This document shows positions 1 through 47,936 of a DNA stretch of 47,936 bases, one piece after another; position 1 is the first letter of the stretch; each line of letters starts with the position of its first letter. Both the position numbers and the translations under genes were made by a program. Source of the stretch: a virus (lineage: Duplodnaviria; Caudoviricetes). The notes beneath the pieces were generated by a model. That model was not told where the DNA came from. It ran no database searches and saw nothing but the letters and a program-made list of their open reading frames with translations. The stretch spans positions 1-47,936 of the IMG/VR virus record IMGVR_UViG_3300037467_000310. The stretch is one strand, 5' to 3'.

Positions 1-1901
1 TGGGCGGGTCGTTTGATTCTGTTCTGATCAAGGGCGGTTCTGGCGCGGCTCAGGCTTTGCGCGGGATTGTGCAGGGCGCTGAGGATCTGGTTGACGCTAT
101 CGGTAAGATCCCGACGCCGATTCTGAACGCCGCTGTTGGTATAGCTGGGGTGACTGGCGCGACCGCACTGCTAGCAGGGGCTATCATTTCCGGCCTGCCA
201 AAGCTCCTTGAGTTTCATGAGTCGTTCAATAGGATCGCTCCGGCTGGGTCACGAGCACGTTCCGCAATTACTGGCGTTGGTAAGGCGGCTGGTGTCGCCG
301 TTGCTGCTTTGGTTGCTCTGCAGGTCGCTTCCGCTGTTTTCGGTGAGAAGCACACGAAGTCCGCGGAGGATTACGGGCAGGCTTTGCTGAGGATCGCCAA
401 AGCCGGTGATGCGGTCGCAAGTGAATCAGTATTCCAGGATTTCCATAAGTTCGCTGGCGTTGACAACGTTGAAGGCGTAAACAGTTTGGCTGACGCGGTT
501 AAAAAGGTCGCAACAGCCGGGGATGCGCAGAAATTCACGAGGTCCCTGGACGATCTAGTTGGGATGGTTGGCCTGCCAAAGAGCGAACTGGGCCAGCTGG
601 AAGAACGGTTCAGGGGCGTCGGTGACGCAATGGGTAACCTTGTCAAGAACGGCGCTGTGGAGACTGCAGCTAAGGACTTCAGTGTCCTCACGAAGGAATT
701 CGAGTCTAATGGCAAGGGCGCGAAGGAAGCGCTTGAGGTTGTGCCAGGCTACAAGGATGCGTTGCAAGGGCTGGCGAATCAGTCAGGTGTCACGCTCACT
801 GAGCAGGAATTGCTGGACTTTGCCATGGGGAAGGTCCCAGATTCCATGCTTAAAGCTGGGGGCGCTGTGGAGATGTACACGACGAAGGTCGGCAATTCGG
901 TGCCAATGTCTGAGGGGATGTCTAAGGCTCTTGAGGATGTTGGTCTTAGTGCTTCTGGTGCGGTGACTGATATTGAGAAGTTCACGCAATCGTTGTTCAA
1001 CGCTGGGATGCTTTCTCTGTCTGCTTCTGACGCGACTATCGCTTATGAGGCTGCGATTGATGCTGTCACTGAGTCTGTCAAGAAAAACGGCACGACCCTT
1101 GATGTTCACACTGAGCAGGGCCGCGCCAATCAGACGGCGTACAACGACATGGCTAAGGCTGCTATGACTGTTGCTGAGGCTACCGCTGCGGAGACATTGA
1201 AAACTCAGGGTTCCGCCGCTGCTCAGGCGACGTTGCAGGCTGGCCTTTCTCAGAGCTATAAGGATCTGATTACCGCTGCTGGGCAGTTCGGTATTACGGG
1301 TGACGCTGCGGATGACATGGCGCGTAAGGCTTTGGGTATCCCTAAGAACGTGAACATTGATGCGTGGATCGCTGACCATGCGTCCACGACTTTGGATGGG
1401 ATCAAGGGTAAGGCGGATGGGCTTGACGGTAAGAGGGTAACGATTGGTATTTACACGACTGAGTATTTCAATCGTGTGGATCAGCGCTCGGCGCCTACTG
1501 TCGTGGATCCGAACCAGCTTGGCGGGCACTACGCTACGGGTGGTCGGGTGACTGGCCCTGGCACGTCAACGTCTGATGATGTCCCGGCGTGGTTGTCGAA
1601 TGACGAGTACGTGTTGACTGCTGCGGCGGCTAGGAAGATCGGTTACGGGAACCTGGACCGCATGAACGGTGGTGACGTATCCCCGATCAAGCCGATGGGT
1701 TACGAGTATTCGCCGGCTGGTGCTCCTGCCGTGACTCATCGTGCGCCTATGGTGGCTACGGCTCCGCAGCAGACCCCGCCTGTGTATGTGCAGAATCCGT
1801 TTACGGGTGCGTATTTGTTGGCTCAGGTTGATTCTCGGGCTGCTGGTGTTGTTGGTGCTGCGGATTCTGGTTCTCAGTTCATGCGGAAGGGGCGCGGCTA
1901 G
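1..1901 (+). CDS. Tape measure protein, C-terminal part (5'-truncated by window edge), allele A
   Basis: Ala/Gly-rich helical protein, frame open from the window start; near-identical in its last ~400 aa to the full TMP at 44987..47932. Confidence 0.92.
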   Translation, partial: GGSFDSVLIKGGSGAAQALRGIVQGAEDLVDAIGKIPTPILNAAVGIAGVTGATALLAGAIISGLPKLLEFHESFNRIAPAGSRARSAITGVGKAAGVAVAALVALQVASAVFGEKHTKSAEDYGQALLRIAKAGDAVASESVFQDFHKFAGVDNVEGVNSLADAVKKVATAGDAQKFTRSLDDLVGMVGLPKSELGQLEERFRGVGDAMGNLVKNGAVETAAKDFSVLTKEFESNGKGAKEALEVVPGYKDALQGLANQSGVTLTEQELLDFAMGKVPDSMLKAGGAVEMYTTKVGNSVPMSEGMSKALEDVGLSASGAVTDIEKFTQSLFNAGMLSLSASDATIAYEAAIDAVTESVKKNGTTLDVHTEQGRANQTAYNDMAKAAMTVAEATAAETLKTQGSAAAQATLQAGLSQSYKDLITAAGQFGITGDAADDMARKALGIPKNVNIDAWIADHASTTLDGIKGKADGLDGKRVTIGIYTTEYFNRVDQRSAPTVVDPNQLGGHYATGGRVTGPGTSTSDDVPAWLSNDEYVLTAAAARKIGYGNLDRMNGGDVSPIKPMGYEYSPAGAPAVTHRAPMVATAPQQTPPVYVQNPFTGAYLLAQVDSRAAGVVGAADSGSQFMRKGRG

Positions 1902-1905
1902 ATGG
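1..1905 (+). repeat. Imperfect terminal direct repeat, copy 1 (matches 46020..47936)
   Basis: Same TMP region at both window ends; scattered SNPs in the 3' part, strongly diverged in the 5' part. Confidence 0.95.
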
Positions 1906-2741
1906 CTGTTGCTGTGAGTGCTGAGGTACTGGTTGGTGGTCCTGCTCCTAAGGCTGGTGTGACTGTTACTGGTCTTGGTGTTGGTTCGTCTGTGGTTACT
2001 GTGTGGCGGACTGTTGATGAGGATCGGGCCCCGGTTCGTGGTGCTCGCCGGATCATCATGAATGATGCGGGGTTTGTGACTGATTGGGATGCGCCGATTA
2101 ATCGGGCCGTGTCTTATGAGGTTGAGGTGTTGTCTGGTCCGGGCGGTCCTGTCCGGAAGACGGCAGCTGCGATCACAGTCACGTCGGTGACTGGTTGGTT
2201 GATGGATCCGTTCGTGCCTCAGTCCGCTGTGCCTGTTGTTGGTGACCCGCAATCGAATGGTGACATTTATTTGCGGGGTCAGGCGTTGGCGGAGCTTGAG
2301 TATGGCGCTGATGTGTCGATGTTCAATGTGATGGGTTCCAGGAAGCCGTTGGCGTTGTTTGGTGAGCGGATGGCTGAGCGTGGCCTGGATTTGGCGTTGG
2401 GTACGCGCTCGGCGGTGGAGAGCAAGCGGCTGAAAGAGTTGCTGCGGTCAAGCTCCGGTTTCCTGTTCCGTCCGGGCCCTGACCTTGACGGGCTCCTACT
2501 GGATGCGTTGATGTTCATTGCTGCCCCGTCCGTGTCTCAGGTTCCCGTTGATACGGCGTGGGGCGGCGAACTGACGTGGTGGAATTTCAAGGCTGACACG
2601 GTTGCCGCGCCGACGATCAAGGTCCTTACTGCGACGTTCACTTATGGGGATGTGCAGTTGTTGACTGACACGTATCAGCAGAAGCAGGACGCTATGGGCG
2701 GGCTGACGTATTTGGATGATCTGAAAAACCCGCTCAGTTAG
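1902..2741 (+). CDS. Minor tail protein (distal-tail position)
   Basis: 279 aa directly after TMP; synteny of siphophage tail module. Confidence 0.75.
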   Translation: MAVAVSAEVLVGGPAPKAGVTVTGLGVGSSVVTVWRTVDEDRAPVRGARRIIMNDAGFVTDWDAPINRAVSYEVEVLSGPGGPVRKTAAAITVTSVTGWLMDPFVPQSAVPVVGDPQSNGDIYLRGQALAELEYGADVSMFNVMGSRKPLALFGERMAERGLDLALGTRSAVESKRLKELLRSSSGFLFRPGPDLDGLLLDALMFIAAPSVSQVPVDTAWGGELTWWNFKADTVAAPTIKVLTATFTYGDVQLLTDTYQQKQDAMGGLTYLDDLKNPLS

Positions 2742-2750
2742 GAGCTTCCT

Positions 2751-4046
2751 TTGCGTCGTGTTGATGTTGAGACGTTGGATGCTTTGGGTGGTTCGAGGCC
2801 TGCTGACACGTTGACTGTGTGGGCTTGGCGGGCTGGCAAGCTGGTTGTGCCTGAGCCGTTGCAGGTCAAGGACTGGTCCTTTGATGATGACGCCGGGGAC
2901 AGTGTGAAGGTTGGTCAGCGGATCAGCCTCACCGTGGCGGATCCTGACGGGACGCTTGGGGCTTGGCGGTTCGATGACCCGCTGGGTGTTGGCGGGACCC
3001 GGTTGCAGATCATCTATAACGTGGGTGGTTCCGGGGCGATCAATTATGGGTGGTTCCGGATCACAGGTAATTCGCCCACGGAGTTCCGTGAGTCTCGGGT
3101 AATTAACGAGTACGGCTACATCGAACCCGACGGTTCACTTCCACCGCATAAACGCCGCGTGTTCATCCAAACGGCTGTCGTGAAGTTGGACGCCGTTGAC
3201 CTTACCGGGGACGTTGACCGGGACCGTTTGCAAGCCCCCGAGTCTCCGAAGGTTGGGGCCACGGTCGTTAGCGAATTCAAGCGGTTCACGGCCCGTTACT
3301 TCCCTACCATTGTTGATGATGGTGTTGTTGACACTGGGGTGTCGCGGCAGTTGGTGTATGACAAGGAACGCCTCGAAGCGTGCCAGGATCTTCTCAGCCG
3401 TGTGTCTGCCCGTTACCGGATGGGCGGCGACGGGGAAGCGCACATTTACCCGCAACGTGGTACGTCGGTTCTGAGGATTGAACCTAACGCTGGTCTTGTG
3501 TCCGTGTCGCGGGATCAGTCTATTGATGGTTTGTATAACCGGTGGGTTGTTGAGGGTAAGAACGTCGCTACCGGGGATCCTGTGTTTGGTGTTTCCGATA
3601 TTGAGTCGGGCCCGTTGAAGTATGGTGGCCCGCACGGTCAAGTGCCGTTCTTTTACAGCTCTGAGATGATCACGACTGTTGCGCAGGCGACAACGTACGC
3701 GCAGGAACTCAGGGACAAGTTCCTTGGTTCACTCGCGGTGGAGTTGTCGGTTGAGACGATCCCCCGCCCTGAGTTGCAAGCGGGCGACCGGGTTGAGATT
3801 GGTTGCCCTGTCACTGCCGGTCACGTCGTGTACCTGCCCGGTGATATCACTTCGATCAAACGATCCGGTGACACACTCCCACGCGGAACAACCCTCACAG
3901 TGTCTTGCTCGTACACGGATGTCCTTGCCGCTTTGGATCGTACTGAGTGGGCTAAGTGGATCACAGGCACGATGCCTGAGTTGACGTGGGATCTTATGCC
4001 AACGAGTTGGGGGCAGTTGCCGCCTATTACTTGGTCTAACGTTTAG
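2751..4046 (+). CDS. Minor tail protein (baseplate hub-like)
   Basis: 431 aa, second gene after TMP, GGAG RBS, C-terminal 'PELQAGDRV' typical of hub proteins. Confidence 0.75.
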   Translation: MRRVDVETLDALGGSRPADTLTVWAWRAGKLVVPEPLQVKDWSFDDDAGDSVKVGQRISLTVADPDGTLGAWRFDDPLGVGGTRLQIIYNVGGSGAINYGWFRITGNSPTEFRESRVINEYGYIEPDGSLPPHKRRVFIQTAVVKLDAVDLTGDVDRDRLQAPESPKVGATVVSEFKRFTARYFPTIVDDGVVDTGVSRQLVYDKERLEACQDLLSRVSARYRMGGDGEAHIYPQRGTSVLRIEPNAGLVSVSRDQSIDGLYNRWVVEGKNVATGDPVFGVSDIESGPLKYGGPHGQVPFFYSSEMITTVAQATTYAQELRDKFLGSLAVELSVETIPRPELQAGDRVEIGCPVTAGHVVYLPGDITSIKRSGDTLPRGTTLTVSCSYTDVLAALDRTEWAKWITGTMPELTWDLMPTSWGQLPPITWSNV

Positions 4047-4054
4047 GAGGCGCT

Positions 4055-5017
4055 GTGGCGGGATTGAAGAAGACAATGGCTGCGATGCCTCCTGATGGTT
4101 TCCGTGTTGAGTACGGGACGGCGTATTGGGATGGGGTTGAGTGGTGGGCTAACGTCCGGGGCGAGTTGTTGATGGCCCGGTGGATGGACCCTATTCAGCC
4201 TCAGCAGGGCGGCATGATTGCTGTTGCGATCATGTCTGATGGTAAGGGCCTTGCGACGGCTCTTGTTCTTGGCGCTTACACGGAGCAGCCCCGACCGTCT
4301 ACTGGGACGGTGTTGAGTGTTGGTGTGGATGAGATTGTGTTCACTGGTGATGATGGTGGCACGTACGCCACTAAGTGGTTCATCGGGGCGATTGGTGGTT
4401 ACGCGCCGGGTGATCCGGTGATGCTGTCTTGGGATGCTACTCGGGCGACGATCATTGGTGAGATCCCGGTTATTGCGCCGCCTCCTTCTGCGGATCCGTT
4501 GCCGCCTCCTGTTGCTGTTCCTGTGGAGCAGTCGGGGCAGGAGACGTTGATTGCAACAGCTTCTGATACGTGGGGTGTTGGTGGTTGGGGTCGGTGGGCT
4601 GGTTCGATTAGCGGTGGCGAGCAAGTGTATTCCGGTTCGTGGGGTGGTCAGACGATGACCGGTTCATGGTTTTATGGTGCACCACGCCCCGCGTTGTCTG
4701 GGAAGACGATCACAAGGGTTCAGTGGCGTGTACCCGACCGCCTCGAAGTTGGTTCCAACAACAGTGCGGCGACCATGCACGTGTACGCGCACACTTCCCA
4801 GTACCGTCCCAGCGGTGACGTGGGCAGGTCTGTTGGCCCGTTTGATGTTGTTCTTGCCGCGCATCAAGACCCTGCATGGGTTGATCTGCCAACCAGTTTC
4901 GGCGCGGTTATCGCTGCCGGTGGTGGTATCTCCATTGCGGGTGACCCGTATATCGGCCTGAACGGTCGCCGTAAAGACCCGGACTCCGGGAAACTTCTAA
5001 TTGACTGGAGTGCGTAG
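4055..5017 (+). CDS. Minor tail protein
   Basis: 320 aa with Pro-rich linker and Trp/Gly-rich C-terminal domain; AGGAG RBS; synteny. Confidence 0.7.
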   Translation: MAGLKKTMAAMPPDGFRVEYGTAYWDGVEWWANVRGELLMARWMDPIQPQQGGMIAVAIMSDGKGLATALVLGAYTEQPRPSTGTVLSVGVDEIVFTGDDGGTYATKWFIGAIGGYAPGDPVMLSWDATRATIIGEIPVIAPPPSADPLPPPVAVPVEQSGQETLIATASDTWGVGGWGRWAGSISGGEQVYSGSWGGQTMTGSWFYGAPRPALSGKTITRVQWRVPDRLEVGSNNSAATMHVYAHTSQYRPSGDVGRSVGPFDVVLAAHQDPAWVDLPTSFGAVIAAGGGISIAGDPYIGLNGRRKDPDSGKLLIDWSA

Positions 5018-5613
5018 TGACGCAGACTCTCAAGAACAAAGTTGTTGTTCCTACGAACAGCGACGAATACGACCTCACCGCGGACCTCGCAACGGCGTTC
5101 CTCGGGGCGAACGTGGTCATCCCGATAGCTTCCAGTGCGGAACGAACAACGTTGCAAGCCGCTGGTGTCATGACAGGGCAGTGCATCATCCGCACTGATT
5201 TGCCGGGGCAGCCCATTGAGACGTGGAACGGTACGAAGTGGCTTGACTACGCATCAGGGAACATCACACTCGGCTCGTTGTACCAGGCGTTCGGCGCAGG
5301 CTACGGCACGCCCGGGTACGAGAAGCTTCCCACTGGTAGGGCCACACTGTTGGGCATGGTTGGTACGACTGGTACGACAATCACAATGACCGCCAACACC
5401 CAGTACCTTCTCGGCACCATCCCGTCCGCTGTGGCGCCGGCTGCCGACGAACTGTACAACCCCGGCACTAGCTCGGCTATGGGCAACAAGTGCACCTTGT
5501 ACGTACGGTCCAACGGAAACATCCACTTTGAAACATCGTCAGGCTTCACCGGCATCTCGCAGGCAACATTCTTCATCGGCTTGGGCGGGATTAACTGGCG
5601 GTCAAAGCCATGA
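5017..5613 (+). CDS. Minor tail / short tail fibre protein
   Basis: 198 aa, last tail gene before lysis cassette, beta-rich C-terminus. Confidence 0.6.
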   Translation: MTQTLKNKVVVPTNSDEYDLTADLATAFLGANVVIPIASSAERTTLQAAGVMTGQCIIRTDLPGQPIETWNGTKWLDYASGNITLGSLYQAFGAGYGTPGYEKLPTGRATLLGMVGTTGTTITMTANTQYLLGTIPSAVAPAADELYNPGTSSAMGNKCTLYVRSNGNIHFETSSGFTGISQATFFIGLGGINWRSKP

Positions 5614-5966
5614 TGCCTCAATGGATATCTGACCTTATTTCGGTGGCTCCCTGGTTGGGGGCCCTTTTTGTTGCCCTCCTTGCTGTGTGGAAGGTCGGCC
5701 CGACACTCCGCAAGTGGGGCCGGTTCATTGACCGGGTTATCGGCGTGCCCGAGGACAAGAAAACTGGGCAGCCCGCAGTGCCTGGGATCTTCGAACGACT
5801 CGACCATCAAGACGGTGTACTCGAAACGATCCGGCATGAGGTCGAGTTCAACAACGGCACCTCAGTGAAGGACGCTGTGACCCGCGTTGAGAAGGCTCTT
5901 ACAGATCACCTCAACGCCCCGGTCCCACAAACCACGATCAACGTAAACCCCGGAGGCACGCCATGA
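5610..5966 (+). CDS. Membrane protein of lysis cassette
   Basis: N-terminal TM helix, 'HEVEFNNGTSVKDAV' motif common upstream of actinophage endolysins. Confidence 0.6.
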   Translation: MMPQWISDLISVAPWLGALFVALLAVWKVGPTLRKWGRFIDRVIGVPEDKKTGQPAVPGIFERLDHQDGVLETIRHEVEFNNGTSVKDAVTRVEKALTDHLNAPVPQTTINVNPGGTP

Positions 5967-6670
5967 CCGCGCAGTTGGTCACGCCTAACCCGAACATTCC
6001 GTGCACTCCGGGATGGTGCTTGCAGTATGTGCGTGAGGCGTTTGGGATCTATCCGGGCGTCTACCCAAGCGCGACGGCTGGGTGGAACGCCTCGCCCACG
6101 AAGCATCGCGACTGGAACTTTCCAGCAGGTATGTGGGTTCCCGTATGGTTCGGCATCGCAAAGGAACCTCTCGGCCACGTGGTCTTGCTGGCCCCTGACG
6201 GTTCAGTGTTCTCCACAAGCGACAACTCCACTGTTCCGCATCACCACCCGAACCTCGCAGACCTCATGAACTACTACGCCGCTGCTGACCTGGCGCTCAC
6301 GTACCGGGGATGGACTGAGGACATCGAGAATGTCACGGTCGTTGACCTTGGATCAGCCTCGCTCGGCTATGACGGCGAAATCATTAAAACGGAAGAAGAC
6401 GACATGTTCAACGACGAGGACCGGAAGCTACTGGTCGCAATCAAGCAGGGATTCTTCGACGGCGGAACGTCGATGCCCGAAGGGAAGCCACTCAAGGATC
6501 TGGTGCAGGACAGCTTTACCGCTGTTCGTACGCAGCTCGCGACGATCGGCGGGAAGCTCGAAACGGCGCCCGGTGGCGACGTTGCTGCCGATGCTGTTGC
6601 GATAGCCAAAGCCCTAGCCCCGGATCTGGCTAAGGCGTTGCTGGTCGAACTATCCAAGGGAGGCAAGTGA
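5963..6670 (+). CDS. Endolysin (Cys/His peptidase-like N-terminal domain)
   Basis: 'GWCLQYV' Cys and 'GHV' His motifs; flanked by membrane protein and holin. Confidence 0.75.
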   Translation: MTAQLVTPNPNIPCTPGWCLQYVREAFGIYPGVYPSATAGWNASPTKHRDWNFPAGMWVPVWFGIAKEPLGHVVLLAPDGSVFSTSDNSTVPHHHPNLADLMNYYAAADLALTYRGWTEDIENVTVVDLGSASLGYDGEIIKTEEDDMFNDEDRKLLVAIKQGFFDGGTSMPEGKPLKDLVQDSFTAVRTQLATIGGKLETAPGGDVAADAVAIAKALAPDLAKALLVELSKGGK

Positions 6671-6856
6671 ATGTTCGCACCTGAGACTCGCGCATGGATT
6701 TACCGGATACTCACAGCCGCAGCACCTATCGCCGCGTTCTACGGCTGGGTGAGCAACGAGGCATTGCCACTCTGGCTGGGCCTTGCTGGGGCCGTTCTTG
6801 GCACCGGCCTGGCTGCGCTGAACACGCCCACCAAGGGCAAGCACGAAGCCAACTGA
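6671..6856 (+). CDS. Holin
   Basis: 61 aa, two TM helices, 'RAWIY...LAALNTP' pattern, directly after endolysin. Confidence 0.8.
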   Translation: MFAPETRAWIYRILTAAAPIAAFYGWVSNEALPLWLGLAGAVLGTGLAALNTPTKGKHEAN

Positions 6857-6919
6857 CCCAAACACTTTTTCGGGGTGGATCCATGACGGGTCCGCCCACG
6901 TGTCTTAAAGGAGGCCCTT

Positions 6920-8902
6920 GTGGCTATTGAAGTAACTCCGCTTGGGTTCAAGAAACCGGACGGTAACGAGCCTGTACGCTTCGGAGACAACGTAATCTCT
7001 GACAACGCACAGAAGTCCCAGGACCTCCACCAAGCGGCGCAGGCCAGGTTCGCTTTGCTGGAATCGGCGGCAGGATTCCCCGGAGCGCCACTGGATTTCA
7101 CTGACACCATCGTTGAGTCGTTGGTGATCGGCCCGTCTGACACTGCTGACACTTTGGCTTTGTCGTTCGCTAAACGCAACTACCTGCCAGTGAACGTCAG
7201 GGATTACGGGGTGACTGGTGACGGCGCGACCGACGACCGGCCCGCGCTGCAAGCCCTCATCACCTCAGCCGGCGCGAACGCGACACTCTATTTCCCCCCC
7301 GGCGTGTACAGGCTAGCAACTGCCACTGCCGCGTCTGACCGGATCCTAATTGTCCCTACTGGGCAGAAGTGGTTAGGCGAAGGGGCCGCGTCAACTATCA
7401 AGGTCGCGAACAACTTTGGCGCGTATAAGACCATCATCGGTTGCACCAATGACGGCACGGACGTTGGTAGCTTCACTATGGAGCGGCTCCGGTTCGATCA
7501 GAACAGCGGCAACGGCAACACGTACCTCGCCGCTGACCTTGCCGTTAACACCAAGCATGTCCTCCGCGTGCTGTCGTTCACGGCTGGTTCGTTGATCAGC
7601 ATCAAGGGCTGCATCTTCGACAACTCGGACTGCATGAACACCCTGTACGTTGCTGCTGACATCATCGACATCTCCGACAACCTTTGGCGGGGTACGGGCA
7701 CGGTCGGTGCTGGTGACTTCCGTGACCACTCAAGCATCTACACCACAACCACTGTTGACGGTGGAACGCAGACCATCAAGAACAACACGTTCCGCGGCAA
7801 CAAGGGCAAAGGCTCGTCGGTGTGCGCTATCGAAACGCACGGCGGATCCCAAACCATCATGGGGAACAACATCTCCGGGTACATGATCGGAGCGAACCTC
7901 ACCGGCTGGTCATCCACCATCCGCTGCGAATCGATCGTGTTCAGCGGTAACCCCATCACGAACTGTGCGTTCGGGATCCAGATCTGGTCACGGTATAGCG
8001 GCACCATCACGACCGGCGACGCCATGACCAACATCGTGGTTTCCGACAACCCGATCACCATTGACCGTGACGCGTGGCTCCCAATCACCGGCATCTCAGC
8101 CACGTCTTGGGGGATCTGCGTTGAAGAAGCATCCACAGCACCAATCACCGGCCTGACCATCTCCGACAACTTCATCAAGTACAAGCCGATCGCGCTGACC
8201 CCACCCGCGAACGACGCCAAGAGCGTCGGTATCCGGTTGGTGATGGCCTATGCTGCTGCGGTGTTGAACAACGTCAAGGTGTTGGACAACACGATCATCA
8301 ATCCGCTCTCGTCCGGGATGCACATCTCAGGCGTCATTAACGGGTTGCAGGTCCGCGGCAACACGGTCAAGAACCCCGGGCAGTCCACACACTCATCCGT
8401 GGTGGACGTGTACCGCTCAGCCGGTGTCCTCTCCGGGACACTGAATGATGCGACGTTCGCTGACAACGTCCTCCTTGATGATCGGGCGACGCACTACTGC
8501 TCTTACTTCTTCATCGCCTTGTCTGCCATGACCGCAGCAACTAACTTCAATTTCCGGAACAACAACGCCCGGTACACGGACGGTGCTACGCCGCCTACGT
8601 CGATCTGGCCCAGCTCCACGGCTGGGTGTGCCCCGTATATCCAGGAAACGCAGAAGGTGTGGGCGGGCGTGTTCCAGCCTTCAATGGCTGGGTCCAATGT
8701 CCGTGAGGCCACAACGGGCAGGGTTTACACGCAGGTAGCAACACCGTCCGGGACGACATGGAAACTTGGGGCGTCCGTGGGCATGTCGCTGACCACCACG
8801 GCGCCCGCTGCTGGTGCTGCCGCTGCACTGCCGGCGACACCTGACGGGTACGTTGCCGTGTCAATTAACGGTGTTGACCGCCGCCAACCGTACTACACGT
8901 AG
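6920..8902 (+). CDS. Tailspike-like right-handed beta-helix protein (pectate-lyase-3-like, putative depolymerase)
   Basis: 'VNVRDYGVTGDGATDD..ALQA...LYFPPGVY' motif followed by repeated I-x-D/G-N-x-I strands; AGGAGG RBS. Confidence 0.8.
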   Translation: MAIEVTPLGFKKPDGNEPVRFGDNVISDNAQKSQDLHQAAQARFALLESAAGFPGAPLDFTDTIVESLVIGPSDTADTLALSFAKRNYLPVNVRDYGVTGDGATDDRPALQALITSAGANATLYFPPGVYRLATATAASDRILIVPTGQKWLGEGAASTIKVANNFGAYKTIIGCTNDGTDVGSFTMERLRFDQNSGNGNTYLAADLAVNTKHVLRVLSFTAGSLISIKGCIFDNSDCMNTLYVAADIIDISDNLWRGTGTVGAGDFRDHSSIYTTTTVDGGTQTIKNNTFRGNKGKGSSVCAIETHGGSQTIMGNNISGYMIGANLTGWSSTIRCESIVFSGNPITNCAFGIQIWSRYSGTITTGDAMTNIVVSDNPITIDRDAWLPITGISATSWGICVEEASTAPITGLTISDNFIKYKPIALTPPANDAKSVGIRLVMAYAAAVLNNVKVLDNTIINPLSSGMHISGVINGLQVRGNTVKNPGQSTHSSVVDVYRSAGVLSGTLNDATFADNVLLDDRATHYCSYFFIALSAMTAATNFNFRNNNARYTDGATPPTSIWPSSTAGCAPYIQETQKVWAGVFQPSMAGSNVREATTGRVYTQVATPSGTTWKLGASVGMSLTTTAPAAGAAAALPATPDGYVAVSINGVDRRQPYYT

Positions 8903-8915
8903 TAGGATGGCCCGC

Positions 8916-9197
8916 ATGACGACTCTCGTGCAGTTCGGGGCTGACATTGACGGCCCAACAATCACGCTTGGCCCGGATGTTCAGCGTGTGGAGATACGCC
9001 CTGATCTGTCCGTGCGGGTTGTTGGGACTGTCCCGAAACTGGCGGGCGCTAAGTTCCCTCGCTGTGTTCTCAGCGAGGCGGACGGCACAGCAACCCTCAC
9101 GGATGTTTGGGGTCGCCGCCACGAAGTACTGACCGCACGCGCCTACCTGTTAGCAGCCGAACGGCAAGGCATCCCCGTGGAAACAGTCACAACCTAG
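8916..9197 (+). CDS. Hypothetical protein (possibly leaderless)
   Basis: ATG 7 nt after a TAGGAT -10-like hexamer; followed by terminator. Confidence 0.5.
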   Translation: MTTLVQFGADIDGPTITLGPDVQRVEIRPDLSVRVVGTVPKLAGAKFPRCVLSEADGTATLTDVWGRRHEVLTARAYLLAAERQGIPVETVTT

Positions 9198-9209
9198 AAC
9201 CCCAGCAAC

Positions 9210-9250
9210 AAGCGCCCCACCCTTCACCGGGTGGGGCGCTTTTGTTGTTT
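9210..9250 (+). terminator. Intrinsic terminator between convergent operons
   Basis: AAGCGCCCCACCC-ttcacc-GGGTGGGGCGCTT followed by T-rich tract. Confidence 0.9.
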
Positions 9251-9252
9251 AA

Positions 9253-9366
9253 CTAGACTGGTTCGTCGGCTAGTGCTTCGTGGTCGTAGTAGTAGTCCTT
9301 GAGGACACGATCAATCTCGCGCTCTGACGGTTCGGGCTGCGGCTCTGGCTGCCTGTCTGTTGTCAT
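9253..9366 (-). CDS. 37-aa acidic hypothetical protein
   Basis: MTTDRQPEPQPEPSEREIDRVLKDYYYDHEALADEPV, read by hand; AGGA upstream, follows integrase. Confidence 0.45.
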   Translation of the reverse strand: MTTDRQPEPQPEPSEREIDRVLKDYYYDHEALADEPV

Positions 9367-9375
9367 GCGGACATC

Positions 9376-10551
9376 CTAATCGATGACTATCTCTGGCATC
9401 TCACCCAGTGCTTTGGCTGCATGTTCGGCGCCCCTAAAATGGGCTTCGGGGAGCAGGTGCGCATAGAGGTCAACTGTCATTTGGATGCTGTTGTGTCCGA
9501 GTCTTGCTGAGAGTTCGTACATGGGCATGCCTGCTTGAAGCATGATGGCCGCATGCAAATGTCTGAGTGAGTGGACGGTGACGTTTTTGGCGGATCCTGG
9601 CCCGAACCCAGCAGCTTTGCGGGGCTTCTCCCATGCCCGGTTGTAGAAGGCTTGGTGTGTCATGGCCCCGCCCTCTTTCATGCGGAACACGGGCCCACCA
9701 TCAGCGAGGGCTTTCGCGACGAGTGGCGCTACTGCCCGCGTGGTCGAGGGCGCTAGGGACACACGCCTACGGGACTTCTCGGACTTCGGGTCACCGACGT
9801 AGCGGGCGGGATTCTCGTCCCCGCCCAACTTGTGTGCCTTGGTGATGAACACGAGCGGCGGACGTACAACCTTGCCGTCTTTGTCATAGAGAGTCTCAAG
9901 GTCAAAGTCCCGCCCCGTCAGTGCGGTCGCTTCACTGAACCGGCACCCCGTCCCTAGCAGCATGGTTAGGAACGGCTGGAAGTGTTTGTCCACGCGGCTG
10001 TAGATGGCGTTGTAGTCGTCCATGGTGATGTCATCCCCATCGTCACCCACTCTGCGCTTCTTGGGCATCCTCACGCCGTCACACGGGTTCCTAGGGATGG
10101 TTCCTAGCCGAACCTGGGTGAGCATCGCCGCGCTTAGTAGTCCGTGCTTGTTAGCGATGGTCTTCGGCGCTTTGCCGCGGGCCTGCATCCATTTGATCCA
10201 AGACACGATGTCAGCGTTCGTGAGGCCGGCGACTTTTAGTGAACCCAAAGGCCCGTTGAAATGGTTACGAAGCGCTTCCCGGTACCGTTTGATCGTGTAC
10301 GGGGTCACATCAACAAGCTGACCAATGTGGTGCTCTATCGCCTCAGCAACGGTCGGGCCTTCTAGCTCGCCATTCTCGTAAACCTTTTTGGCTTGCACCA
10401 TCGAGTCGCCGTTAGCTTCAAGCAGCAGCTTCCACCGCTCAGCCTCGGCCATGTCATGGAAGCTCAGAGAACACTGCTTGCCGTCCTCCCGCCACAACAA
10501 CGAATGGTACAGGCTGCCATCCTTACGGGCGCGCGTACGGATACTAGCCAC
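9376..10551 (-). CDS. int: Tyrosine integrase
   Basis: Catalytic motifs 'TGCRFSE', 'HSLRH', 'LGH', 'DLYAH'; AGGAGG RBS. Confidence 0.97.
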   Translation of the reverse strand: MASIRTRARKDGSLYHSLLWREDGKQCSLSFHDMAEAERWKLLLEANGDSMVQAKKVYENGELEGPTVAEAIEHHIGQLVDVTPYTIKRYREALRNHFNGPLGSLKVAGLTNADIVSWIKWMQARGKAPKTIANKHGLLSAAMLTQVRLGTIPRNPCDGVRMPKKRRVGDDGDDITMDDYNAIYSRVDKHFQPFLTMLLGTGCRFSEATALTGRDFDLETLYDKDGKVVRPPLVFITKAHKLGGDENPARYVGDPKSEKSRRRVSLAPSTTRAVAPLVAKALADGGPVFRMKEGGAMTHQAFYNRAWEKPRKAAGFGPGSAKNVTVHSLRHLHAAIMLQAGMPMYELSARLGHNSIQMTVDLYAHLLPEAHFRGAEHAAKALGEMPEIVID

Positions 10552-10753
10552 GGGGCCTGCCTCCTTTATGAATGAGAGGCTTCCCGGCTATGCGGTGATT
10601 AACGTAAGCGAAGTATGTGTTGATGCTACGCAGTACCCTCGTCTTGGGGGAGGGAATTTGCATTGCTCTCGCAGCAGCGGTGCGGATGGCATGATCCTCA
10701 GGGGCCCAACCCTTCGCCGCGTCCTCTGCTAGAAGCTTGAACTTGCGAGTCAT
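10544..10753 (-). CDS. Hypothetical protein between xis and int
   Basis: ATG overlaps xis stop (ATGA); end overlaps int start. Confidence 0.5.
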   Translation of the reverse strand: MTRKFKLLAEDAAKGWAPEDHAIRTAAARAMQIPSPKTRVLRSINTYFAYVNHRIAGKPLIHKGGRPRG

Positions 10754-10950
10754 TGCTTGCTTTCCTCGAACGCTTGGTTGATCCAGTCGATAACGTCTTG
10801 CTCGCGGTACATGACCCTGCCTCCAATTTTGGCAGAGCGGGGGCCGGTCCCACTGTGACGCATCCACCGGAGTTGCGCCGGTGTTTTCCTCAGCATCTCA
10901 GCCACCTCTTGCAAGGTAAGCAGGTTGGGAACACTAGAGGGAGCGCTCAC
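10750..10950 (-). CDS. xis: Excisionase / AlpA-like HTH protein
   Basis: 'LLTLQEVAEMLR...GPRSAKIGGRVMYREQDVIDWI'; upstream of int. Confidence 0.8.
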   Translation of the reverse strand: MSAPSSVPNLLTLQEVAEMLRKTPAQLRWMRHSGTGPRSAKIGGRVMYREQDVIDWINQAFEESKQ

Positions 10951-11579
10951 AGTGACCGCTCCCTACGGATCTTTGCCGCAAGCCCGCGCCTGTCTTGGGT
11001 GAAGCCGTTGCGGCGCAACACAGCCCCCACAGTATTTACCCGGACCCCGTGGCGCTCAGCAATGGATCGAACAGTCTCGCCTTCATTGGCAGACTTGATA
11101 ATGTCAGCGTCTCTACTAGCGTTCGCCTCGGCCAGCTTTTGCACCCGAGACTTCGCACCTTTGGTTGCTGCACCGTTGGCATTGGCTTTGGCATTGCCGG
11201 ATGTACGCATTGCTTCCCAGTCATCTCGGTTTTGCAGCGCGGTCCTGGCTTTGGCTGATCGTTCAGGTGAGCAGATTGATACGCCGTAGGCGGGCAGCCC
11301 GGCGAGTTCCCGTAGTTCGGCGGGGCTTATTTCGTGCGCGCGACTAGTGTGTCCGGCTAGTACTTTGTAAGGCCCTGCCCCGCACCATGGGCACATCTGC
11401 GCTTCGATAGCGCGGAGGACAATGTGCGGCTCGATCCGCATGACGGATCCGTACGTGCCGGCTGCTAGCTCTGATGGCTGGTGCAGGGAGTTGTGGTCCG
11501 CCATGCTTCTTGACCAGCTCTGCCCGTTGCGGCTACCGAAGCTACCCGGCAGCGTGCGGACGTTGGTATCATTGGTCAT
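10947..11579 (-). CDS. DNA-binding protein with Ros/MucR-like zinc finger and C-terminal HTH
   Basis: CPWC-x10-H-x4-H-'ISPAELRELAGLP'; C-terminal 'TVRSIAERHGVRVNTVGAVLRR'. Confidence 0.65.
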   Translation of the reverse strand: MTNDTNVRTLPGSFGSRNGQSWSRSMADHNSLHQPSELAAGTYGSVMRIEPHIVLRAIEAQMCPWCGAGPYKVLAGHTSRAHEISPAELRELAGLPAYGVSICSPERSAKARTALQNRDDWEAMRTSGNAKANANGAATKGAKSRVQKLAEANASRDADIIKSANEGETVRSIAERHGVRVNTVGAVLRRNGFTQDRRGLAAKIRRERSL

Positions 11580-11636
11580 ATCGACTCCTAGAAAGTCGGT
11601 CGCACCCCTGGATGTTCACAGCATCGCAGGGGTTTT
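11580..11636 (-). promoter_or_regulatory. Structured 5' leader, family 1 copy A
   Basis: ACCCCTG-C-GATG/CATC-CAGGGGT hairpin plus CGACT/AGTCG hairpin over the GGAG RBS; homologous to 11950..12007. Confidence 0.75.
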
Positions 11637-11655
11637 ATTTTTGTGGATCAGTTCA

Positions 11656-11664
11656 AGTTTAACA
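11656..11664 (-). promoter_or_regulatory. Extended -10 promoter for HTH-xis-int operon
   Basis: TGTTAAACT (TGnTAnnnT) about 20 nt upstream of the leader. Confidence 0.5.
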
Positions 11665-11737
11665 TCATCTGCGTCAACGGGATAGGCTGCTGCGTCAACA
11701 GGGGCGGAAAGTTCCTTGATTTCTAGGGCCAAAACGA

Positions 11738-11766
11738 GTGGAGCTAAGGGGATTTGAACCCCTGAC
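11738..11766 (-). mobile_element. attP core = 3' end of a tRNA-Ala gene
   Basis: Minus strand GTCAGGGGTTCAAATCCCCTTAGCTCCAC: T-arm plus acceptor 3' strand TAGCTCC-A (U70, A73 = Ala identity); no 5' half present. Confidence 0.85.
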
Positions 11767-11772
11767 GGATCG

Positions 11773-11800
11773 TTGAATCTACTTGATTTCTAAGTATGAT
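11773..11800 (+). promoter_or_regulatory. Promoter TTGAAT-16-TATGAT overlapped by 19-bp operator (11779..11797)
   Basis: CTACTTGATTTCTAAGTAT lies between -35 and -10. Confidence 0.6.
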
Positions 11801-11908
11801 ACTCGGTCAATCAAGTATCTGATGTGTCAGGAGTGGGCGTTAGTGGTTGACGCCGCCATCACCCGACAACACTCGTTGACGCCGACATCAAGTAGATAGC
11901 GAAGCATC

Positions 11909-11941
11909 ATACCTGAATTTCAAGTAGATAGCTGGTAGAAT
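11909..11941 (+). promoter_or_regulatory. 19-bp operator (11909..11927) and extended -10 TGGTAGAAT of HNH gene
   Basis: ATACCTGAATTTCAAGTAG; extra half-site TCAAGTAG at 11888. Confidence 0.6.
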
Positions 11942-11949
11942 TGGGTAGT

Positions 11950-12007
11950 AAAAGCCCCCGCGATGTAGTGAGCATCCGGAGGCGTGACCGACTGAGTTGG
12001 AGTCGAT
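11950..12007 (+). promoter_or_regulatory. Structured 5' leader, family 1 copy B
   Basis: GCCCCCG-C-GATG/CATC-CGGAGGC hairpin plus CGACT/AGTCG hairpin over the RBS. Confidence 0.75.
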
Positions 12008-12478
12008 ATGAACTACCCTACCCTCGAAGAAAAGTTCTGGGCAAACGTTCGCAAGGCTGACGGCTGCTGGGAGTGGATGGGCAGCAAGATCAGGGGCCAC
12101 GGACGCGTCTCAGCACCGCGGACCGTCTACGCTCATCGCTTGTCCTACGAGCTACACAAGGGGCCGATTCCCCAGGGCCTGGAGATCGACCACATGTGCC
12201 ACAACAGGGCGTGCGTCAACCCAGAACATCTCCGCGCTGTCACTGATAAGCAGAACAACGAGAACCGCGCAGGAGCCAACCCGAACAGTAAGTCAGGCGT
12301 CCGGGGAGTGCACTGGCGTCCTGATGTGAAGAAGTGGCAGGTCGTCATCCATGCGGCAGGGAAGAAATACCATGTCGGCTACTTCGTGGATCTAGCGGAA
12401 GCCGGAGCGGCGGCGGTCGCTAAACGGAATGAACTGTTTACGCATAACGATGTGGACCGACTGCCGAAAGCTGCCTGA
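12008..12478 (+). CDS. Free-standing HNH homing endonuclease
   Basis: 'CWEW', 'AHRLSY', 'IDHMCHNRACVNPEHL', AP2-like C-terminus 'SGVRGVHW'. Confidence 0.92.
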   Translation: MNYPTLEEKFWANVRKADGCWEWMGSKIRGHGRVSAPRTVYAHRLSYELHKGPIPQGLEIDHMCHNRACVNPEHLRAVTDKQNNENRAGANPNSKSGVRGVHWRPDVKKWQVVIHAAGKKYHVGYFVDLAEAGAAAVAKRNELFTHNDVDRLPKAA

Positions 12479-12488
12479 TCCGGCTCGC

Positions 12489-12522
12489 CCATACCGTCAG
12501 CACTCTACCGCTGACGGTATGG
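12489..12522. terminator. Hairpin between convergent genes (probable terminator)
   Basis: CCATACCGTCAGC-actctacc-GCTGACGGTATGG, 13-bp perfect stem. Confidence 0.65.
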
Positions 12523-12569
12523 TTCTGACACCAAAGGCCCCCACCGAAGCGAGGGCCCTTGCGCGTTGT

Positions 12570-12803
12570 TCAGGCTTCGAGTGAGCCTTGTTCTTCTGCC
12601 ACTACTTCACCTGCGAGTGTTACCGGCGCTTGCCTGACTCGCAGACTGAGCCAGCTATCGAAGGCCGTAGGGTCTTCCATGCGGAGTAGTTCCGATTCCT
12701 TTGCCGCGTCGTAGTCCTCAATGGTCAGCTTCACCTCGCCGCCCAGCTTCCTGACTAGCGCGGCTATTACCAAGTGCTCATCTGTCATGTTGTCCATCCT
12801 CAT
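12570..12803 (-). CDS. Hypothetical protein
   Basis: Last gene of leftward operon; start uncertain among three ATGs. Confidence 0.6.
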   Translation of the reverse strand: MRMDNMTDEHLVIAALVRKLGGEVKLTIEDYDAAKESELLRMEDPTAFDSWLSLRVRQAPVTLAGEVVAEEQGSLEA

Positions 12804-12824
12804 TGCGTATTGGTGTCGGTAACG

Positions 12825-13181
12825 CTACGAATCAGTAAGCGCCCATTCCTGCTGGTAGTTGGGGTGGTCCGAGTAGACGGCGGCGAGGGCTTTGAGAAGA
12901 ACTTCGCTGGCAACGATCCAAGCCATATCGTCGTCATTGTCCTCTTGATTCTTTTGGGCGGCTAAGATCGCCCGTTTCGCCGCGCACTCAGCAAGGACGC
13001 GGGAGGGGTTGTGGCGCAGAACATGGCGGAACAATTTGCCGCCCCGCCCAGCAAATTCGCTTTGCTCACCCCACGGGTTGTCAGCCTCGGTTGGGTAGTC
13101 CTCATCTGGCACGTAAGCCGCAGCCCTAGCCGCCGCTTCGTCCTCGGCGATCCTGGCTTCCAGAAACTCAGTGATGGTCAT
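12825..13181 (-). CDS. DUF6221-like actinophage protein
   Basis: 'EFLEARIAEDE...RVLAECAAKRAIL...LAAVYSDHP.YQQEW'. Confidence 0.7.
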   Translation of the reverse strand: MTITEFLEARIAEDEAAARAAAYVPDEDYPTEADNPWGEQSEFAGRGGKLFRHVLRHNPSRVLAECAAKRAILAAQKNQEDNDDDMAWIVASEVLLKALAAVYSDHPNYQQEWALTDS

Positions 13182-13187
13182 GGCTTC

Positions 13188-13343
13188 CTATTCTCGTCCG
13201 TCGAGTGCGTGGTGTGTGATGAGCCAGCCGTTGGAACCGTCCTCACGGAACACAGCCTCAATGTCGGGGCCACAGATGCATCCCTGCCCAAGGTCGGAAT
13301 GCCTGACCAGATCGTTGCGCGGCAGAACATGCGCGGTGGTCAC
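13188..13343 (-). CDS. 51-aa hypothetical protein (His/Cys motif)
   Basis: MTTAHVLPRNDLVRH...CICGP...HHALDGRE, read by hand; GTGA overlap. Confidence 0.6.
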   Translation of the reverse strand: MTTAHVLPRNDLVRHSDLGQGCICGPDIEAVFREDGSNGWLITHHALDGRE

Positions 13344-13552
13344 GTGCCGCTCCTGTAGGGGTTGCCCGGTGATCCTGTTTCAGTCCAGCATCCGGCGCTC
13401 ATGAAGTCCGCCCCTTCGTCCCAGGCTTGCGCGGCGATGAACGGGACGGCAGCTTCAAGTGCCGTGTAGGCGATCTGGTATGCGCTCCGGTTAGCGTCCA
13501 CGGCTTCCAGAACCTTCCCCACCGCCGCTTCTACCGCCTCGTCACTGATCAC
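13340..13552 (-). CDS. Small 'DEAVEAA...WDEG...NPYRS' family protein
   Basis: Paralog of 13549..13788. Confidence 0.7.
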   Translation of the reverse strand: MISDEAVEAAVGKVLEAVDANRSAYQIAYTALEAAVPFIAAQAWDEGADFMSAGCWTETGSPGNPYRSGT

Positions 13553-13788
13553 AGTGTGCTCCTGTAAGGGTTGCGCTCGCGGCTAGTGGGCAGGTTTCTT
13601 TCGTCGTAGTTCCTCATATGCGCAGGGCCCGCTTCGATAAATCCCTCATCCCAGCCGCGGGCCAGAAGGAAAGGCGCTGCTGCTAGAACGGCCATTTTCG
13701 CTTGCTCGTCAAAGTAGATGACGCCGGTGTCGAATGCATCGCGCAGGGCCTGAGTCGCTGCTTCTACTGCTTCGTCGGGCACACTCAT
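13549..13788 (-). CDS. Small 'DEAVEAA...WDEG...NPYRS' family protein
   Basis: Paralog of 13340..13552; AAGGGG RBS. Confidence 0.7.
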   Translation of the reverse strand: MSVPDEAVEAATQALRDAFDTGVIYFDEQAKMAVLAAAPFLLARGWDEGFIEAGPAHMRNYDERNLPTSRERNPYRSTL

Positions 13789-13798
13789 GCTTTCCCCT

Positions 13799-13933
13799 TT
13801 AGTCATCGTGTTCCTCGCAGTCGCGGCAGTCGTTCTCGCAATTGTCGCCCTGCCCGTCATGGTGGGTGCAGTTCTCACAAGCACTACAAGGCGGGAAAAG
13901 GAAGCATGTGCATTCGTGACACTCGGCGCTCAT
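13799..13933 (-). CDS. 44-aa Cys/His-rich mini-protein
   Basis: MSAECHECTCFLFPPCSACENCTHHDGQGDNCENDCRDCEEHDD; GGGAGG RBS, ATGA overlap. Confidence 0.6.
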   Translation of the reverse strand: MSAECHECTCFLFPPCSACENCTHHDGQGDNCENDCRDCEEHDD

Positions 13934-14259
13934 GTTTCCTCCCGCAACGCCGCAACAACAGCACGGGCTTGGTCACGGAACTTCTCCTTGATCAAGCTGA
14001 ACTCGTGGTAGCCCTCCCAGTAATCGAGGCCGAGGTTATTGGCCGCACAAAGCAGTTTCGCCGCTCGTTCTATCGCGGCCTCACTGAAGGTGATCGCGTC
14101 AGCGGCGGCGAGTGCTCGGCGGGCGTCAGCTAGCGACTCTCGCTGTACCCGGTCGCGTGCCGCTGTCGGGCTTTCTCCGTGCGCCGCGAACGTCCACACC
14201 TGAGGACCCCATACACGCGGGGACATTGCGCGGGCGGCGGCTTCCACACGTGCGCTCAT
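13930..14259 (-). CDS. Hypothetical protein
   Basis: MSARVEAAARAM...; ATGA-coupled in operon. Confidence 0.65.
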   Translation of the reverse strand: MSARVEAAARAMSPRVWGPQVWTFAAHGESPTAARDRVQRESLADARRALAAADAITFSEAAIERAAKLLCAANNLGLDYWEGYHEFSLIKEKFRDQARAVVAALREET

Positions 14260-14432
14260 GCTGTCCCTGCTTCCCGGTACACCGTTTGAAGATGCTTGCC
14301 GTAGTGCTCGTCGACGTAATGGGCTTCCATGGCGTCGTGATTGGCTTGCGGGTCGATGCCGGTCACCTTGTGGTCGCACCAGCGCTGGAAGAAGCAATGA
14401 ACCGTGAACGTATCGAACAAGGTCTCACTCAT
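14256..14432 (-). CDS. 58-aa hypothetical protein (C2H2-like)
   Basis: MSETLFDTFTVHCFFQRWCDH...HYVDEH..., fills gap with ATGA overlaps on both sides. Confidence 0.55.
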   Translation of the reverse strand: MSETLFDTFTVHCFFQRWCDHKVTGIDPQANHDAMEAHYVDEHYGKHLQTVYREAGTA

Positions 14433-14743
14433 GCCGTGTCACCACCCAACGCCTGGGTGAGGGCGGTGAAGATCGCCCGGCTGGAATCGCGGTATACGGC
14501 GCGGGCCAGTGGTTCCAGCTTGGGATCAGTAGACATTTCGAATAGATCCCGTCGCGCCTTCTCCACCGCTTCCACTGCTGCGATGAGCTTGGCCTGATCC
14601 GTGGGGGCGTTCACTATAAGGCGGGCGTCAGCGATGCTGCCAACCGCTTTGAACGTCTTCCCCAAAGCATCAGTCCACGGTCCGGGTGTGGCTGCGGCGA
14701 GTCGGTCTTTCAGGGGCTGCAACAAGGACGGGATGGTGGTCAT
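14429..14743 (-). CDS. Ead/Ea22-like phage protein
   Basis: 'AAATPGPW...ADARLIVNAP' motif. Confidence 0.6.
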   Translation of the reverse strand: MTTIPSLLQPLKDRLAAATPGPWTDALGKTFKAVGSIADARLIVNAPTDQAKLIAAVEAVEKARRDLFEMSTDPKLEPLARAVYRDSSRAIFTALTQALGGDTA

Positions 14744-15051
14744 TTGGTGTCCTTGAAGTGGCGGCGAAGGTAGTCGATACCTGCCGTGGTGTGCCCGTCG
14801 CGTTCCCAGTAGTCGAGCTGCTTGAACAGCTCCCGGATCCGGCCCAACGGACTATCACCCTTGACATTCTTCGGCGGCTTGGCGTATCCGAGTTCGCGGA
14901 GGTGTTCAGCGATGTGGATTGCGTAATCAGCTTCGGTTGGGAAGTCGGCCCGCAACAGATCAGGGTCGATGCTTGCGTTGTCGGCGCGGAAGATGTCCCA
15001 TGCCAGCGTGTCAGCCCCGGCTGTCATTTCAATGGGGTCTGCGCCGCTCAT
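14740..15051 (-). CDS. Hypothetical protein
   Basis: ATGA-coupled in leftward operon. Confidence 0.6.
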   Translation of the reverse strand: MSGADPIEMTAGADTLAWDIFRADNASIDPDLLRADFPTEADYAIHIAEHLRELGYAKPPKNVKGDSPLGRIRELFKQLDYWERDGHTTAGIDYLRRHFKDTK

Positions 15052-15314
15052 GCGTACCACACGCTGTTCATGCGTACCCAGCCTTCGTAGCAGCCGGACA
15101 TTTCTTCACGCGCCGTGCATGCGTACCGGTAGCACCATCGTGACCCGTTCATGGCGGTGTAGCAGGACGTGTACATGGCGGCTTCGGCAGGTTGCGCTGG
15201 GGCTAACGGTGTTGCGGGGAGGGCCGCACCACCGACCGCTAACAGGCCGGCGACCCCGACCGTGACTAGCATGGATTTCAGGCGGGATTTAGCCCGCGTA
15301 GTTTGTGTGCTCAT
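15048..15314 (-). CDS. Secreted small protein: signal peptide plus ~43-aa mature peptide with 4 Cys
   Basis: Basic n-region, hydrophobic h-region, 'PAEA-A' cleavage motif; leaderless start 6 nt after -10. Confidence 0.7.
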   Translation of the reverse strand: MSTQTTRAKSRLKSMLVTVGVAGLLAVGGAALPATPLAPAQPAEAAMYTSCYTAMNGSRWCYRYACTAREEMSGCYEGWVRMNSVWYA

Positions 15315-15320
15315 TAACCT

Positions 15321-15353
15321 AGAATACCCCCTACCTACTTGATTTGTAAGTAG
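15321..15353 (-). promoter_or_regulatory. Leftward promoter TTACAA-17-TATTCT overlapped by 19-bp operator (15335..15353)
   Basis: CTACTTGATTTGTAAGTAG; extra half-site at 15367. Confidence 0.75.
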
Positions 15354-15391
15354 ATAGGAGGCATTTTCAAGTAGGTTCTGGGTGTTTCTAC

Positions 15392-15859
15392 TTAGGCGGC
15401 GAGCATAGCGGACATGCGCATACCTGACGGGTGGCCTGAGTAGCGGGCCTGAATCACAGGACACAACCGACAGCTAAGGCAGCCCGCAATAACGGCCTGC
15501 TCATCCGTCAACGTCGCGGCCCGATCCATGAGTACCTGCTTAGTCACCCCCAAATCGCGAGCAACCATCCCAAGGTTCTTCCCGTTCTTACAAACACCAA
15601 CAACCTTATCCAACGGCAGGAGTCTCTTAGCAGTCTCGTACCGGACAGCCATCTCCACCGCCTCAGACTGCAACGTACTATGCCCGTACTCAATATGTGT
15701 TAGCTCATGCTCGATAGCGCACCGAGTCTGAATCTCATCCAGGCGATCATCAACCCAAATATCCACACCATTAGTACGCGCAGGCACATCATCAGGCATA
15801 CGCACCCTGAAAACCAAAGCCACCAGCCAGCCCCCCATAACCTCACACCCCGACCCCAA
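15392..15859 (-). CDS. ImmA/IrrE-family metallopeptidase (anti-repressor)
   Basis: 'RCAIEHELTH' HExxH, downstream Glu, C-terminal HTH-like 'VARDLGVTKQVL'; next to repressor; true start may be 15838 or 15799. Confidence 0.8.
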   Translation of the reverse strand: MGSGCEVMGGWLVALVFRVRMPDDVPARTNGVDIWVDDRLDEIQTRCAIEHELTHIEYGHSTLQSEAVEMAVRYETAKRLLPLDKVVGVCKNGKNLGMVARDLGVTKQVLMDRAATLTDEQAVIAGCLSCRLCPVIQARYSGHPSGMRMSAMLAA

Positions 15860-15877
15860 CGGCCAACGACTGGATTA

Positions 15878-15900
15878 AGGATAAGGGTGAGGGTCTGACA
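15878..15900 (-). promoter_or_regulatory. Candidate RecA-NDp/PafBC-type DNA-damage promoter of the ImmA gene
   Basis: TGTCAG-N11-TATCCT versus consensus TGTCRG-N10-TAnnnT. Confidence 0.4.
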
Positions 15901-15938
15901 CTTTAGCCAACAACAAAAGCTACCGACCAGTACGAAAA

Positions 15939-16484
15939 CTAGTTAGCGCTAGGCCCAAAAGCACTAATGTCATCATCCCCATCATCATCCAAATGCTCAG
16001 GCTTATGACCCATCGCAGCCAAACCAAGCATCTCTTGGGAGAGAACATGCTGACCCTGGACGTTCAAACCGTCAAGAATAACCGACAAGCGCCGGATAAC
16101 CTCCTGCAAGAGCTGCCCTGTTGGGATCTGAGCCATCGGATCAGCGGTGGGCGAATCATACTGGTCCACATCTTCCATCTGGATAGTTGAAGCAGCCCGG
16201 TTTTCATCACTCAACAATTCACCAATGATGCCCGACCTCCAGCCAAGCGCCTTCTCTAGCCTGGTCTGGGTTAGTTCACGAGGCGCGAACTTGCCAAACT
16301 CGAAGTCGCGGATAGTGGCATCGGAGCGGATACCAGAGTGCTCTACGAGTGCGGCTCGACTGAAGCCCATCTCCTCGCGCCGGCGTCGGGCCAAAGAGCC
16401 TAGGCGACGAAGGATCGCTTCGTGCCCATAGTCGCGGCCATCCTGCTTATCCATGTCGTCCTCTAATCCTAAAAGTGTGCTCAT
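15939..16484 (-). CDS. Immunity repressor (XRE HTH)
   Basis: 'LARRRREEMGFSRAALVEHSGIRSDATIRDFEFG...LEKALGW'; divergent from cro-like gene. Confidence 0.8.
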   Translation of the reverse strand: MSTLLGLEDDMDKQDGRDYGHEAILRRLGSLARRRREEMGFSRAALVEHSGIRSDATIRDFEFGKFAPRELTQTRLEKALGWRSGIIGELLSDENRAASTIQMEDVDQYDSPTADPMAQIPTGQLLQEVIRRLSVILDGLNVQGQHVLSQEMLGLAAMGHKPEHLDDDGDDDISAFGPSAN

Positions 16485-16518
16485 AACTCCAATGTCCCCC
16501 TGCTGGTGTTGGTTCTCA

Positions 16519-16800
16519 ATACTTGCTGGTACTCCATTGCGGAGCCTGTAGATACCTGCTGGTACTCGTTCTGCTCATCCAAGTACCTGCATCTACTGGA
16601 CCTAGACTCACAAAAGTTTCTAGGTATTTGCAACGGTCGCCCGGAGTAGCTTAAGCCCGGAACCTTGGTATTGCGCGGTCAAATGGGCATCGAAGATACT
16701 TTCGAGCGACACCCCTACTTCCCTTAATTGGCGCGGAACCTTCAGGCCAATACCTAGAAATACCTAGCGAGGGGTTGCGCAAATACCTACCAATACCTAG
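16519..16800. repeat. Operator-like repeats in immunity region
   Basis: ATACYTGCTGGTACT at 16519 and 16552; AATACCTA(G/C) at 16749, 16759, 16782, 16792; inverted copy at 16620. Confidence 0.7.
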
Positions 16801-16803
16801 ACT
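16775..16803 (+). promoter_or_regulatory. Early lytic promoter TTGCGC-17-TAGACT, leaderless cro transcript
   Basis: ATG 6 nt after -10; two AATACCTA repeats fill the spacer. Confidence 0.7.
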
Positions 16804-16809
16804 TACTTC

Positions 16810-17154
16810 ATGAGCCAAGCAGAATGGGGTATCCGGGAGGCCCCCAAGAACATCGACCCGGAAGACTATCGAGTAGGACGAACCCTCGCAGCACTCATGT
16901 TCCGCACGGAACAAACGCCCGAGGGATACATGAACCGCCGACCGATCACCCAGGAAGAACTGGCAAGGGGCGCGAACGTCAGCCCCGGACTCATCTCTCA
17001 GATTTGCACCGGACGTAAGCACCTAAGCAACGCCGTCCTGTTCCGCATTGCAGGGTTCCTCCAAGTAGAACCAATCGTCATCAAGCGCCCGGACCCAGAG
17101 ATGCGCCAGCAGCGCCTCCCGATGGCCGGCGCCGAGCTAGTCGGTGCAGCATGA
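16810..17154 (+). CDS. Cro-like XRE HTH regulator
   Basis: 'ITQEELARGANVSPGLISQICTGRK'. Confidence 0.8.
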   Translation: MSQAEWGIREAPKNIDPEDYRVGRTLAALMFRTEQTPEGYMNRRPITQEELARGANVSPGLISQICTGRKHLSNAVLFRIAGFLQVEPIVIKRPDPEMRQQRLPMAGAELVGAA

Positions 17155-17630
17155 GCGTCCACGTGTTTCAGGAACGTCTTCTCTGGGCGAAGGTCAACAA
17201 GACTGACACGTGCTGGGAATGGACTGCCAGTAAGAACTCAAATGGATACGGCAAGTTCGTTGTATTCACCGATGGCAAGCATCGTTCAATGCTCGCCCAC
17301 CGCGTCACTTACCAGATGCTTGTGGGCGAGATACCAGAAGGCGCGTCGATCGATCACATCTGTCATAACCCCAGCTGCGTAAACCCTGACCATCTGCGGC
17401 CAGCCTCCGCGAAGCAGAACCTGGAGAACCGAAGGTCCGCGAACAGCAACTCTGTCTCCGGAGTGCGTGGAGTCTCGTGGTCCAAGCGCAGCAGGAAGTG
17501 GCGGACAACTGTGATGCATCACGGGCGCCAGCATTCCGCCGGGAACCACGACGATCTTTCAGAGGCTGAAGCCGCGGTTATTGAACTTCGCAATCGCCTC
17601 CATACATACAACGACGTTGACCGGCACTGA
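17151..17630 (+). CDS. Free-standing HNH homing endonuclease (paralog of 12008..12478)
   Basis: 'CWEW','AHRVTY','IDHICHNPSCVNPDHL','SGVRGVSW','NDVDR'. Confidence 0.92.
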   Translation: MSVHVFQERLLWAKVNKTDTCWEWTASKNSNGYGKFVVFTDGKHRSMLAHRVTYQMLVGEIPEGASIDHICHNPSCVNPDHLRPASAKQNLENRRSANSNSVSGVRGVSWSKRSRKWRTTVMHHGRQHSAGNHDDLSEAEAAVIELRNRLHTYNDVDRH

Positions 17631-17635
17631 ACACC

Positions 17636-17866
17636 ATGCTGCTCTACACACTCGAAGACCTCGCAGCCTTGTTCAAAGTCAGCCGGTCAACGATCTACCG
17701 AAGACGAAAACAAGACAACTGGCCCCATTTGCAGATCGGGTCAGAGTTCCGGTTCACACCCGAAGACGTAGAGAAAATCATTGCCCTCTACCGCAAAGAA
17801 ACCCCTGCCAAAGAAACCCGGTCACGCCCCAACGTCGGCACTAAAGCGAAACGGAGAAACCAATGA
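17636..17866 (+). CDS. Excisionase-like HTH protein
   Basis: 'YTLEDLAALFKVSRSTIYR...IGSEFRFTPEDV'. Confidence 0.75.
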   Translation: MLLYTLEDLAALFKVSRSTIYRRRKQDNWPHLQIGSEFRFTPEDVEKIIALYRKETPAKETRSRPNVGTKAKRRNQ

Positions 17867-18138
17867 AAACCCTCACAGCCCCGGCAGCCCGACCCGAACC
17901 AGGCGAAGTGATGCGCGAATACTTCCAACTCGGGAAACGCCAAGGCCGACACGTCAACCTGCCGTCCTTCCTCAAGTTCGGTAACGAGTTCGCCACGTAC
18001 GTCGAACTGGGTCGGCACATCACGGCAGGACAAGGACGTCACCGTGAATCCCCTTACAACTCTGCGTACAACGTCGTGGAAGACGGACGGCGTGACCAAC
18101 TCAAAGCAGAACGACTCGCACGGAGGACTGCGGCATGA
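17863..18138 (+). CDS. Hypothetical protein
   Basis: GGAG RBS, ATGA overlaps. Confidence 0.6.
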   Translation: MKTLTAPAARPEPGEVMREYFQLGKRQGRHVNLPSFLKFGNEFATYVELGRHITAGQGRHRESPYNSAYNVVEDGRRDQLKAERLARRTAA

Positions 18139-18281
18139 TCTGGTACCCCATCACCCCGGCAACCGCGTTCCCCAACCACCCCGAATGGCCCGTCTACGAA
18201 GCACCCGCCCGCTGGTACATCCAACAAGGCGAAGGCTTCGACAAACGCCACACCACCAGCACCGAGCAGGTAGCGGCATGA
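18135..18281 (+). CDS. 48-aa hypothetical protein
   Basis: MIWYPITP...EQVAA, read by hand; GGAGG RBS, ATGA overlaps. Confidence 0.5.
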   Translation: MIWYPITPATAFPNHPEWPVYEAPARWYIQQGEGFDKRHTTSTEQVAA

Positions 18282-18386
18282 CCAGCGAGATCCGCCAAAT
18301 GCAGGAAGACCTCGCCGTCCTTGAACAAGAACTAGCCCGAATCGAGAACGCACGATGACCCGCAACAACTACCGACAGGAAAACCA

Positions 18387-18608
18387 ATGAGCCACCTCCC
18401 CGGCAACCCGCACTTTGATGAGGGCGACTACTACAACGGCAGCGAGAACTACAACCTCGCGCAAGCGACCATGGCCCTCGCATACGAGCAGCGGACCGCC
18501 AACCTCATCGCCCTGTGGATAGATCCGAACGCGAACGAGTCGCCCCTGAATGGCCTCGACTATGGAGGAATCGCACAGCAGATCAAGGAAAGGCTGGGCC
18601 TCGCATGA
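18387..18608 (+). CDS. Hypothetical protein
   Basis: AGGA RBS; 'ATMALAYEQRTANLIA' motif. Confidence 0.6.
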   Translation: MSHLPGNPHFDEGDYYNGSENYNLAQATMALAYEQRTANLIALWIDPNANESPLNGLDYGGIAQQIKERLGLA

Positions 18609-18720
18609 CCCGCCGTGAGCCGCGTGACTTCTTCTACTACACAGACCGGGAAGCCGCCGAAGAACACCAACAAACCCGCTACGAAAACGACGCCGATTCT
18701 AGGCGCAAAGGAGAAGACCA

Positions 18721-18942
18721 ATGAGCGACCGACTCCGCAACCAGGAACTCACAACCCGCCCACGCGTCACCATCACAGAGAAACGACTCCCCTACACCGG
18801 GCTCCTATACAAGGTCGAAGCAATCAGCGTCCTCGACGGCGCAAAGCTTGAAAAGGTAGGCAACCTTCCCGAATGCCTGTACTGGGGCACCGTGTGGGCC
18901 AAGCGAAACGAAACCTTCGAGAGCCTCAAGGTCGCGGCATGA
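18721..18942 (+). CDS. Hypothetical protein
   Basis: AAGGAG RBS. Confidence 0.6.
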   Translation: MSDRLRNQELTTRPRVTITEKRLPYTGLLYKVEAISVLDGAKLEKVGNLPECLYWGTVWAKRNETFESLKVAA

Positions 18943-19015
18943 TCGCCCTCATCGTCGCCGGTTGTGTCATGGCGGGCGTGTTCATCCGCTGGGCGGTAGT
19001 AGAGGACCGCAAACC

Positions 19016-19318
19016 ATGACCGTCCAAACAGGCATCGAACTAGACGTTGACATCGCAGCCATGGTTGGCGAATTGGAAGCCCCACCCTGCGAATCAGCCA
19101 ACCACGCAGACCCGAAATACCTCCACCACGAAGGCCAAGCAACCCACTACGTCCAGTCCTTCCACCCCTGCGCAGGCCCTGTAGGGATGATCACCGCACG
19201 ATGCACCCCAGCCGCCAACGCCATCAAATCCGCAGCCCAAGAACTCGCCAAATGCGAACAGTGCGGCGACATGGGCCCGCTCTCCAAATTCATCATCGTC
19301 CTAGGACCAATCCAATGA
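19016..19318 (+). CDS. Hypothetical Zn-binding protein
   Basis: GAGG RBS; Cys/His pattern with CEQC. Confidence 0.55.
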   Translation: MTVQTGIELDVDIAAMVGELEAPPCESANHADPKYLHHEGQATHYVQSFHPCAGPVGMITARCTPAANAIKSAAQELAKCEQCGDMGPLSKFIIVLGPIQ

Positions 19319-19448
19319 CCTTCAACCCAGCCCCGAACCATGAGCGTTGCACGGCCACCCGCGAATACGTTGGCCCGTTCCCCGTAACAACCACACACCA
19401 CCACCCCACCTGCACCAACCCAACCACCGACAAAGAAACGAGAACCCG

Positions 19449-19628
19449 ATGAGCCGCCACCTGGAACTAGTCCCCTCCAACGACCTCGTAAACGGGGCGT
19501 CAGTATTCAACCGCGACATGCTACTCAGCAACACCACGACCACCGAACACGAACGACGAGCCGCAGCAAAATACCTCGCCAAAAACGCACCCGATTTGCG
19601 GCAAATGATCCTCGGGAACATCGCATGA
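19449..19628 (+). CDS. Hypothetical protein
   Basis: Coupled small ORF in early operon. Confidence 0.5.
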   Translation: MSRHLELVPSNDLVNGASVFNRDMLLSNTTTTEHERRAAAKYLAKNAPDLRQMILGNIA

Positions 19629-19756
19629 ACGGCACGAAGACAAGCCCAGAAGATTTGGCTGAGGATCAAAGCATGGTCGCCACCCTCAGGGCGAACGGGC
19701 TGACTGAGTACGAGGCTTGCATGTTTGTGGGGCTTATTAGGCAGGTGGCGGCATGA
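19625..19756 (+). CDS. 43-aa hypothetical protein
   Basis: MNGTKTSP...RQVAA, read by hand; ATGA overlaps. Confidence 0.45.
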   Translation: MNGTKTSPEDLAEDQSMVATLRANGLTEYEACMFVGLIRQVAA

Positions 19757-19901
19757 ACGAGACGCAGAAGATCGCCCTGACCATCCACCAGCGCCACTGC
19801 ATCGAACGCGTACACAACGAAAGCTGCATGTTCTGGATCGAAGACCACGAGTCAGCCCAAGCCCTTGTGAACGCGGGCGTGACATTCAGCAAGCCCACGC
19901 A

Positions 19902-20054
19902 ATGACCCCCGCCGAGTACTACGCCGAAGAGCACCGCAACCTACTCTCCGCAGCAACCCTCGCAGCCACAGTCCGCAAACAACACAACCCCGACTGCACC
20001 TGCCACGAAGACCAAGCCATCACCCAAACCATCCCCGCGGAGGAAATGGAATGA
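19902..20054 (+). CDS. Hypothetical protein
   Basis: ATGA-coupled to exonuclease. Confidence 0.45.
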   Translation: MTPAEYYAEEHRNLLSAATLAATVRKQHNPDCTCHEDQAITQTIPAEEME

Positions 20055-20884
20055 CTGCCACAATCACCGAACCAGGGATCTACGACGGCATCAGCAACGC
20101 CGACTACCACGCACACCCAGCCCTCGGATCCACATCCCTCAAAACCCTCGCCACCCGCACGCCAGCCCACTACCAATGGGACAAGACACACCCGAAACAC
20201 TCTGACGCGTTCACCATCGGAACCGCAGCCCACTCGGTCATCCTGGAAGACGATCTTTCAGGCATCGTCACAGTAGACGCCGACAATTGGCTGACGAAAG
20301 CAGCGAAGGAAGCGAAAGTTGCCGTCCTTGCTGATGGAAGGCAGCCGCTACTCCGCAAAGAATTCCTTCAAGTCATGGAGATGCGGGACGCAGTAATGGA
20401 CCACCCAGTAGCCCGCGAACTGTTCACCGGCCACCGCGCCGAAGCCTCAGTGTTCTGGGAAGAAGACGGCCTTGCACTGAAAGCCCGCCCTGACGCATGG
20501 AAGCCCGGACAACTCGTTGACCTCAAAACCACCATCAACGCAGACCCCCGCGAATTCGGTAAGACCGCTTACAACTTCGGCTACCACCAATCAAACGCCC
20601 ACTACATCGACGGCGTCAAAGCAGCGACAGGCGAAACCCTCCCATTCACGTTCGTCCTAGTCGAGAAGACCGCACCCTACCTAGTCTCCGTGGTCACCCT
20701 CGACTGGGAAGCAATCGAACTGGGACGCGCACTTAACGACCGCGCCAAACGCATCTACAAAGAGTGCACCGAAACCGGCAACTGGCCCGGATACCCGGCA
20801 TCGGAACCCATCGAACTCCCAACATTCGCCGTCTACCAAACCGAAGACCTGCTAGGCCTCAACGACCAGGAGATGAACTTTTGA
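20051..20884 (+). CDS. recE: RecE-like PD-(D/E)xK exonuclease (DUF3799-like)
   Basis: 'ISNADYH', 'GTAAH', 'E.S.FW', 'KARPD', 'VDLKTT', 'GYHQS.AHY'. Confidence 0.88.
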   Translation: MTATITEPGIYDGISNADYHAHPALGSTSLKTLATRTPAHYQWDKTHPKHSDAFTIGTAAHSVILEDDLSGIVTVDADNWLTKAAKEAKVAVLADGRQPLLRKEFLQVMEMRDAVMDHPVARELFTGHRAEASVFWEEDGLALKARPDAWKPGQLVDLKTTINADPREFGKTAYNFGYHQSNAHYIDGVKAATGETLPFTFVLVEKTAPYLVSVVTLDWEAIELGRALNDRAKRIYKECTETGNWPGYPASEPIELPTFAVYQTEDLLGLNDQEMNF

Positions 20885-21417
20885 AAATCACCGCAGAACC
20901 CCGCTCAGACCAATGGAACGCCGATGACTTCCTGAGCGGCCCCCGAACGTTCACTATCGCCGGCGCCAAGGATGGCACCGCGGAACAGAAGTACGACATC
21001 AAGCTAGAAGGTGAAGCACGCTCATGGCGTCCACCACTAACCATGATCCGGGTTCTGATGAAGGCTTGGGGTGACGAGTCAGACGTTTGGGTTGGGCGGC
21101 GAGTCACACTCTTCCAAGACCCAACAGTGAAGTTTGGCAGGGACGTACTCGGTGGTATCCGGATCTCCCACCTCTCCCACATCGACGGCGTGCTGAACGT
21201 CAAGGTCACCACCACCCGTGGCAAGCGTGAGACTGTCACCGTACAGCCACTCACCGAAGCACCCAAGCGTGACTTCCTGGCCGAGGCTGAGTTGGCAGGC
21301 GGTGACGTTGACTCGCTCCGTGCCCTCTACGGCGCAGCGCAACAAGCCCACGCCTCCACCGAAGTCCTCGAAGGCATCCGCGCAATGGCAACCCCCAATG
21401 AAGCGCCCGCCTCGTAA
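20881..21417 (+). CDS. Recombination-associated protein (RecE partner position)
   Basis: TTG start overlapping recE stop with AGGAG RBS; 'WVGRRVTL...VKFG...GGIRI'. Confidence 0.6.
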   Translation: MKITAEPRSDQWNADDFLSGPRTFTIAGAKDGTAEQKYDIKLEGEARSWRPPLTMIRVLMKAWGDESDVWVGRRVTLFQDPTVKFGRDVLGGIRISHLSHIDGVLNVKVTTTRGKRETVTVQPLTEAPKRDFLAEAELAGGDVDSLRALYGAAQQAHASTEVLEGIRAMATPNEAPAS

Positions 21418-21607
21418 AACCTACCCACGGTGCGCCTGCTCCAAAGTCGCCTGTGACGGCATAGACGAAGCCCGCGCAACCCACGCCGAAATATGGGCAG
21501 CACGCGGCGGACAAACCGAAGTCCGATTCTACACCTGCCCGCACGGCTCATGGCACTGGACAAGAGCACTAGACCCCATGCCCTACCAACAGAAAGCAGC
21601 AGCTTGA
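21398..21607 (+). CDS. Small Zn-binding hypothetical protein
   Basis: 'CAC...RFYTCPHGSWHWT'. Confidence 0.5.
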   Translation: MKRPPRKTYPRCACSKVACDGIDEARATHAEIWAARGGQTEVRFYTCPHGSWHWTRALDPMPYQQKAAA

Positions 21608-21876
21608 AAACCCGCACCATCACGATCTACACACAACCGAACTGCCAACCGTGCAAGGCAACAAAACGGTGGCTTGACAAACGAGACATCCGGTTCCAGG
21701 AAACCGATGTCACCAAACCAGAAAACGCCAAGGACGCAGAAGCCATCCGCGCACTCGGATTCAAAGAAGCACCCGTAGTCATCGTCTCAACCGGCGACCC
21801 AGAAACCGACCTCATGTGGTCCGGATTCATACCCGACAACCTCACCAAATACGCACACTCAACGGAAGCAGCCTAA
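21604..21876 (+). CDS. nrdH: NrdH-like glutaredoxin
   Basis: 'ITIYTQPNCQPCKATKRWL...LGFKEAPVV...WSGF'. Confidence 0.88.
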   Translation: MKTRTITIYTQPNCQPCKATKRWLDKRDIRFQETDVTKPENAKDAEAIRALGFKEAPVVIVSTGDPETDLMWSGFIPDNLTKYAHSTEAA

Positions 21877-21880
21877 CCAA

Positions 21881-22345
21881 ATGGCGAACGTATCAACTAC
21901 CGCAAACATCGGAACCTACCACGGACTCAAGTTCGGGCAAGACGGGAAGCCGCGCATCAGCTTCTCAGCCGCCGAAACCGCACGCATCAAAGACCAGTCC
22001 GGCCAATGGGTAGACGGCGGAACAACATGGTTCAACGTCACGCTCTTCGGAGGCGCATCCGAAGCCCTGGACCAGCAGATCGCAGGGCAGGGCGGCAAGG
22101 GCAAAGTCACCTTCTCGGGCCGCATGAGCACCCGCGAGTACGAACACAACGGCGCCAAGCGGGAATCGCTGGATGTTGTTGCTGAACATGTTGGCCTTGT
22201 CCCGCGCAATCAGCCCGCGAACGGCGGGAACCAGCAGCAGCCCGCACGCACACAGCCCGCCTCGCAGCAAGATCCCTGGGGCCCTCCCGCAACACAAGAC
22301 GCAGGCGGATGGGGCAATGGACCAACCGCAGGCCCGGCCTTCTAA
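21881..22345 (+). CDS. ssb: Single-stranded DNA-binding protein
   Basis: OB-fold 'TTWFNVTLFG...GRMSTREYE', Gln/Gly-rich tail ending PAF. Confidence 0.9.
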   Translation: MANVSTTANIGTYHGLKFGQDGKPRISFSAAETARIKDQSGQWVDGGTTWFNVTLFGGASEALDQQIAGQGGKGKVTFSGRMSTREYEHNGAKRESLDVVAEHVGLVPRNQPANGGNQQQPARTQPASQQDPWGPPATQDAGGWGNGPTAGPAF

Positions 22346-22370
22346 CCCAACCAGCTAAGGGAGTGAACGC

Positions 22371-22520
22371 ATGAGCCTCAAAGACACCATGGCCGACAAC
22401 CTCGCCAACATCCGCCAATGGCACGAACGCAACCACCACAGCGCTACGTGGGCTACATGCGTTCACTCCCCCTGCAACGTCACCACAACCACCTTCCGCA
22501 ACAACTGGGACCAACCATGA
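22371..22520 (+). CDS. 49-aa hypothetical protein
   Basis: AAGGGAG RBS; read by hand. Confidence 0.5.
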   Translation: MSLKDTMADNLANIRQWHERNHHSATWATCVHSPCNVTTTTFRNNWDQP

Positions 22521-22669
22521 GCATCCTCGCAAGAACCCGACCCTACCCAACCCGCGTACCAAACACCTACATCTGCAAACGCTGCGGCATCCAACGAACA
22601 ACACACGCAAAAAACAAACCCGCCCACTGCATCGACTGCCGCCCATACACACGAGGAGGCAAGCAGTGA
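22517..22669 (+). CDS. Small CxxC-CxxC zinc-ribbon protein
   Basis: CKRC...CIDC; ATGA overlap. Confidence 0.55.
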   Translation: MSILARTRPYPTRVPNTYICKRCGIQRTTHAKNKPAHCIDCRPYTRGGKQ

Positions 22670-23163
22670 GCGCATACGTACGCGGCGCCGCAACCACCGC
22701 AAAAGCCGCACGCCAAGCAGTCGAACGAGAACGCGCAGAAGTTGAACAACTCTACGCAGAAGGCCGCAAGCTAGCCCAAACAGCCAAGCAACTACGACAG
22801 CGCAACGCTAACCTCGAAGCCCGCATAGCCGAAGAACGCGAACGCCTCGAAGACAAACGCGCCACCCTCAACACCACACTCCTAGACCTCCAAGCAGCAC
22901 AACAAGAAGCTGACAACGCCATACGGGAAGCCGAAGCGAACGCCACCACAATCCGCGAACTCGCCTACGACCAAGCCCGTGCGATCACGGAACGCGCCTA
23001 CCGCCACGGATATGACAAAGGCCAAGATCGGGCCCGAGCTCAACACGCCGTCCTCCGCAAATACACGCCAAAACCAGATGGCAGACGTCCAGGCGTAACC
23101 AACAGGCGCACCCCCGTAGCCGAAGCCGCCCAACACGACCGCCAAAAAAGGAAAGCAGCATGA
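22666..23163 (+). CDS. Coiled-coil hypothetical protein
   Basis: GAGGAGG RBS; heptad-rich. Confidence 0.65.
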   Translation: MSAYVRGAATTAKAARQAVERERAEVEQLYAEGRKLAQTAKQLRQRNANLEARIAEERERLEDKRATLNTTLLDLQAAQQEADNAIREAEANATTIRELAYDQARAITERAYRHGYDKGQDRARAQHAVLRKYTPKPDGRRPGVTNRRTPVAEAAQHDRQKRKAA

Positions 23164-24092
23164 AAACGGTGCGCTACTTCTCGATGTTCTCCGGCATCGG
23201 CGGGTTCGAGTTAGGCATTGAGCAAGCCGCCAAAGATCTGGGCATAGAAGCTGAATGCGTCGGCTACTCCGAGATAGACAAGCACGCAATCGCAACCTAC
23301 CAGGAGCACTTCAACCATGACAACTACGGTGACGCAACAACCATCAACCCCGATGCCCTTCCAGTCTTCGATCTTCTCGTTGGTGGATTTCCCTGCCAAG
23401 CATTCAGCATCGGAGGAAAACGGCTCGGCTTCGAAGACACCCGCGGAACACTATTCTTCGACATCGCTAGAATCCTCTCCACCCGCCTCCCCCGACACTT
23501 CATCCTCGAAAACGTCAAAGGGCTCCTCAGCCACAAGGGGGGGCAGACTTTCCGAACCATCCTCCGAACCCTTGATGAACTGGGGTATGACGTCCAGTGG
23601 CAGGTACTCAACAGCAAGGATTACGGCGTCCCCCAGTCAAGAGAACGCGTGTACATTGTCGGAAATCTTGGAGGAACGCCCCGACCCCAAGTATTTCCTG
23701 CCCCACGACAGAGCAACCCGTATACAACAGTCGGCCTCACAACAGAAACCGCAGTTGCTCGAACACTCACCGCAGGCGGAAACAGCGGAGGCAACCACAG
23801 CGGCATGACCATCCTGGAACTAACCGGGGCTCGGAGCCAGTCACAGAGGCTTTACGACCCCGCCGGCCTGTCTCCGACCATCTCAACCGGAGGTGCGACA
23901 ACGGGCGGGGCAGAAGTTCCAAAGATCCAAGTCGGCTCGACCATCCGACGCCTCACCCCTACCGAGTTCGAGCGACTCCAAGGCTTCCCAGATGCCTGGA
24001 CTATCGGCAGCGACACACAGCGGTATAAGGGATGCGGAAACGCTGTGAGCGTGCCAGTGGTTCGCTATGTGGCAACAAGGACCCTCGCATGA
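23160..24092 (+). CDS. C5-cytosine DNA methyltransferase (alpha chain)
   Basis: Motifs I FSGIGG, IV GFPCQ, VI ENV, VIII QSRERV, IX RRLTP.E..RLQGFP, X GNAV. Confidence 0.95.
   Translation: MKTVRYFSMFSGIGGFELGIEQAAKDLGIEAECVGYSEIDKHAIATYQEHFNHDNYGDATTINPDALPVFDLLVGGFPCQAFSIGGKRLGFEDTRGTLFFDIARILSTRLPRHFILENVKGLLSHKGGQTFRTILRTLDELGYDVQWQVLNSKDYGVPQSRERVYIVGNLGGTPRPQVFPAPRQSNPYTTVGLTTETAVARTLTAGGNSGGNHSGMTILELTGARSQSQRLYDPAGLSPTISTGGATTGGAEVPKIQVGSTIRRLTPTEFERLQGFPDAWTIGSDTQRYKGCGNAVSVPVVRYVATRTLA
23317..23808 (+). CDS. Nested +1-frame ORF, EcoHK31I beta-subunit-like
   Basis: 'NWGM..SG...ENACTLSEILEERPDPKYFL' inside the MTase gene; start uncertain. Confidence 0.65.
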   Translation: MTTTVTQQPSTPMPFQSSIFSLVDFPAKHSASEENGSASKTPAEHYSSTSLESSPPASPDTSSSKTSKGSSATRGGRLSEPSSEPLMNWGMTSSGRYSTARITASPSQENACTLSEILEERPDPKYFLPHDRATRIQQSASQQKPQLLEHSPQAETAEATTAA

Positions 24093-24198
24093 CAGTCGCC
24101 TCTGATCAGCAGCGCCGGCAGGATCGTAAGGACGCGGACCTGGCTCGCAAACAAACCATGCGGGAACAACGCGAACGCGACAAGAAAGGTAAGGCCAC

Positions 24199-24963
24199 GT
24201 GAGCGATGAGCGGCTGTTCTTCAAGCTCCACAACGGATTCCCCGAACACCCCAAAACCATCGAACTAAGCGACAAAGCATTCCGTCAACTGGTGGAAGCG
24301 TGGTGCTACTGTTCCAGGAATTTGAACGATGGTTTCCTCACTAAAGCGCAGTTCGTTCGTTTTTTTTCGCCGAAAAGTCGTGGCGAACTTGTTGCAGTCG
24401 GGTTCATCCGTGAAGAAGAAAACCAGTACGTAATGCACGACTACTTGGAGCACCAACAAAGTGCCCAACAGGTCGCTGACCTGCGGGAACGTCGCAGAAC
24501 AGCCGGCGCTAAGGGTGGCAAAGCGAAAGCAAATGGTCTAGCAAGTGCTAAGCAAATGCCAGAGCAAACACCTAGCAAACCTCTACCAGATACAGATACA
24601 GATCTAGATACAGATCCAACACCACCTAAAGGTGGTGTGACGCCCCGCAAGCGGGCCACCCGAATCCGTGAGGATTTTCAGGTCACAGATGCCATGAAGG
24701 AATGGGCCGCTACGAAGGCCCCGAACGCTGATGTTGGTTTGGAGACTGAGAAGTTCATCAACTACTGGGTGGCTAGGTCTGGGAAGGAAGCTACGAAGCT
24801 GGATTGGGTTGCTACGTGGCGGAATTGGATGTTGAACGCCAGACCATCCCAGGGGCAGAGGCAGGATCACAGCAGCCGGGGTATTGCGAAGGGTATGGCG
24901 CTTTTGCAGGAGTGGGACGCGCAACAGCAGCAGGAACAATCAACGTTTGAGTTGGAGGCTTAG
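24199..24963 (+). CDS. Replication initiator protein
   Basis: 'HPK..LSD.AFR', 'HDYLEHQ', C-terminal 'DW.ATWRNW'; internal iterons. Confidence 0.8.
   Translation: MSDERLFFKLHNGFPEHPKTIELSDKAFRQLVEAWCYCSRNLNDGFLTKAQFVRFFSPKSRGELVAVGFIREEENQYVMHDYLEHQQSAQQVADLRERRRTAGAKGGKAKANGLASAKQMPEQTPSKPLPDTDTDLDTDPTPPKGGVTPRKRATRIREDFQVTDAMKEWAATKAPNADVGLETEKFINYWVARSGKEATKLDWVATWRNWMLNARPSQGQRQDHSSRGIAKGMALLQEWDAQQQQEQSTFELEA
24528..24616 (+). repeat. Putative replication origin iterons inside rep gene
   Basis: AGCAA at 24528, 24540, 24551, 24563, 24574 (11-12 bp period), then five YAGATM hexamers at 24587..24616. Confidence 0.65.
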
Positions 24964-25398
24964 GTGGATCAGCGGGAGACGATTGCGATGTTGACTTGGA
25001 TTAATCAGGTTGATGCGCGTGTGCATTTGAATCAGGCGGCTGCGGAGACGTGGGCGTATGCGTTACGGTCTGTTGATTCGGCTGTGGCTAAGCAGGCGGT
25101 GTTGGAGCATTACAAGGCGCACGAGAACATTGCTGCGACACCGGGGGCGATCTCGAAGCGGGCGGCGAATATTCGGACTTCGCGTGAGGCTGGGCAGTAT
25201 GCCGTGGATAAGGCCCGCGAAATTGAGGCCACCACGTTGAGGCGCCCGAAGACCGAAGCTGATTACCGGCGTAAGATCCGGGAAACCCCTGAGTTCATGG
25301 CGTTGTTCGAGCAGGGCCGGCGTGAGGGCAACGCTATGCGGGCTGCTGCAACCAGGGCGCGTGAAGGCGACCAAGACCAGGAATGGGACGCGGCATGA
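24964..25398 (+). CDS. Helicase loader/inhibitor-like protein
   Basis: Follows rep; 'AAETWAYAL...AKQAV..HY...TPG.I' pattern. Confidence 0.55.
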   Translation: MDQRETIAMLTWINQVDARVHLNQAAAETWAYALRSVDSAVAKQAVLEHYKAHENIAATPGAISKRAANIRTSREAGQYAVDKAREIEATTLRRPKTEADYRRKIRETPEFMALFEQGRREGNAMRAAATRAREGDQDQEWDAA

Positions 25399-25787
25399 GC
25401 GAGCTACTGTCAGTCTGGGTCGAATCACCAACAGCCTGGATCAACTCAAACCAGCGCCTACACCGGATGGCAAAAGCTAAACTCACGGCAGCGTGGCGGG
25501 AAGCAGCAGCCGCGTCGGTCCCGGCAGGTCTCATCACGTTTGACCGGCCTGTGCGTGTGGTCGCGAACATTTGGAAACCACGCCGCGGCAGGTACGACCC
25601 GAACAACCTCCACCCGACAACGAAGGCCTGCGTGGATGGTTTCGTTGACGCTGGCTTGTTCGTGGATGATGACTGGTTGCATGTGGTTGGCCCTGATCAT
25701 CGGCATGGTGGCGTGGGTGATCCGGGCATTATTTTTTTCTTTACCGATCTACTTGAAAATCGTCCATCATACTTGAAAATCAAGTAG
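25395..25787 (+). CDS. rusA: RusA-like Holliday junction resolvase
   Basis: 'NSN.R.H', 'RYDPNNL..T.KA.VDG.VDAGL..DDD'. Confidence 0.75.
   Translation: MSELLSVWVESPTAWINSNQRLHRMAKAKLTAAWREAAAASVPAGLITFDRPVRVVANIWKPRRGRYDPNNLHPTTKACVDGFVDAGLFVDDDWLHVVGPDHRHGGVGDPGIIFFFTDLLENRPSYLKIK
25749..25787. promoter_or_regulatory. 19-bp operator (25769..25787) with upstream half-site
   Basis: ATACTTGAAAATCAAGTAG; CTACTTGAAAATC at 25749. Confidence 0.7.
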
Positions 25788-25849
25788 AATGGATACTAAT
25801 CGGCCCGGTAGTTGAGCATCCCGGACCCCGAGCATCTAAGAAGCCCACC

Positions 25850-25984
25850 ATGAGCGCAACAACCCTACGAGAACTCGCCAGCATCGTAGACGGCCTGGAC
25901 GAAGACCACCACGACTACCGGGAAGTCCGGGCCGCGAAACGCCTGATCCACGACCTACTCAAAGACGCAGAGGACCACACATGA
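25850..25984 (+). CDS. 44-aa hypothetical protein
   Basis: First ORF after operator; read by hand. Confidence 0.5.
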   Translation: MSATTLRELASIVDGLDEDHHDYREVRAAKRLIHDLLKDAEDHT

Positions 25985-26301
25985 TTGGCTTCCACATCAA
26001 ATCTCCCCTCGATGGGATTGTTCACTACAAGTTTCCAGATGAGGATTGGCGCGTATCTGTCACTCAATTTGGTGGTGGGAAAGCTAAGTACGGCAATCGT
26101 CACGCGCATGCCATCTTCAGCGCTGATGCCCAGGGCTTCATTAATCATCCTGGCGACATTGCGATATTCGCCCAACTGCATATGGCACTCCCTGCCGGAC
26201 AGGAGAAGTTCACGTTGGACGCCGAACAAGTTCAGGCCCTCATCAGGGAACTCAAACTCACCGCACACACCATCGCAAAAGACCAGGAGCAGGGAATATG
26301 A
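25981..26301 (+). CDS. Hypothetical protein
   Basis: GAGG RBS, ATGA overlaps. Confidence 0.6.
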   Translation: MIGFHIKSPLDGIVHYKFPDEDWRVSVTQFGGGKAKYGNRHAHAIFSADAQGFINHPGDIAIFAQLHMALPAGQEKFTLDAEQVQALIRELKLTAHTIAKDQEQGI

Positions 26302-26501
26302 GCATCATCCACAGCTCGGCGCCAGCAAGGATCGAGAAGCCCTCAACATTCGTTCCTCCAGCACCAGAGGTCAAGGCGGCTATGCGAGCTCACGTTGCCA
26401 AGGTTGTAAGTGAGCGCAACGAGGCAGGACTCTACGCTGACGGAAGGATCGCGGACATGGCTAAGTATGCAAAGTACATCGCGGGCGGAGGCAAGCTGTG
26501 A
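26298..26501 (+). CDS. Hypothetical protein
   Basis: Coupled ORF. Confidence 0.55.
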   Translation: MSIIHSSAPARIEKPSTFVPPAPEVKAAMRAHVAKVVSERNEAGLYADGRIADMAKYAKYIAGGGKL

Positions 26502-26902
26502 GCGCAGGGCTGGCGGACATGGTTTTGGAACTACACGCAAAGGGCGCCATGCCATACACGCTCACACAGCGCTGTACCGAATGCGGCCAGGTCTACCCGT
26601 GCCGCACGGTCCTGGCGCTGAATGAGGCGACTCATTCATGACCGAGGAAAGCGTCTTTGAAAAGCCTGTCGAGTGGTCAATCTGGCCACCTCCGACCACT
26701 AGCCGAGAACATCGCCGGGCCTGCGCGAAGCGGCGGCATGAGGGCATGATCAAGGCTGGCTACTGCGCATTATGCGGCACGCTAGTTGGACAGCCATGAA
26801 ACCTGCCCAGCCTCCTGTCCCGCCGCATTTGGCCCGGAAGCTCGCCAACCTCGCCCACACCAACCCCCAACTGTTCGCCCAACTCACCGGAGGAAAGAAA
26901 CC

Positions 26903-27202
26903 ATGAGCCAAGCCGCCGAGCGCATACGCTCCCAGCTTCGCTACGCGGACCACTACCGTCAGCAGGCCCGCGCAGCGGACAGCCTCGGAGGGCTGCTCGA
27001 ACACGTCACTCCGGGCACCATCCACGATGTTGTGGTCAAGGGCCCTCGCTGGTTTCGACGTCACAGAGATCGCACTGAAGAAGCAGTGGAAATCGTTCTG
27101 TCTGACGACGAGCGCCGGGAGTTCGCCCAGTGGTGCAAGGAACGCGCGGCTAAGCTCCGGAAGCAGGCCGACGAGGCAGAAGTGCGACTGACCGATGTGT
27201 GA
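26903..27202 (+). CDS. Hypothetical protein
   Basis: GGAGG RBS. Confidence 0.6.
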   Translation: MSQAAERIRSQLRYADHYRQQARAADSLGGLLEHVTPGTIHDVVVKGPRWFRRHRDRTEEAVEIVLSDDERREFAQWCKERAAKLRKQADEAEVRLTDV

Positions 27203-27299
27203 TGCGTCCCGGCAGCTTGCCCGCGCCCGTCACCTACTCGACCTCATGCGCGGCAACGGCGTATACGACATCCCCCAACTCGCCCAAGCCCTCACCCAA

Positions 27300-27453
27300 C
27301 CAGAATGCCAACACCAGGACAGGAGCGAGGCGTGAGCTTTGTGCACACGGAAGAGGGCCGAATAGCAACTGACACACTCAATGTCCTGCGGAAGATCCTC
27401 GCTGAACTCGAAAAGCTGAACCAGCCAGAATGCCAACACCAAACCAGGAGCGA
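27300..27453 (+). repeat. 29-bp imperfect direct repeat flanking a mini-gene
   Basis: CCAGAATGCCAACACCA-nnn-CAGGAGCGA at 27300 and 27425. Confidence 0.8.
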
Positions 27454-27457
27454 ATGA

Positions 27458-27691
27458 ATGGCTAACGACCAGTTCCAGATGGAGCTAGGCAAAGCGCTTG
27501 CTGACCGCATGGGCCTGAATCATGAAACCACCTTGGAAGGCTGGGAAGCCGAGCAGTCAGGAAAGTTGGTAGCCGTGAAGATGACATCCTTCAAACTATT
27601 CACTGAGGCTGAATATGCGGAACTGGCCGAGGTTGCAAGCAAGCGAATCCTGAAAGGCTCCGAAGTGGGAGATGGAAGGAAGCCGCGTTGA
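27458..27691 (+). CDS. Hypothetical protein
   Basis: AGGAG RBS. Confidence 0.55.
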   Translation: MANDQFQMELGKALADRMGLNHETTLEGWEAEQSGKLVAVKMTSFKLFTEAEYAELAEVASKRILKGSEVGDGRKPR

Positions 27692-28485
27692 GTTGCAAGT
27701 GCGGGAACGTGACCACGGATGGTATCTGGTTGTGCACGCCGTGTGGTGACGCGTTTGAGGTGCGGTTGGGTGAGGTCGCTGGTGTGGTGGCTGAGGTTGA
27801 GCAGGTCATCCCACGGCTGACGTTGACCGCTACGTATGGTGAGCGCATGGGCGGCAGTAAAGCCCTTCACGCGCCCGCACCTGTCAGTGTGGATGCCGTG
27901 TCGAGCCTGGACGAGTTGCAACGGTTCCTACTCAACACTGCACTCCGGATTGCTAGTCAGAGTAACCCGTTGCATGGGCACGGATCCGGTGACATTGCAG
28001 ACTACCTCGCCGGGAACATGCGCCGGATCAAGACACTCTCCAACGCGCACGACCTACAAGTGCAGCTCAACAAACTACTCAACACCTGCGAAAACGTAGT
28101 CCGCGTAATTGAACAGCGCGTGTTTGCCGGTCGGTGCGCCGAATGCGAAACCGACCTCTACGCGGTCAAAGGCCAACCCGAAGCACGCTGCTCGACTTGC
28201 GGCACCACATACGAAGTCCTCAAATGGCGGGCCCACGCAAAAACCGCACTCAACTACTACATCGGCACACCAGCAGAACTATCCCGCGCACTCGCAGCAC
28301 CCGAATACGGAATCAACATCACCGTAGACCGCATCTGGCGATGGGGAAACCGCAACAAACTCGAACGAGCCAACGACCAACACGACCCACAAGGCCAACC
28401 GCTAAAACCCAAATACCGGCTATCAGACGTACTCGACCTCCACCACAAAGCCAAGAAAAAACCAATCGACGGGACAGCAGCATGA
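27688..28485 (+). CDS. Zn-finger/HTH protein (late-regulator position)
   Basis: CKC..CTPC, CAEC..CSTC, C-terminal 'IWRWGNR...YRLSDVLDL'. Confidence 0.65.
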   Translation: MSCKCGNVTTDGIWLCTPCGDAFEVRLGEVAGVVAEVEQVIPRLTLTATYGERMGGSKALHAPAPVSVDAVSSLDELQRFLLNTALRIASQSNPLHGHGSGDIADYLAGNMRRIKTLSNAHDLQVQLNKLLNTCENVVRVIEQRVFAGRCAECETDLYAVKGQPEARCSTCGTTYEVLKWRAHAKTALNYYIGTPAELSRALAAPEYGINITVDRIWRWGNRNKLERANDQHDPQGQPLKPKYRLSDVLDLHHKAKKKPIDGTAA

Positions 28486-28697
28486 GCGCCGATGTTGTTA
28501 ATCACCCGCGGCATTACACCGGACACCCCAGCGGCATTGAGTGTATCCAGATAACTGAGCATATGGGGTTCAACCTCGGCAACGCGCTCAAATACATCTG
28601 GCGGTGTGATCTGAAAGCTGACGCCATCGAAGACTTGGAGAAGGCGAAGTGGTATATCGAACGTGAGATAGCTAAGCGTCGAAACCAACCTACTTGA
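28482..28697 (+). CDS. DUF3310-family protein
   Basis: 'DVVNHPRHY...IECI...GNALKYIWR...EDLEKAKWY'. Confidence 0.85.
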   Translation: MSADVVNHPRHYTGHPSGIECIQITEHMGFNLGNALKYIWRCDLKADAIEDLEKAKWYIEREIAKRRNQPT

Positions 28698-28744
28698 AAA
28701 TTAAGTAGAAACACCTTGCAATCAAGTAGGTTGTCGAGTATTCT
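28690..28744 (+). promoter_or_regulatory. Tandem 19-bp operators (28690, 28711) over promoter TTGCAA-17-TATTCT
   Basis: CTACTTGAAAATTAAGTAG and ACACCTTGCAATCAAGTAG; -35 at 28716, -10 at 28739. Confidence 0.75.
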
Positions 28745-28763
28745 GTGAATAGTGGATCAATAG

Positions 28764-28870
28764 CTTCTCCGGTAGCTAGGAAGTCCGCACCACCGCAAGG
28801 CCCGAATGGAACTCCGCGTCGAACATGCGGAGACTGCGTCGAAAAGCAGGCTTCCAGTCGGGCCTTTTGC
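28764..28870 (+). ncRNA. Structured leader/ncRNA: GUAGCU-loop hairpin plus three-way junction with two GUCGAA loops
   Basis: AGGCCCGA.TGGAA/TTCCA.TCGGGCCT closing stem; CTCCGC/GCGGAG and CTGC/GCAG hairpins; followed by TTTT. Confidence 0.6.
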
Positions 28871-28895
28871 GTACCCACGCACGGGAGGCCCCACC

Positions 28896-29180
28896 ATGGC
28901 TGCTGATCTGGACAAACCCACCCTCAACGCATCCCACCGGTGTGACGCGTGCGGCAGTCGAGCGTATGTGCGGGTCAACATCGAAACTGGGATCAACGAA
29001 GCCGGCTACGTCGACAATGGTGAACTGTTCTGGTGTCGTCATCACGCCAATGAGCACATGCCCGTGATCAAAGCCCGCTGCAACGTCCTTCACCTGTTGG
29101 ACGAAACCCGGTTCCTCACCGAACACATCAAAGATGACCACTGGGTTGAGGGTCAAGCAGCTAAGAAACCAGGAACATGA
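28896..29180 (+). CDS. Small Cys/His protein homologous to a conserved actinobacterial chromosomal family (DUF7455-like)
   Basis: 'RCDACGSRAYVRV...GELFWCRHHA..H...DET'; GGGAGG RBS. Confidence 0.65.
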   Translation: MAADLDKPTLNASHRCDACGSRAYVRVNIETGINEAGYVDNGELFWCRHHANEHMPVIKARCNVLHLLDETRFLTEHIKDDHWVEGQAAKKPGT

Positions 29181-29362
29181 CCTACAAGCACACGCCGAGT
29201 CTCCGCACCATAGCCGAGAACGCCGACGCCGAACTTCTCACCGGCTGCTACACCACACTCAACGCCGCGCTCGACGGCCTACAAACCCAACCAGCAAGGT
29301 CCGCGATCATCCGCGCACTCCAAAACATCAACGGCGCCCGAAAAAACATCGGACCCGCATAA
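29177..29362 (+). CDS. Hypothetical protein
   Basis: ATGA overlap. Confidence 0.55.
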   Translation: MTYKHTPSLRTIAENADAELLTGCYTTLNAALDGLQTQPARSAIIRALQNINGARKNIGPA

Positions 29363-29385
29363 CAAACCACACCATAGGAGCAGAT

Positions 29386-29550
29386 ATGGCCCGCACGTTC
29401 GGATACAAAGACGTTCACAACTGGAAAGTAGTGAACAACGCTGGCAAAACCTTCCGCGACAACGAAGGCAAGCCGCTCAATCACTTCGACGGTTACCGCA
29501 CCGCCAACGCCGCAGCAACCAAGCTCGGCGGAACGGCGGTACGTGTCTAA
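29386..29550 (+). CDS. 54-aa hypothetical protein
   Basis: AGGAG RBS. Confidence 0.6.
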   Translation: MARTFGYKDVHNWKVVNNAGKTFRDNEGKPLNHFDGYRTANAAATKLGGTAVRV

Positions 29551-29774
29551 TGGCGACGCAAGTAGAAATAGTCAACCCCAAACTTGAATGGCACGAAACC
29601 CTAGGCCTCGTGTTTTCCGCGCTCATCGGCCTCGCCGTGCGTGTTCTGATCATCTGGTGGGCCATCGCGTCATGGGCGCCTGAACTTGGGCTCACATACT
29701 GGCAACTCTTCCTTCCCGTGGTAGCCCTCCGCGAACTCATCCTTCCCGGCTCGATCAGGCGCACAGCCAAATAG
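29550..29774 (+). CDS. Small membrane protein
   Basis: Two hydrophobic segments; 'LGLTYWQ' motif. Confidence 0.65.
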   Translation: MATQVEIVNPKLEWHETLGLVFSALIGLAVRVLIIWWAIASWAPELGLTYWQLFLPVVALRELILPGSIRRTAK

Positions 29775-29776
29775 AT

Positions 29777-30037
29777 TTCCTGCACATGGTTAAGCGTGGC
29801 GACGTACCCCCTGGTTTCCGCCAACGTCAAGCCCGACCCGCTGCTCATCGGTGATGGGCTGCCATGTGCAGGAACAAACTTGATTGGCCTAGGTCTAGGT
29901 AAGAACTGCACATAGGAAAGAACCAGCTTGGGTACGGTGCAGCCGCCAATCAGTAAACTTCCCGGCCAGACCATTAGGTGCTGAGGGAAGATCACCTGCC
30001 CTCCCCGGGCTCATGTAACGATCCTGGGGCTCGGGCA
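29777..30037 (+). ncRNA. Unknown structured RNA(s) upstream of tRNA block
   Basis: 13-bp stem TTCCTGCACATGG/CCATGTGCAGGAA closing two hairpins; TGATTGGC/GCCAATCA with inner CTGCAC/GTGCAG; CTTCCC/GGGAAG; TGCCC/GGGCA; no credible ORF. Confidence 0.5.
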
Positions 30038-30107
30038 CGGGCTGAACGAATACGCGGCTTAATCGCAGGCGTGCAGGAGTTCAGCAGGTTCGATTCCTGC
30101 CAGCCCA
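30038..30107 (+). ncRNA. tRNA-like element (acceptor and T-arm, no canonical D/anticodon arms)
   Basis: GGGCTG/CAGCCC stem, perfect GCAGG-TTCGATT-CCTGC T-arm. Confidence 0.6.
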
Positions 30108-30112
30108 CTCGC

Positions 30113-30186
30113 ATCGTCTTGGTGTAGTGGTAGCCCATCGGTCTCCAAAACCGAAAGCGCGGGTTCGATTCCCGCAGACTTTGCCA
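30113..30186 (+). tRNA. tRNA-Trp(CCA), encoded CCA end, two acceptor mismatches
   Basis: TCGGT-CTCCAAA-ACCGA anticodon arm, GCGGG-TTCGATT-CCCGC T-arm, G73. Confidence 0.85.
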
Positions 30187-30319
30187 AAACGTACCCGAAA
30201 CGTATAGCTCCCACGGGAGAGCATCAGCCGGGAACGCAACACCGGAACTTACAGACCAAGTTCACCGGAAGCACCAAAGAACGGTCACCTTTACAACCCA
30301 TGAGCAAGGGGCAAAGAGC

Positions 30320-30520
30320 ATGAGCAGAGCCAAAGGCTGCATAATCAGCCGAGTCATGAACGAAGGCGACCAAGCCGACCGCGAAGCACTCCAAACCCTG
30401 CTCAACTCCGACGCAACAAACATCGGCGTCGCACGCACACTCACCGACGCGGGCGTTCCACTATCGGAACACGCGATACGCAGGCACCGGAAATCTGACT
30501 GCTCATGCGGGTGGCTCTAA
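30320..30520 (+). CDS. Small hypothetical protein ('IRRHR..CSC')
   Basis: Abuts exonuclease gene. Confidence 0.65.
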   Translation: MSRAKGCIISRVMNEGDQADREALQTLLNSDATNIGVARTLTDAGVPLSEHAIRRHRKSDCSCGWL

Positions 30521-31321
30521 ATGGGTGCCCTCGCGAAACGGTTAGCGCCGAAGATCGCACCCTCCGCTGCCAAGCAGGTCCGGATCCTCACGCTTGATAT
30601 TGAGAACGCCCCGAACCTCGCCCACGTGTGGGGTCTGTTCAATCAGAACATCAGCCTCTCCCAGTTGCAGGAAACCGCGACCGTCATATCCGTAGCCGCG
30701 AAATGGTACAGCGACAAAGAAGTTCTGTTCTTTAGCGACCACCACGACGGTCACGCCGAGATGATCACTAAGATCCACGCGCTCGTCTCCGAAGCTGACC
30801 TGATCGTCGGATACAACAGTGCCGGGTTTGACATGAAACACCTCAACCGCGAATTCATCCTCGCCGGCCTGAACCCGCCTGCACCGTACAAGAACGTGGA
30901 CCTGCTCCAGACAGTCCGTAAGCAGTTCAAGTTCGCTTCCGGGAAACTTGACCACGTCGCCCAGCAGCTCGGGCTTGGTAAGAAAACCAGCCACATGGGT
31001 CACGAACTATGGGTACGGTGTATGGCCGGTGATGACAAAGCGTGGGAACTAATGCGGAAGTACAACATGCAAGACGTTGTACTCACCGAGAAACTGTACG
31101 ACCGGCTGCGCGCATGGATCCCGAACCACCCGCACCTGAGCATGTACACAGGCGAGGCATGGGGCTGCCCAGTCTGCGGCAACAAAGACCTCTCCAAGTT
31201 CCGGGCAGGCACCTCATACGCCAACGTACAGCGATACCGCATGTACCAATGCACGTGCGGCCACTGGGTACGCGGAACCAAGAAACTCCAAGACGCCACA
31301 CAAACCAGGAGCGCACGATGA
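30521..31321 (+). CDS. RNase H-fold / DEDD-like 3'-5' exonuclease with C-terminal zinc ribbon
   Basis: 'LDIE', 'GYNSAGFD', 'YNMQDV', CPVC...CTC. Confidence 0.85.
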   Translation: MGALAKRLAPKIAPSAAKQVRILTLDIENAPNLAHVWGLFNQNISLSQLQETATVISVAAKWYSDKEVLFFSDHHDGHAEMITKIHALVSEADLIVGYNSAGFDMKHLNREFILAGLNPPAPYKNVDLLQTVRKQFKFASGKLDHVAQQLGLGKKTSHMGHELWVRCMAGDDKAWELMRKYNMQDVVLTEKLYDRLRAWIPNHPHLSMYTGEAWGCPVCGNKDLSKFRAGTSYANVQRYRMYQCTCGHWVRGTKKLQDATQTRSAR

Positions 31322-31478
31322 GAATTGGCAACTGGCCGGATCCGATGTGAGACGCCCACTGCTCTATCACCGCCCGCGTCGCTGGTTGAGGACGTGGAAG
31401 TAGCCGTACGGTGACATCCACGAATGCGCACGTACGGCAACACAAATAAAACATCATCATGTCAATAAGGAGAACAGC

Positions 31479-31694
31479 ATGCCCCGCATCGCAGTCAGCC
31501 CATCAGATCTTGATATTCCAATCGCGTTCTACGATGACGCTACCAAGTGGGTCGTAGACGACCATGAGCGCCTACACATCATTGGCGCCAATGGCAACTT
31601 GGCCTCGTACAACCGAGGAAGTTGGGCAGCCGTCCAGTTCTCACCTTGCGTTGGAGGGCCCGACCTGTGCGCCGAATCCGAGGCGCAATCTTAG
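31479..31694 (+). CDS. Hypothetical protein
   Basis: TAAGGAG RBS. Confidence 0.65.
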   Translation: MPRIAVSPSDLDIPIAFYDDATKWVVDDHERLHIIGANGNLASYNRGSWAAVQFSPCVGGPDLCAESEAQS

Positions 31695-31781
31695 ACAGAT
31701 CACACTGCGTTCCTAGGAGAAGCAGTCGGCAACCCACAACTAAACAGCGCTGACCGTTGTACATGAGCAACGGTCAGGCAT

Positions 31782-31854
31782 GGGTTTCTAGTCCAACGGC
31801 AGAGACGGCAGCTTCAAAACCTGCACAGTCCCGGTTCGAATCCGGGGAAACCCA
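31782..31854 (+). tRNA. tRNA-Leu(CAA), short variable arm, C31-C39 mismatch
   Basis: GGGTTTC/GAAACCC acceptor, A73, anticodon arm GCAGC-TTCAAAA-CCTGC. Confidence 0.75.
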
Positions 31855-31859
31855 CGCAA

Positions 31860-31930
31860 GGCGATATGGGCGAGCGGCTAGCCGGTTGTCTGCAAAACAG
31901 CACAGACCGGTTCGACTCCGGTTATCGCTT
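31860..31930 (+). tRNA. tRNA-Cys(GCA)
   Basis: GGCGATA/TATCGCT, GTTGT-CTGCAAA-ACAGC, U73. Confidence 0.9.
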
Positions 31931-31936
31931 CGAAAT

Positions 31937-32017
31937 GGAATGTACCCCAACGGTGGGAAGCTGTCTTGAAAACAGTGGCCGGTGAAACGGTAGCGGGTTC
32001 GACTCCTGTGCATTCCG
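31937..32017 (+). tRNA. tRNA-Ser(TGA)
   Basis: GGAATGT/GCATTCC, GCTGT-CTTGAAA-ACAGT, long variable arm, G73. Confidence 0.88.
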
Positions 32018-32030
32018 CGCTATTCGATAC

Positions 32031-32103
32031 GGGAGTAGAAGAGGCAAGGTGCCAGCGCTGACTGTAAATCAGTGCACGGTTGGTTCGATTCCAACTGCTC
32101 CCA
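32031..32103 (+). tRNA. tRNA-Tyr(GTA), non-canonical D and variable arms
   Basis: GGGAGTA/TGCTCCC, GCTGA-CTGTAAA-TCAGT, A73. Confidence 0.75.
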
Positions 32104-32299
32104 CAGCGAAAGCATGACGGCAGGTAGGACCGCATGGGTGGCTACCGCAGCAGTGGACACGCTGCCACGTAGGTCATGTGAGTAGGCACCCGACGCCTCT
32201 GCCGGACATTGACTGCGTGCAGATCAAGACTCGATAAGCGCCGGGAATCTTTGCCCTTATTCGTAGTTGTGCCCACGAATCAGAACAACCAGACAGTAG

Positions 32300-32779
32300 G
32301 TGTTCGTCATGCTCACTGGTCAGGTAGGGCTCGTAGCGGACAAACGATTCTGGATGGGCCGTGCAATACTCCGCATCACACGATGGCAATACCACCACTG
32401 CATCATCGCGACCAGTGACACGCACTGCATCAGCTCCGAACCAGGCGGCACACGACGCCGGTTGATAAGCGACTACACCAACATTGCCTGGTCCAACTAT
32501 GCGATGACCGAGAAACAAGCACACCTTGTTGCCGGGATAGCAGAACACTCCATCGGCGTCCGCTATGACTACCTCTCCTGTGTCGCACACGCTGTTGCAG
32601 CCATCACACGCATCGACACGCCACTGTGGATCCAGACGTGGCTCGCTCAACGCGCACCCACCACATGCAGTGCACTCGCCCAAGTAGCAGTCAACGCGGC
32701 AGGGCTACGAACACCACACGCACCACTACCCACACCCAACGACTGGCACCTACTGTGCCGGGCACGAGGATGGGCCTGA
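32300..32779 (+). CDS. Permuted papain-like (YiiX/YebB-type NlpC/P60) protein
   Basis: His before Cys order: 'YHHCII...GVRYDY...TCSAL...PTPND'. Confidence 0.65.
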   Translation: MFVMLTGQVGLVADKRFWMGRAILRITRWQYHHCIIATSDTHCISSEPGGTRRRLISDYTNIAWSNYAMTEKQAHLVAGIAEHSIGVRYDYLSCVAHAVAAITRIDTPLWIQTWLAQRAPTTCSALAQVAVNAAGLRTPHAPLPTPNDWHLLCRARGWA

Positions 32780-33099
32780 TGCCACGCGCCAAGAAGATAT
32801 GCGCCAAGCCAGGATGCCCAGAAGTAACCGCGCAAGGAACCTGCCTCAAGCACCGCCGCGAAGCAGACAAGGCAAGAGGCTCACGAGAAGCACGCGGCTA
32901 CGACTACGCACATCGACAGTTCCGCAAAGCGTTCATCGAAGAACACCAAGCTGGCACGCTCATCTGCTGGCGATGCCGCGAACTAATACCAGCAAATGAA
33001 CCATTCCACCTCGGACACGATGACCACGACCGCAACCTATACCGCGGCGCTGAGCATGTCCGATGCAACACCGCAACGAGCGGACGCACCAACAACTGA
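32779..33099 (+). CDS. HNH endonuclease (packaging-associated position)
   Basis: 'CAKPGC', 'RGY...H', 'CWRC', 'HLGH', 'EHVRCN'; upstream of terminase. Confidence 0.8.
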   Translation: MPRAKKICAKPGCPEVTAQGTCLKHRREADKARGSREARGYDYAHRQFRKAFIEEHQAGTLICWRCRELIPANEPFHLGHDDHDRNLYRGAEHVRCNTATSGRTNN

Positions 33100-33111
33100 A
33101 AACAAAAGAAC

Positions 33112-33167
33112 CACAGGAGTAGCTGCCTGTGTCAGTGAGGCCCAGCATCCATAGTGCTGGGCCTCAC
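33112..33167 (+). promoter_or_regulatory. Structured leader, family 2 (GUAGCU-loop hairpin plus AGGCCC/GGGCCU stem)
   Basis: CACAGG-agtagctg-CCTGTG then 13-bp GTGAGGCCCAGCA/TGCTGGGCCTCAC. Confidence 0.6.
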
Positions 33168-33188
33168 GCATTCCTATGGAGAATACAC

Positions 33189-34073
33189 ATGCGCACCTGC
33201 GCCCTCTGCCAAAGTCCCATCCCATCTGACCGCCACGGCAAAGCTAAGTACTGCACGATCCAATGCAGCCGCAAAGCCAACCGTGATAAGTCCACAGTCG
33301 AATGCAGTAAGGATGGATGCACCCGATTTGTGCGAGCGCGAGGAGTATGCGCCTCCCATTACAACCAGGCTTATGCGCCCACTCGCCACGTCAAGAAGCT
33401 GGTCGCCTGCGCATGGTGCGGGACAGAAGTACTCAAGCATACTGGCGGTGGACGCAAGTATGGTCCGGTGTGCTCAGACCAATGCCGCCAGTACCTTGCC
33501 ACACCATACTGCGTACTACCTAAAGACCACTGGGCTCGATGGTACGGCAAGGCAAGCACTTGGACGCCGCCCAAGCAAAGCGCCTCCAGATACGTCAGCA
33601 ACACGTGCGACGATTGTGGCACGCGCTTCACCGAATACAACCCGCACAACGTGCTAGCCAACTACAGTCGTTACTGCTCGGACCAGTGCAGTGCACGAGT
33701 ATCAAGACGGGCACGTAAAGCCAGAGAGCATAGCGCTTCAGGAACATACCGATGGGGCGAAGTTATCAAGCTGTGGATCGCATCAGGTAGGCGCTGTAGC
33801 TACTGCGATGTGGTCATGGCTGAACAGCCTGACCCCGATCATGTTGTACCCCTGAGTCGTGGCGGACGTAATGACATGGGCAACATCCTTCCCGCCTGTC
33901 ACCTGTGCAACTCTGACAAGTGTGACCTGACATTGGAAGAGTGGGCAGCCGAGCGAGCGAGACTAGGTAAGCCGCCCGTTCGCACGGCTCTGCCATTCAC
34001 TGACAGCCGCTTCCGACACCTCACATTAGACACTGCACAAGGCCTTGCATGGAGACATCAAAGCGCCGCATGA
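33189..34073 (+). CDS. HNH endonuclease with multiple N-terminal zinc fingers
   Basis: Repeated CxxC...CSxxC; 'CSYC...DHVVPLSRGG..N...ACHLCNSDK'; GGAG RBS. Confidence 0.9.
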   Translation: MRTCALCQSPIPSDRHGKAKYCTIQCSRKANRDKSTVECSKDGCTRFVRARGVCASHYNQAYAPTRHVKKLVACAWCGTEVLKHTGGGRKYGPVCSDQCRQYLATPYCVLPKDHWARWYGKASTWTPPKQSASRYVSNTCDDCGTRFTEYNPHNVLANYSRYCSDQCSARVSRRARKAREHSASGTYRWGEVIKLWIASGRRCSYCDVVMAEQPDPDHVVPLSRGGRNDMGNILPACHLCNSDKCDLTLEEWAAERARLGKPPVRTALPFTDSRFRHLTLDTAQGLAWRHQSAA

Positions 34074-34113
34074 CGACGTGGGGGATCTACATAACCGCAG
34101 GTTCCTGCCCCAC

Positions 34114-34122
34114 CGCTGGTGA
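34114..34122 (+). other. Candidate cos site (CGCTGGTGA)
   Basis: Non-coding gap between HNH and terminase small subunit; resembles 9-nt 3' overhangs recalled for related Arthrobacter temperate phages. Confidence 0.4.
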
Positions 34123-34184
34123 GGGCGCCGTACCGCGCGGATAGTTCAGACCTTCCGGGGAACCGGCTATTTTGAGGGGGCATC

Positions 34185-34721
34185 ATGGGGCGTGGAGGTG
34201 CTAGGAATAGATCTGGCCCGCCTGCCGATCCTTTGTCCGCCCGTTCAGATTCTCGTGGCTTAAAGTTCTCTGCCTTGCCGCGCGAGGGGTTTGATGGTGA
34301 GGCGCCGGCGTTCCCTCTAGGGAAGATCAACGTGTACTACACGTACAAGGATGACAAGGGTAAGCCTGTCCGCGAGTTCGACGCGGATGCGACACAGGAG
34401 AGGTTCACTCGTGAGCTTGAGTTGTGGGCTTGGGCGTGGACTACTCCGCAAGCTGCTGCTTGGTTCGTTGAACCCTGGCGGTGGTACAGCGTGGCTTTGT
34501 GGGTGCGGACGGCGGCTGTGTGTGAGTCATCTGATGCCCAAGCGGCGGATAAGAATTCGTTGCATCGTTTTGCGGATCAGATTGGTTTGACTCCTGCCGG
34601 GATGAAAGAGAACGGCTGGGCGCTTGCTGCTGACGAAGTGCAAGAGAAGCGGGACGAGAAGCCTGCTGCTACGTCTCAGGCTGCGCCTAAGCGCCGTCTG
34701 AGGGCTGTCGGTGGAGACTAA
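34185..34721 (+). CDS. terS: Terminase small subunit
   Basis: 'GGARNRSGP', 'W...W.TPQA..W', 'IGLTPAG'; precedes large subunit. Confidence 0.8.
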   Translation: MGRGGARNRSGPPADPLSARSDSRGLKFSALPREGFDGEAPAFPLGKINVYYTYKDDKGKPVREFDADATQERFTRELELWAWAWTTPQAAAWFVEPWRWYSVALWVRTAAVCESSDAQAADKNSLHRFADQIGLTPAGMKENGWALAADEVQEKRDEKPAATSQAAPKRRLRAVGGD

Positions 34722-35772
34722 CGGGTTCCTGGTTGATTTCCCTACGCTTGGGGATCTTTTGGATGCTTGGTATGAGCAGCATTGTCGTGTGCCTGATGGG
34801 TTTACTCGTGGTGCTGCGTTCAAGATGTCTGATTGGCAGTTTTGGTGCACGGCGAATCATTATCGGATCCGTCCTGATGCTGTGTGGGTTCCTGAGAAGC
34901 CGTTGCTTAACCAGGCGTTCACGTATCGACGTTCGCAGGTTGTTGCTCCGCAGAAGACGGGTAAGGGCCCTTGGGCTGCTGCTACTACTACTGGCGAGGC
35001 TGTTGGGCCGACGATTTTCGCTGGTTGGGCTGAGGACGGCGATGTTTATTCGTGCGCTGATAATGGCTGCGGTTGTGGTTGGACGTATGAGTACATTGCT
35101 GGTGAGCCGAAGGGTGTTCGTCACCCGTCGCCGTTGATTCAGTTGACTGCCACGTCTGAGGATCAGGTGGATAACATTCTTCGCCCGTTGAAGGCGATGA
35201 TCCGGCTTGGTCCGTTGTCTGATTTGTTGCTGATCCGTGAGGATTTCATCCGCATTGTGGGTGAGGGCGGCGATGAGGACATGGACCGTATTGATGCGGT
35301 TACGTCTAATGCTCAGTCGAAGCTTGGTAACCCGATTTCGTTTGCGTTTCAGGATGAGTCTGGGCTGTATACGAAGACGAACAAGATGATCAAGGTTGCT
35401 GAGACTCAGCGTCGTGGTGCTGCTGGTATGGGTGGCAGGACGATTGAGACGACGAATGCTTGGGATCCTTCTGAGAATAGTACGGCGCAGCGGACGTTTG
35501 AGTCGCAGTCGCAGGATGTTTTCAAGTTCTTCCGGCAGCCTCCCCCGCATTTGTCGTATGGGAACAAGCGCGATAGGGCCCTGATCCATAAGTACGTGTA
35601 TGAGGGTTCGCCGTGGGTTGATTTGAACTCTATTGAGGGTGAAGCTTCGGAGCTTATGGAGACTGATCGGGCGCAGGCTGAACGGTTTTTCGGTAATCGT
35701 TTGGTGTCTGGTTCTGGTGCTTGGTTGAAGGATGGTGCCTGGGATGCCGCGTATGCAGGAGTGGTTACCTAA
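34711..35772 (+). CDS. terL: Terminase large subunit, ATPase domain
   Basis: Walker A 'PQKTGKG', 'ATSEDQ', Walker B 'AFQDE', coupling motif 'TTN'. Confidence 0.88.
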   Translation: METNGFLVDFPTLGDLLDAWYEQHCRVPDGFTRGAAFKMSDWQFWCTANHYRIRPDAVWVPEKPLLNQAFTYRRSQVVAPQKTGKGPWAAATTTGEAVGPTIFAGWAEDGDVYSCADNGCGCGWTYEYIAGEPKGVRHPSPLIQLTATSEDQVDNILRPLKAMIRLGPLSDLLLIREDFIRIVGEGGDEDMDRIDAVTSNAQSKLGNPISFAFQDESGLYTKTNKMIKVAETQRRGAAGMGGRTIETTNAWDPSENSTAQRTFESQSQDVFKFFRQPPPHLSYGNKRDRALIHKYVYEGSPWVDLNSIEGEASELMETDRAQAERFFGNRLVSGSGAWLKDGAWDAAYAGVVT

Positions 35773-36358
35773 CCCGCCTGACGGAACTTCGATCTGCCTT
35801 GGATTCGATGGTTCTGAAAACAATGACTGGACGGCTATTCAAGCTGAGACATTCGATGGGTTTTCGTTTAGCCCGCGCTATGGTCCTGATCGACGGGCCG
35901 CGATCTGGAACCCTGCCGAGTGGAACGGGCAAATCCCCCGGCCTGAGGTTCACGCAGCGGTTGATGAACTGTTCTCGCGGTACAGGGTCGAGAGGTTCTA
36001 TTGTGACCCGCAGGATTGGTTCTCTGAAATTGGGGATTGGTCTTTGAAGTACGGCGACGAGCATGTGTTTGAGTGGCCCACGAACCGTATCAAGGCGATG
36101 TATGCGGAGATTAAGCGTTTTGAGATTGATCTTTCCACTCGCCGTATAACGCACGATGGGTGCCCTATTGCCGCCATTCATATGGCGAATGCTCGTAAGG
36201 CTGCGAAACCGGGTCAGCAGTATGTGCTGATTAAGCCTGCCGATCACCAAAAGATTGACGCTGTGATGGCGCGGATTCTCGCTCACACTGCCGCCAGTGA
36301 CGCCAGGGAAGGCGGCTGGGACCCCACGCCAAAGCGGCGCCGGGTTGTTGTTTCTTAG
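35753..36358 (+). CDS. terL: Terminase large subunit, nuclease domain (separate ORF)
   Basis: 'LGFDGS..NDWTA', 'YCDP', 'KIDAVMA'; overlaps ATPase ORF end. Confidence 0.85.
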   Translation: MQEWLPNPPDGTSICLGFDGSENNDWTAIQAETFDGFSFSPRYGPDRRAAIWNPAEWNGQIPRPEVHAAVDELFSRYRVERFYCDPQDWFSEIGDWSLKYGDEHVFEWPTNRIKAMYAEIKRFEIDLSTRRITHDGCPIAAIHMANARKAAKPGQQYVLIKPADHQKIDAVMARILAHTAASDAREGGWDPTPKRRRVVVS

Positions 36359-36373
36359 TCGAAGGAGGGCCAA

Positions 36374-37708
36374 ATGGCTGTTTCTGATGCCCTTGTTCGG
36401 TTGAATGCCAAGCTTGCCGATCAGATCCCCGGTTTAGATCGGGTTGATAAGTACTTTGAGGGTGAGCAGCCCTTGAAGTACATGGCTCAGGCGATGCAAT
36501 CGGAGATTGGCGACAGGGTCAGCCAATTGGTTCTCAACTGGCTGAGGTTCGGCGCGGAGGCGTACGAGAATCGCCTTGATGTTGAGGGGTTCCGGTATCG
36601 CGGGCAGTCATCCTCGGATGACGAGCTTTGGCGAATTTGGCAAGCCAATGGTCTTGATGAGCAGTCTCAGCAGGCTCATTTGGATGCCTTGGTGTTGGGA
36701 CGCTCGTATGTCATTGTTGGCGCTGCCGATGATGATACAGGCGACCCTATTGTGACTGTTGAGAGCCCTTTTCAGGTGTTTGCTGAGCGGGATCCCAGGA
36801 CGCGCAGGGTTTCCGCAGCCATCAAGCGTTGGCAGGATGGCGAGGGTAAGGATGCGGTTCAGCGTGCGACTCTGTACCTTCCTAATTCCACCCAATCGTT
36901 CATAAGCACCAAGGACGGGTGGGCCGCCGAAGGCGAAGAAGATCAGCACGGACTGGGTGTTGTCCCTGTTGTTCCTCTAGTGAACCGTCCGCGGATCTTG
37001 CGCCCCGATGGCTTGTCAGAGTTCCAGGATGTCATTCCGGTCGCTGATGCGGCTAACAAGATGGCTACGGACATGATGGTTAGCGCGGAGTATCACGCTA
37101 TGCCTCGACGCTGGGCTGTTGGGTTATCCGCGAATGACTTTGTTGACGCGAACGGAAATCCGATTAGCGTGTGGTCGCGAGATACAGGCACATTATGGGG
37201 CTCCGAGAATAAAGATGTGAAGTTTGGTCAGTTTGAAGAGTCCGACCTGACGGTGTTCCATAACTCCATCAAGCTCTTGGCTCAGCTCGCGTCTCAGATG
37301 CTCGCCTTGCCGCCACATTATTTGTCTTTCGTGGGGGACAATCCCGCGTCCGCTGACGCTATTCGCTCGTCCGAGACTCAGCTAGTGAAGCGCGTTGAGC
37401 GTAAGCACACATACTTTGGCGGCTCTTGGGAGGATGTGCAGCGCCTTGTCCTCCGCATCAAGTCTGGTGCGTGGGACGAACAAGCTAAGACGCTTGAGAC
37501 TGTATGGCGGGATCCGTCTACGCCAACTGTCGCACAGGTTGCTGACGCGACAGTTAAGAAGGTCCAAACGGGCATTGTTCCTATCGAACAGGCGCGCATT
37601 GACCTTGGCTACACACAGCAACAGCGGGACAACATGTTGGAGATGGACGCTCGTGCTAAGTCGAATCCTGACATCGCGAGCCTGGCTAGGGCTGTGAACG
37701 GCGAATGA
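36374..37708 (+). CDS. Portal protein (SPP1 gp6-like)
   Basis: 'YFEGEQ', 'HGLGVVPVVPLVNR', 'NPASADAI'; AAGGAGG RBS. Confidence 0.92.
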   Translation: MAVSDALVRLNAKLADQIPGLDRVDKYFEGEQPLKYMAQAMQSEIGDRVSQLVLNWLRFGAEAYENRLDVEGFRYRGQSSSDDELWRIWQANGLDEQSQQAHLDALVLGRSYVIVGAADDDTGDPIVTVESPFQVFAERDPRTRRVSAAIKRWQDGEGKDAVQRATLYLPNSTQSFISTKDGWAAEGEEDQHGLGVVPVVPLVNRPRILRPDGLSEFQDVIPVADAANKMATDMMVSAEYHAMPRRWAVGLSANDFVDANGNPISVWSRDTGTLWGSENKDVKFGQFEESDLTVFHNSIKLLAQLASQMLALPPHYLSFVGDNPASADAIRSSETQLVKRVERKHTYFGGSWEDVQRLVLRIKSGAWDEQAKTLETVWRDPSTPTVAQVADATVKKVQTGIVPIEQARIDLGYTQQQRDNMLEMDARAKSNPDIASLARAVNGE

Positions 37709-37845
37709 TCCCCCGCAAGAGGCGTCTGTTGTTTGTTGGCGTGGAAAAGCACATTGGCATCTATTTTCACGTGTGGCGTGATGATGCTACCGGCAAGCGG
37801 TGGGCTTCCCCTTCTAGGGATTACGCCAAGCAGTAGGGAGTAGTC

Positions 37846-39057
37846 ATGGTTCCGGATGCTGCTGTGGAGCATTACAAGGCGATGCAGCGGCTTCAGGCGT
37901 TGGTTGTGTTGCAGGCTGCTGATTTGTGGTCTGAGGTTAGTTTGTCTTCTTTGGATGGTTCGTGGGCGGCGCAGGTTCCTTTGTTGGTGCCTGCGCTTAC
38001 GAGTGTCCAGGTTAAGGCTGCTGCTGCGGGCGCGTCTTATGGTGCGATGACGCTTGCGGATCAGGGTTTGTATGAGGCGCCGCAGCATTTTGTGGATCCT
38101 GCCGGGTTCGCTGGGCGGGCGTCTGATGGTAGGACCCTTGAGGGTCTTCTGTGGGGCCCGGTTCCGCATGTGAAGACGCTGATTGGTGGCGGGATGGATC
38201 CGCGTAAGGCGTTGAAGTCTGGCGGTTCCTTTTTGACCACGATCATGCGCACGCAAGTTGCCGACGCGGGTCGTGCTGCTGCTGGTGTGGATGTGGCGAC
38301 TAAGCCGCGAATTTCCTACGTACGGATGCTGAACCCACCCTCATGCTCGAGATGCTCGATCTTGGCGGGGCGCGTGTATCGGTGGAACGTTGGGTTTGCC
38401 AGGCATAAGCGCTGTGATTGCGTGCATGTGCAGACTACTTCTCGTGCTGCTGCTGAGACTGAGGGTCTGGTTCATGACCCTTACGAGTATTTCCGGTCTT
38501 TGTCTCCCGCTGAGCAGGACAGGAACTATACGAAGGCGGGTGCTCAGGCGATCCGTGATGGTGGTGACATCTTCCAGGTTGTGAATAGCCGGCGTGGGAT
38601 GAGGCCGGGTGGTCTGACTACGACTGAGGGCACTTCTAAGCGGGGGAATTTCGGGCGGAATGGTCCGCGCCTGACTCCTGAGGCTATTTATGGCAAGGGT
38701 TTGGGCCGTGAGGCGACTCTTAAGGAGCTTGAACGGTATGGGTATATTTTGCCGGGCGGTCAGGATCCTGCTGGCGTGATTCGTGGTCAGGTTGAGGGTT
38801 TTGGTGCGCTGGGTCGTGGTGGTACACGGGTTGGTGCTCGTGAGGCTATTTTGCGTGCTCGTGAGACTGGTGTTCGTGATCCGAAGGTTCGGGCGACCAT
38901 GACTGCTGCCGAACGCCGTGTTTTTGATGCTCAGGCTAACTGGGATGCCGTCCGTGCTGGACGCAACCCGTTCACGAACGCGAAGAACGCGAAAGTGACA
39001 CCCGAAATCGCCGCCCGCGTTGAACGCGAGTACCGCAAATACATTCTCGGCTACTAA
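37846..39057 (+). CDS. Minor capsid / MuF-like head morphogenesis protein
   Basis: 'CSRCSILAG...F.RH..CDC' motif; after portal. Confidence 0.75.
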   Translation: MVPDAAVEHYKAMQRLQALVVLQAADLWSEVSLSSLDGSWAAQVPLLVPALTSVQVKAAAAGASYGAMTLADQGLYEAPQHFVDPAGFAGRASDGRTLEGLLWGPVPHVKTLIGGGMDPRKALKSGGSFLTTIMRTQVADAGRAAAGVDVATKPRISYVRMLNPPSCSRCSILAGRVYRWNVGFARHKRCDCVHVQTTSRAAAETEGLVHDPYEYFRSLSPAEQDRNYTKAGAQAIRDGGDIFQVVNSRRGMRPGGLTTTEGTSKRGNFGRNGPRLTPEAIYGKGLGREATLKELERYGYILPGGQDPAGVIRGQVEGFGALGRGGTRVGAREAILRARETGVRDPKVRATMTAAERRVFDAQANWDAVRAGRNPFTNAKNAKVTPEIAARVEREYRKYILGY

Positions 39058-39122
39058 GGCCGTTAGAACTCCCCGGATTCATAAGCATAGGCCGGGGCGG
39101 GCTGCGCCCGTTACAGCGCTTT

Positions 39123-39193
39123 GTGGAGTTGGTGAAGTGGTATCACGTCGGTCTCCAAAACCGAAGTCGCAGGTTCGATTCCTGCACGCTGCG
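39123..39193 (+). tRNA. tRNA-Trp(CCA), second copy, in head module
   Basis: GTGA/TCAC D-arm, TCGGT-CTCCAAA-ACCGA, GCAGG-TTCGATT-CCTGC, G73; weak acceptor stem. Confidence 0.85.
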
Positions 39194-39268
39194 CTTTCCT
39201 ATTCCGGGATGGATGAGGAAGAGCAAGACCAGCCGTGATGGCTAAGAAAACAATCAGATCAGGAGGCC

Positions 39269-39775
39269 GTGATGGCTGACGAATTGAACCCCACTGTGGA
39301 CCCGGTTGACCCGGTAACACCTGACCCTGTGGAACCTGGTGAGCCTGCTGGCGACCCTGAACCCACGGCGCCTGCGCCTGAAGCTGCTGAGCTTGAACGG
39401 CTGCGCGCGGCACTGGCTAAAGCGAACAAGGATTCCGAAAGGAACCGTGCTCGTTTGAAGGAGCTTGACGACGCGAAGTTGTCAGAGATTGAGAAGGCCC
39501 GGCGTGATGCTGAAGAGGCTGCTCAGGAACTGGCGAATCTTCGCAAGGACAGTCTCCGTCAGAAGGTGGCCCTTGAGACTGGGTTGCCTGCTAAGTGGGT
39601 TGCTCGCCTTCACGGCGACGATGAGGAATCTTTGCGTGCTGATGCTGCGGAGATTCTTGCTGATCTGAACAAGGCACGGAAGCCGGCGCCGGACCCTTCG
39701 CAGGGGCCCCGTACTAACGCGCTTTCTGAAGAAGACAAACTCTACGAATCCATCTTTGGATCAAGGAAGGCCTAA
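39269..39775 (+). CDS. Scaffolding protein
   Basis: Acidic Pro-rich N-terminus, coiled coil, 'PDPSQG'; AGGAGG RBS. Confidence 0.85.
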   Translation: MMADELNPTVDPVDPVTPDPVEPGEPAGDPEPTAPAPEAAELERLRAALAKANKDSERNRARLKELDDAKLSEIEKARRDAEEAAQELANLRKDSLRQKVALETGLPAKWVARLHGDDEESLRADAAEILADLNKARKPAPDPSQGPRTNALSEEDKLYESIFGSRKA

Positions 39776-39778
39776 ACA

Positions 39779-40168
39779 ATGGCTGAGTACCTTCCGGTTA
39801 AAAACCCGGGCGAGGCGCTGCCTCTGACAGCGTCCGCAACCATCACTGGCGGTCAGCTTGTTGCTGTCTCTGGTGTTTCTACTGTCGCCCCCGCTGGCGC
39901 TAACGCCCTGAACTGGGTTGGTGTGGCTGCGTTTGACGCTGCTGTTGGCGATTTGGTGACCATCCTTGGCGGCGGGGTGCAGGAGCTCGTTACTACGGGA
40001 ACTGTGACTGCTGGCGATGTTGTTGTTCCTGCTGCTGCGGGCACTGTGTCCACTCTGGCTGCTGTGACTACGCCGACTGCTGCGGATGTTACTAACACCC
40101 GCGCCATTCTTGGTGTCGCCCTGACCACCGCTACGACTGGGCTTAAAGTCCAGGTTCTCGTTCGCTAA
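39779..40168 (+). CDS. Capsid decoration/cement protein
   Basis: Ala/Thr/Val-rich 129 aa between scaffold and capsid. Confidence 0.7.
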   Translation: MAEYLPVKNPGEALPLTASATITGGQLVAVSGVSTVAPAGANALNWVGVAAFDAAVGDLVTILGGGVQELVTTGTVTAGDVVVPAAAGTVSTLAAVTTPTAADVTNTRAILGVALTTATTGLKVQVLVR

Positions 40169-40180
40169 GGAGCCCTTTAA

Positions 40181-41095
40181 GTGTCTTACTCTTACCCTCC
40201 CGTTGCGCCCACTTTCTCTGGTGACAACGAAACCATTTCCCGCTTCCTGAACACCCCGTCTGTTGTGGCGCGGCGTGTGCAGGATCTTACGATGAACCGG
40301 TTCATTGCTGACGTGCTGCTTACGGGCCGCACGGATGTTTCTGGTGGCGCTATCACGTATGACGTGGATGAGGACAACTTCACTGTTCGTCCTGTCACGG
40401 CTGTGTCCCCCGGTGGCGAGTATGACTTGACCACGATTGCCAACGGCACCCCTCAGGTTGCCAAGGTTACCAAGTGGGGTCAGGACACTGAGGTGACTGA
40501 CGAGGGTATCAAGCGTCAGAACTTCTCCGCCGTGGATAAGGGCCTTGGCAAGCTTGGTAACTCTGTGATCAAGAAGGTTGACTCGATCAGTCTTTCCTTG
40601 ATCGCTTCTACGGTTACCGCGACTCAGGCTGTCACTTCTGGTGCGTGGTCCGTTTCTGGTACTGCTGCGATCCTCCGTGACATCATGCTTGCGAAGTCGA
40701 AGGTTACCGCCCTGAACCGCGGCTACGACCCGAATGTGATTGTTGTGGATGACATCACTTGGGCTTACCTTGCCTCTGATGAGAAGGTCATGACTGCTCG
40801 TGCTCGCGAGGATTCGGCTAACTCGATCTACACGGGCAGCTTCCCGACCATTGCTGGTATGACGGTTCTCCCGACGCCGAACATCCCTGGTGGTTCTGGT
40901 GCGTGGCTGATCGACACGACCGCTCTTGGTGGTATCGCTGACGAGGATCTTGGCGGCAACTACACGAAGGCCGGCGTCATCGAGACGAAGGTTATCCGTG
41001 AGGAAAAGAACGACAAGTGGCGCCTGCGTGCCCGTCGTGTCTGCGTGCCGTACGTGACTGAGCCTGGCGCCGCGATCAAGATCACTGGCGTCTAG
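40181..41095 (+). CDS. Major capsid protein
   Basis: 304 aa, 'V.PGGEY', 'KWG', C-terminal 'EPGAAIKITGV'; TAAGGAG RBS. Confidence 0.9.
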   Translation: MSYSYPPVAPTFSGDNETISRFLNTPSVVARRVQDLTMNRFIADVLLTGRTDVSGGAITYDVDEDNFTVRPVTAVSPGGEYDLTTIANGTPQVAKVTKWGQDTEVTDEGIKRQNFSAVDKGLGKLGNSVIKKVDSISLSLIASTVTATQAVTSGAWSVSGTAAILRDIMLAKSKVTALNRGYDPNVIVVDDITWAYLASDEKVMTARAREDSANSIYTGSFPTIAGMTVLPTPNIPGGSGAWLIDTTALGGIADEDLGGNYTKAGVIETKVIREEKNDKWRLRARRVCVPYVTEPGAAIKITGV

Positions 41096-41106
41096 GGGGC
41101 CCTTTC

Positions 41107-41397
41107 ATGGCTTATCTGGTTACTGCCCCTTTGGTGTCTGTTAAGGACGCTGCGGGCAAATACACCTATTTCTATGAGGGCGCTACGGTGCCTGACGGGT
41201 TCGACAAGGTGAATCTTGCGGGCCTTGCTGAGGCTGGTCTGGTCAAGGAGATTGTCCCGGAGTCCGATGAGGTTCCTGAGGGCGATCCTTCTGAGGGCTG
41301 GACGGTCAAGCAGCTCAAGGCTTACGCGGATGCTAAGGGCGTTGACCTTGGCGACGCGAAGTCCAAGGGCGATGTTCTCGCCGCTGTTAGCAAGTAG
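41107..41397 (+). CDS. Small virion protein with HeH/Rho-N-like tail
   Basis: 'WTVKQLKAYA...K.K.DVL'. Confidence 0.6.
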   Translation: MAYLVTAPLVSVKDAAGKYTYFYEGATVPDGFDKVNLAGLAEAGLVKEIVPESDEVPEGDPSEGWTVKQLKAYADAKGVDLGDAKSKGDVLAAVSK

Positions 41398-41413
41398 TTA
41401 GGGAGGGGACGTT

Positions 41414-41791
41414 ATGGCTGTTGTTGTGACTCCTGAGGATGTTGCTGCGGGATGGCGTCCCCTCACTACGGCTGAGGTTACGACTGCTGAGGGCCTGATT
41501 GTTGAGGCTTTGGTGCTGCTTGCTGTGAAGGCCCCAGGGTATGAGTCGTTTCCTGAGGCTTTGGCTCGGTTTGCTGTTGCGCGTGCGGTGCGTCGGGTGT
41601 TGAAGAACCCTGATGGTTATCGTGTGCGCGGCACTGAGTCAATCGATGATTACTCAGTGAGTGGCGGGACCGTTGACAACACGTTGTCCACTGGCGAGAT
41701 TTATTTCTCTGACGAGGAACTGTCTTGGTTTGGTGTCCGGCCTGAGGGTTCGGCTCCGAAGGCTTTTGAGATCCGGTTGGGGGGCTCATGA
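41414..41791 (+). CDS. Head-to-tail adaptor
   Basis: 'WRPLT..E', 'V.RVLKNPDG...E..DDYS'. Confidence 0.8.
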   Translation: MAVVVTPEDVAAGWRPLTTAEVTTAEGLIVEALVLLAVKAPGYESFPEALARFAVARAVRRVLKNPDGYRVRGTESIDDYSVSGGTVDNTLSTGEIYFSDEELSWFGVRPEGSAPKAFEIRLGGS

Positions 41792-42180
41792 GTTTCGTTG
41801 ACATCGTTAATCAGGGCCGAAACGCTGCTGAGGCCCTGATGTTGGATACGTGTACGGTGCATCGTCCTGGCGTGCCGGTGACGGACAGTGATGGCAACGT
41901 AACCGCGTCTCTGACCCTGTTGTATACGGGTCCGTGTAAGTTTCAGCAAACCCTTGCTCAGTCGTCTAATCCTGTGGCTGGTGGTCATGCTTATACGGTG
42001 CAGGATACGCGGTGGGATACGCCGGTTGGTGAGGGCCCGTTTGAGGTGGATGACGTAGTAACGATCATCGGTGCCGTGTTGGATCCTCAGCTTGTTGGGC
42101 GGGTGTTTCGGGTGACTGATCCTTTCCATAAGACGGGGGCGACTGCGCAGCGCACACGGGTTGAGGAAGTGACCGCGTGA
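41788..42180 (+). CDS. Head-to-tail stopper (DUF6093-like)
   Basis: 'GR.AAEALM.DTC', 'YTGPCK', 'TAQR..VEE'. Confidence 0.75.
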   Translation: MSFVDIVNQGRNAAEALMLDTCTVHRPGVPVTDSDGNVTASLTLLYTGPCKFQQTLAQSSNPVAGGHAYTVQDTRWDTPVGEGPFEVDDVVTIIGAVLDPQLVGRVFRVTDPFHKTGATAQRTRVEEVTA

Positions 42181-42560
42181 GTGATGGTGTTGAGGAAGTC
42201 CGACGTCTCGCTTCGAACCTTGGCCGGATTGCTGGGTCTGCCGTTGAGGATGTTGATGCTGTCCTGAAGAAGGGTATGCAGAACATTAAGACGGAGATGC
42301 AGGCTGATGTGTCAGGTTCGGAGCATTTCAAGGGAATGGCTGGTTCGATCACTTATGAGTCTCGTTATTCTCCGGGCGTGGTTCGTTATGTGGGTGGTCC
42401 TGATAAGGGCCGGCGTGGTGGCGCGTTGGGGAACATCTACTATTTCGGCACTAGCCGTGGTGGTGGTTCTGGTGACATTGATAAGCCGTTGCGTTCTGAG
42501 GAACCGCGTACTGTGTCGGCGCTTGAGGCTTTGGCTGCGAGATGGGCGGGCCGGTTGTGA
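42177..42560 (+). CDS. Neck protein (HK97 gp10 position)
   Basis: 'GPDK...LGNI..FGTS'; synteny. Confidence 0.65.
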   Translation: MSDGVEEVRRLASNLGRIAGSAVEDVDAVLKKGMQNIKTEMQADVSGSEHFKGMAGSITYESRYSPGVVRYVGGPDKGRRGGALGNIYYFGTSRGGGSGDIDKPLRSEEPRTVSALEALAARWAGRL

Positions 42561-42964
42561 CTGGTGATGCTCTGGCGAATGGTTTTGAGGCGTTGCTGTC
42601 TGGGTTCACTGTCTACAAGGACAAGGTCCCGGCTAGTCCATCGTTCCCTTATGTGCTGGTGTTGACGAATTTCCCGGCAGTGGCGGGTCGTTCTCATGCT
42701 CGTACGGTTCATTCGAGGGTGTTGCGGTCGCGGACTTCGGTGGTTGGTTTGACTGCCGCGTCGGTTCGGATTGTTGCGCAGAAGCTAACGAACTGTCTTG
42801 AGGGCAAACGGCCCACCGTTGCGGGCTGGACACTAGGCACTATTGAGTCCGTCCCGAACGAGCAACCTATCCAACCTGACCTTGACGTGACAATCCCCGG
42901 CACTGCTGAGAACCCGTTGTATCAGCCGTTCGATTGGGTGCAGACAGGTTCCCAGGTCCCGTAA
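42557..42964 (+). CDS. Tail terminator
   Basis: 'VY...P..P..PYV'; synteny. Confidence 0.7.
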   Translation: MTGDALANGFEALLSGFTVYKDKVPASPSFPYVLVLTNFPAVAGRSHARTVHSRVLRSRTSVVGLTAASVRIVAQKLTNCLEGKRPTVAGWTLGTIESVPNEQPIQPDLDVTIPGTAENPLYQPFDWVQTGSQVP

Positions 42965-42967
42965 CTT

Positions 42968-42995
42968 ACGCCCTCACTGTGGGGCGTTTTTCTTT
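42968..42995 (+). terminator. Intrinsic terminator-like hairpin inside late operon
   Basis: ACGCCC...GGGCGT followed by TTTTTCTTT. Confidence 0.6.
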
Positions 42996-43013
42996 GCCCT
43001 GGAAGGGGTTCAC

Positions 43014-43199
43014 ATGTTTGTCCGCGTTAAGGATTCCACGTCAGGGCATGAGTTTGACGTGCATGAATCTGATTGGCGTATCGAGTCTGGGGCGCTGGTT
43101 CCGGTCAAGTCTGACCGTTACCCGCCCACTCATGCGCCCCGCTTACCGAAATACAACGTCAGCCCAGTAAGGGCTACCAATTCCAATAAGGAGTCCTAA
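43014..43199 (+). CDS. Small hypothetical protein before major tail
   Basis: 'FVRVKD..SGHEFDV'; AAGGGG RBS. Confidence 0.65.
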   Translation: MFVRVKDSTSGHEFDVHESDWRIESGALVPVKSDRYPPTHAPRLPKYNVSPVRATNSNKES

Positions 43200-43201
43200 C
43201 T

Positions 43202-43714
43202 ATGGCTGATATTCCGTCCACTCCCGCTGATGGTATGACGCTCGTGAAGATCGTCACTGCCATCGCTGATACTTCCGCACCGAAGGTCGCTACTGAGATT
43301 AACGCGGCGTCGTCCGTTGACATCTCCTGCTATTTGACTGCTGGTGGTTGGAAGCCTTCCCTGTCTGAGCAGGTCATCACGGATGAGCGTCTTTGCACGA
43401 CTCAGACGTATGAGCAGAAGGGCCGTTCGCAGCGTGGTCTTGAGGTCGAGTACATCGACAACACAAACACGGCGAACGCGACTACTTATAACAAGGCGAA
43501 GGACACTCTTGTCCCTGGTACGCCGATGTTCATTGTGGTTCGTACGGGTCTTCCGTATGACACTGCGGCTGCTGCGGCTCAGAAGTTCAGTGTTTACCCG
43601 ATTACTCCGGGTGAGTATAACGAGCTTCCGCCTGAGGCTAACAGTGTTTTCAAGATCGCGCAGAAGTTGTTTGTGACCGGCAAGGTCAAGATTTCGACTG
43701 CTGCTGCGGCTTAG
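43202..43714 (+). CDS. Major tail protein
   Basis: 'AP...E....DISCYLT...D.RLC'; TAAGGAG RBS. Confidence 0.88.
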   Translation: MADIPSTPADGMTLVKIVTAIADTSAPKVATEINAASSVDISCYLTAGGWKPSLSEQVITDERLCTTQTYEQKGRSQRGLEVEYIDNTNTANATTYNKAKDTLVPGTPMFIVVRTGLPYDTAAAAAQKFSVYPITPGEYNELPPEANSVFKIAQKLFVTGKVKISTAAAA

Positions 43715-43804
43715 CTAGTGCCACCTGTCCGCCCGTGTGTTGTGGGACCGCGGGCGGACAGGTTCTAGTCCCACTTGTCCCGCTAAAAGACTTTGGAGTA
43801 TGTA

Positions 43805-44341
43805 ATGACTTTGACTGTGAAGCGCCCTGAGACTCGTGTGCAGTTTTGCCTTGATGGTGATTTGAAAGCGGCTCATGAGGCGGCGGAGGCTGAGTTCAAC
43901 GAGGCGCGTAATAAGTCGTTGGCTGATGCGCGTCTGAATAGTCCTGTGAAGGAATTGGCGCAGAGGGTTTCTGATATTGAGGCTGAGATGAAGGGCGCGT
44001 CTGTGACGTTCCTGATTCGGGGGCTGCCTCGTGGTGCTTGGTCTGATCTGGTTGCTGCTCATGCGCCGCGTGAGGGTAACACGTTGGATAAGTCTTATGG
44101 GTACAACGTTGAGGCGTTGATGGTTGAGGCGTTGCCGCTGTCGATCATCAGTGTTGAGAACGCCGCGGGCGAGGTTCTGCCATTTGATCCTGCGAAGGAG
44201 TGGGATGATCTGGCTGACGATATGACGAACAGCCAGTATGAGGATTTTGTGTTGGCGGTTATGCGTGTGAATGCGGGGCGAAATGATGTCCCTTTTTCGC
44301 TCAGCGCATTCAGGATGATTCAGGACTTCGAGCAGAAGTAG
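43805..44341 (+). CDS. Tail assembly chaperone (G)
   Basis: Between major tail and TMP; slippery site near end. Confidence 0.85.
   Translation: MTLTVKRPETRVQFCLDGDLKAAHEAAEAEFNEARNKSLADARLNSPVKELAQRVSDIEAEMKGASVTFLIRGLPRGAWSDLVAAHAPREGNTLDKSYGYNVEALMVEALPLSIISVENAAGEVLPFDPAKEWDDLADDMTNSQYEDFVLAVMRVNAGRNDVPFSLSAFRMIQDFEQK
44290..44296 (+). promoter_or_regulatory. -1 programmed frameshift site C CCT TTT
   Basis: X XXY YYZ in frame; -1 frame is open to 44685. Confidence 0.85.
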
Positions 44342-44685
44342 AGGCGGCTCATTCGCTTGGTATTTCGTTGAAGCGGTTTCATGGGTGGGAGCCTGTGACT
44401 GTTCATGAGTATCGGGCGGGTGTGTTGGTTTCGTCGCGTCCTGAGCCTGAGTGGGATGAGGGTGAGCAGACGATCATGCTTGCTTTGCAGATGTACCGGA
44501 ATGGGTTGTGCCCTAAGTGTGGTGGCCCGTTGTCTGTGTGTACTGATGCGGCGAATGAGATGCGTTTTGATGCTGGTTTGCCGATTCGTTGTCATGCTAC
44601 GACGGCGCGGGGTCGTGCGGCTGAGGCTTACCGTGATTTGCCTGGTTCTGAGGCGTTGATGTTTGTTCCGCGTTTGCGGGAGTAG
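44296..44685 (+). CDS. Tail assembly chaperone frameshift extension (GT)
   Basis: -1 frame FAQRIQDD...LKRFHGWEP...CPKCG...RCHA joins the 44368 ORF. Confidence 0.8.
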   Translation, partial: FAQRIQDDSGLRAEVEAAHSLGISLKRFHGWEPVTVHEYRAGVLVSSRPEPEWDEGEQTIMLALQMYRNGLCPKCGGPLSVCTDAANEMRFDAGLPIRCHATTARGRAAEAYRDLPGSEALMFVPRLRE

Positions 44686-44943
44686 TTACTTTTCGATTGC
44701 TGCTAGTACGCGTTTCCCGAAGCCAATACCTGTAAGGACGAGCCCGGTTGCGAGGATGATCCACGCAACCGGCGTTGGCGCGCCGGGCGTTTCTACGGTG
44801 CGGAATGTTCCTGGTTGCAACGTGGCATGCGTTGTTGAGAACCCAACGATGACTAGTAGCAGCCCGATTGCGGCTAGCACTACCCCGATTATGAGCAGCG
44901 TTGTTCCCGGTCGCCTGTTTGTGGTCGCCGTCTTTTCCGTCAT
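44686..44943 (-). CDS. Reverse-oriented two-TM membrane protein (moron)
   Basis: 85 aa, two hydrophobic helices; TACAAT -10 at 44950..44955, 6 nt before ATG. Confidence 0.75.
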   Translation of the reverse strand: MTEKTATTNRRPGTTLLIIGVVLAAIGLLLVIVGFSTTHATLQPGTFRTVETPGAPTPVAWIILATGLVLTGIGFGKRVLAAIEK

Positions 44944-44986
44944 CCCGCAATTGTAGGGCATGGCGCCGTCTTTTAGGGGGCCATAA

Positions 44987-47932
44987 GTGGCAGACCGGTC
45001 AATAAGCATAAGCCTCATGGCACGGGTGGAGGGATTTGTTGCTGGGATGAAGACAGCCCAGCAGGCGGCTTCTGACTTTGCGAGCAGGACGGCTAAGTTC
45101 GCTAAGGAAAACGAAGAACACTTTGATCGTGTGGGCAAGGCGTCTGCCGTTCTTGGCGGCGCGCTGGTAGCCGGTGCTGTTCTAGCTGTGAAGTCGTTCA
45201 TGGAATTTGACTCGGCTATGGCTGCGGTAAAGGCGTCAACGCATGAGACTGCCGCGAACATGGACCTGCTGCGTGAGGCGGCAATCAATGCGGGCGCTGA
45301 CACGGCGTTCTCCGCAAAGGAAGCCGCGCAGGGCATTGATGAGCTTGCTAAGGCCGGCGTGTCCACCAAGGACATCCTTGGTGGTGGGCTTGCTGGTGCA
45401 CTGTCTCTGGCTGCTGCCGGTTCGCTTGAGGTTGGCGATGCTGCTGAGATCGCGGCTACTGCCCTGACTCAGTTCAAGTTGTCTGGGCAGGACATCCCTC
45501 ACCTTGCGGATCTGTTGGCGGCGGGTGCCGGTAAGGCGCAGGGCTCGGTTGAGGACATTGGTAACGCGTTGAAGCAGTCTGGCCTTGTTGCGTCCCAGTT
45601 CGGCCTTTCGGTTGAGGACACGACGGGTACGCTGGCGGCTTTCGCTTCTGCTGGTTTGACTGGTTCGGATTCTGGTACGTCGTTCAAGACGATGCTGCTT
45701 TCCTTGGCTAACCCTGCGGCGAAGACGCAGAGTCTCATGAGTGAGCTTGGCATATCGGCCTATGACGCGCAGGACAAGTTCGTTGGCATAACGAACCTTG
45801 CTGAGCAGTTGAAGACGAAACTCGGCGGCTTGGGGCAGGCGCAGCGTGACGCGGCGTTGGCTCAGATCTTCGGTACTGATGCTATCCGTGGCGCGAATGT
45901 TCTGTATGAGCAGGGCGCGGCCGGTATTCAGGGGTGGATTGAGAAGGTCAACGAGGCGGGCTATGCGGCTGTAACCGCGAGTATCAAACAGGACACGCTG
46001 GCTGGTGACTTGGAGAAGCTGGGCGGCTCCTTTGACTCGGTTTTGATTAAGGGGGGCGGGGCTGCAGCTGAGGCCTTGCGGGGCATCGTGCAGGGCGCTG
46101 AGGGTCTGGTTGACGCTATTGGCAAGATACCAGGGCCCGTGTTGAACGCTGCGGTTGGTATCGCGGGCGTTACCGGTGGCGCGCTTCTCCTTGGTGGCGC
46201 GTTCCTGACTGTCCTTCCGCGGCTTGTTGAGTTCAAGTCGTCTTTGGATCAGATCGCACCAAAGGGGTCCAGGGCTGGGTCCGCTATCCGCGGAGTTGGT
46301 AAGGCTGCTGCGATTGCGACTGTCGCGCTTGTCGGGTTGCAGGTCGTTGGCGCTATTTTCAGTGATAAGCAAACAAAGTCTGCTGAGGATTTTGGTCAGG
46401 CGCTGCTCAAGGTCCAGAAAATATCTGGAACCAATTCCGGCAAGGGCCTGGACTCGATGTTCCAAGGTTGGGACAAGATCATTACCGGCGAGACGGTATC
46501 CACCGTGAATGATCTGTCTTCTGCGGTGGAGAGGCTTACTCATCAGGGCAGCAAGGATTGGATCGATCAGAACCTTGCTGATCCGCTAAACCGCTTGCTT
46601 GGTTTCTCCGTGTCTGACGTTGCGCAAATACAGGAGCGCTTCAAGGGCCTTGGCGAAGAGATGGGAAACATCACCCGGAACGGCGGGGCGGATACTGCTG
46701 CTAAGTCCTTCCAGGCGCTGACAGCGGAGTTCCAGAAGAACGGGCAAGGCGCTAAGGAAGCTCTCGCGGCAGTCCCCGGATATAAGGATGCTTTGCAGGG
46801 GCTCGCTAACCAAGCTGGCGTTACTCTGTCCGAGCAGGACCTTTTGGACTTCGCCATGGGCAAGGTCCCAGATTCCATGCTCAAGGCGGGCGGTTCGGTT
46901 GAGACGTACACCACGAAGGTTGGCAACTCAGCGCCGATGACAGAGGCGATGTCTAAGGCTCTTGAGGATGTGGGCCTCAGTGCTTCCGGCGCTGTGACTG
47001 ACATTGAGAAGTTCACGCAATCGTTGTTCAACGCGGGGATGCTTTCACTGTCTGCTTCTGACGCGACCATCGCTTACGAGGCCGCGATTGATGCTGTCAC
47101 TGAGTCTGTCACGAAAAACGGCAAGACCCTTGATGTTCACACCGAGCAGGGCCGCGCCAATCAGACGGCGTACAACGACATGGCTAAGGCTGCTATGACT
47201 GTTGCCGAGGCTACCGCTGCGGAGACATTGAAAACGCAGGGTTCCGCCGCTGCTCAGGCCACGTTGCAGGCTGGCCTTTCTCAGAGCTACAAGGATCTGA
47301 TTACCGCTGCTGGGCAGTTCGGTATTACTGGTGACGCTGCTGATGACATGGCGCGTAAGGCTTTGGGTATCCCTAAGAACGTGAACATTGATGCGTGGAT
47401 CGCCGACCATGCGTCCACGACTTTGGATGGGATCAAGGGTAAGGCTGATGGGCTTGACGGTAAGAGGGTAACGATTGGTATTTACACGACTGAGTATTTC
47501 AATCGTGTGGACCAGCGTTCGGCGCCTACTGTCGTGGATCCGAACCAGCTTGGCGGGCACTACGCTACGGGTGGTCGTGTGACTGGCCCTGGCACGTCAA
47601 CGTCTGATGATGTCCCGGCGTGGTTGTCGAATGACGAGTATGTGTTGACTGCGGCGGCGGCTAGGAAGATCGGTTACGGGAACCTGGACCGCATGAACGG
47701 CGGTGACGTTTCCCCGATCAAGCCAATGGGTTACGAGTATTCGCCGGCTGGTGCTCCTGCTGTAACTCATCGTGCGCCTATGGTTGCTGCGGCTCCGCAG
47801 CAGACCCCTCCTGTGTATGTGCAGAATCCGTTTACGGGTGCGTATTTGTTGGCTCAGGTTGATTCTCGGGCTGCTGGTGTTGTTGGTGCTGCGGATTCTG
47901 GTTCTCAGTTCATGCGGAAGGGGCGCGGCTAG
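44987..47932 (+). CDS. Tape measure protein, full length, allele B
   Basis: 981 aa, TP901-type core 'FSA.EAA.GI..LAKAG', TM segments, C-terminal 'ATGG.V.GPGT.TSD.VPAWLS..EYV'. Confidence 0.96.
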   Translation: MADRSISISLMARVEGFVAGMKTAQQAASDFASRTAKFAKENEEHFDRVGKASAVLGGALVAGAVLAVKSFMEFDSAMAAVKASTHETAANMDLLREAAINAGADTAFSAKEAAQGIDELAKAGVSTKDILGGGLAGALSLAAAGSLEVGDAAEIAATALTQFKLSGQDIPHLADLLAAGAGKAQGSVEDIGNALKQSGLVASQFGLSVEDTTGTLAAFASAGLTGSDSGTSFKTMLLSLANPAAKTQSLMSELGISAYDAQDKFVGITNLAEQLKTKLGGLGQAQRDAALAQIFGTDAIRGANVLYEQGAAGIQGWIEKVNEAGYAAVTASIKQDTLAGDLEKLGGSFDSVLIKGGGAAAEALRGIVQGAEGLVDAIGKIPGPVLNAAVGIAGVTGGALLLGGAFLTVLPRLVEFKSSLDQIAPKGSRAGSAIRGVGKAAAIATVALVGLQVVGAIFSDKQTKSAEDFGQALLKVQKISGTNSGKGLDSMFQGWDKIITGETVSTVNDLSSAVERLTHQGSKDWIDQNLADPLNRLLGFSVSDVAQIQERFKGLGEEMGNITRNGGADTAAKSFQALTAEFQKNGQGAKEALAAVPGYKDALQGLANQAGVTLSEQDLLDFAMGKVPDSMLKAGGSVETYTTKVGNSAPMTEAMSKALEDVGLSASGAVTDIEKFTQSLFNAGMLSLSASDATIAYEAAIDAVTESVTKNGKTLDVHTEQGRANQTAYNDMAKAAMTVAEATAAETLKTQGSAAAQATLQAGLSQSYKDLITAAGQFGITGDAADDMARKALGIPKNVNIDAWIADHASTTLDGIKGKADGLDGKRVTIGIYTTEYFNRVDQRSAPTVVDPNQLGGHYATGGRVTGPGTSTSDDVPAWLSNDEYVLTAAAARKIGYGNLDRMNGGDVSPIKPMGYEYSPAGAPAVTHRAPMVAAAPQQTPPVYVQNPFTGAYLLAQVDSRAAGVVGAADSGSQFMRKGRG

Positions 47933-47936
47933 ATGG
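46020..47936 (+). repeat. Imperfect terminal direct repeat, copy 2 (matches 1..1905)
   Basis: Offset 46019 at 5' end, 46031 at 3' end. Confidence 0.95.

Follow-up and report, generated by a model that had tools for sequence, protein, structure and literature searches.

In a temperate phage genome, two unrelated genes that diverge from an attachment core each begin with a leader that is probably one copy of a portable sense/antisense cassette, in which a small antisense RNA would brake translation of the opposite gene. As judged from sequence, this antisense RNA is very probably made. Each cassette is predicted to hold two facing promoters and to yield an mRNA leader fully complementary to an RNA of about 60 nt, in which a short linker joins a 5' hairpin to a terminator hairpin. 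The antisense RNA would be transcribed from a promoter concealed in codons 3-5 of the gene and would pair with the whole leader and its Shine-Dalgarno sequence (SD), keeping translation low; such pairing seems likely to start where the long hairpins carry their variable loops, and to run on into a full duplex that blocks ribosome entry. The class of mechanism is known; neither Rfam nor the literature searched yielded this family of RNAs, an account of how it is spread among actinophages, or mention of a resemblance to the Streptomyces RNA scr4677.

The window, that is, the entire 47,936-nt stretch analysed, is the genome of a temperate phage and carries a tyrosine integrase gene (9376-10551, minus strand, by profile matches), an excisionase-like HTH_17 gene (10750-10950, minus strand) and, between the two leaders where a preliminary description had placed attP, a likely attP core (11737-11766) that on the minus strand looks like a tRNA 3' end. 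This core is 77-85% conserved beside two related integrases and gives weak T-arm-like Rfam matches; we take the tRNA type to be Ala. The two genes point away from it. Gene A (10947-11579, minus strand, ATG at 11579) encodes a 210-aa protein with a MucR/Ros-like zinc finger and a helix-turn-helix, for which the Pfam ROS_MUCR and HTH matches are weak and below cut-off and the Atlas neighbours are ROS_MUCR at 0.94; it has 12 homologs, and no loci of gene A homologs were obtained from viral contigs. It heads a gene run that includes the excisionase-like gene, which overlaps its stop, and the integrase. Gene B (12008-12478, plus strand, ATG at 12008) encodes a 156-aa free-standing HNH endonuclease of the homing-endonuclease type (Pfam HNH_3, E 1.4e-17; zf-His_Me_endon; PHROG 3593, E 2.7e-62) and is followed by a terminator-like perfect 13-bp inverted repeat (12489-12522). 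Direct and inverted repeats surround the att core (11669-11702, 11777-11803/11903-11929, 11846-11890, 11888-11932) and are likely integrase arm or excisionase sites. Elsewhere in the window lie three further HNH-like frames without a cassette (17019-17630, 32569-33099, 33123-34073), tRNA genes for Trp, Leu, Cys and Ser (30113-32103) with a weak extra tRNA match at 32031-32103, and a second Trp gene at 39123-39194.

Two phages with 74-75% identical integrases share the same att core and carry neither cassette. A hairpin at 12532-12557, past the inverted repeat, is also present in a relative without gene B; in one of the two phages it lies 150 bp from the core, as against 766 bp in the window. 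The absence of cassette and gene from the same attP in two relatives, and the occurrence of the leader before many unrelated genes, are what might be seen if it acted at the level of DNA, mobilising the gene by way of a single-strand hairpin end or a recombination site (similar to attC or an IS200/605 end), with G·T pairs marking the active strand. We regard this as very improbable, since the promoter box, the 7-nt spacing and the U-tail described below together make up a transcription unit, the element has no fixed recombinase linked to it, and a second end was not found in the window.

Leader A (11580-11637, minus strand) reads into the ATG at 11579 and leader B (11950-12007, plus strand) into the ATG at 12008. 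The preliminary description had pointed to a shared leader of about 58 nt at this place, and indeed the two are identical at 44 of 58 positions without gaps (76%), with a local score of 62 against maxima of 25-31 in five shuffled windows. Two hairpins form in each, and the z-scores on both strands range from -3.8 to -4.4. Stem 1 does show the bulged C and the pair of compensatory changes that had been noted; pairing there is less complete than had been described, in that copy B adds a C·A mismatch when read on the mRNA strand. A covariance-model scan of the window gave no third copy. The leaders had also been called duplicates of one another. Among 177 other copies, 36 are nearer to A and 34 nearer to B than A and B are to each other, so a local duplication is not supported, and A and B were seemingly acquired separately.

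On the strand opposite each gene, an RNA of about 61 nt is predicted. The putative RNA at leader A (11580-11642, plus strand; fold -24.5 kcal/mol, z -4.27; 64.6 bits with covariance model R2) comprises a 5' hairpin at 11580-11600, a linker, a 3' hairpin at 11604-11633 with a bulged G at 11626, and a U-tract at 11633-11642, and it would be complementary to the entire leader and SD of gene A. Its counterpart at leader B (11947-12007, minus strand, starting at 12007; -23.3 kcal/mol, z -4.40; 68.8 bits with R2) has a 5' hairpin at 12007-11987, a 3' hairpin at 11983-11954 with a bulged G at 11961 and a U-tract at 11953-11950, and would cover the SD, GGAG, at 11999-12002. Candidate antisense promoters lie within codons 3-5 of both genes, as TG-G-TATCAT in gene A (11564-11572, plus strand) and GG-TAGGGT in gene B (12015-12022, minus strand), each standing 7 nt ahead of its predicted start (11580 or 12007). 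Upstream of each leader is an extended -10 box (TG-n-TAnnnT), as the preliminary description had stated, and sequence together with enrichment across the family marks them as the predicted mRNA promoters: TG-T-TAAACT for gene A (11664-11656, minus strand) and TG-G-TAGAAT for gene B (11933-11941, plus strand). A sigma-70 scan missed all four -10 boxes and both terminators because it requires a -35 element and a bulge-free stem.

The leader belongs to an RNA family of 137 non-redundant copies, plus 60 in a held-out set, in Arthrobacter, Gordonia and Mycobacterium phages and in Streptomyces chromosomes. Carriers in culture include the Arthrobacter phages BillyTP, Persistence and Bauer and the Gordonia phage Faith5x5. 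As the preliminary description had surmised, it is not a named family: the element in the window, at 20 phage loci and at 13 Streptomyces loci found no match in Rfam at the gathering score or at a loose E-value. A BLAST search with the leader returned 12 copies in 10 Arthrobacter phages, with an HNH gene behind 11 of the 12. A pattern for the SD hairpin alone retrieved 119 viral stretches, in 106 of which the long hairpin was also found by covariance model R1, itself trained on part of those 119; with a pattern for the long hairpin alone, the SD hairpin covaries as well. The anticipated covariation among homologs was borne out, with both sides changing in 14 of 19 pairs of a 54-sequence alignment, with a covariation score reached by none of 500 shuffles, and with 84.5% paired compared with 29-51% when the structure is slid, in a control that ignores kinship among the sequences. 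At 38 bits or above there are 179 distinct copies, of which 137 remain after filtering to less than 90% identity (15 loci below 38 bits and one short Bauer match having been left out beforehand); the copies are mutually related, and the counts given here are not of independent events.

A second branch, with a G-C pair replacing the outer A-U pair, was first met in Gordonia phage Lysidious and occurs in many Gordonia phages and in Mycobacterium phage LilSpotty. It supplied the held-out set: of 120 loci with TGGCCGAC, 98 were scanned and 22 left out, and R1 matches 72 of the 98, giving 60 non-redundant copies that include two named phages. A pattern for the TAACC-linker branch yielded one locus. 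Genome searches found copies mainly in Streptomyces and other Actinomycetota. Single Streptomyces genomes hold three copies each (L436, L447 and L501; likewise L442, L454 and L492), and at L436 the copy is arranged back to back with genes for DUF6879 and XRE-DUF5753. Viral contigs richer in AT (L137, L164, L174, L245, L246) hold copies with longer 5' hairpins, and the hosts of these possibly lie outside the Actinomycetota. The clan is likely to extend beyond R1. Divergent cassette-like leaders scoring 26-29 bits occur at L231 (269-343) and L235 (266-343, minus strand); the ORF after the L231 leader has an opposite-strand box and, by eye, resembles what we take to be the start of IS605 TnpB. 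At L653, L659, L660 and L667, divergent hairpin leaders with an opposite-strand box precede HNH genes and are missed or barely scored by R1.

Several features favour a working structure on the strand opposite the gene. Interior non-canonical pairs across the 137 copies, read on the mRNA strand, are A·C or C·A in 51 cases and G·U in 5, and the A·C pairs read as G·U on the opposite strand. Within the SD hairpin, a single pair reads C·A on the mRNA strand in 133 of 137 copies, including 40 of the 44 whose SD hairpin deviates from the first search pattern; where stem 1 was not fixed by the search pattern there are 30 A·C against 4 G·U, and in the held-out set 20 against 4. Fold energy is lower on the opposite strand in 109 of 137 copies. 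An A-run preceding the long hairpin becomes a U-tail on that strand, a modest one with mostly 3-5 T in 8 nt. RNAalifold finds a consensus stem 2 in the opposite-strand alignment and none in the mRNA-strand alignment, the two having been built from different sequence sets. Wobble pairs, U-tail and the promoter at a fixed distance are the grounds on which we favour the opposite strand.

These observations bear directly on the preliminary description, which had viewed the leader as a cis-acting mRNA structure that hides the SD until a protein or an outside RNA opens it. The element is portable, covaries and is fused to the SD and start of unrelated genes, as had been proposed there for nuclease and DNA-binding genes, and the SD does lie inside stem 2; Watson-Crick covariation is blind to strand, and an upstream mRNA promoter would place both hairpins in the 5' untranslated region. 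The part in which the mRNA leader is held shut until opened in trans fared less well: on the mRNA side the SD hairpin is weak (median -6.1 kcal/mol), the ratio of A·C to G·U pairs there is about 10:1, the consensus for stem 2 appears only on the opposite strand (in different sequence sets), and the promoter on that strand is left unexplained. An opening trans factor is unsupported, and the antisense RNA that the element itself is predicted to encode would close the ribosome-binding site. We consider a cis-acting leader of this kind improbable and retain the antisense cassette as the better account.

The signal for the antisense promoter lies within the coding sequence. Counting downstream from the last paired base, A, T and A occupy positions 8, 12 and 13, and on the opposite strand this reads as TAnnnT; such a box occurs in codons 3-5 of 126 of the 137 copies, in comparison with 2 of 136 annotated starts without the element taken from two of the same phages, and it recurs in 57 of 60 held-out copies and 75 of 92 genome matches. 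It sits at the main register in 97 copies, shifted by one base in 28 and by one the other way in 1, and is preceded by G and G (67% each), placing a GG/TG-TAnnnT box 7 nt from the first base of the predicted RNA. The main sigma factor of actinobacteria uses extended -10 boxes that are rich in G. No clear consensus for a -35 box of the antisense promoter was seen among the copies. A cause at the level of the protein was considered and ruled out, the box not being an amino-acid effect because it occurs in several registers and is missing in homologs without the module. Among the closest 30 of 74 gene B homolog loci, 27 have a called start: a hairpin leader accompanies the box in 8 of the 9 that carry it, 17 lack both box and leader, and one start is mis-called. 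R1 exceeds 38 bits in 6 of the 74 loci. The mRNA strand, too, has a TAnnnT box 7-22 nt ahead of stem 1 in 80 of 137 copies and in 43 of 60 held-out copies, compared with 7 of 137 control windows; this box lies upstream of both hairpins, and its position peaks at 13 nt before stem 1.

Facing -10 boxes set about 75-85 nt apart, together with a hairpin and U-tail on the antisense strand, could also serve transcriptional interference, where the opposing promoter itself would do the work, the hairpin would be its terminator and the RNA a by-product. Such an arrangement would not call for a fixed linker, a bulged base or conservation of the 5' hairpin with its U·G pair (133 of 137 copies), and we rate it as improbable, marginally more so than the cis-acting leader. 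The antisense cassette has points against it as well: an mRNA promoter is seen in no more than 80 of 137 family copies and 43 of 60 held-out ones, the U-tail is modest, 67 of 125 downstream proteins lack a nuclease match, ORFs behind several Streptomyces copies reach only 10-15 codons, and scr4677 had only subtle measured effects, as set out below.

The genes behind the cassette are diverse. When those of the 137 copies were tabulated, leaving aside 10 without an ORF call and the two window genes, which were scanned separately, 125 proteins remained, many cut at the locus edge. Nucleases of five families make up 58 of them (36 HNH_3, 9 HNH, 4 endonuclease VII, 4 GIY-YIG and 5 T5orf172/MUG113), while 10 have other matches and 57 have none. 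Set beside a type I toxin-antitoxin system, which pairs a toxic protein with an RNA antitoxin less stable than the mRNA, this nuclease share is the observation that bears on the comparison. In Streptomyces chromosomes the cassette also precedes DUF6415, HATPase-like and unknown small genes, and several copies there head ORFs of 10-15 codons. Annotated starts differ from those fixed by the cassette in Persistence gp34 (L004, 9604 and 9628, respectively), Richie gp96 (L010, 1513 and 1558), Bauer gp40 (L006, 8442 and 8577) and Lysidious gp82 (L296, 908 and 932).

A further possibility, to which we assign a low but not negligible likelihood, is that the RNA is autonomous and acts in trans on a protein or on other mRNAs through a C-rich anti-SD loop, the genes on the opposite strand merely hitch-hiking. 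The 5' end, linker and bulged base are near-invariant from phages to Streptomyces, the promoter box is kept before the ORFs of 10-15 codons, and one study describes only subtle effects of scr4677 on its neighbour (PMC3896431). Set against this, an SD-like motif in 191 of 197 copies and an ORF of at least 40 aa in 190 of 197 are kept in register with the RNA, and the loops are hypervariable, with 54 different 6-nt loops among 159 scored, so that the GUGA loop core shared by A and B, once presented as conserved, is not a family trait. Under the sense/antisense cassette, hypervariable loops are expected because each RNA need match its own template only. The computed net duplex energy is about -78 kcal/mol for cognate pairs, as compared with -30 to -33 kcal/mol for the cross-pairs between A and B.

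Among the closest known RNAs, and potentially related, is scr4677, which PMC2602773 and PMC3896431 describe as an RNA of about 70 nt opposite SCO4676, confirmed by northern blot and RNA-seq in three species; a supplement to PMC3765725 gives 71 nt. According to PMC3896431, overexpression changed the neighbouring mRNA only subtly, loss of RNase III gave no rise, and a translation test failed. The published 5' ends disagree, one paper placing the end 15 nt upstream of the annotated start and another value being given elsewhere, and the start predicted here matches none of them exactly. At scr4677-type loci retrieved with its published probes, the same promoter rule places the -10 box identically in 113 of 114 and gives a predicted length of 70-71 nt in 93 of 111; with the caveat about the 5' end, these loci serve as a positive control for the antisense reading. 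Both are small RNAs opposite a gene start with the promoter region in the first codons, and they have in common a 3' hairpin with one bulged base, 6-nt loop types, a TRACC linker and the 7-nt distance that separates a -10 box from the outer pair in the 5' hairpin. Unlike the cassette, scr4677 is about 70 nt long, has a longer 5' hairpin that holds the start codon and is tied to one gene, SCO4676. No SCO4676 orthologue lies next to the cassettes in the window, where the genes are, by domain content, an HNH nuclease and a MucR-like/HTH protein. The window, the 20 phage loci and the 13 Streptomyces loci do not reach the gathering score of the Rfam entry RF02673, with which true scr4677 loci score 110-222 bits. 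Conversely, the cassette models give 9-15 bits on scr4677 loci (E 0.017-0.93; best E 0.017 and 0.66), and 8 of 13 weak matches for R1 and 3 of 4 for R2 lie at the scr4677 site; by covariance model the two families stay separate. With its 246 nt, the RF02673 model aligns to the mRNA strand at SCO4676-type loci (L517-L522), whereas the papers report an RNA of about 70 nt from the opposite strand; the entry seems overlong and in the wrong orientation.

Several established systems share the proposed logic. IS10 RNA-OUT, P22 sar and CopA/CopT are short cis-antisense RNAs made from a facing promoter that cover a ribosome-binding site, with pairing initiated at loops, and the variable 6-nt loops and upper-stem bulge of the cassette resemble those of CopA/CopT. 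Each of the three controls the gene of one element, and they are likened to the cassette by mechanism alone; CopA/CopT and P22 sar are both listed in PMC5415839. Escherichia coli SymR is a 77-nt cis-antisense RNA opposite the mRNA 5' end of the nuclease-like toxin symE; its promoter is embedded in the coding sequence, translation is repressed and silent changes to the -10 box were tested, according to PMC1891008. The cassette follows the same logic, with an antisense promoter inside the target ORF, and by sequence it has the features of SymR and RNA-OUT: its own promoter inside the ORF and facing the leader, and a predicted RNA complementary to the SD region. It differs in placing one RNA scaffold before many unrelated genes, whereas SymR/symE is one gene family under SOS control and has no Rfam match to the cassette. 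In T4-like phages, a start-site hairpin in the mRNA limits translation of homing endonuclease genes and is bypassed by a late promoter, as described in PMC2988022. Both are structures at the starts of homing endonuclease genes; the T4-type hairpin acts in the mRNA, whereas in the cassette it is the opposite strand that suits the fold and supplies a putative promoter for it. No T4-type promoter starting inside the mRNA-strand hairpin was met in the cassette, the mRNA promoter lying upstream of both hairpins. Literature searches, which most subscription journals fell outside, did not find the element described; PMC8594479, PMC8388888 and PMC11678152 contributed nothing further on it, and a search of published supplements for sequence strings gave no family member.

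It is possible, though we hold the view only tentatively, that a single ancestral cassette (promoter, two-hairpin RNA, SD, start and four codons) spread as a plug-in brake through phages and chromosomes of the Actinomycetota and recombined before many other genes as well as nucleases of at least five families, with the loops giving copy-specificity and scr4677 as a domesticated member; the cassette would then give selfish nucleases a burst confined to entry or make prophages addictive. More speculatively, harmful or regulatory genes such as nucleases could be kept as stand-alone prophage units, and at most a brief burst of protein might occur on entering a cell still without the antisense RNA. 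How temperate phages carry free-standing nuclease genes without harm to the host has been little studied outside T4. In several phage records the annotated start codon is not the one that the cassette sets. Our findings define an abundant RNA family in actinobacterial phages, link the orphan scr4677 to a much larger set while suggesting that scr4677 covers the start codon of its gene, and may provide many natural, apparently orthogonal sense/antisense pairs for gene control in actinobacteria.

Follow-up and report, generated by a model that had tools for sequence, protein, structure and literature searches.

The block at positions 29777 to 30319 of a 47,936-nt stretch of viral DNA, called the window below, is a string of small folded RNA modules swapped among related viruses and not one large RNA. 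Phages are known to carry RNAs of unknown function in gene-free tRNA islands; here such an island resolves into exchangeable units, and two of them, a three-way-junction RNA (D1) and a tRNA-like element with a 6-bp acceptor (TLE), have comparative support as uncatalogued families. Taken to its limit, this picture would be one of a recombining array of small-RNA cassettes, in which a new three-way-junction RNA, bearing its loop on either arm, would control late translation by kissing a hairpin at a ribosome-binding site, and in which 6-bp-acceptor tRNA mimics would act as decoys for host defences that attack tRNAs. As a complete account we regard it as unlikely; if true, the array would be the RNA counterpart of a mosaic gene region in Arthrobacter-type temperate phages. 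D1 is a precise and cheap test case, with an 8-nt loop, one named site and arm-swapped forms that show which parts matter. Since D1 occurs in prophages of sequenced Micrococcaceae and a TLE variant occurs in a cultured phage, the function of such RNAs is directly testable.

The island and its modules

With ends that overlap (the repeats are spaced 46,031 nt apart), the window represents the nearly complete genome, ~46.0 kb in length, of a temperate phage that encodes integrase, terminase, portal and capsid proteins. Among named relatives, the nearest are a prophage of Arthrobacter (L001, whose neighbouring exonuclease is 88% identical) and Arthrobacter phages with the same leader motif, so that Arthrobacter or a relative is the likely host. 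The block is flanked on its 5′ side by a 74-aa ORF ending at 29774 and on its 3′ side by a 66-aa ORF starting at 30320. The latter is followed by an RNase_H_2/DnaQ-like exonuclease gene (30521..31321, + strand), whose slot is taken by an MRE11-like metallophosphoesterase in some relatives, then by more tRNA genes and by terminase and portal. The first gene past the island (30320..30520, + strand) encodes a conserved protein with an invariant C...RH...CxC in the alignment; it has no match in Pfam or PHROG, and a feature-level comparison gave a lead to Mu Gp27-like clusters (score 0.90). Upstream of the block lie operator-like repeats (28690) and a terminator-like hairpin (28798-28870, z -5.26), and a sigma-70 scan of 28400-32600 found no promoter. 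We infer a late-operon position from this gene order, with the block placed after the operator-like repeats and terminator-like hairpin and before terminase and portal. The operator-like near-palindrome, CTACTTGA-N3-TCAAGTAG, is found five times in the window (11779, 11909, 15335, 25769 and 28690). Two further structured segments were seen elsewhere: a 15-bp perfect inverted repeat (22359-22470, z -5.84), which starts directly after a stop codon and spans a Shine-Dalgarno sequence and an AUG AGC start, and a long hairpin (17613-17692, z -5.06), which runs from the end of an HNH gene into the start of the gene that follows.

The earlier note on this DNA was right that structured non-coding sequence adjoins tRNA genes here. 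Its description of a ~540-nt ORF-free block holds for the + strand, which has no ORF of at least 50 aa, but not for the - strand, where five ORFs of 51-172 aa overlap the block. Similarly, the claim of dense structure stands for D1 and for hairpins H3 and H4, but not for domain 2 (z -0.47) or the 3′ 134 nt (z -1.04), which fold no better than shuffled sequences; the z-score of the whole 543-nt block is only -2.28. Both hairpins were borne out, H3 at 29958..29990 (+ strand, z -2.24) and H4 at 29997..30037 (+ strand, z -3.13), the latter being a module that lies directly 5′ of a tRNA or TLE and holds a second CUYAU motif. In domain 2 (29881..29952, + strand) the proposed 8-bp closing stem is present, but the fold is no more stable than shuffles; the only homologs are this phage's own records, and the segment is unsupported as a conserved RNA. 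The remaining modules, H5 and H6 (30190..30290, + strand), are small and recurrent, with nhmmer matches and weak folding (z -1.04).

Loci of relatives were retrieved through the neighbouring exonuclease, and the same slot held a gene-free island of differing content, 230-750 nt long in related Arthrobacter-type temperate phages. Some of the 25 islands compared were collected through the neighbouring gene and others through patterns for D1 or the TLE, and modules were counted with simple patterns: H3 was present in 2 islands, H4 in 5, the TLE in 11, H5 in 5, H6 in 11 and a pseudoknot-like module in 12. ARAGORN found a tRNA in 4 of 24 related islands. Module order and content vary between close relatives, minimal islands consist of D1 and ~120 nt (L211, L340, L265), and a module of the second tRNA island of this phage (32031-32260) appears in the first island of L014. 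Near-constant across islands are just D1 (29777-29874) and UGAGC(A/G) beside the downstream Shine-Dalgarno sequence. As the modules are shuffled independently, a single conserved large fold is ruled out. The likeness to GOLLD or ROOL raised earlier did not survive this comparison, since an Rfam check that included GOLLD, ROOL and C4 was negative and the modules recur in 2-12 of 25 islands independently of one another. At gathering and E-value thresholds Rfam recognized only tRNAs in the block, and a blastn comparison with 50,697 annotated phages gave tRNA-to-tRNA or chance matches only.

The pseudoknot-like module, in which a hairpin loop GCCAU/GUCAU pairs with downstream AUGGC/AUGAC across a second hairpin, is absent in this phage and mostly stands just 5′ of a tRNA or TLE (L001, L011, L013, L091, L095, L191, L296, L409, L389 and L397-L399). 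It has no Rfam match, and a ribozyme reading was rejected by eye, as its topology is unlike that of HDV-like or pistol folds. In the second tRNA island of the window, a tRNA-Tyr-like gene that ARAGORN did not call (32031-32103, Rfam 30 bits) is followed by a module of ~150 nt (32104-32260) that recurs in the first island of L014. A further hairpin, whose loop contains CAUG, lies 5′ of tRNAs or TLEs (window 31748-31779; ~1293-1320 in L397/L398, D1 orientation), and this loop is inverted between the near-identical L397 and L398. HNH genes inserted at the 3′ end of islands carry their own hairpin leader (L191 ~1625-1655, L245 ~540-562, L424 ~938-968), with a loop ending in UGAG-C in L191 and L245.

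Two RNA families within the island

Judged by its pattern of covariation, D1 (29777..29874, + strand) is a real RNA family that is uncatalogued in Rfam, where it had no match. The three-way junction closed by a 13-bp helix, P1, was confirmed as noted earlier (z -5.19, with 0 of 200 shuffles equally stable), and its closing repeat is one of just two perfect inverted repeats of at least 12 bp (span 62-140 nt) in the genome. G-U pairs in P1 favour the + strand. Members of the family are 94-112 nt long and share the junction GG-UNAA ... CAAGC ... GCUG-CC and the internal loop AYGU/UUC, with the junction strands and both internal-loop sides invariant. When 8 sequences were aligned with MAFFT, 93% of cells were paired and 15 of 32 pairs had two-sided changes, while slid controls were 32-46% paired. 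A model, R1, was trained on 8 sequences, and 11 further sequences were aligned to it; in this alignment, which is fitted to the model, 89% of cells were paired and 19 of 32 pairs were changed on both sides, far above shuffled and slid controls. The count from MAFFT alone (8 sequences) agrees with the fitted one. Among the non-training sequences the closing helix was 98% paired and the loop-closing helix 100%, and lower arm 2 reached only 40% because a subgroup pairs in another register. The closing helix measures 11-14 bp in all 20 loci and starts 2-3 nt past a stop triplet in 17 of them. In L017 and L020, it stands behind a promoter-like and terminator-like segment with no intervening ORF, so the stop-codon position may be mere compaction.

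The apical loop of D1 reads CUGCUCAU (29841..29848, + strand), with the family consensus CYGCUCA(U) on a covarying stem. Patterns that left the loop free gave 192 matches, in searches that covered half of the metagenome collection, and all 21 with at least nine further closing pairs, which represent 17 distinct loci, carry C[UC]GCUCAU; two other loci (L406 and L420) read CUGCUCAG. A second form, type II, has the same junction and the same loop on the opposite arm with respect to type I, with the internal-loop strands flipped, and R1 sees it weakly (12-26 bits). Thus, the loop is retained while its stem covaries, even when moved between arms. The weight given earlier to UGCUCA in this loop was justified by its near-invariance on a covarying stem. 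The other proposed loop, CCCCUGG, is not a loop: pairing probabilities place its first C and final GG in the ACC/GGU stem of a variable stem-loop, ACC-CCCU-GGU (29806..29815, + strand), where CCCU alone is open. In homologs this part reads CCCU, CAAA, CAUA, AGUGAU or longer inserts.

A search with R1 of 151 genomes of the host family and 151 of the genus gave strong matches solely in G001, G134 and G225, where D1 is present in prophages of sequenced Micrococcaceae, and weak ones of 20-29 bits. A genome scan with the D1 pattern returned three matches, all in unrelated coding sequence. Neither D1 nor the 6-bp-acceptor phage element is described in the literature searched, including the available part of PMC2864571; supplementary catalogues (Weinberg 2010, 2017; large viral RNA screens) could hold them.

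The tRNA-like element (30039..30108, + strand) and the tRNA-Trp(CCA) behind it (30113..30186, + strand) were both present as the first inspection had proposed. The TLE, supported by pattern and covariation, has a canonical T-arm and a 6-bp acceptor GGGCUG/CAGCCC followed by A and C; its middle part contains neither a D-arm nor an anticodon arm. Its pattern had 41 viral matches, 27 of them with 4-5 T-stem pairs; this pattern fixes the acceptor, and the 41 include this phage as well as duplicates, with one sequence present in four copies. When phage loci were searched without this constraint, the compensatory acceptors found were GGACUG/CAGUCC, GGGAUG/CAUCCC and GGGUAG/CUAUCC, the second of which is annotated as 'tRNA-OTHER' in phage Hestia. 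Among seven close members, 5 of 18 pairs have two-sided changes, and the middle stem and T-stem covary. On this comparative evidence, the TLE is a member of an uncatalogued phage family with a 6-bp acceptor and T-arm; it could equally be numbered with an unpaired 1-72 position above six pairs, together with C73.

As a canonical tRNA the TLE lacks the 7-bp acceptor, the D-arm and the anticodon arm, is not called by ARAGORN and scores 15.2 bits as tRNA-Sec against a cut-off of 47; in related loci, 2 of 20 TLEs exceed the Rfam tRNA cut-off. It is best read as a non-decoding tRNA mimic in the cassette. A tmRNA reading was rejected because G3-U70 and a tag frame are missing; the acceptor has 6 bp, the element is 70 nt long and ARAGORN found no tmRNA in the window. 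A Y RNA of the YrlA kind was likewise rejected since the genome has no Ro60 gene (no PF05731 match, control genomes being positive), the element is unpermuted and GNCGAA is absent. A 7-bp acceptor is a major determinant for RNase P (PMC4201824, in part), so a 6-bp stem may be bound yet left unprocessed.

In the tRNA-Trp (ARAGORN; Rfam 53.4 bits) the CCA end is encoded, and positions 2:71 and 3:70 are unpaired. L001 has a diverged tRNA-Trp (3570-3645) that is unpaired at the same positions, and such genes (the one in the window and that of L001; cf. L095 and L397) keep A1-U72, G73 and CCA; from this comparison, the shared unpaired positions of diverged phage tRNA-Trp genes may be selected. A second tRNA-Trp(CCA) lies at 39123-39194, between a minor head gene and the gene after it, an arrangement shared with phage Hestia. 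Moreover, one TLE variant (L013 3640-3705; L409 1794-1860) has a D-arm and a GAGA tetraloop that replaces the anticodon loop, and contains 10 nt that are perfectly complementary to the D1 loop of type I together with its closing pair.

A candidate target of the D1 loop

The candidate target is UGAGCA, presented in a weak hairpin CCC-AUGAGCAA-GGG (30297..30310, + strand) over the Shine-Dalgarno sequence of the ORF at 30320. UGAGC(A/G) stands just 5′ of the Shine-Dalgarno sequence at the 3′ end of the island in 28 of 28 D1 loci (the L398 site, AUGAGCG, was read by hand, as the script chose a wrong one), mostly in a weak CCC/GGG hairpin whose loop is predicted to be open. The base after UGAGC is A in 14/14 loci with a U-loop and in 12/14 with a C-loop, the latter giving a C-A mismatch with the loop; UGAGCG occurs only in L248 and L398, both phages with the CCGCUCAU loop. 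The preceding base is A in only about half of the loci, and the core shared by loop and site is 5-6 bp. All 28 loci thus hold a 5-7-bp complement to the D1 loop at the ribosome-binding site, without loop-target covariation: the duplex energy of cognate pairs equalled that of permuted ones (P 0.53, or 0.57 for longer stretches, with the L398 site mis-assigned). No signal was found for an anti-Shine-Dalgarno role of the D1 variable arm or of an invariant UUCC. A second match to the loop is the AUG AGC that opens the 66-aa gene. Against pairing with the loop, the first gene past the island in L406 reads CGAGCA.

Loci were also picked solely by the exonuclease (at least 84% identity), leaving 11 distinct informative ones after the own-phage record, one duplicate and one truncated locus were dropped. 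Ten of these have a D1-family RNA, the same ten have UGAGC at the ribosome-binding site, and L021 has neither; since the loci are related, these are not ten independent events. The site is retained where the first gene is not homologous (L014, L095, L399) and where it follows an inserted HNH gene (L191, L245, L424). In two distant phages, Footloose and phiPsal1, similar genes are preceded by a gene-free gap, but D1 and the UGAGC site are both missing. Across the genome, UGAGC precedes the Shine-Dalgarno sequence at 19 of 1110 candidate starts against 10.2 expected (rank 29 of 1002); with this weak enrichment and essentially one site per genome, a general start-associated motif was rejected.

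The D1 fold is conserved, its loop constant, the modules shuffled, and loop and site co-occur. From the co-conservation of the 5-7-bp complement, we hypothesize that loop and site pair; both could be conserved by descent or for separate reasons. We tentatively propose that the CYGCUCA(U) loop pairs with the UGAGC(A/G) loop by the next gene's Shine-Dalgarno sequence and so damps translation of the first late gene, a reading that is possible, though we would not call it probable. The cassette would be transcribed at the head of the late operon, and its precursor cut into units by RNase P at the true tRNA and possibly by RNase E at linkers such as AAACUU. RNase P cleavage and 3′ trimming at a tRNA-Trp are established tRNA biology. 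The D1 loop would then kiss the UGAGC loop at the downstream ribosome-binding site, in the manner of the C4 b′ loop, with repression of the first late gene's translation as the outcome, and the 6-bp-acceptor element would be a non-decoding mimic within the same cassette. The distance from loop to site is 123-933 nt in 27 loci and 2.3 kb in the remaining one, which would allow pairing in cis on the precursor or in trans once it has been processed. The mycobacterial RNase E motif is RN-CNU, with C required at +1 (PMC10641625, in part); the AAACUU linkers 5′ of domain 2 and H3 fit it, and many D1/P1 flanks read RN-UUU, which makes the RNase E idea weak. [quoted passage not shown]

A different partner had been suggested earlier, namely leader family 1, on which D1 would act in trans through two loops. 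Leaders A (11576-11640, - strand) and B (11951-12010, + strand) are homologous two-hairpin leaders, and the family comprises 11 leaders, alike in fold, in 8 genomes (homologs in W01-W04, G002, G005 and G008). The second hairpin sequesters the Shine-Dalgarno sequence, and the loop of the first varies around GCNNNAAC. These leaders precede annotated HNH endonuclease genes in four cultured phages (W01-W04), have no Rfam match and are likely cis-acting. The quoted 6-7-nt complementarities do exist, and in leaders A and B they stand in the correct antiparallel order. The caution that they could be chance was well founded, as a 6-nt complement to D1 arose in 61-70% and a 7-nt one in 19-29% of 2000 resampled leaders. 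Neither leader site is conserved, CCAGGGG and UGAGC each being found in 1 of 11 leaders. CCAGGGG is the fully paired 3′ arm of leader A's stem and changes with its own 5′ arm; the D1 part said to face it is mostly paired and variable. Six of the leaders occur in W01-W04, phages where the best R1 match has E 0.07 and where, by eye, no loop-like word sits in a D1-like stem (a divergent type II might be missed). With matches of chance-level length and leaders in phages without D1, this partnership is barely credible. The leader at 25.8 kb (25796-25852) is of a different type: UUGAGCAU is kept in four RNA-bearing genomes (G000, G003, G004, G012), and the leader is near-identical in G003, G004 and G012 before different genes. 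On these grounds it is a possible second D1 target.

The constancy of the D1 loop between phages also suits a fixed partner in the host. One such account, unlikely in our view though not far-fetched, is that the cassette supplies decoys and replacements against host defences that attack tRNAs: its tRNAs would replace cut ones, the TLE would soak up enzymes that read the top half of a tRNA, and the D1 and H4 loops would imitate the initiator anticodon arm (GCUCAU). That arm of the host-genus tRNA-fMet reads CUGGGCUCAUAACCCAG and has GCUCAU in common with D1; H4 shares GGGCUCAU with it, and the H4 of L014 shares 11 nt. A 6-bp stem may be bound yet stay unprocessed, given the 7-bp determinant for RNase P (PMC4201824, in part), and toxSAS toxins inspect acceptor stems (PMC11559606, in part). 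However, the D1 loop has 8 nt with CAU at its 3′ edge and an anticodon loop has 7, H4 variants read CUUAU, and L406 and L420 lose CAU (CUGCUCAG) yet still match UGAGC; no defence or toxin partner was identified. Alternatively, D1 could be antisense to a fixed host RNA, e.g., the AUG-AGC start regions of host mRNAs, which would make the phage UGAGC incidental. Near-invariance in 28 loci without phage-specific covariation is what a target outside the phage would produce, and the loop complements AUGAGCRG. This account leaves the conserved phage site unexplained, and UGAGC is absent from the two host-genus tmRNAs checked; we consider it improbable.

About equally improbable is that the D1 loop and junction bind a phage or host protein, e.g., the 66-aa protein or the nuclease, as with the stable RNAs of other phage tRNA clusters. 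The invariant junction strands and internal-loop sides resemble protein-binding or tertiary motifs, and the island is syntenic with a small gene and a nuclease even in distant phages, but Footloose and phiPsal1 have similar downstream genes without D1 or the UGAGC site. The last account takes the block as one large RNA of the GOLLD/ROOL kind, joined by CUCAU-AUGAG kissing loops. Its location in a tRNA island and complementary loop words in several modules agree with this. The varying content and order of modules among close relatives, islands that amount to D1 and ~120 nt, and the absence of an Rfam match make it very unlikely; for the CAUG-loop module, the inversion between L397 and L398 also speaks against a directional kiss.

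Comparison with known systems

Like D1, C4 of P1/P7 (Rfam RF01695) and the CI RNA of P4 are small phage RNAs, comparable in size and built from a closing stem and two arms. They also resemble it in a proposed loop pairing by a ribosome-binding site and in having one conserved and one variable loop (PMC5320573 and PMC4825925, each in part). C4 has ~77-80 nt, a closing stem and two hairpin arms; D1 has this shape and is somewhat longer (94-112 nt). Both loops of C4 (a′ and b′) have targets, whereas D1 has one candidate target, and the variable loop of C4 changes with its target, whereas that of D1 has no conserved partner or matching change. Furthermore, C4 and CI lie by integrase and repressor genes and D1 before late genes, the closing stem starts with GGW in C4/CI and with UU in D1, and the D1 host group is actinobacterial. 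Both the position and the 5′ UU of D1 argue against C4-type RNase P processing at the closing stem and a role in lysogeny or immunity. The C4 models of Rfam did not match D1 at gathering or to E 10, nor any of 14 homolog loci to E 0.5.

RNA C and RNA D sit in the tRNA cluster of T4. They are late RNAs of unknown function (PMC9697503, in part) and, by description only, resemble the D1 cassette as small phage non-coding RNAs of the late class without known function; in contrast to them, the cassette consists of units that are shuffled among relatives, one of which has a candidate target. GOLLD and ROOL are also phage or prophage RNAs near tRNA islands. They are single large folds that form cages, with many GOLLD members above 800 nt (PMC12286853 and PMC5737381, each in part), whereas the block is built as a mosaic of modules of 30-110 nt and has no match in Rfam.

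The TLE shares with the tRNA-like domain of tmRNA an acceptor and T-arm without a D-stem. Its acceptor is of the tmRNA type minus G3-U70 (GGGAUG/CAUCCC in Hestia against GGGGAUG/CAUCUCC in the host genus), with 6 rather than 7 pairs, and it has no tag reading frame and 50-80 nt. The YrlA Y RNA, found in some actinophages, is likewise a tRNA mimic with a T-arm (PMC4201824, in part). The TLE differs from it in the ordinary order from 5′-acceptor to 3′-acceptor, in the absence of GNCGAA and in a genome without a Ro60/TROVE gene, which a YrlA RNA would have at a distance of at most 4 kb. Although the cassette fails membership of C4, GOLLD/ROOL, tmRNA and Y RNA, by analogy its D1 would work most like a C4/CI-type loop antisense RNA placed in a phage tRNA island.
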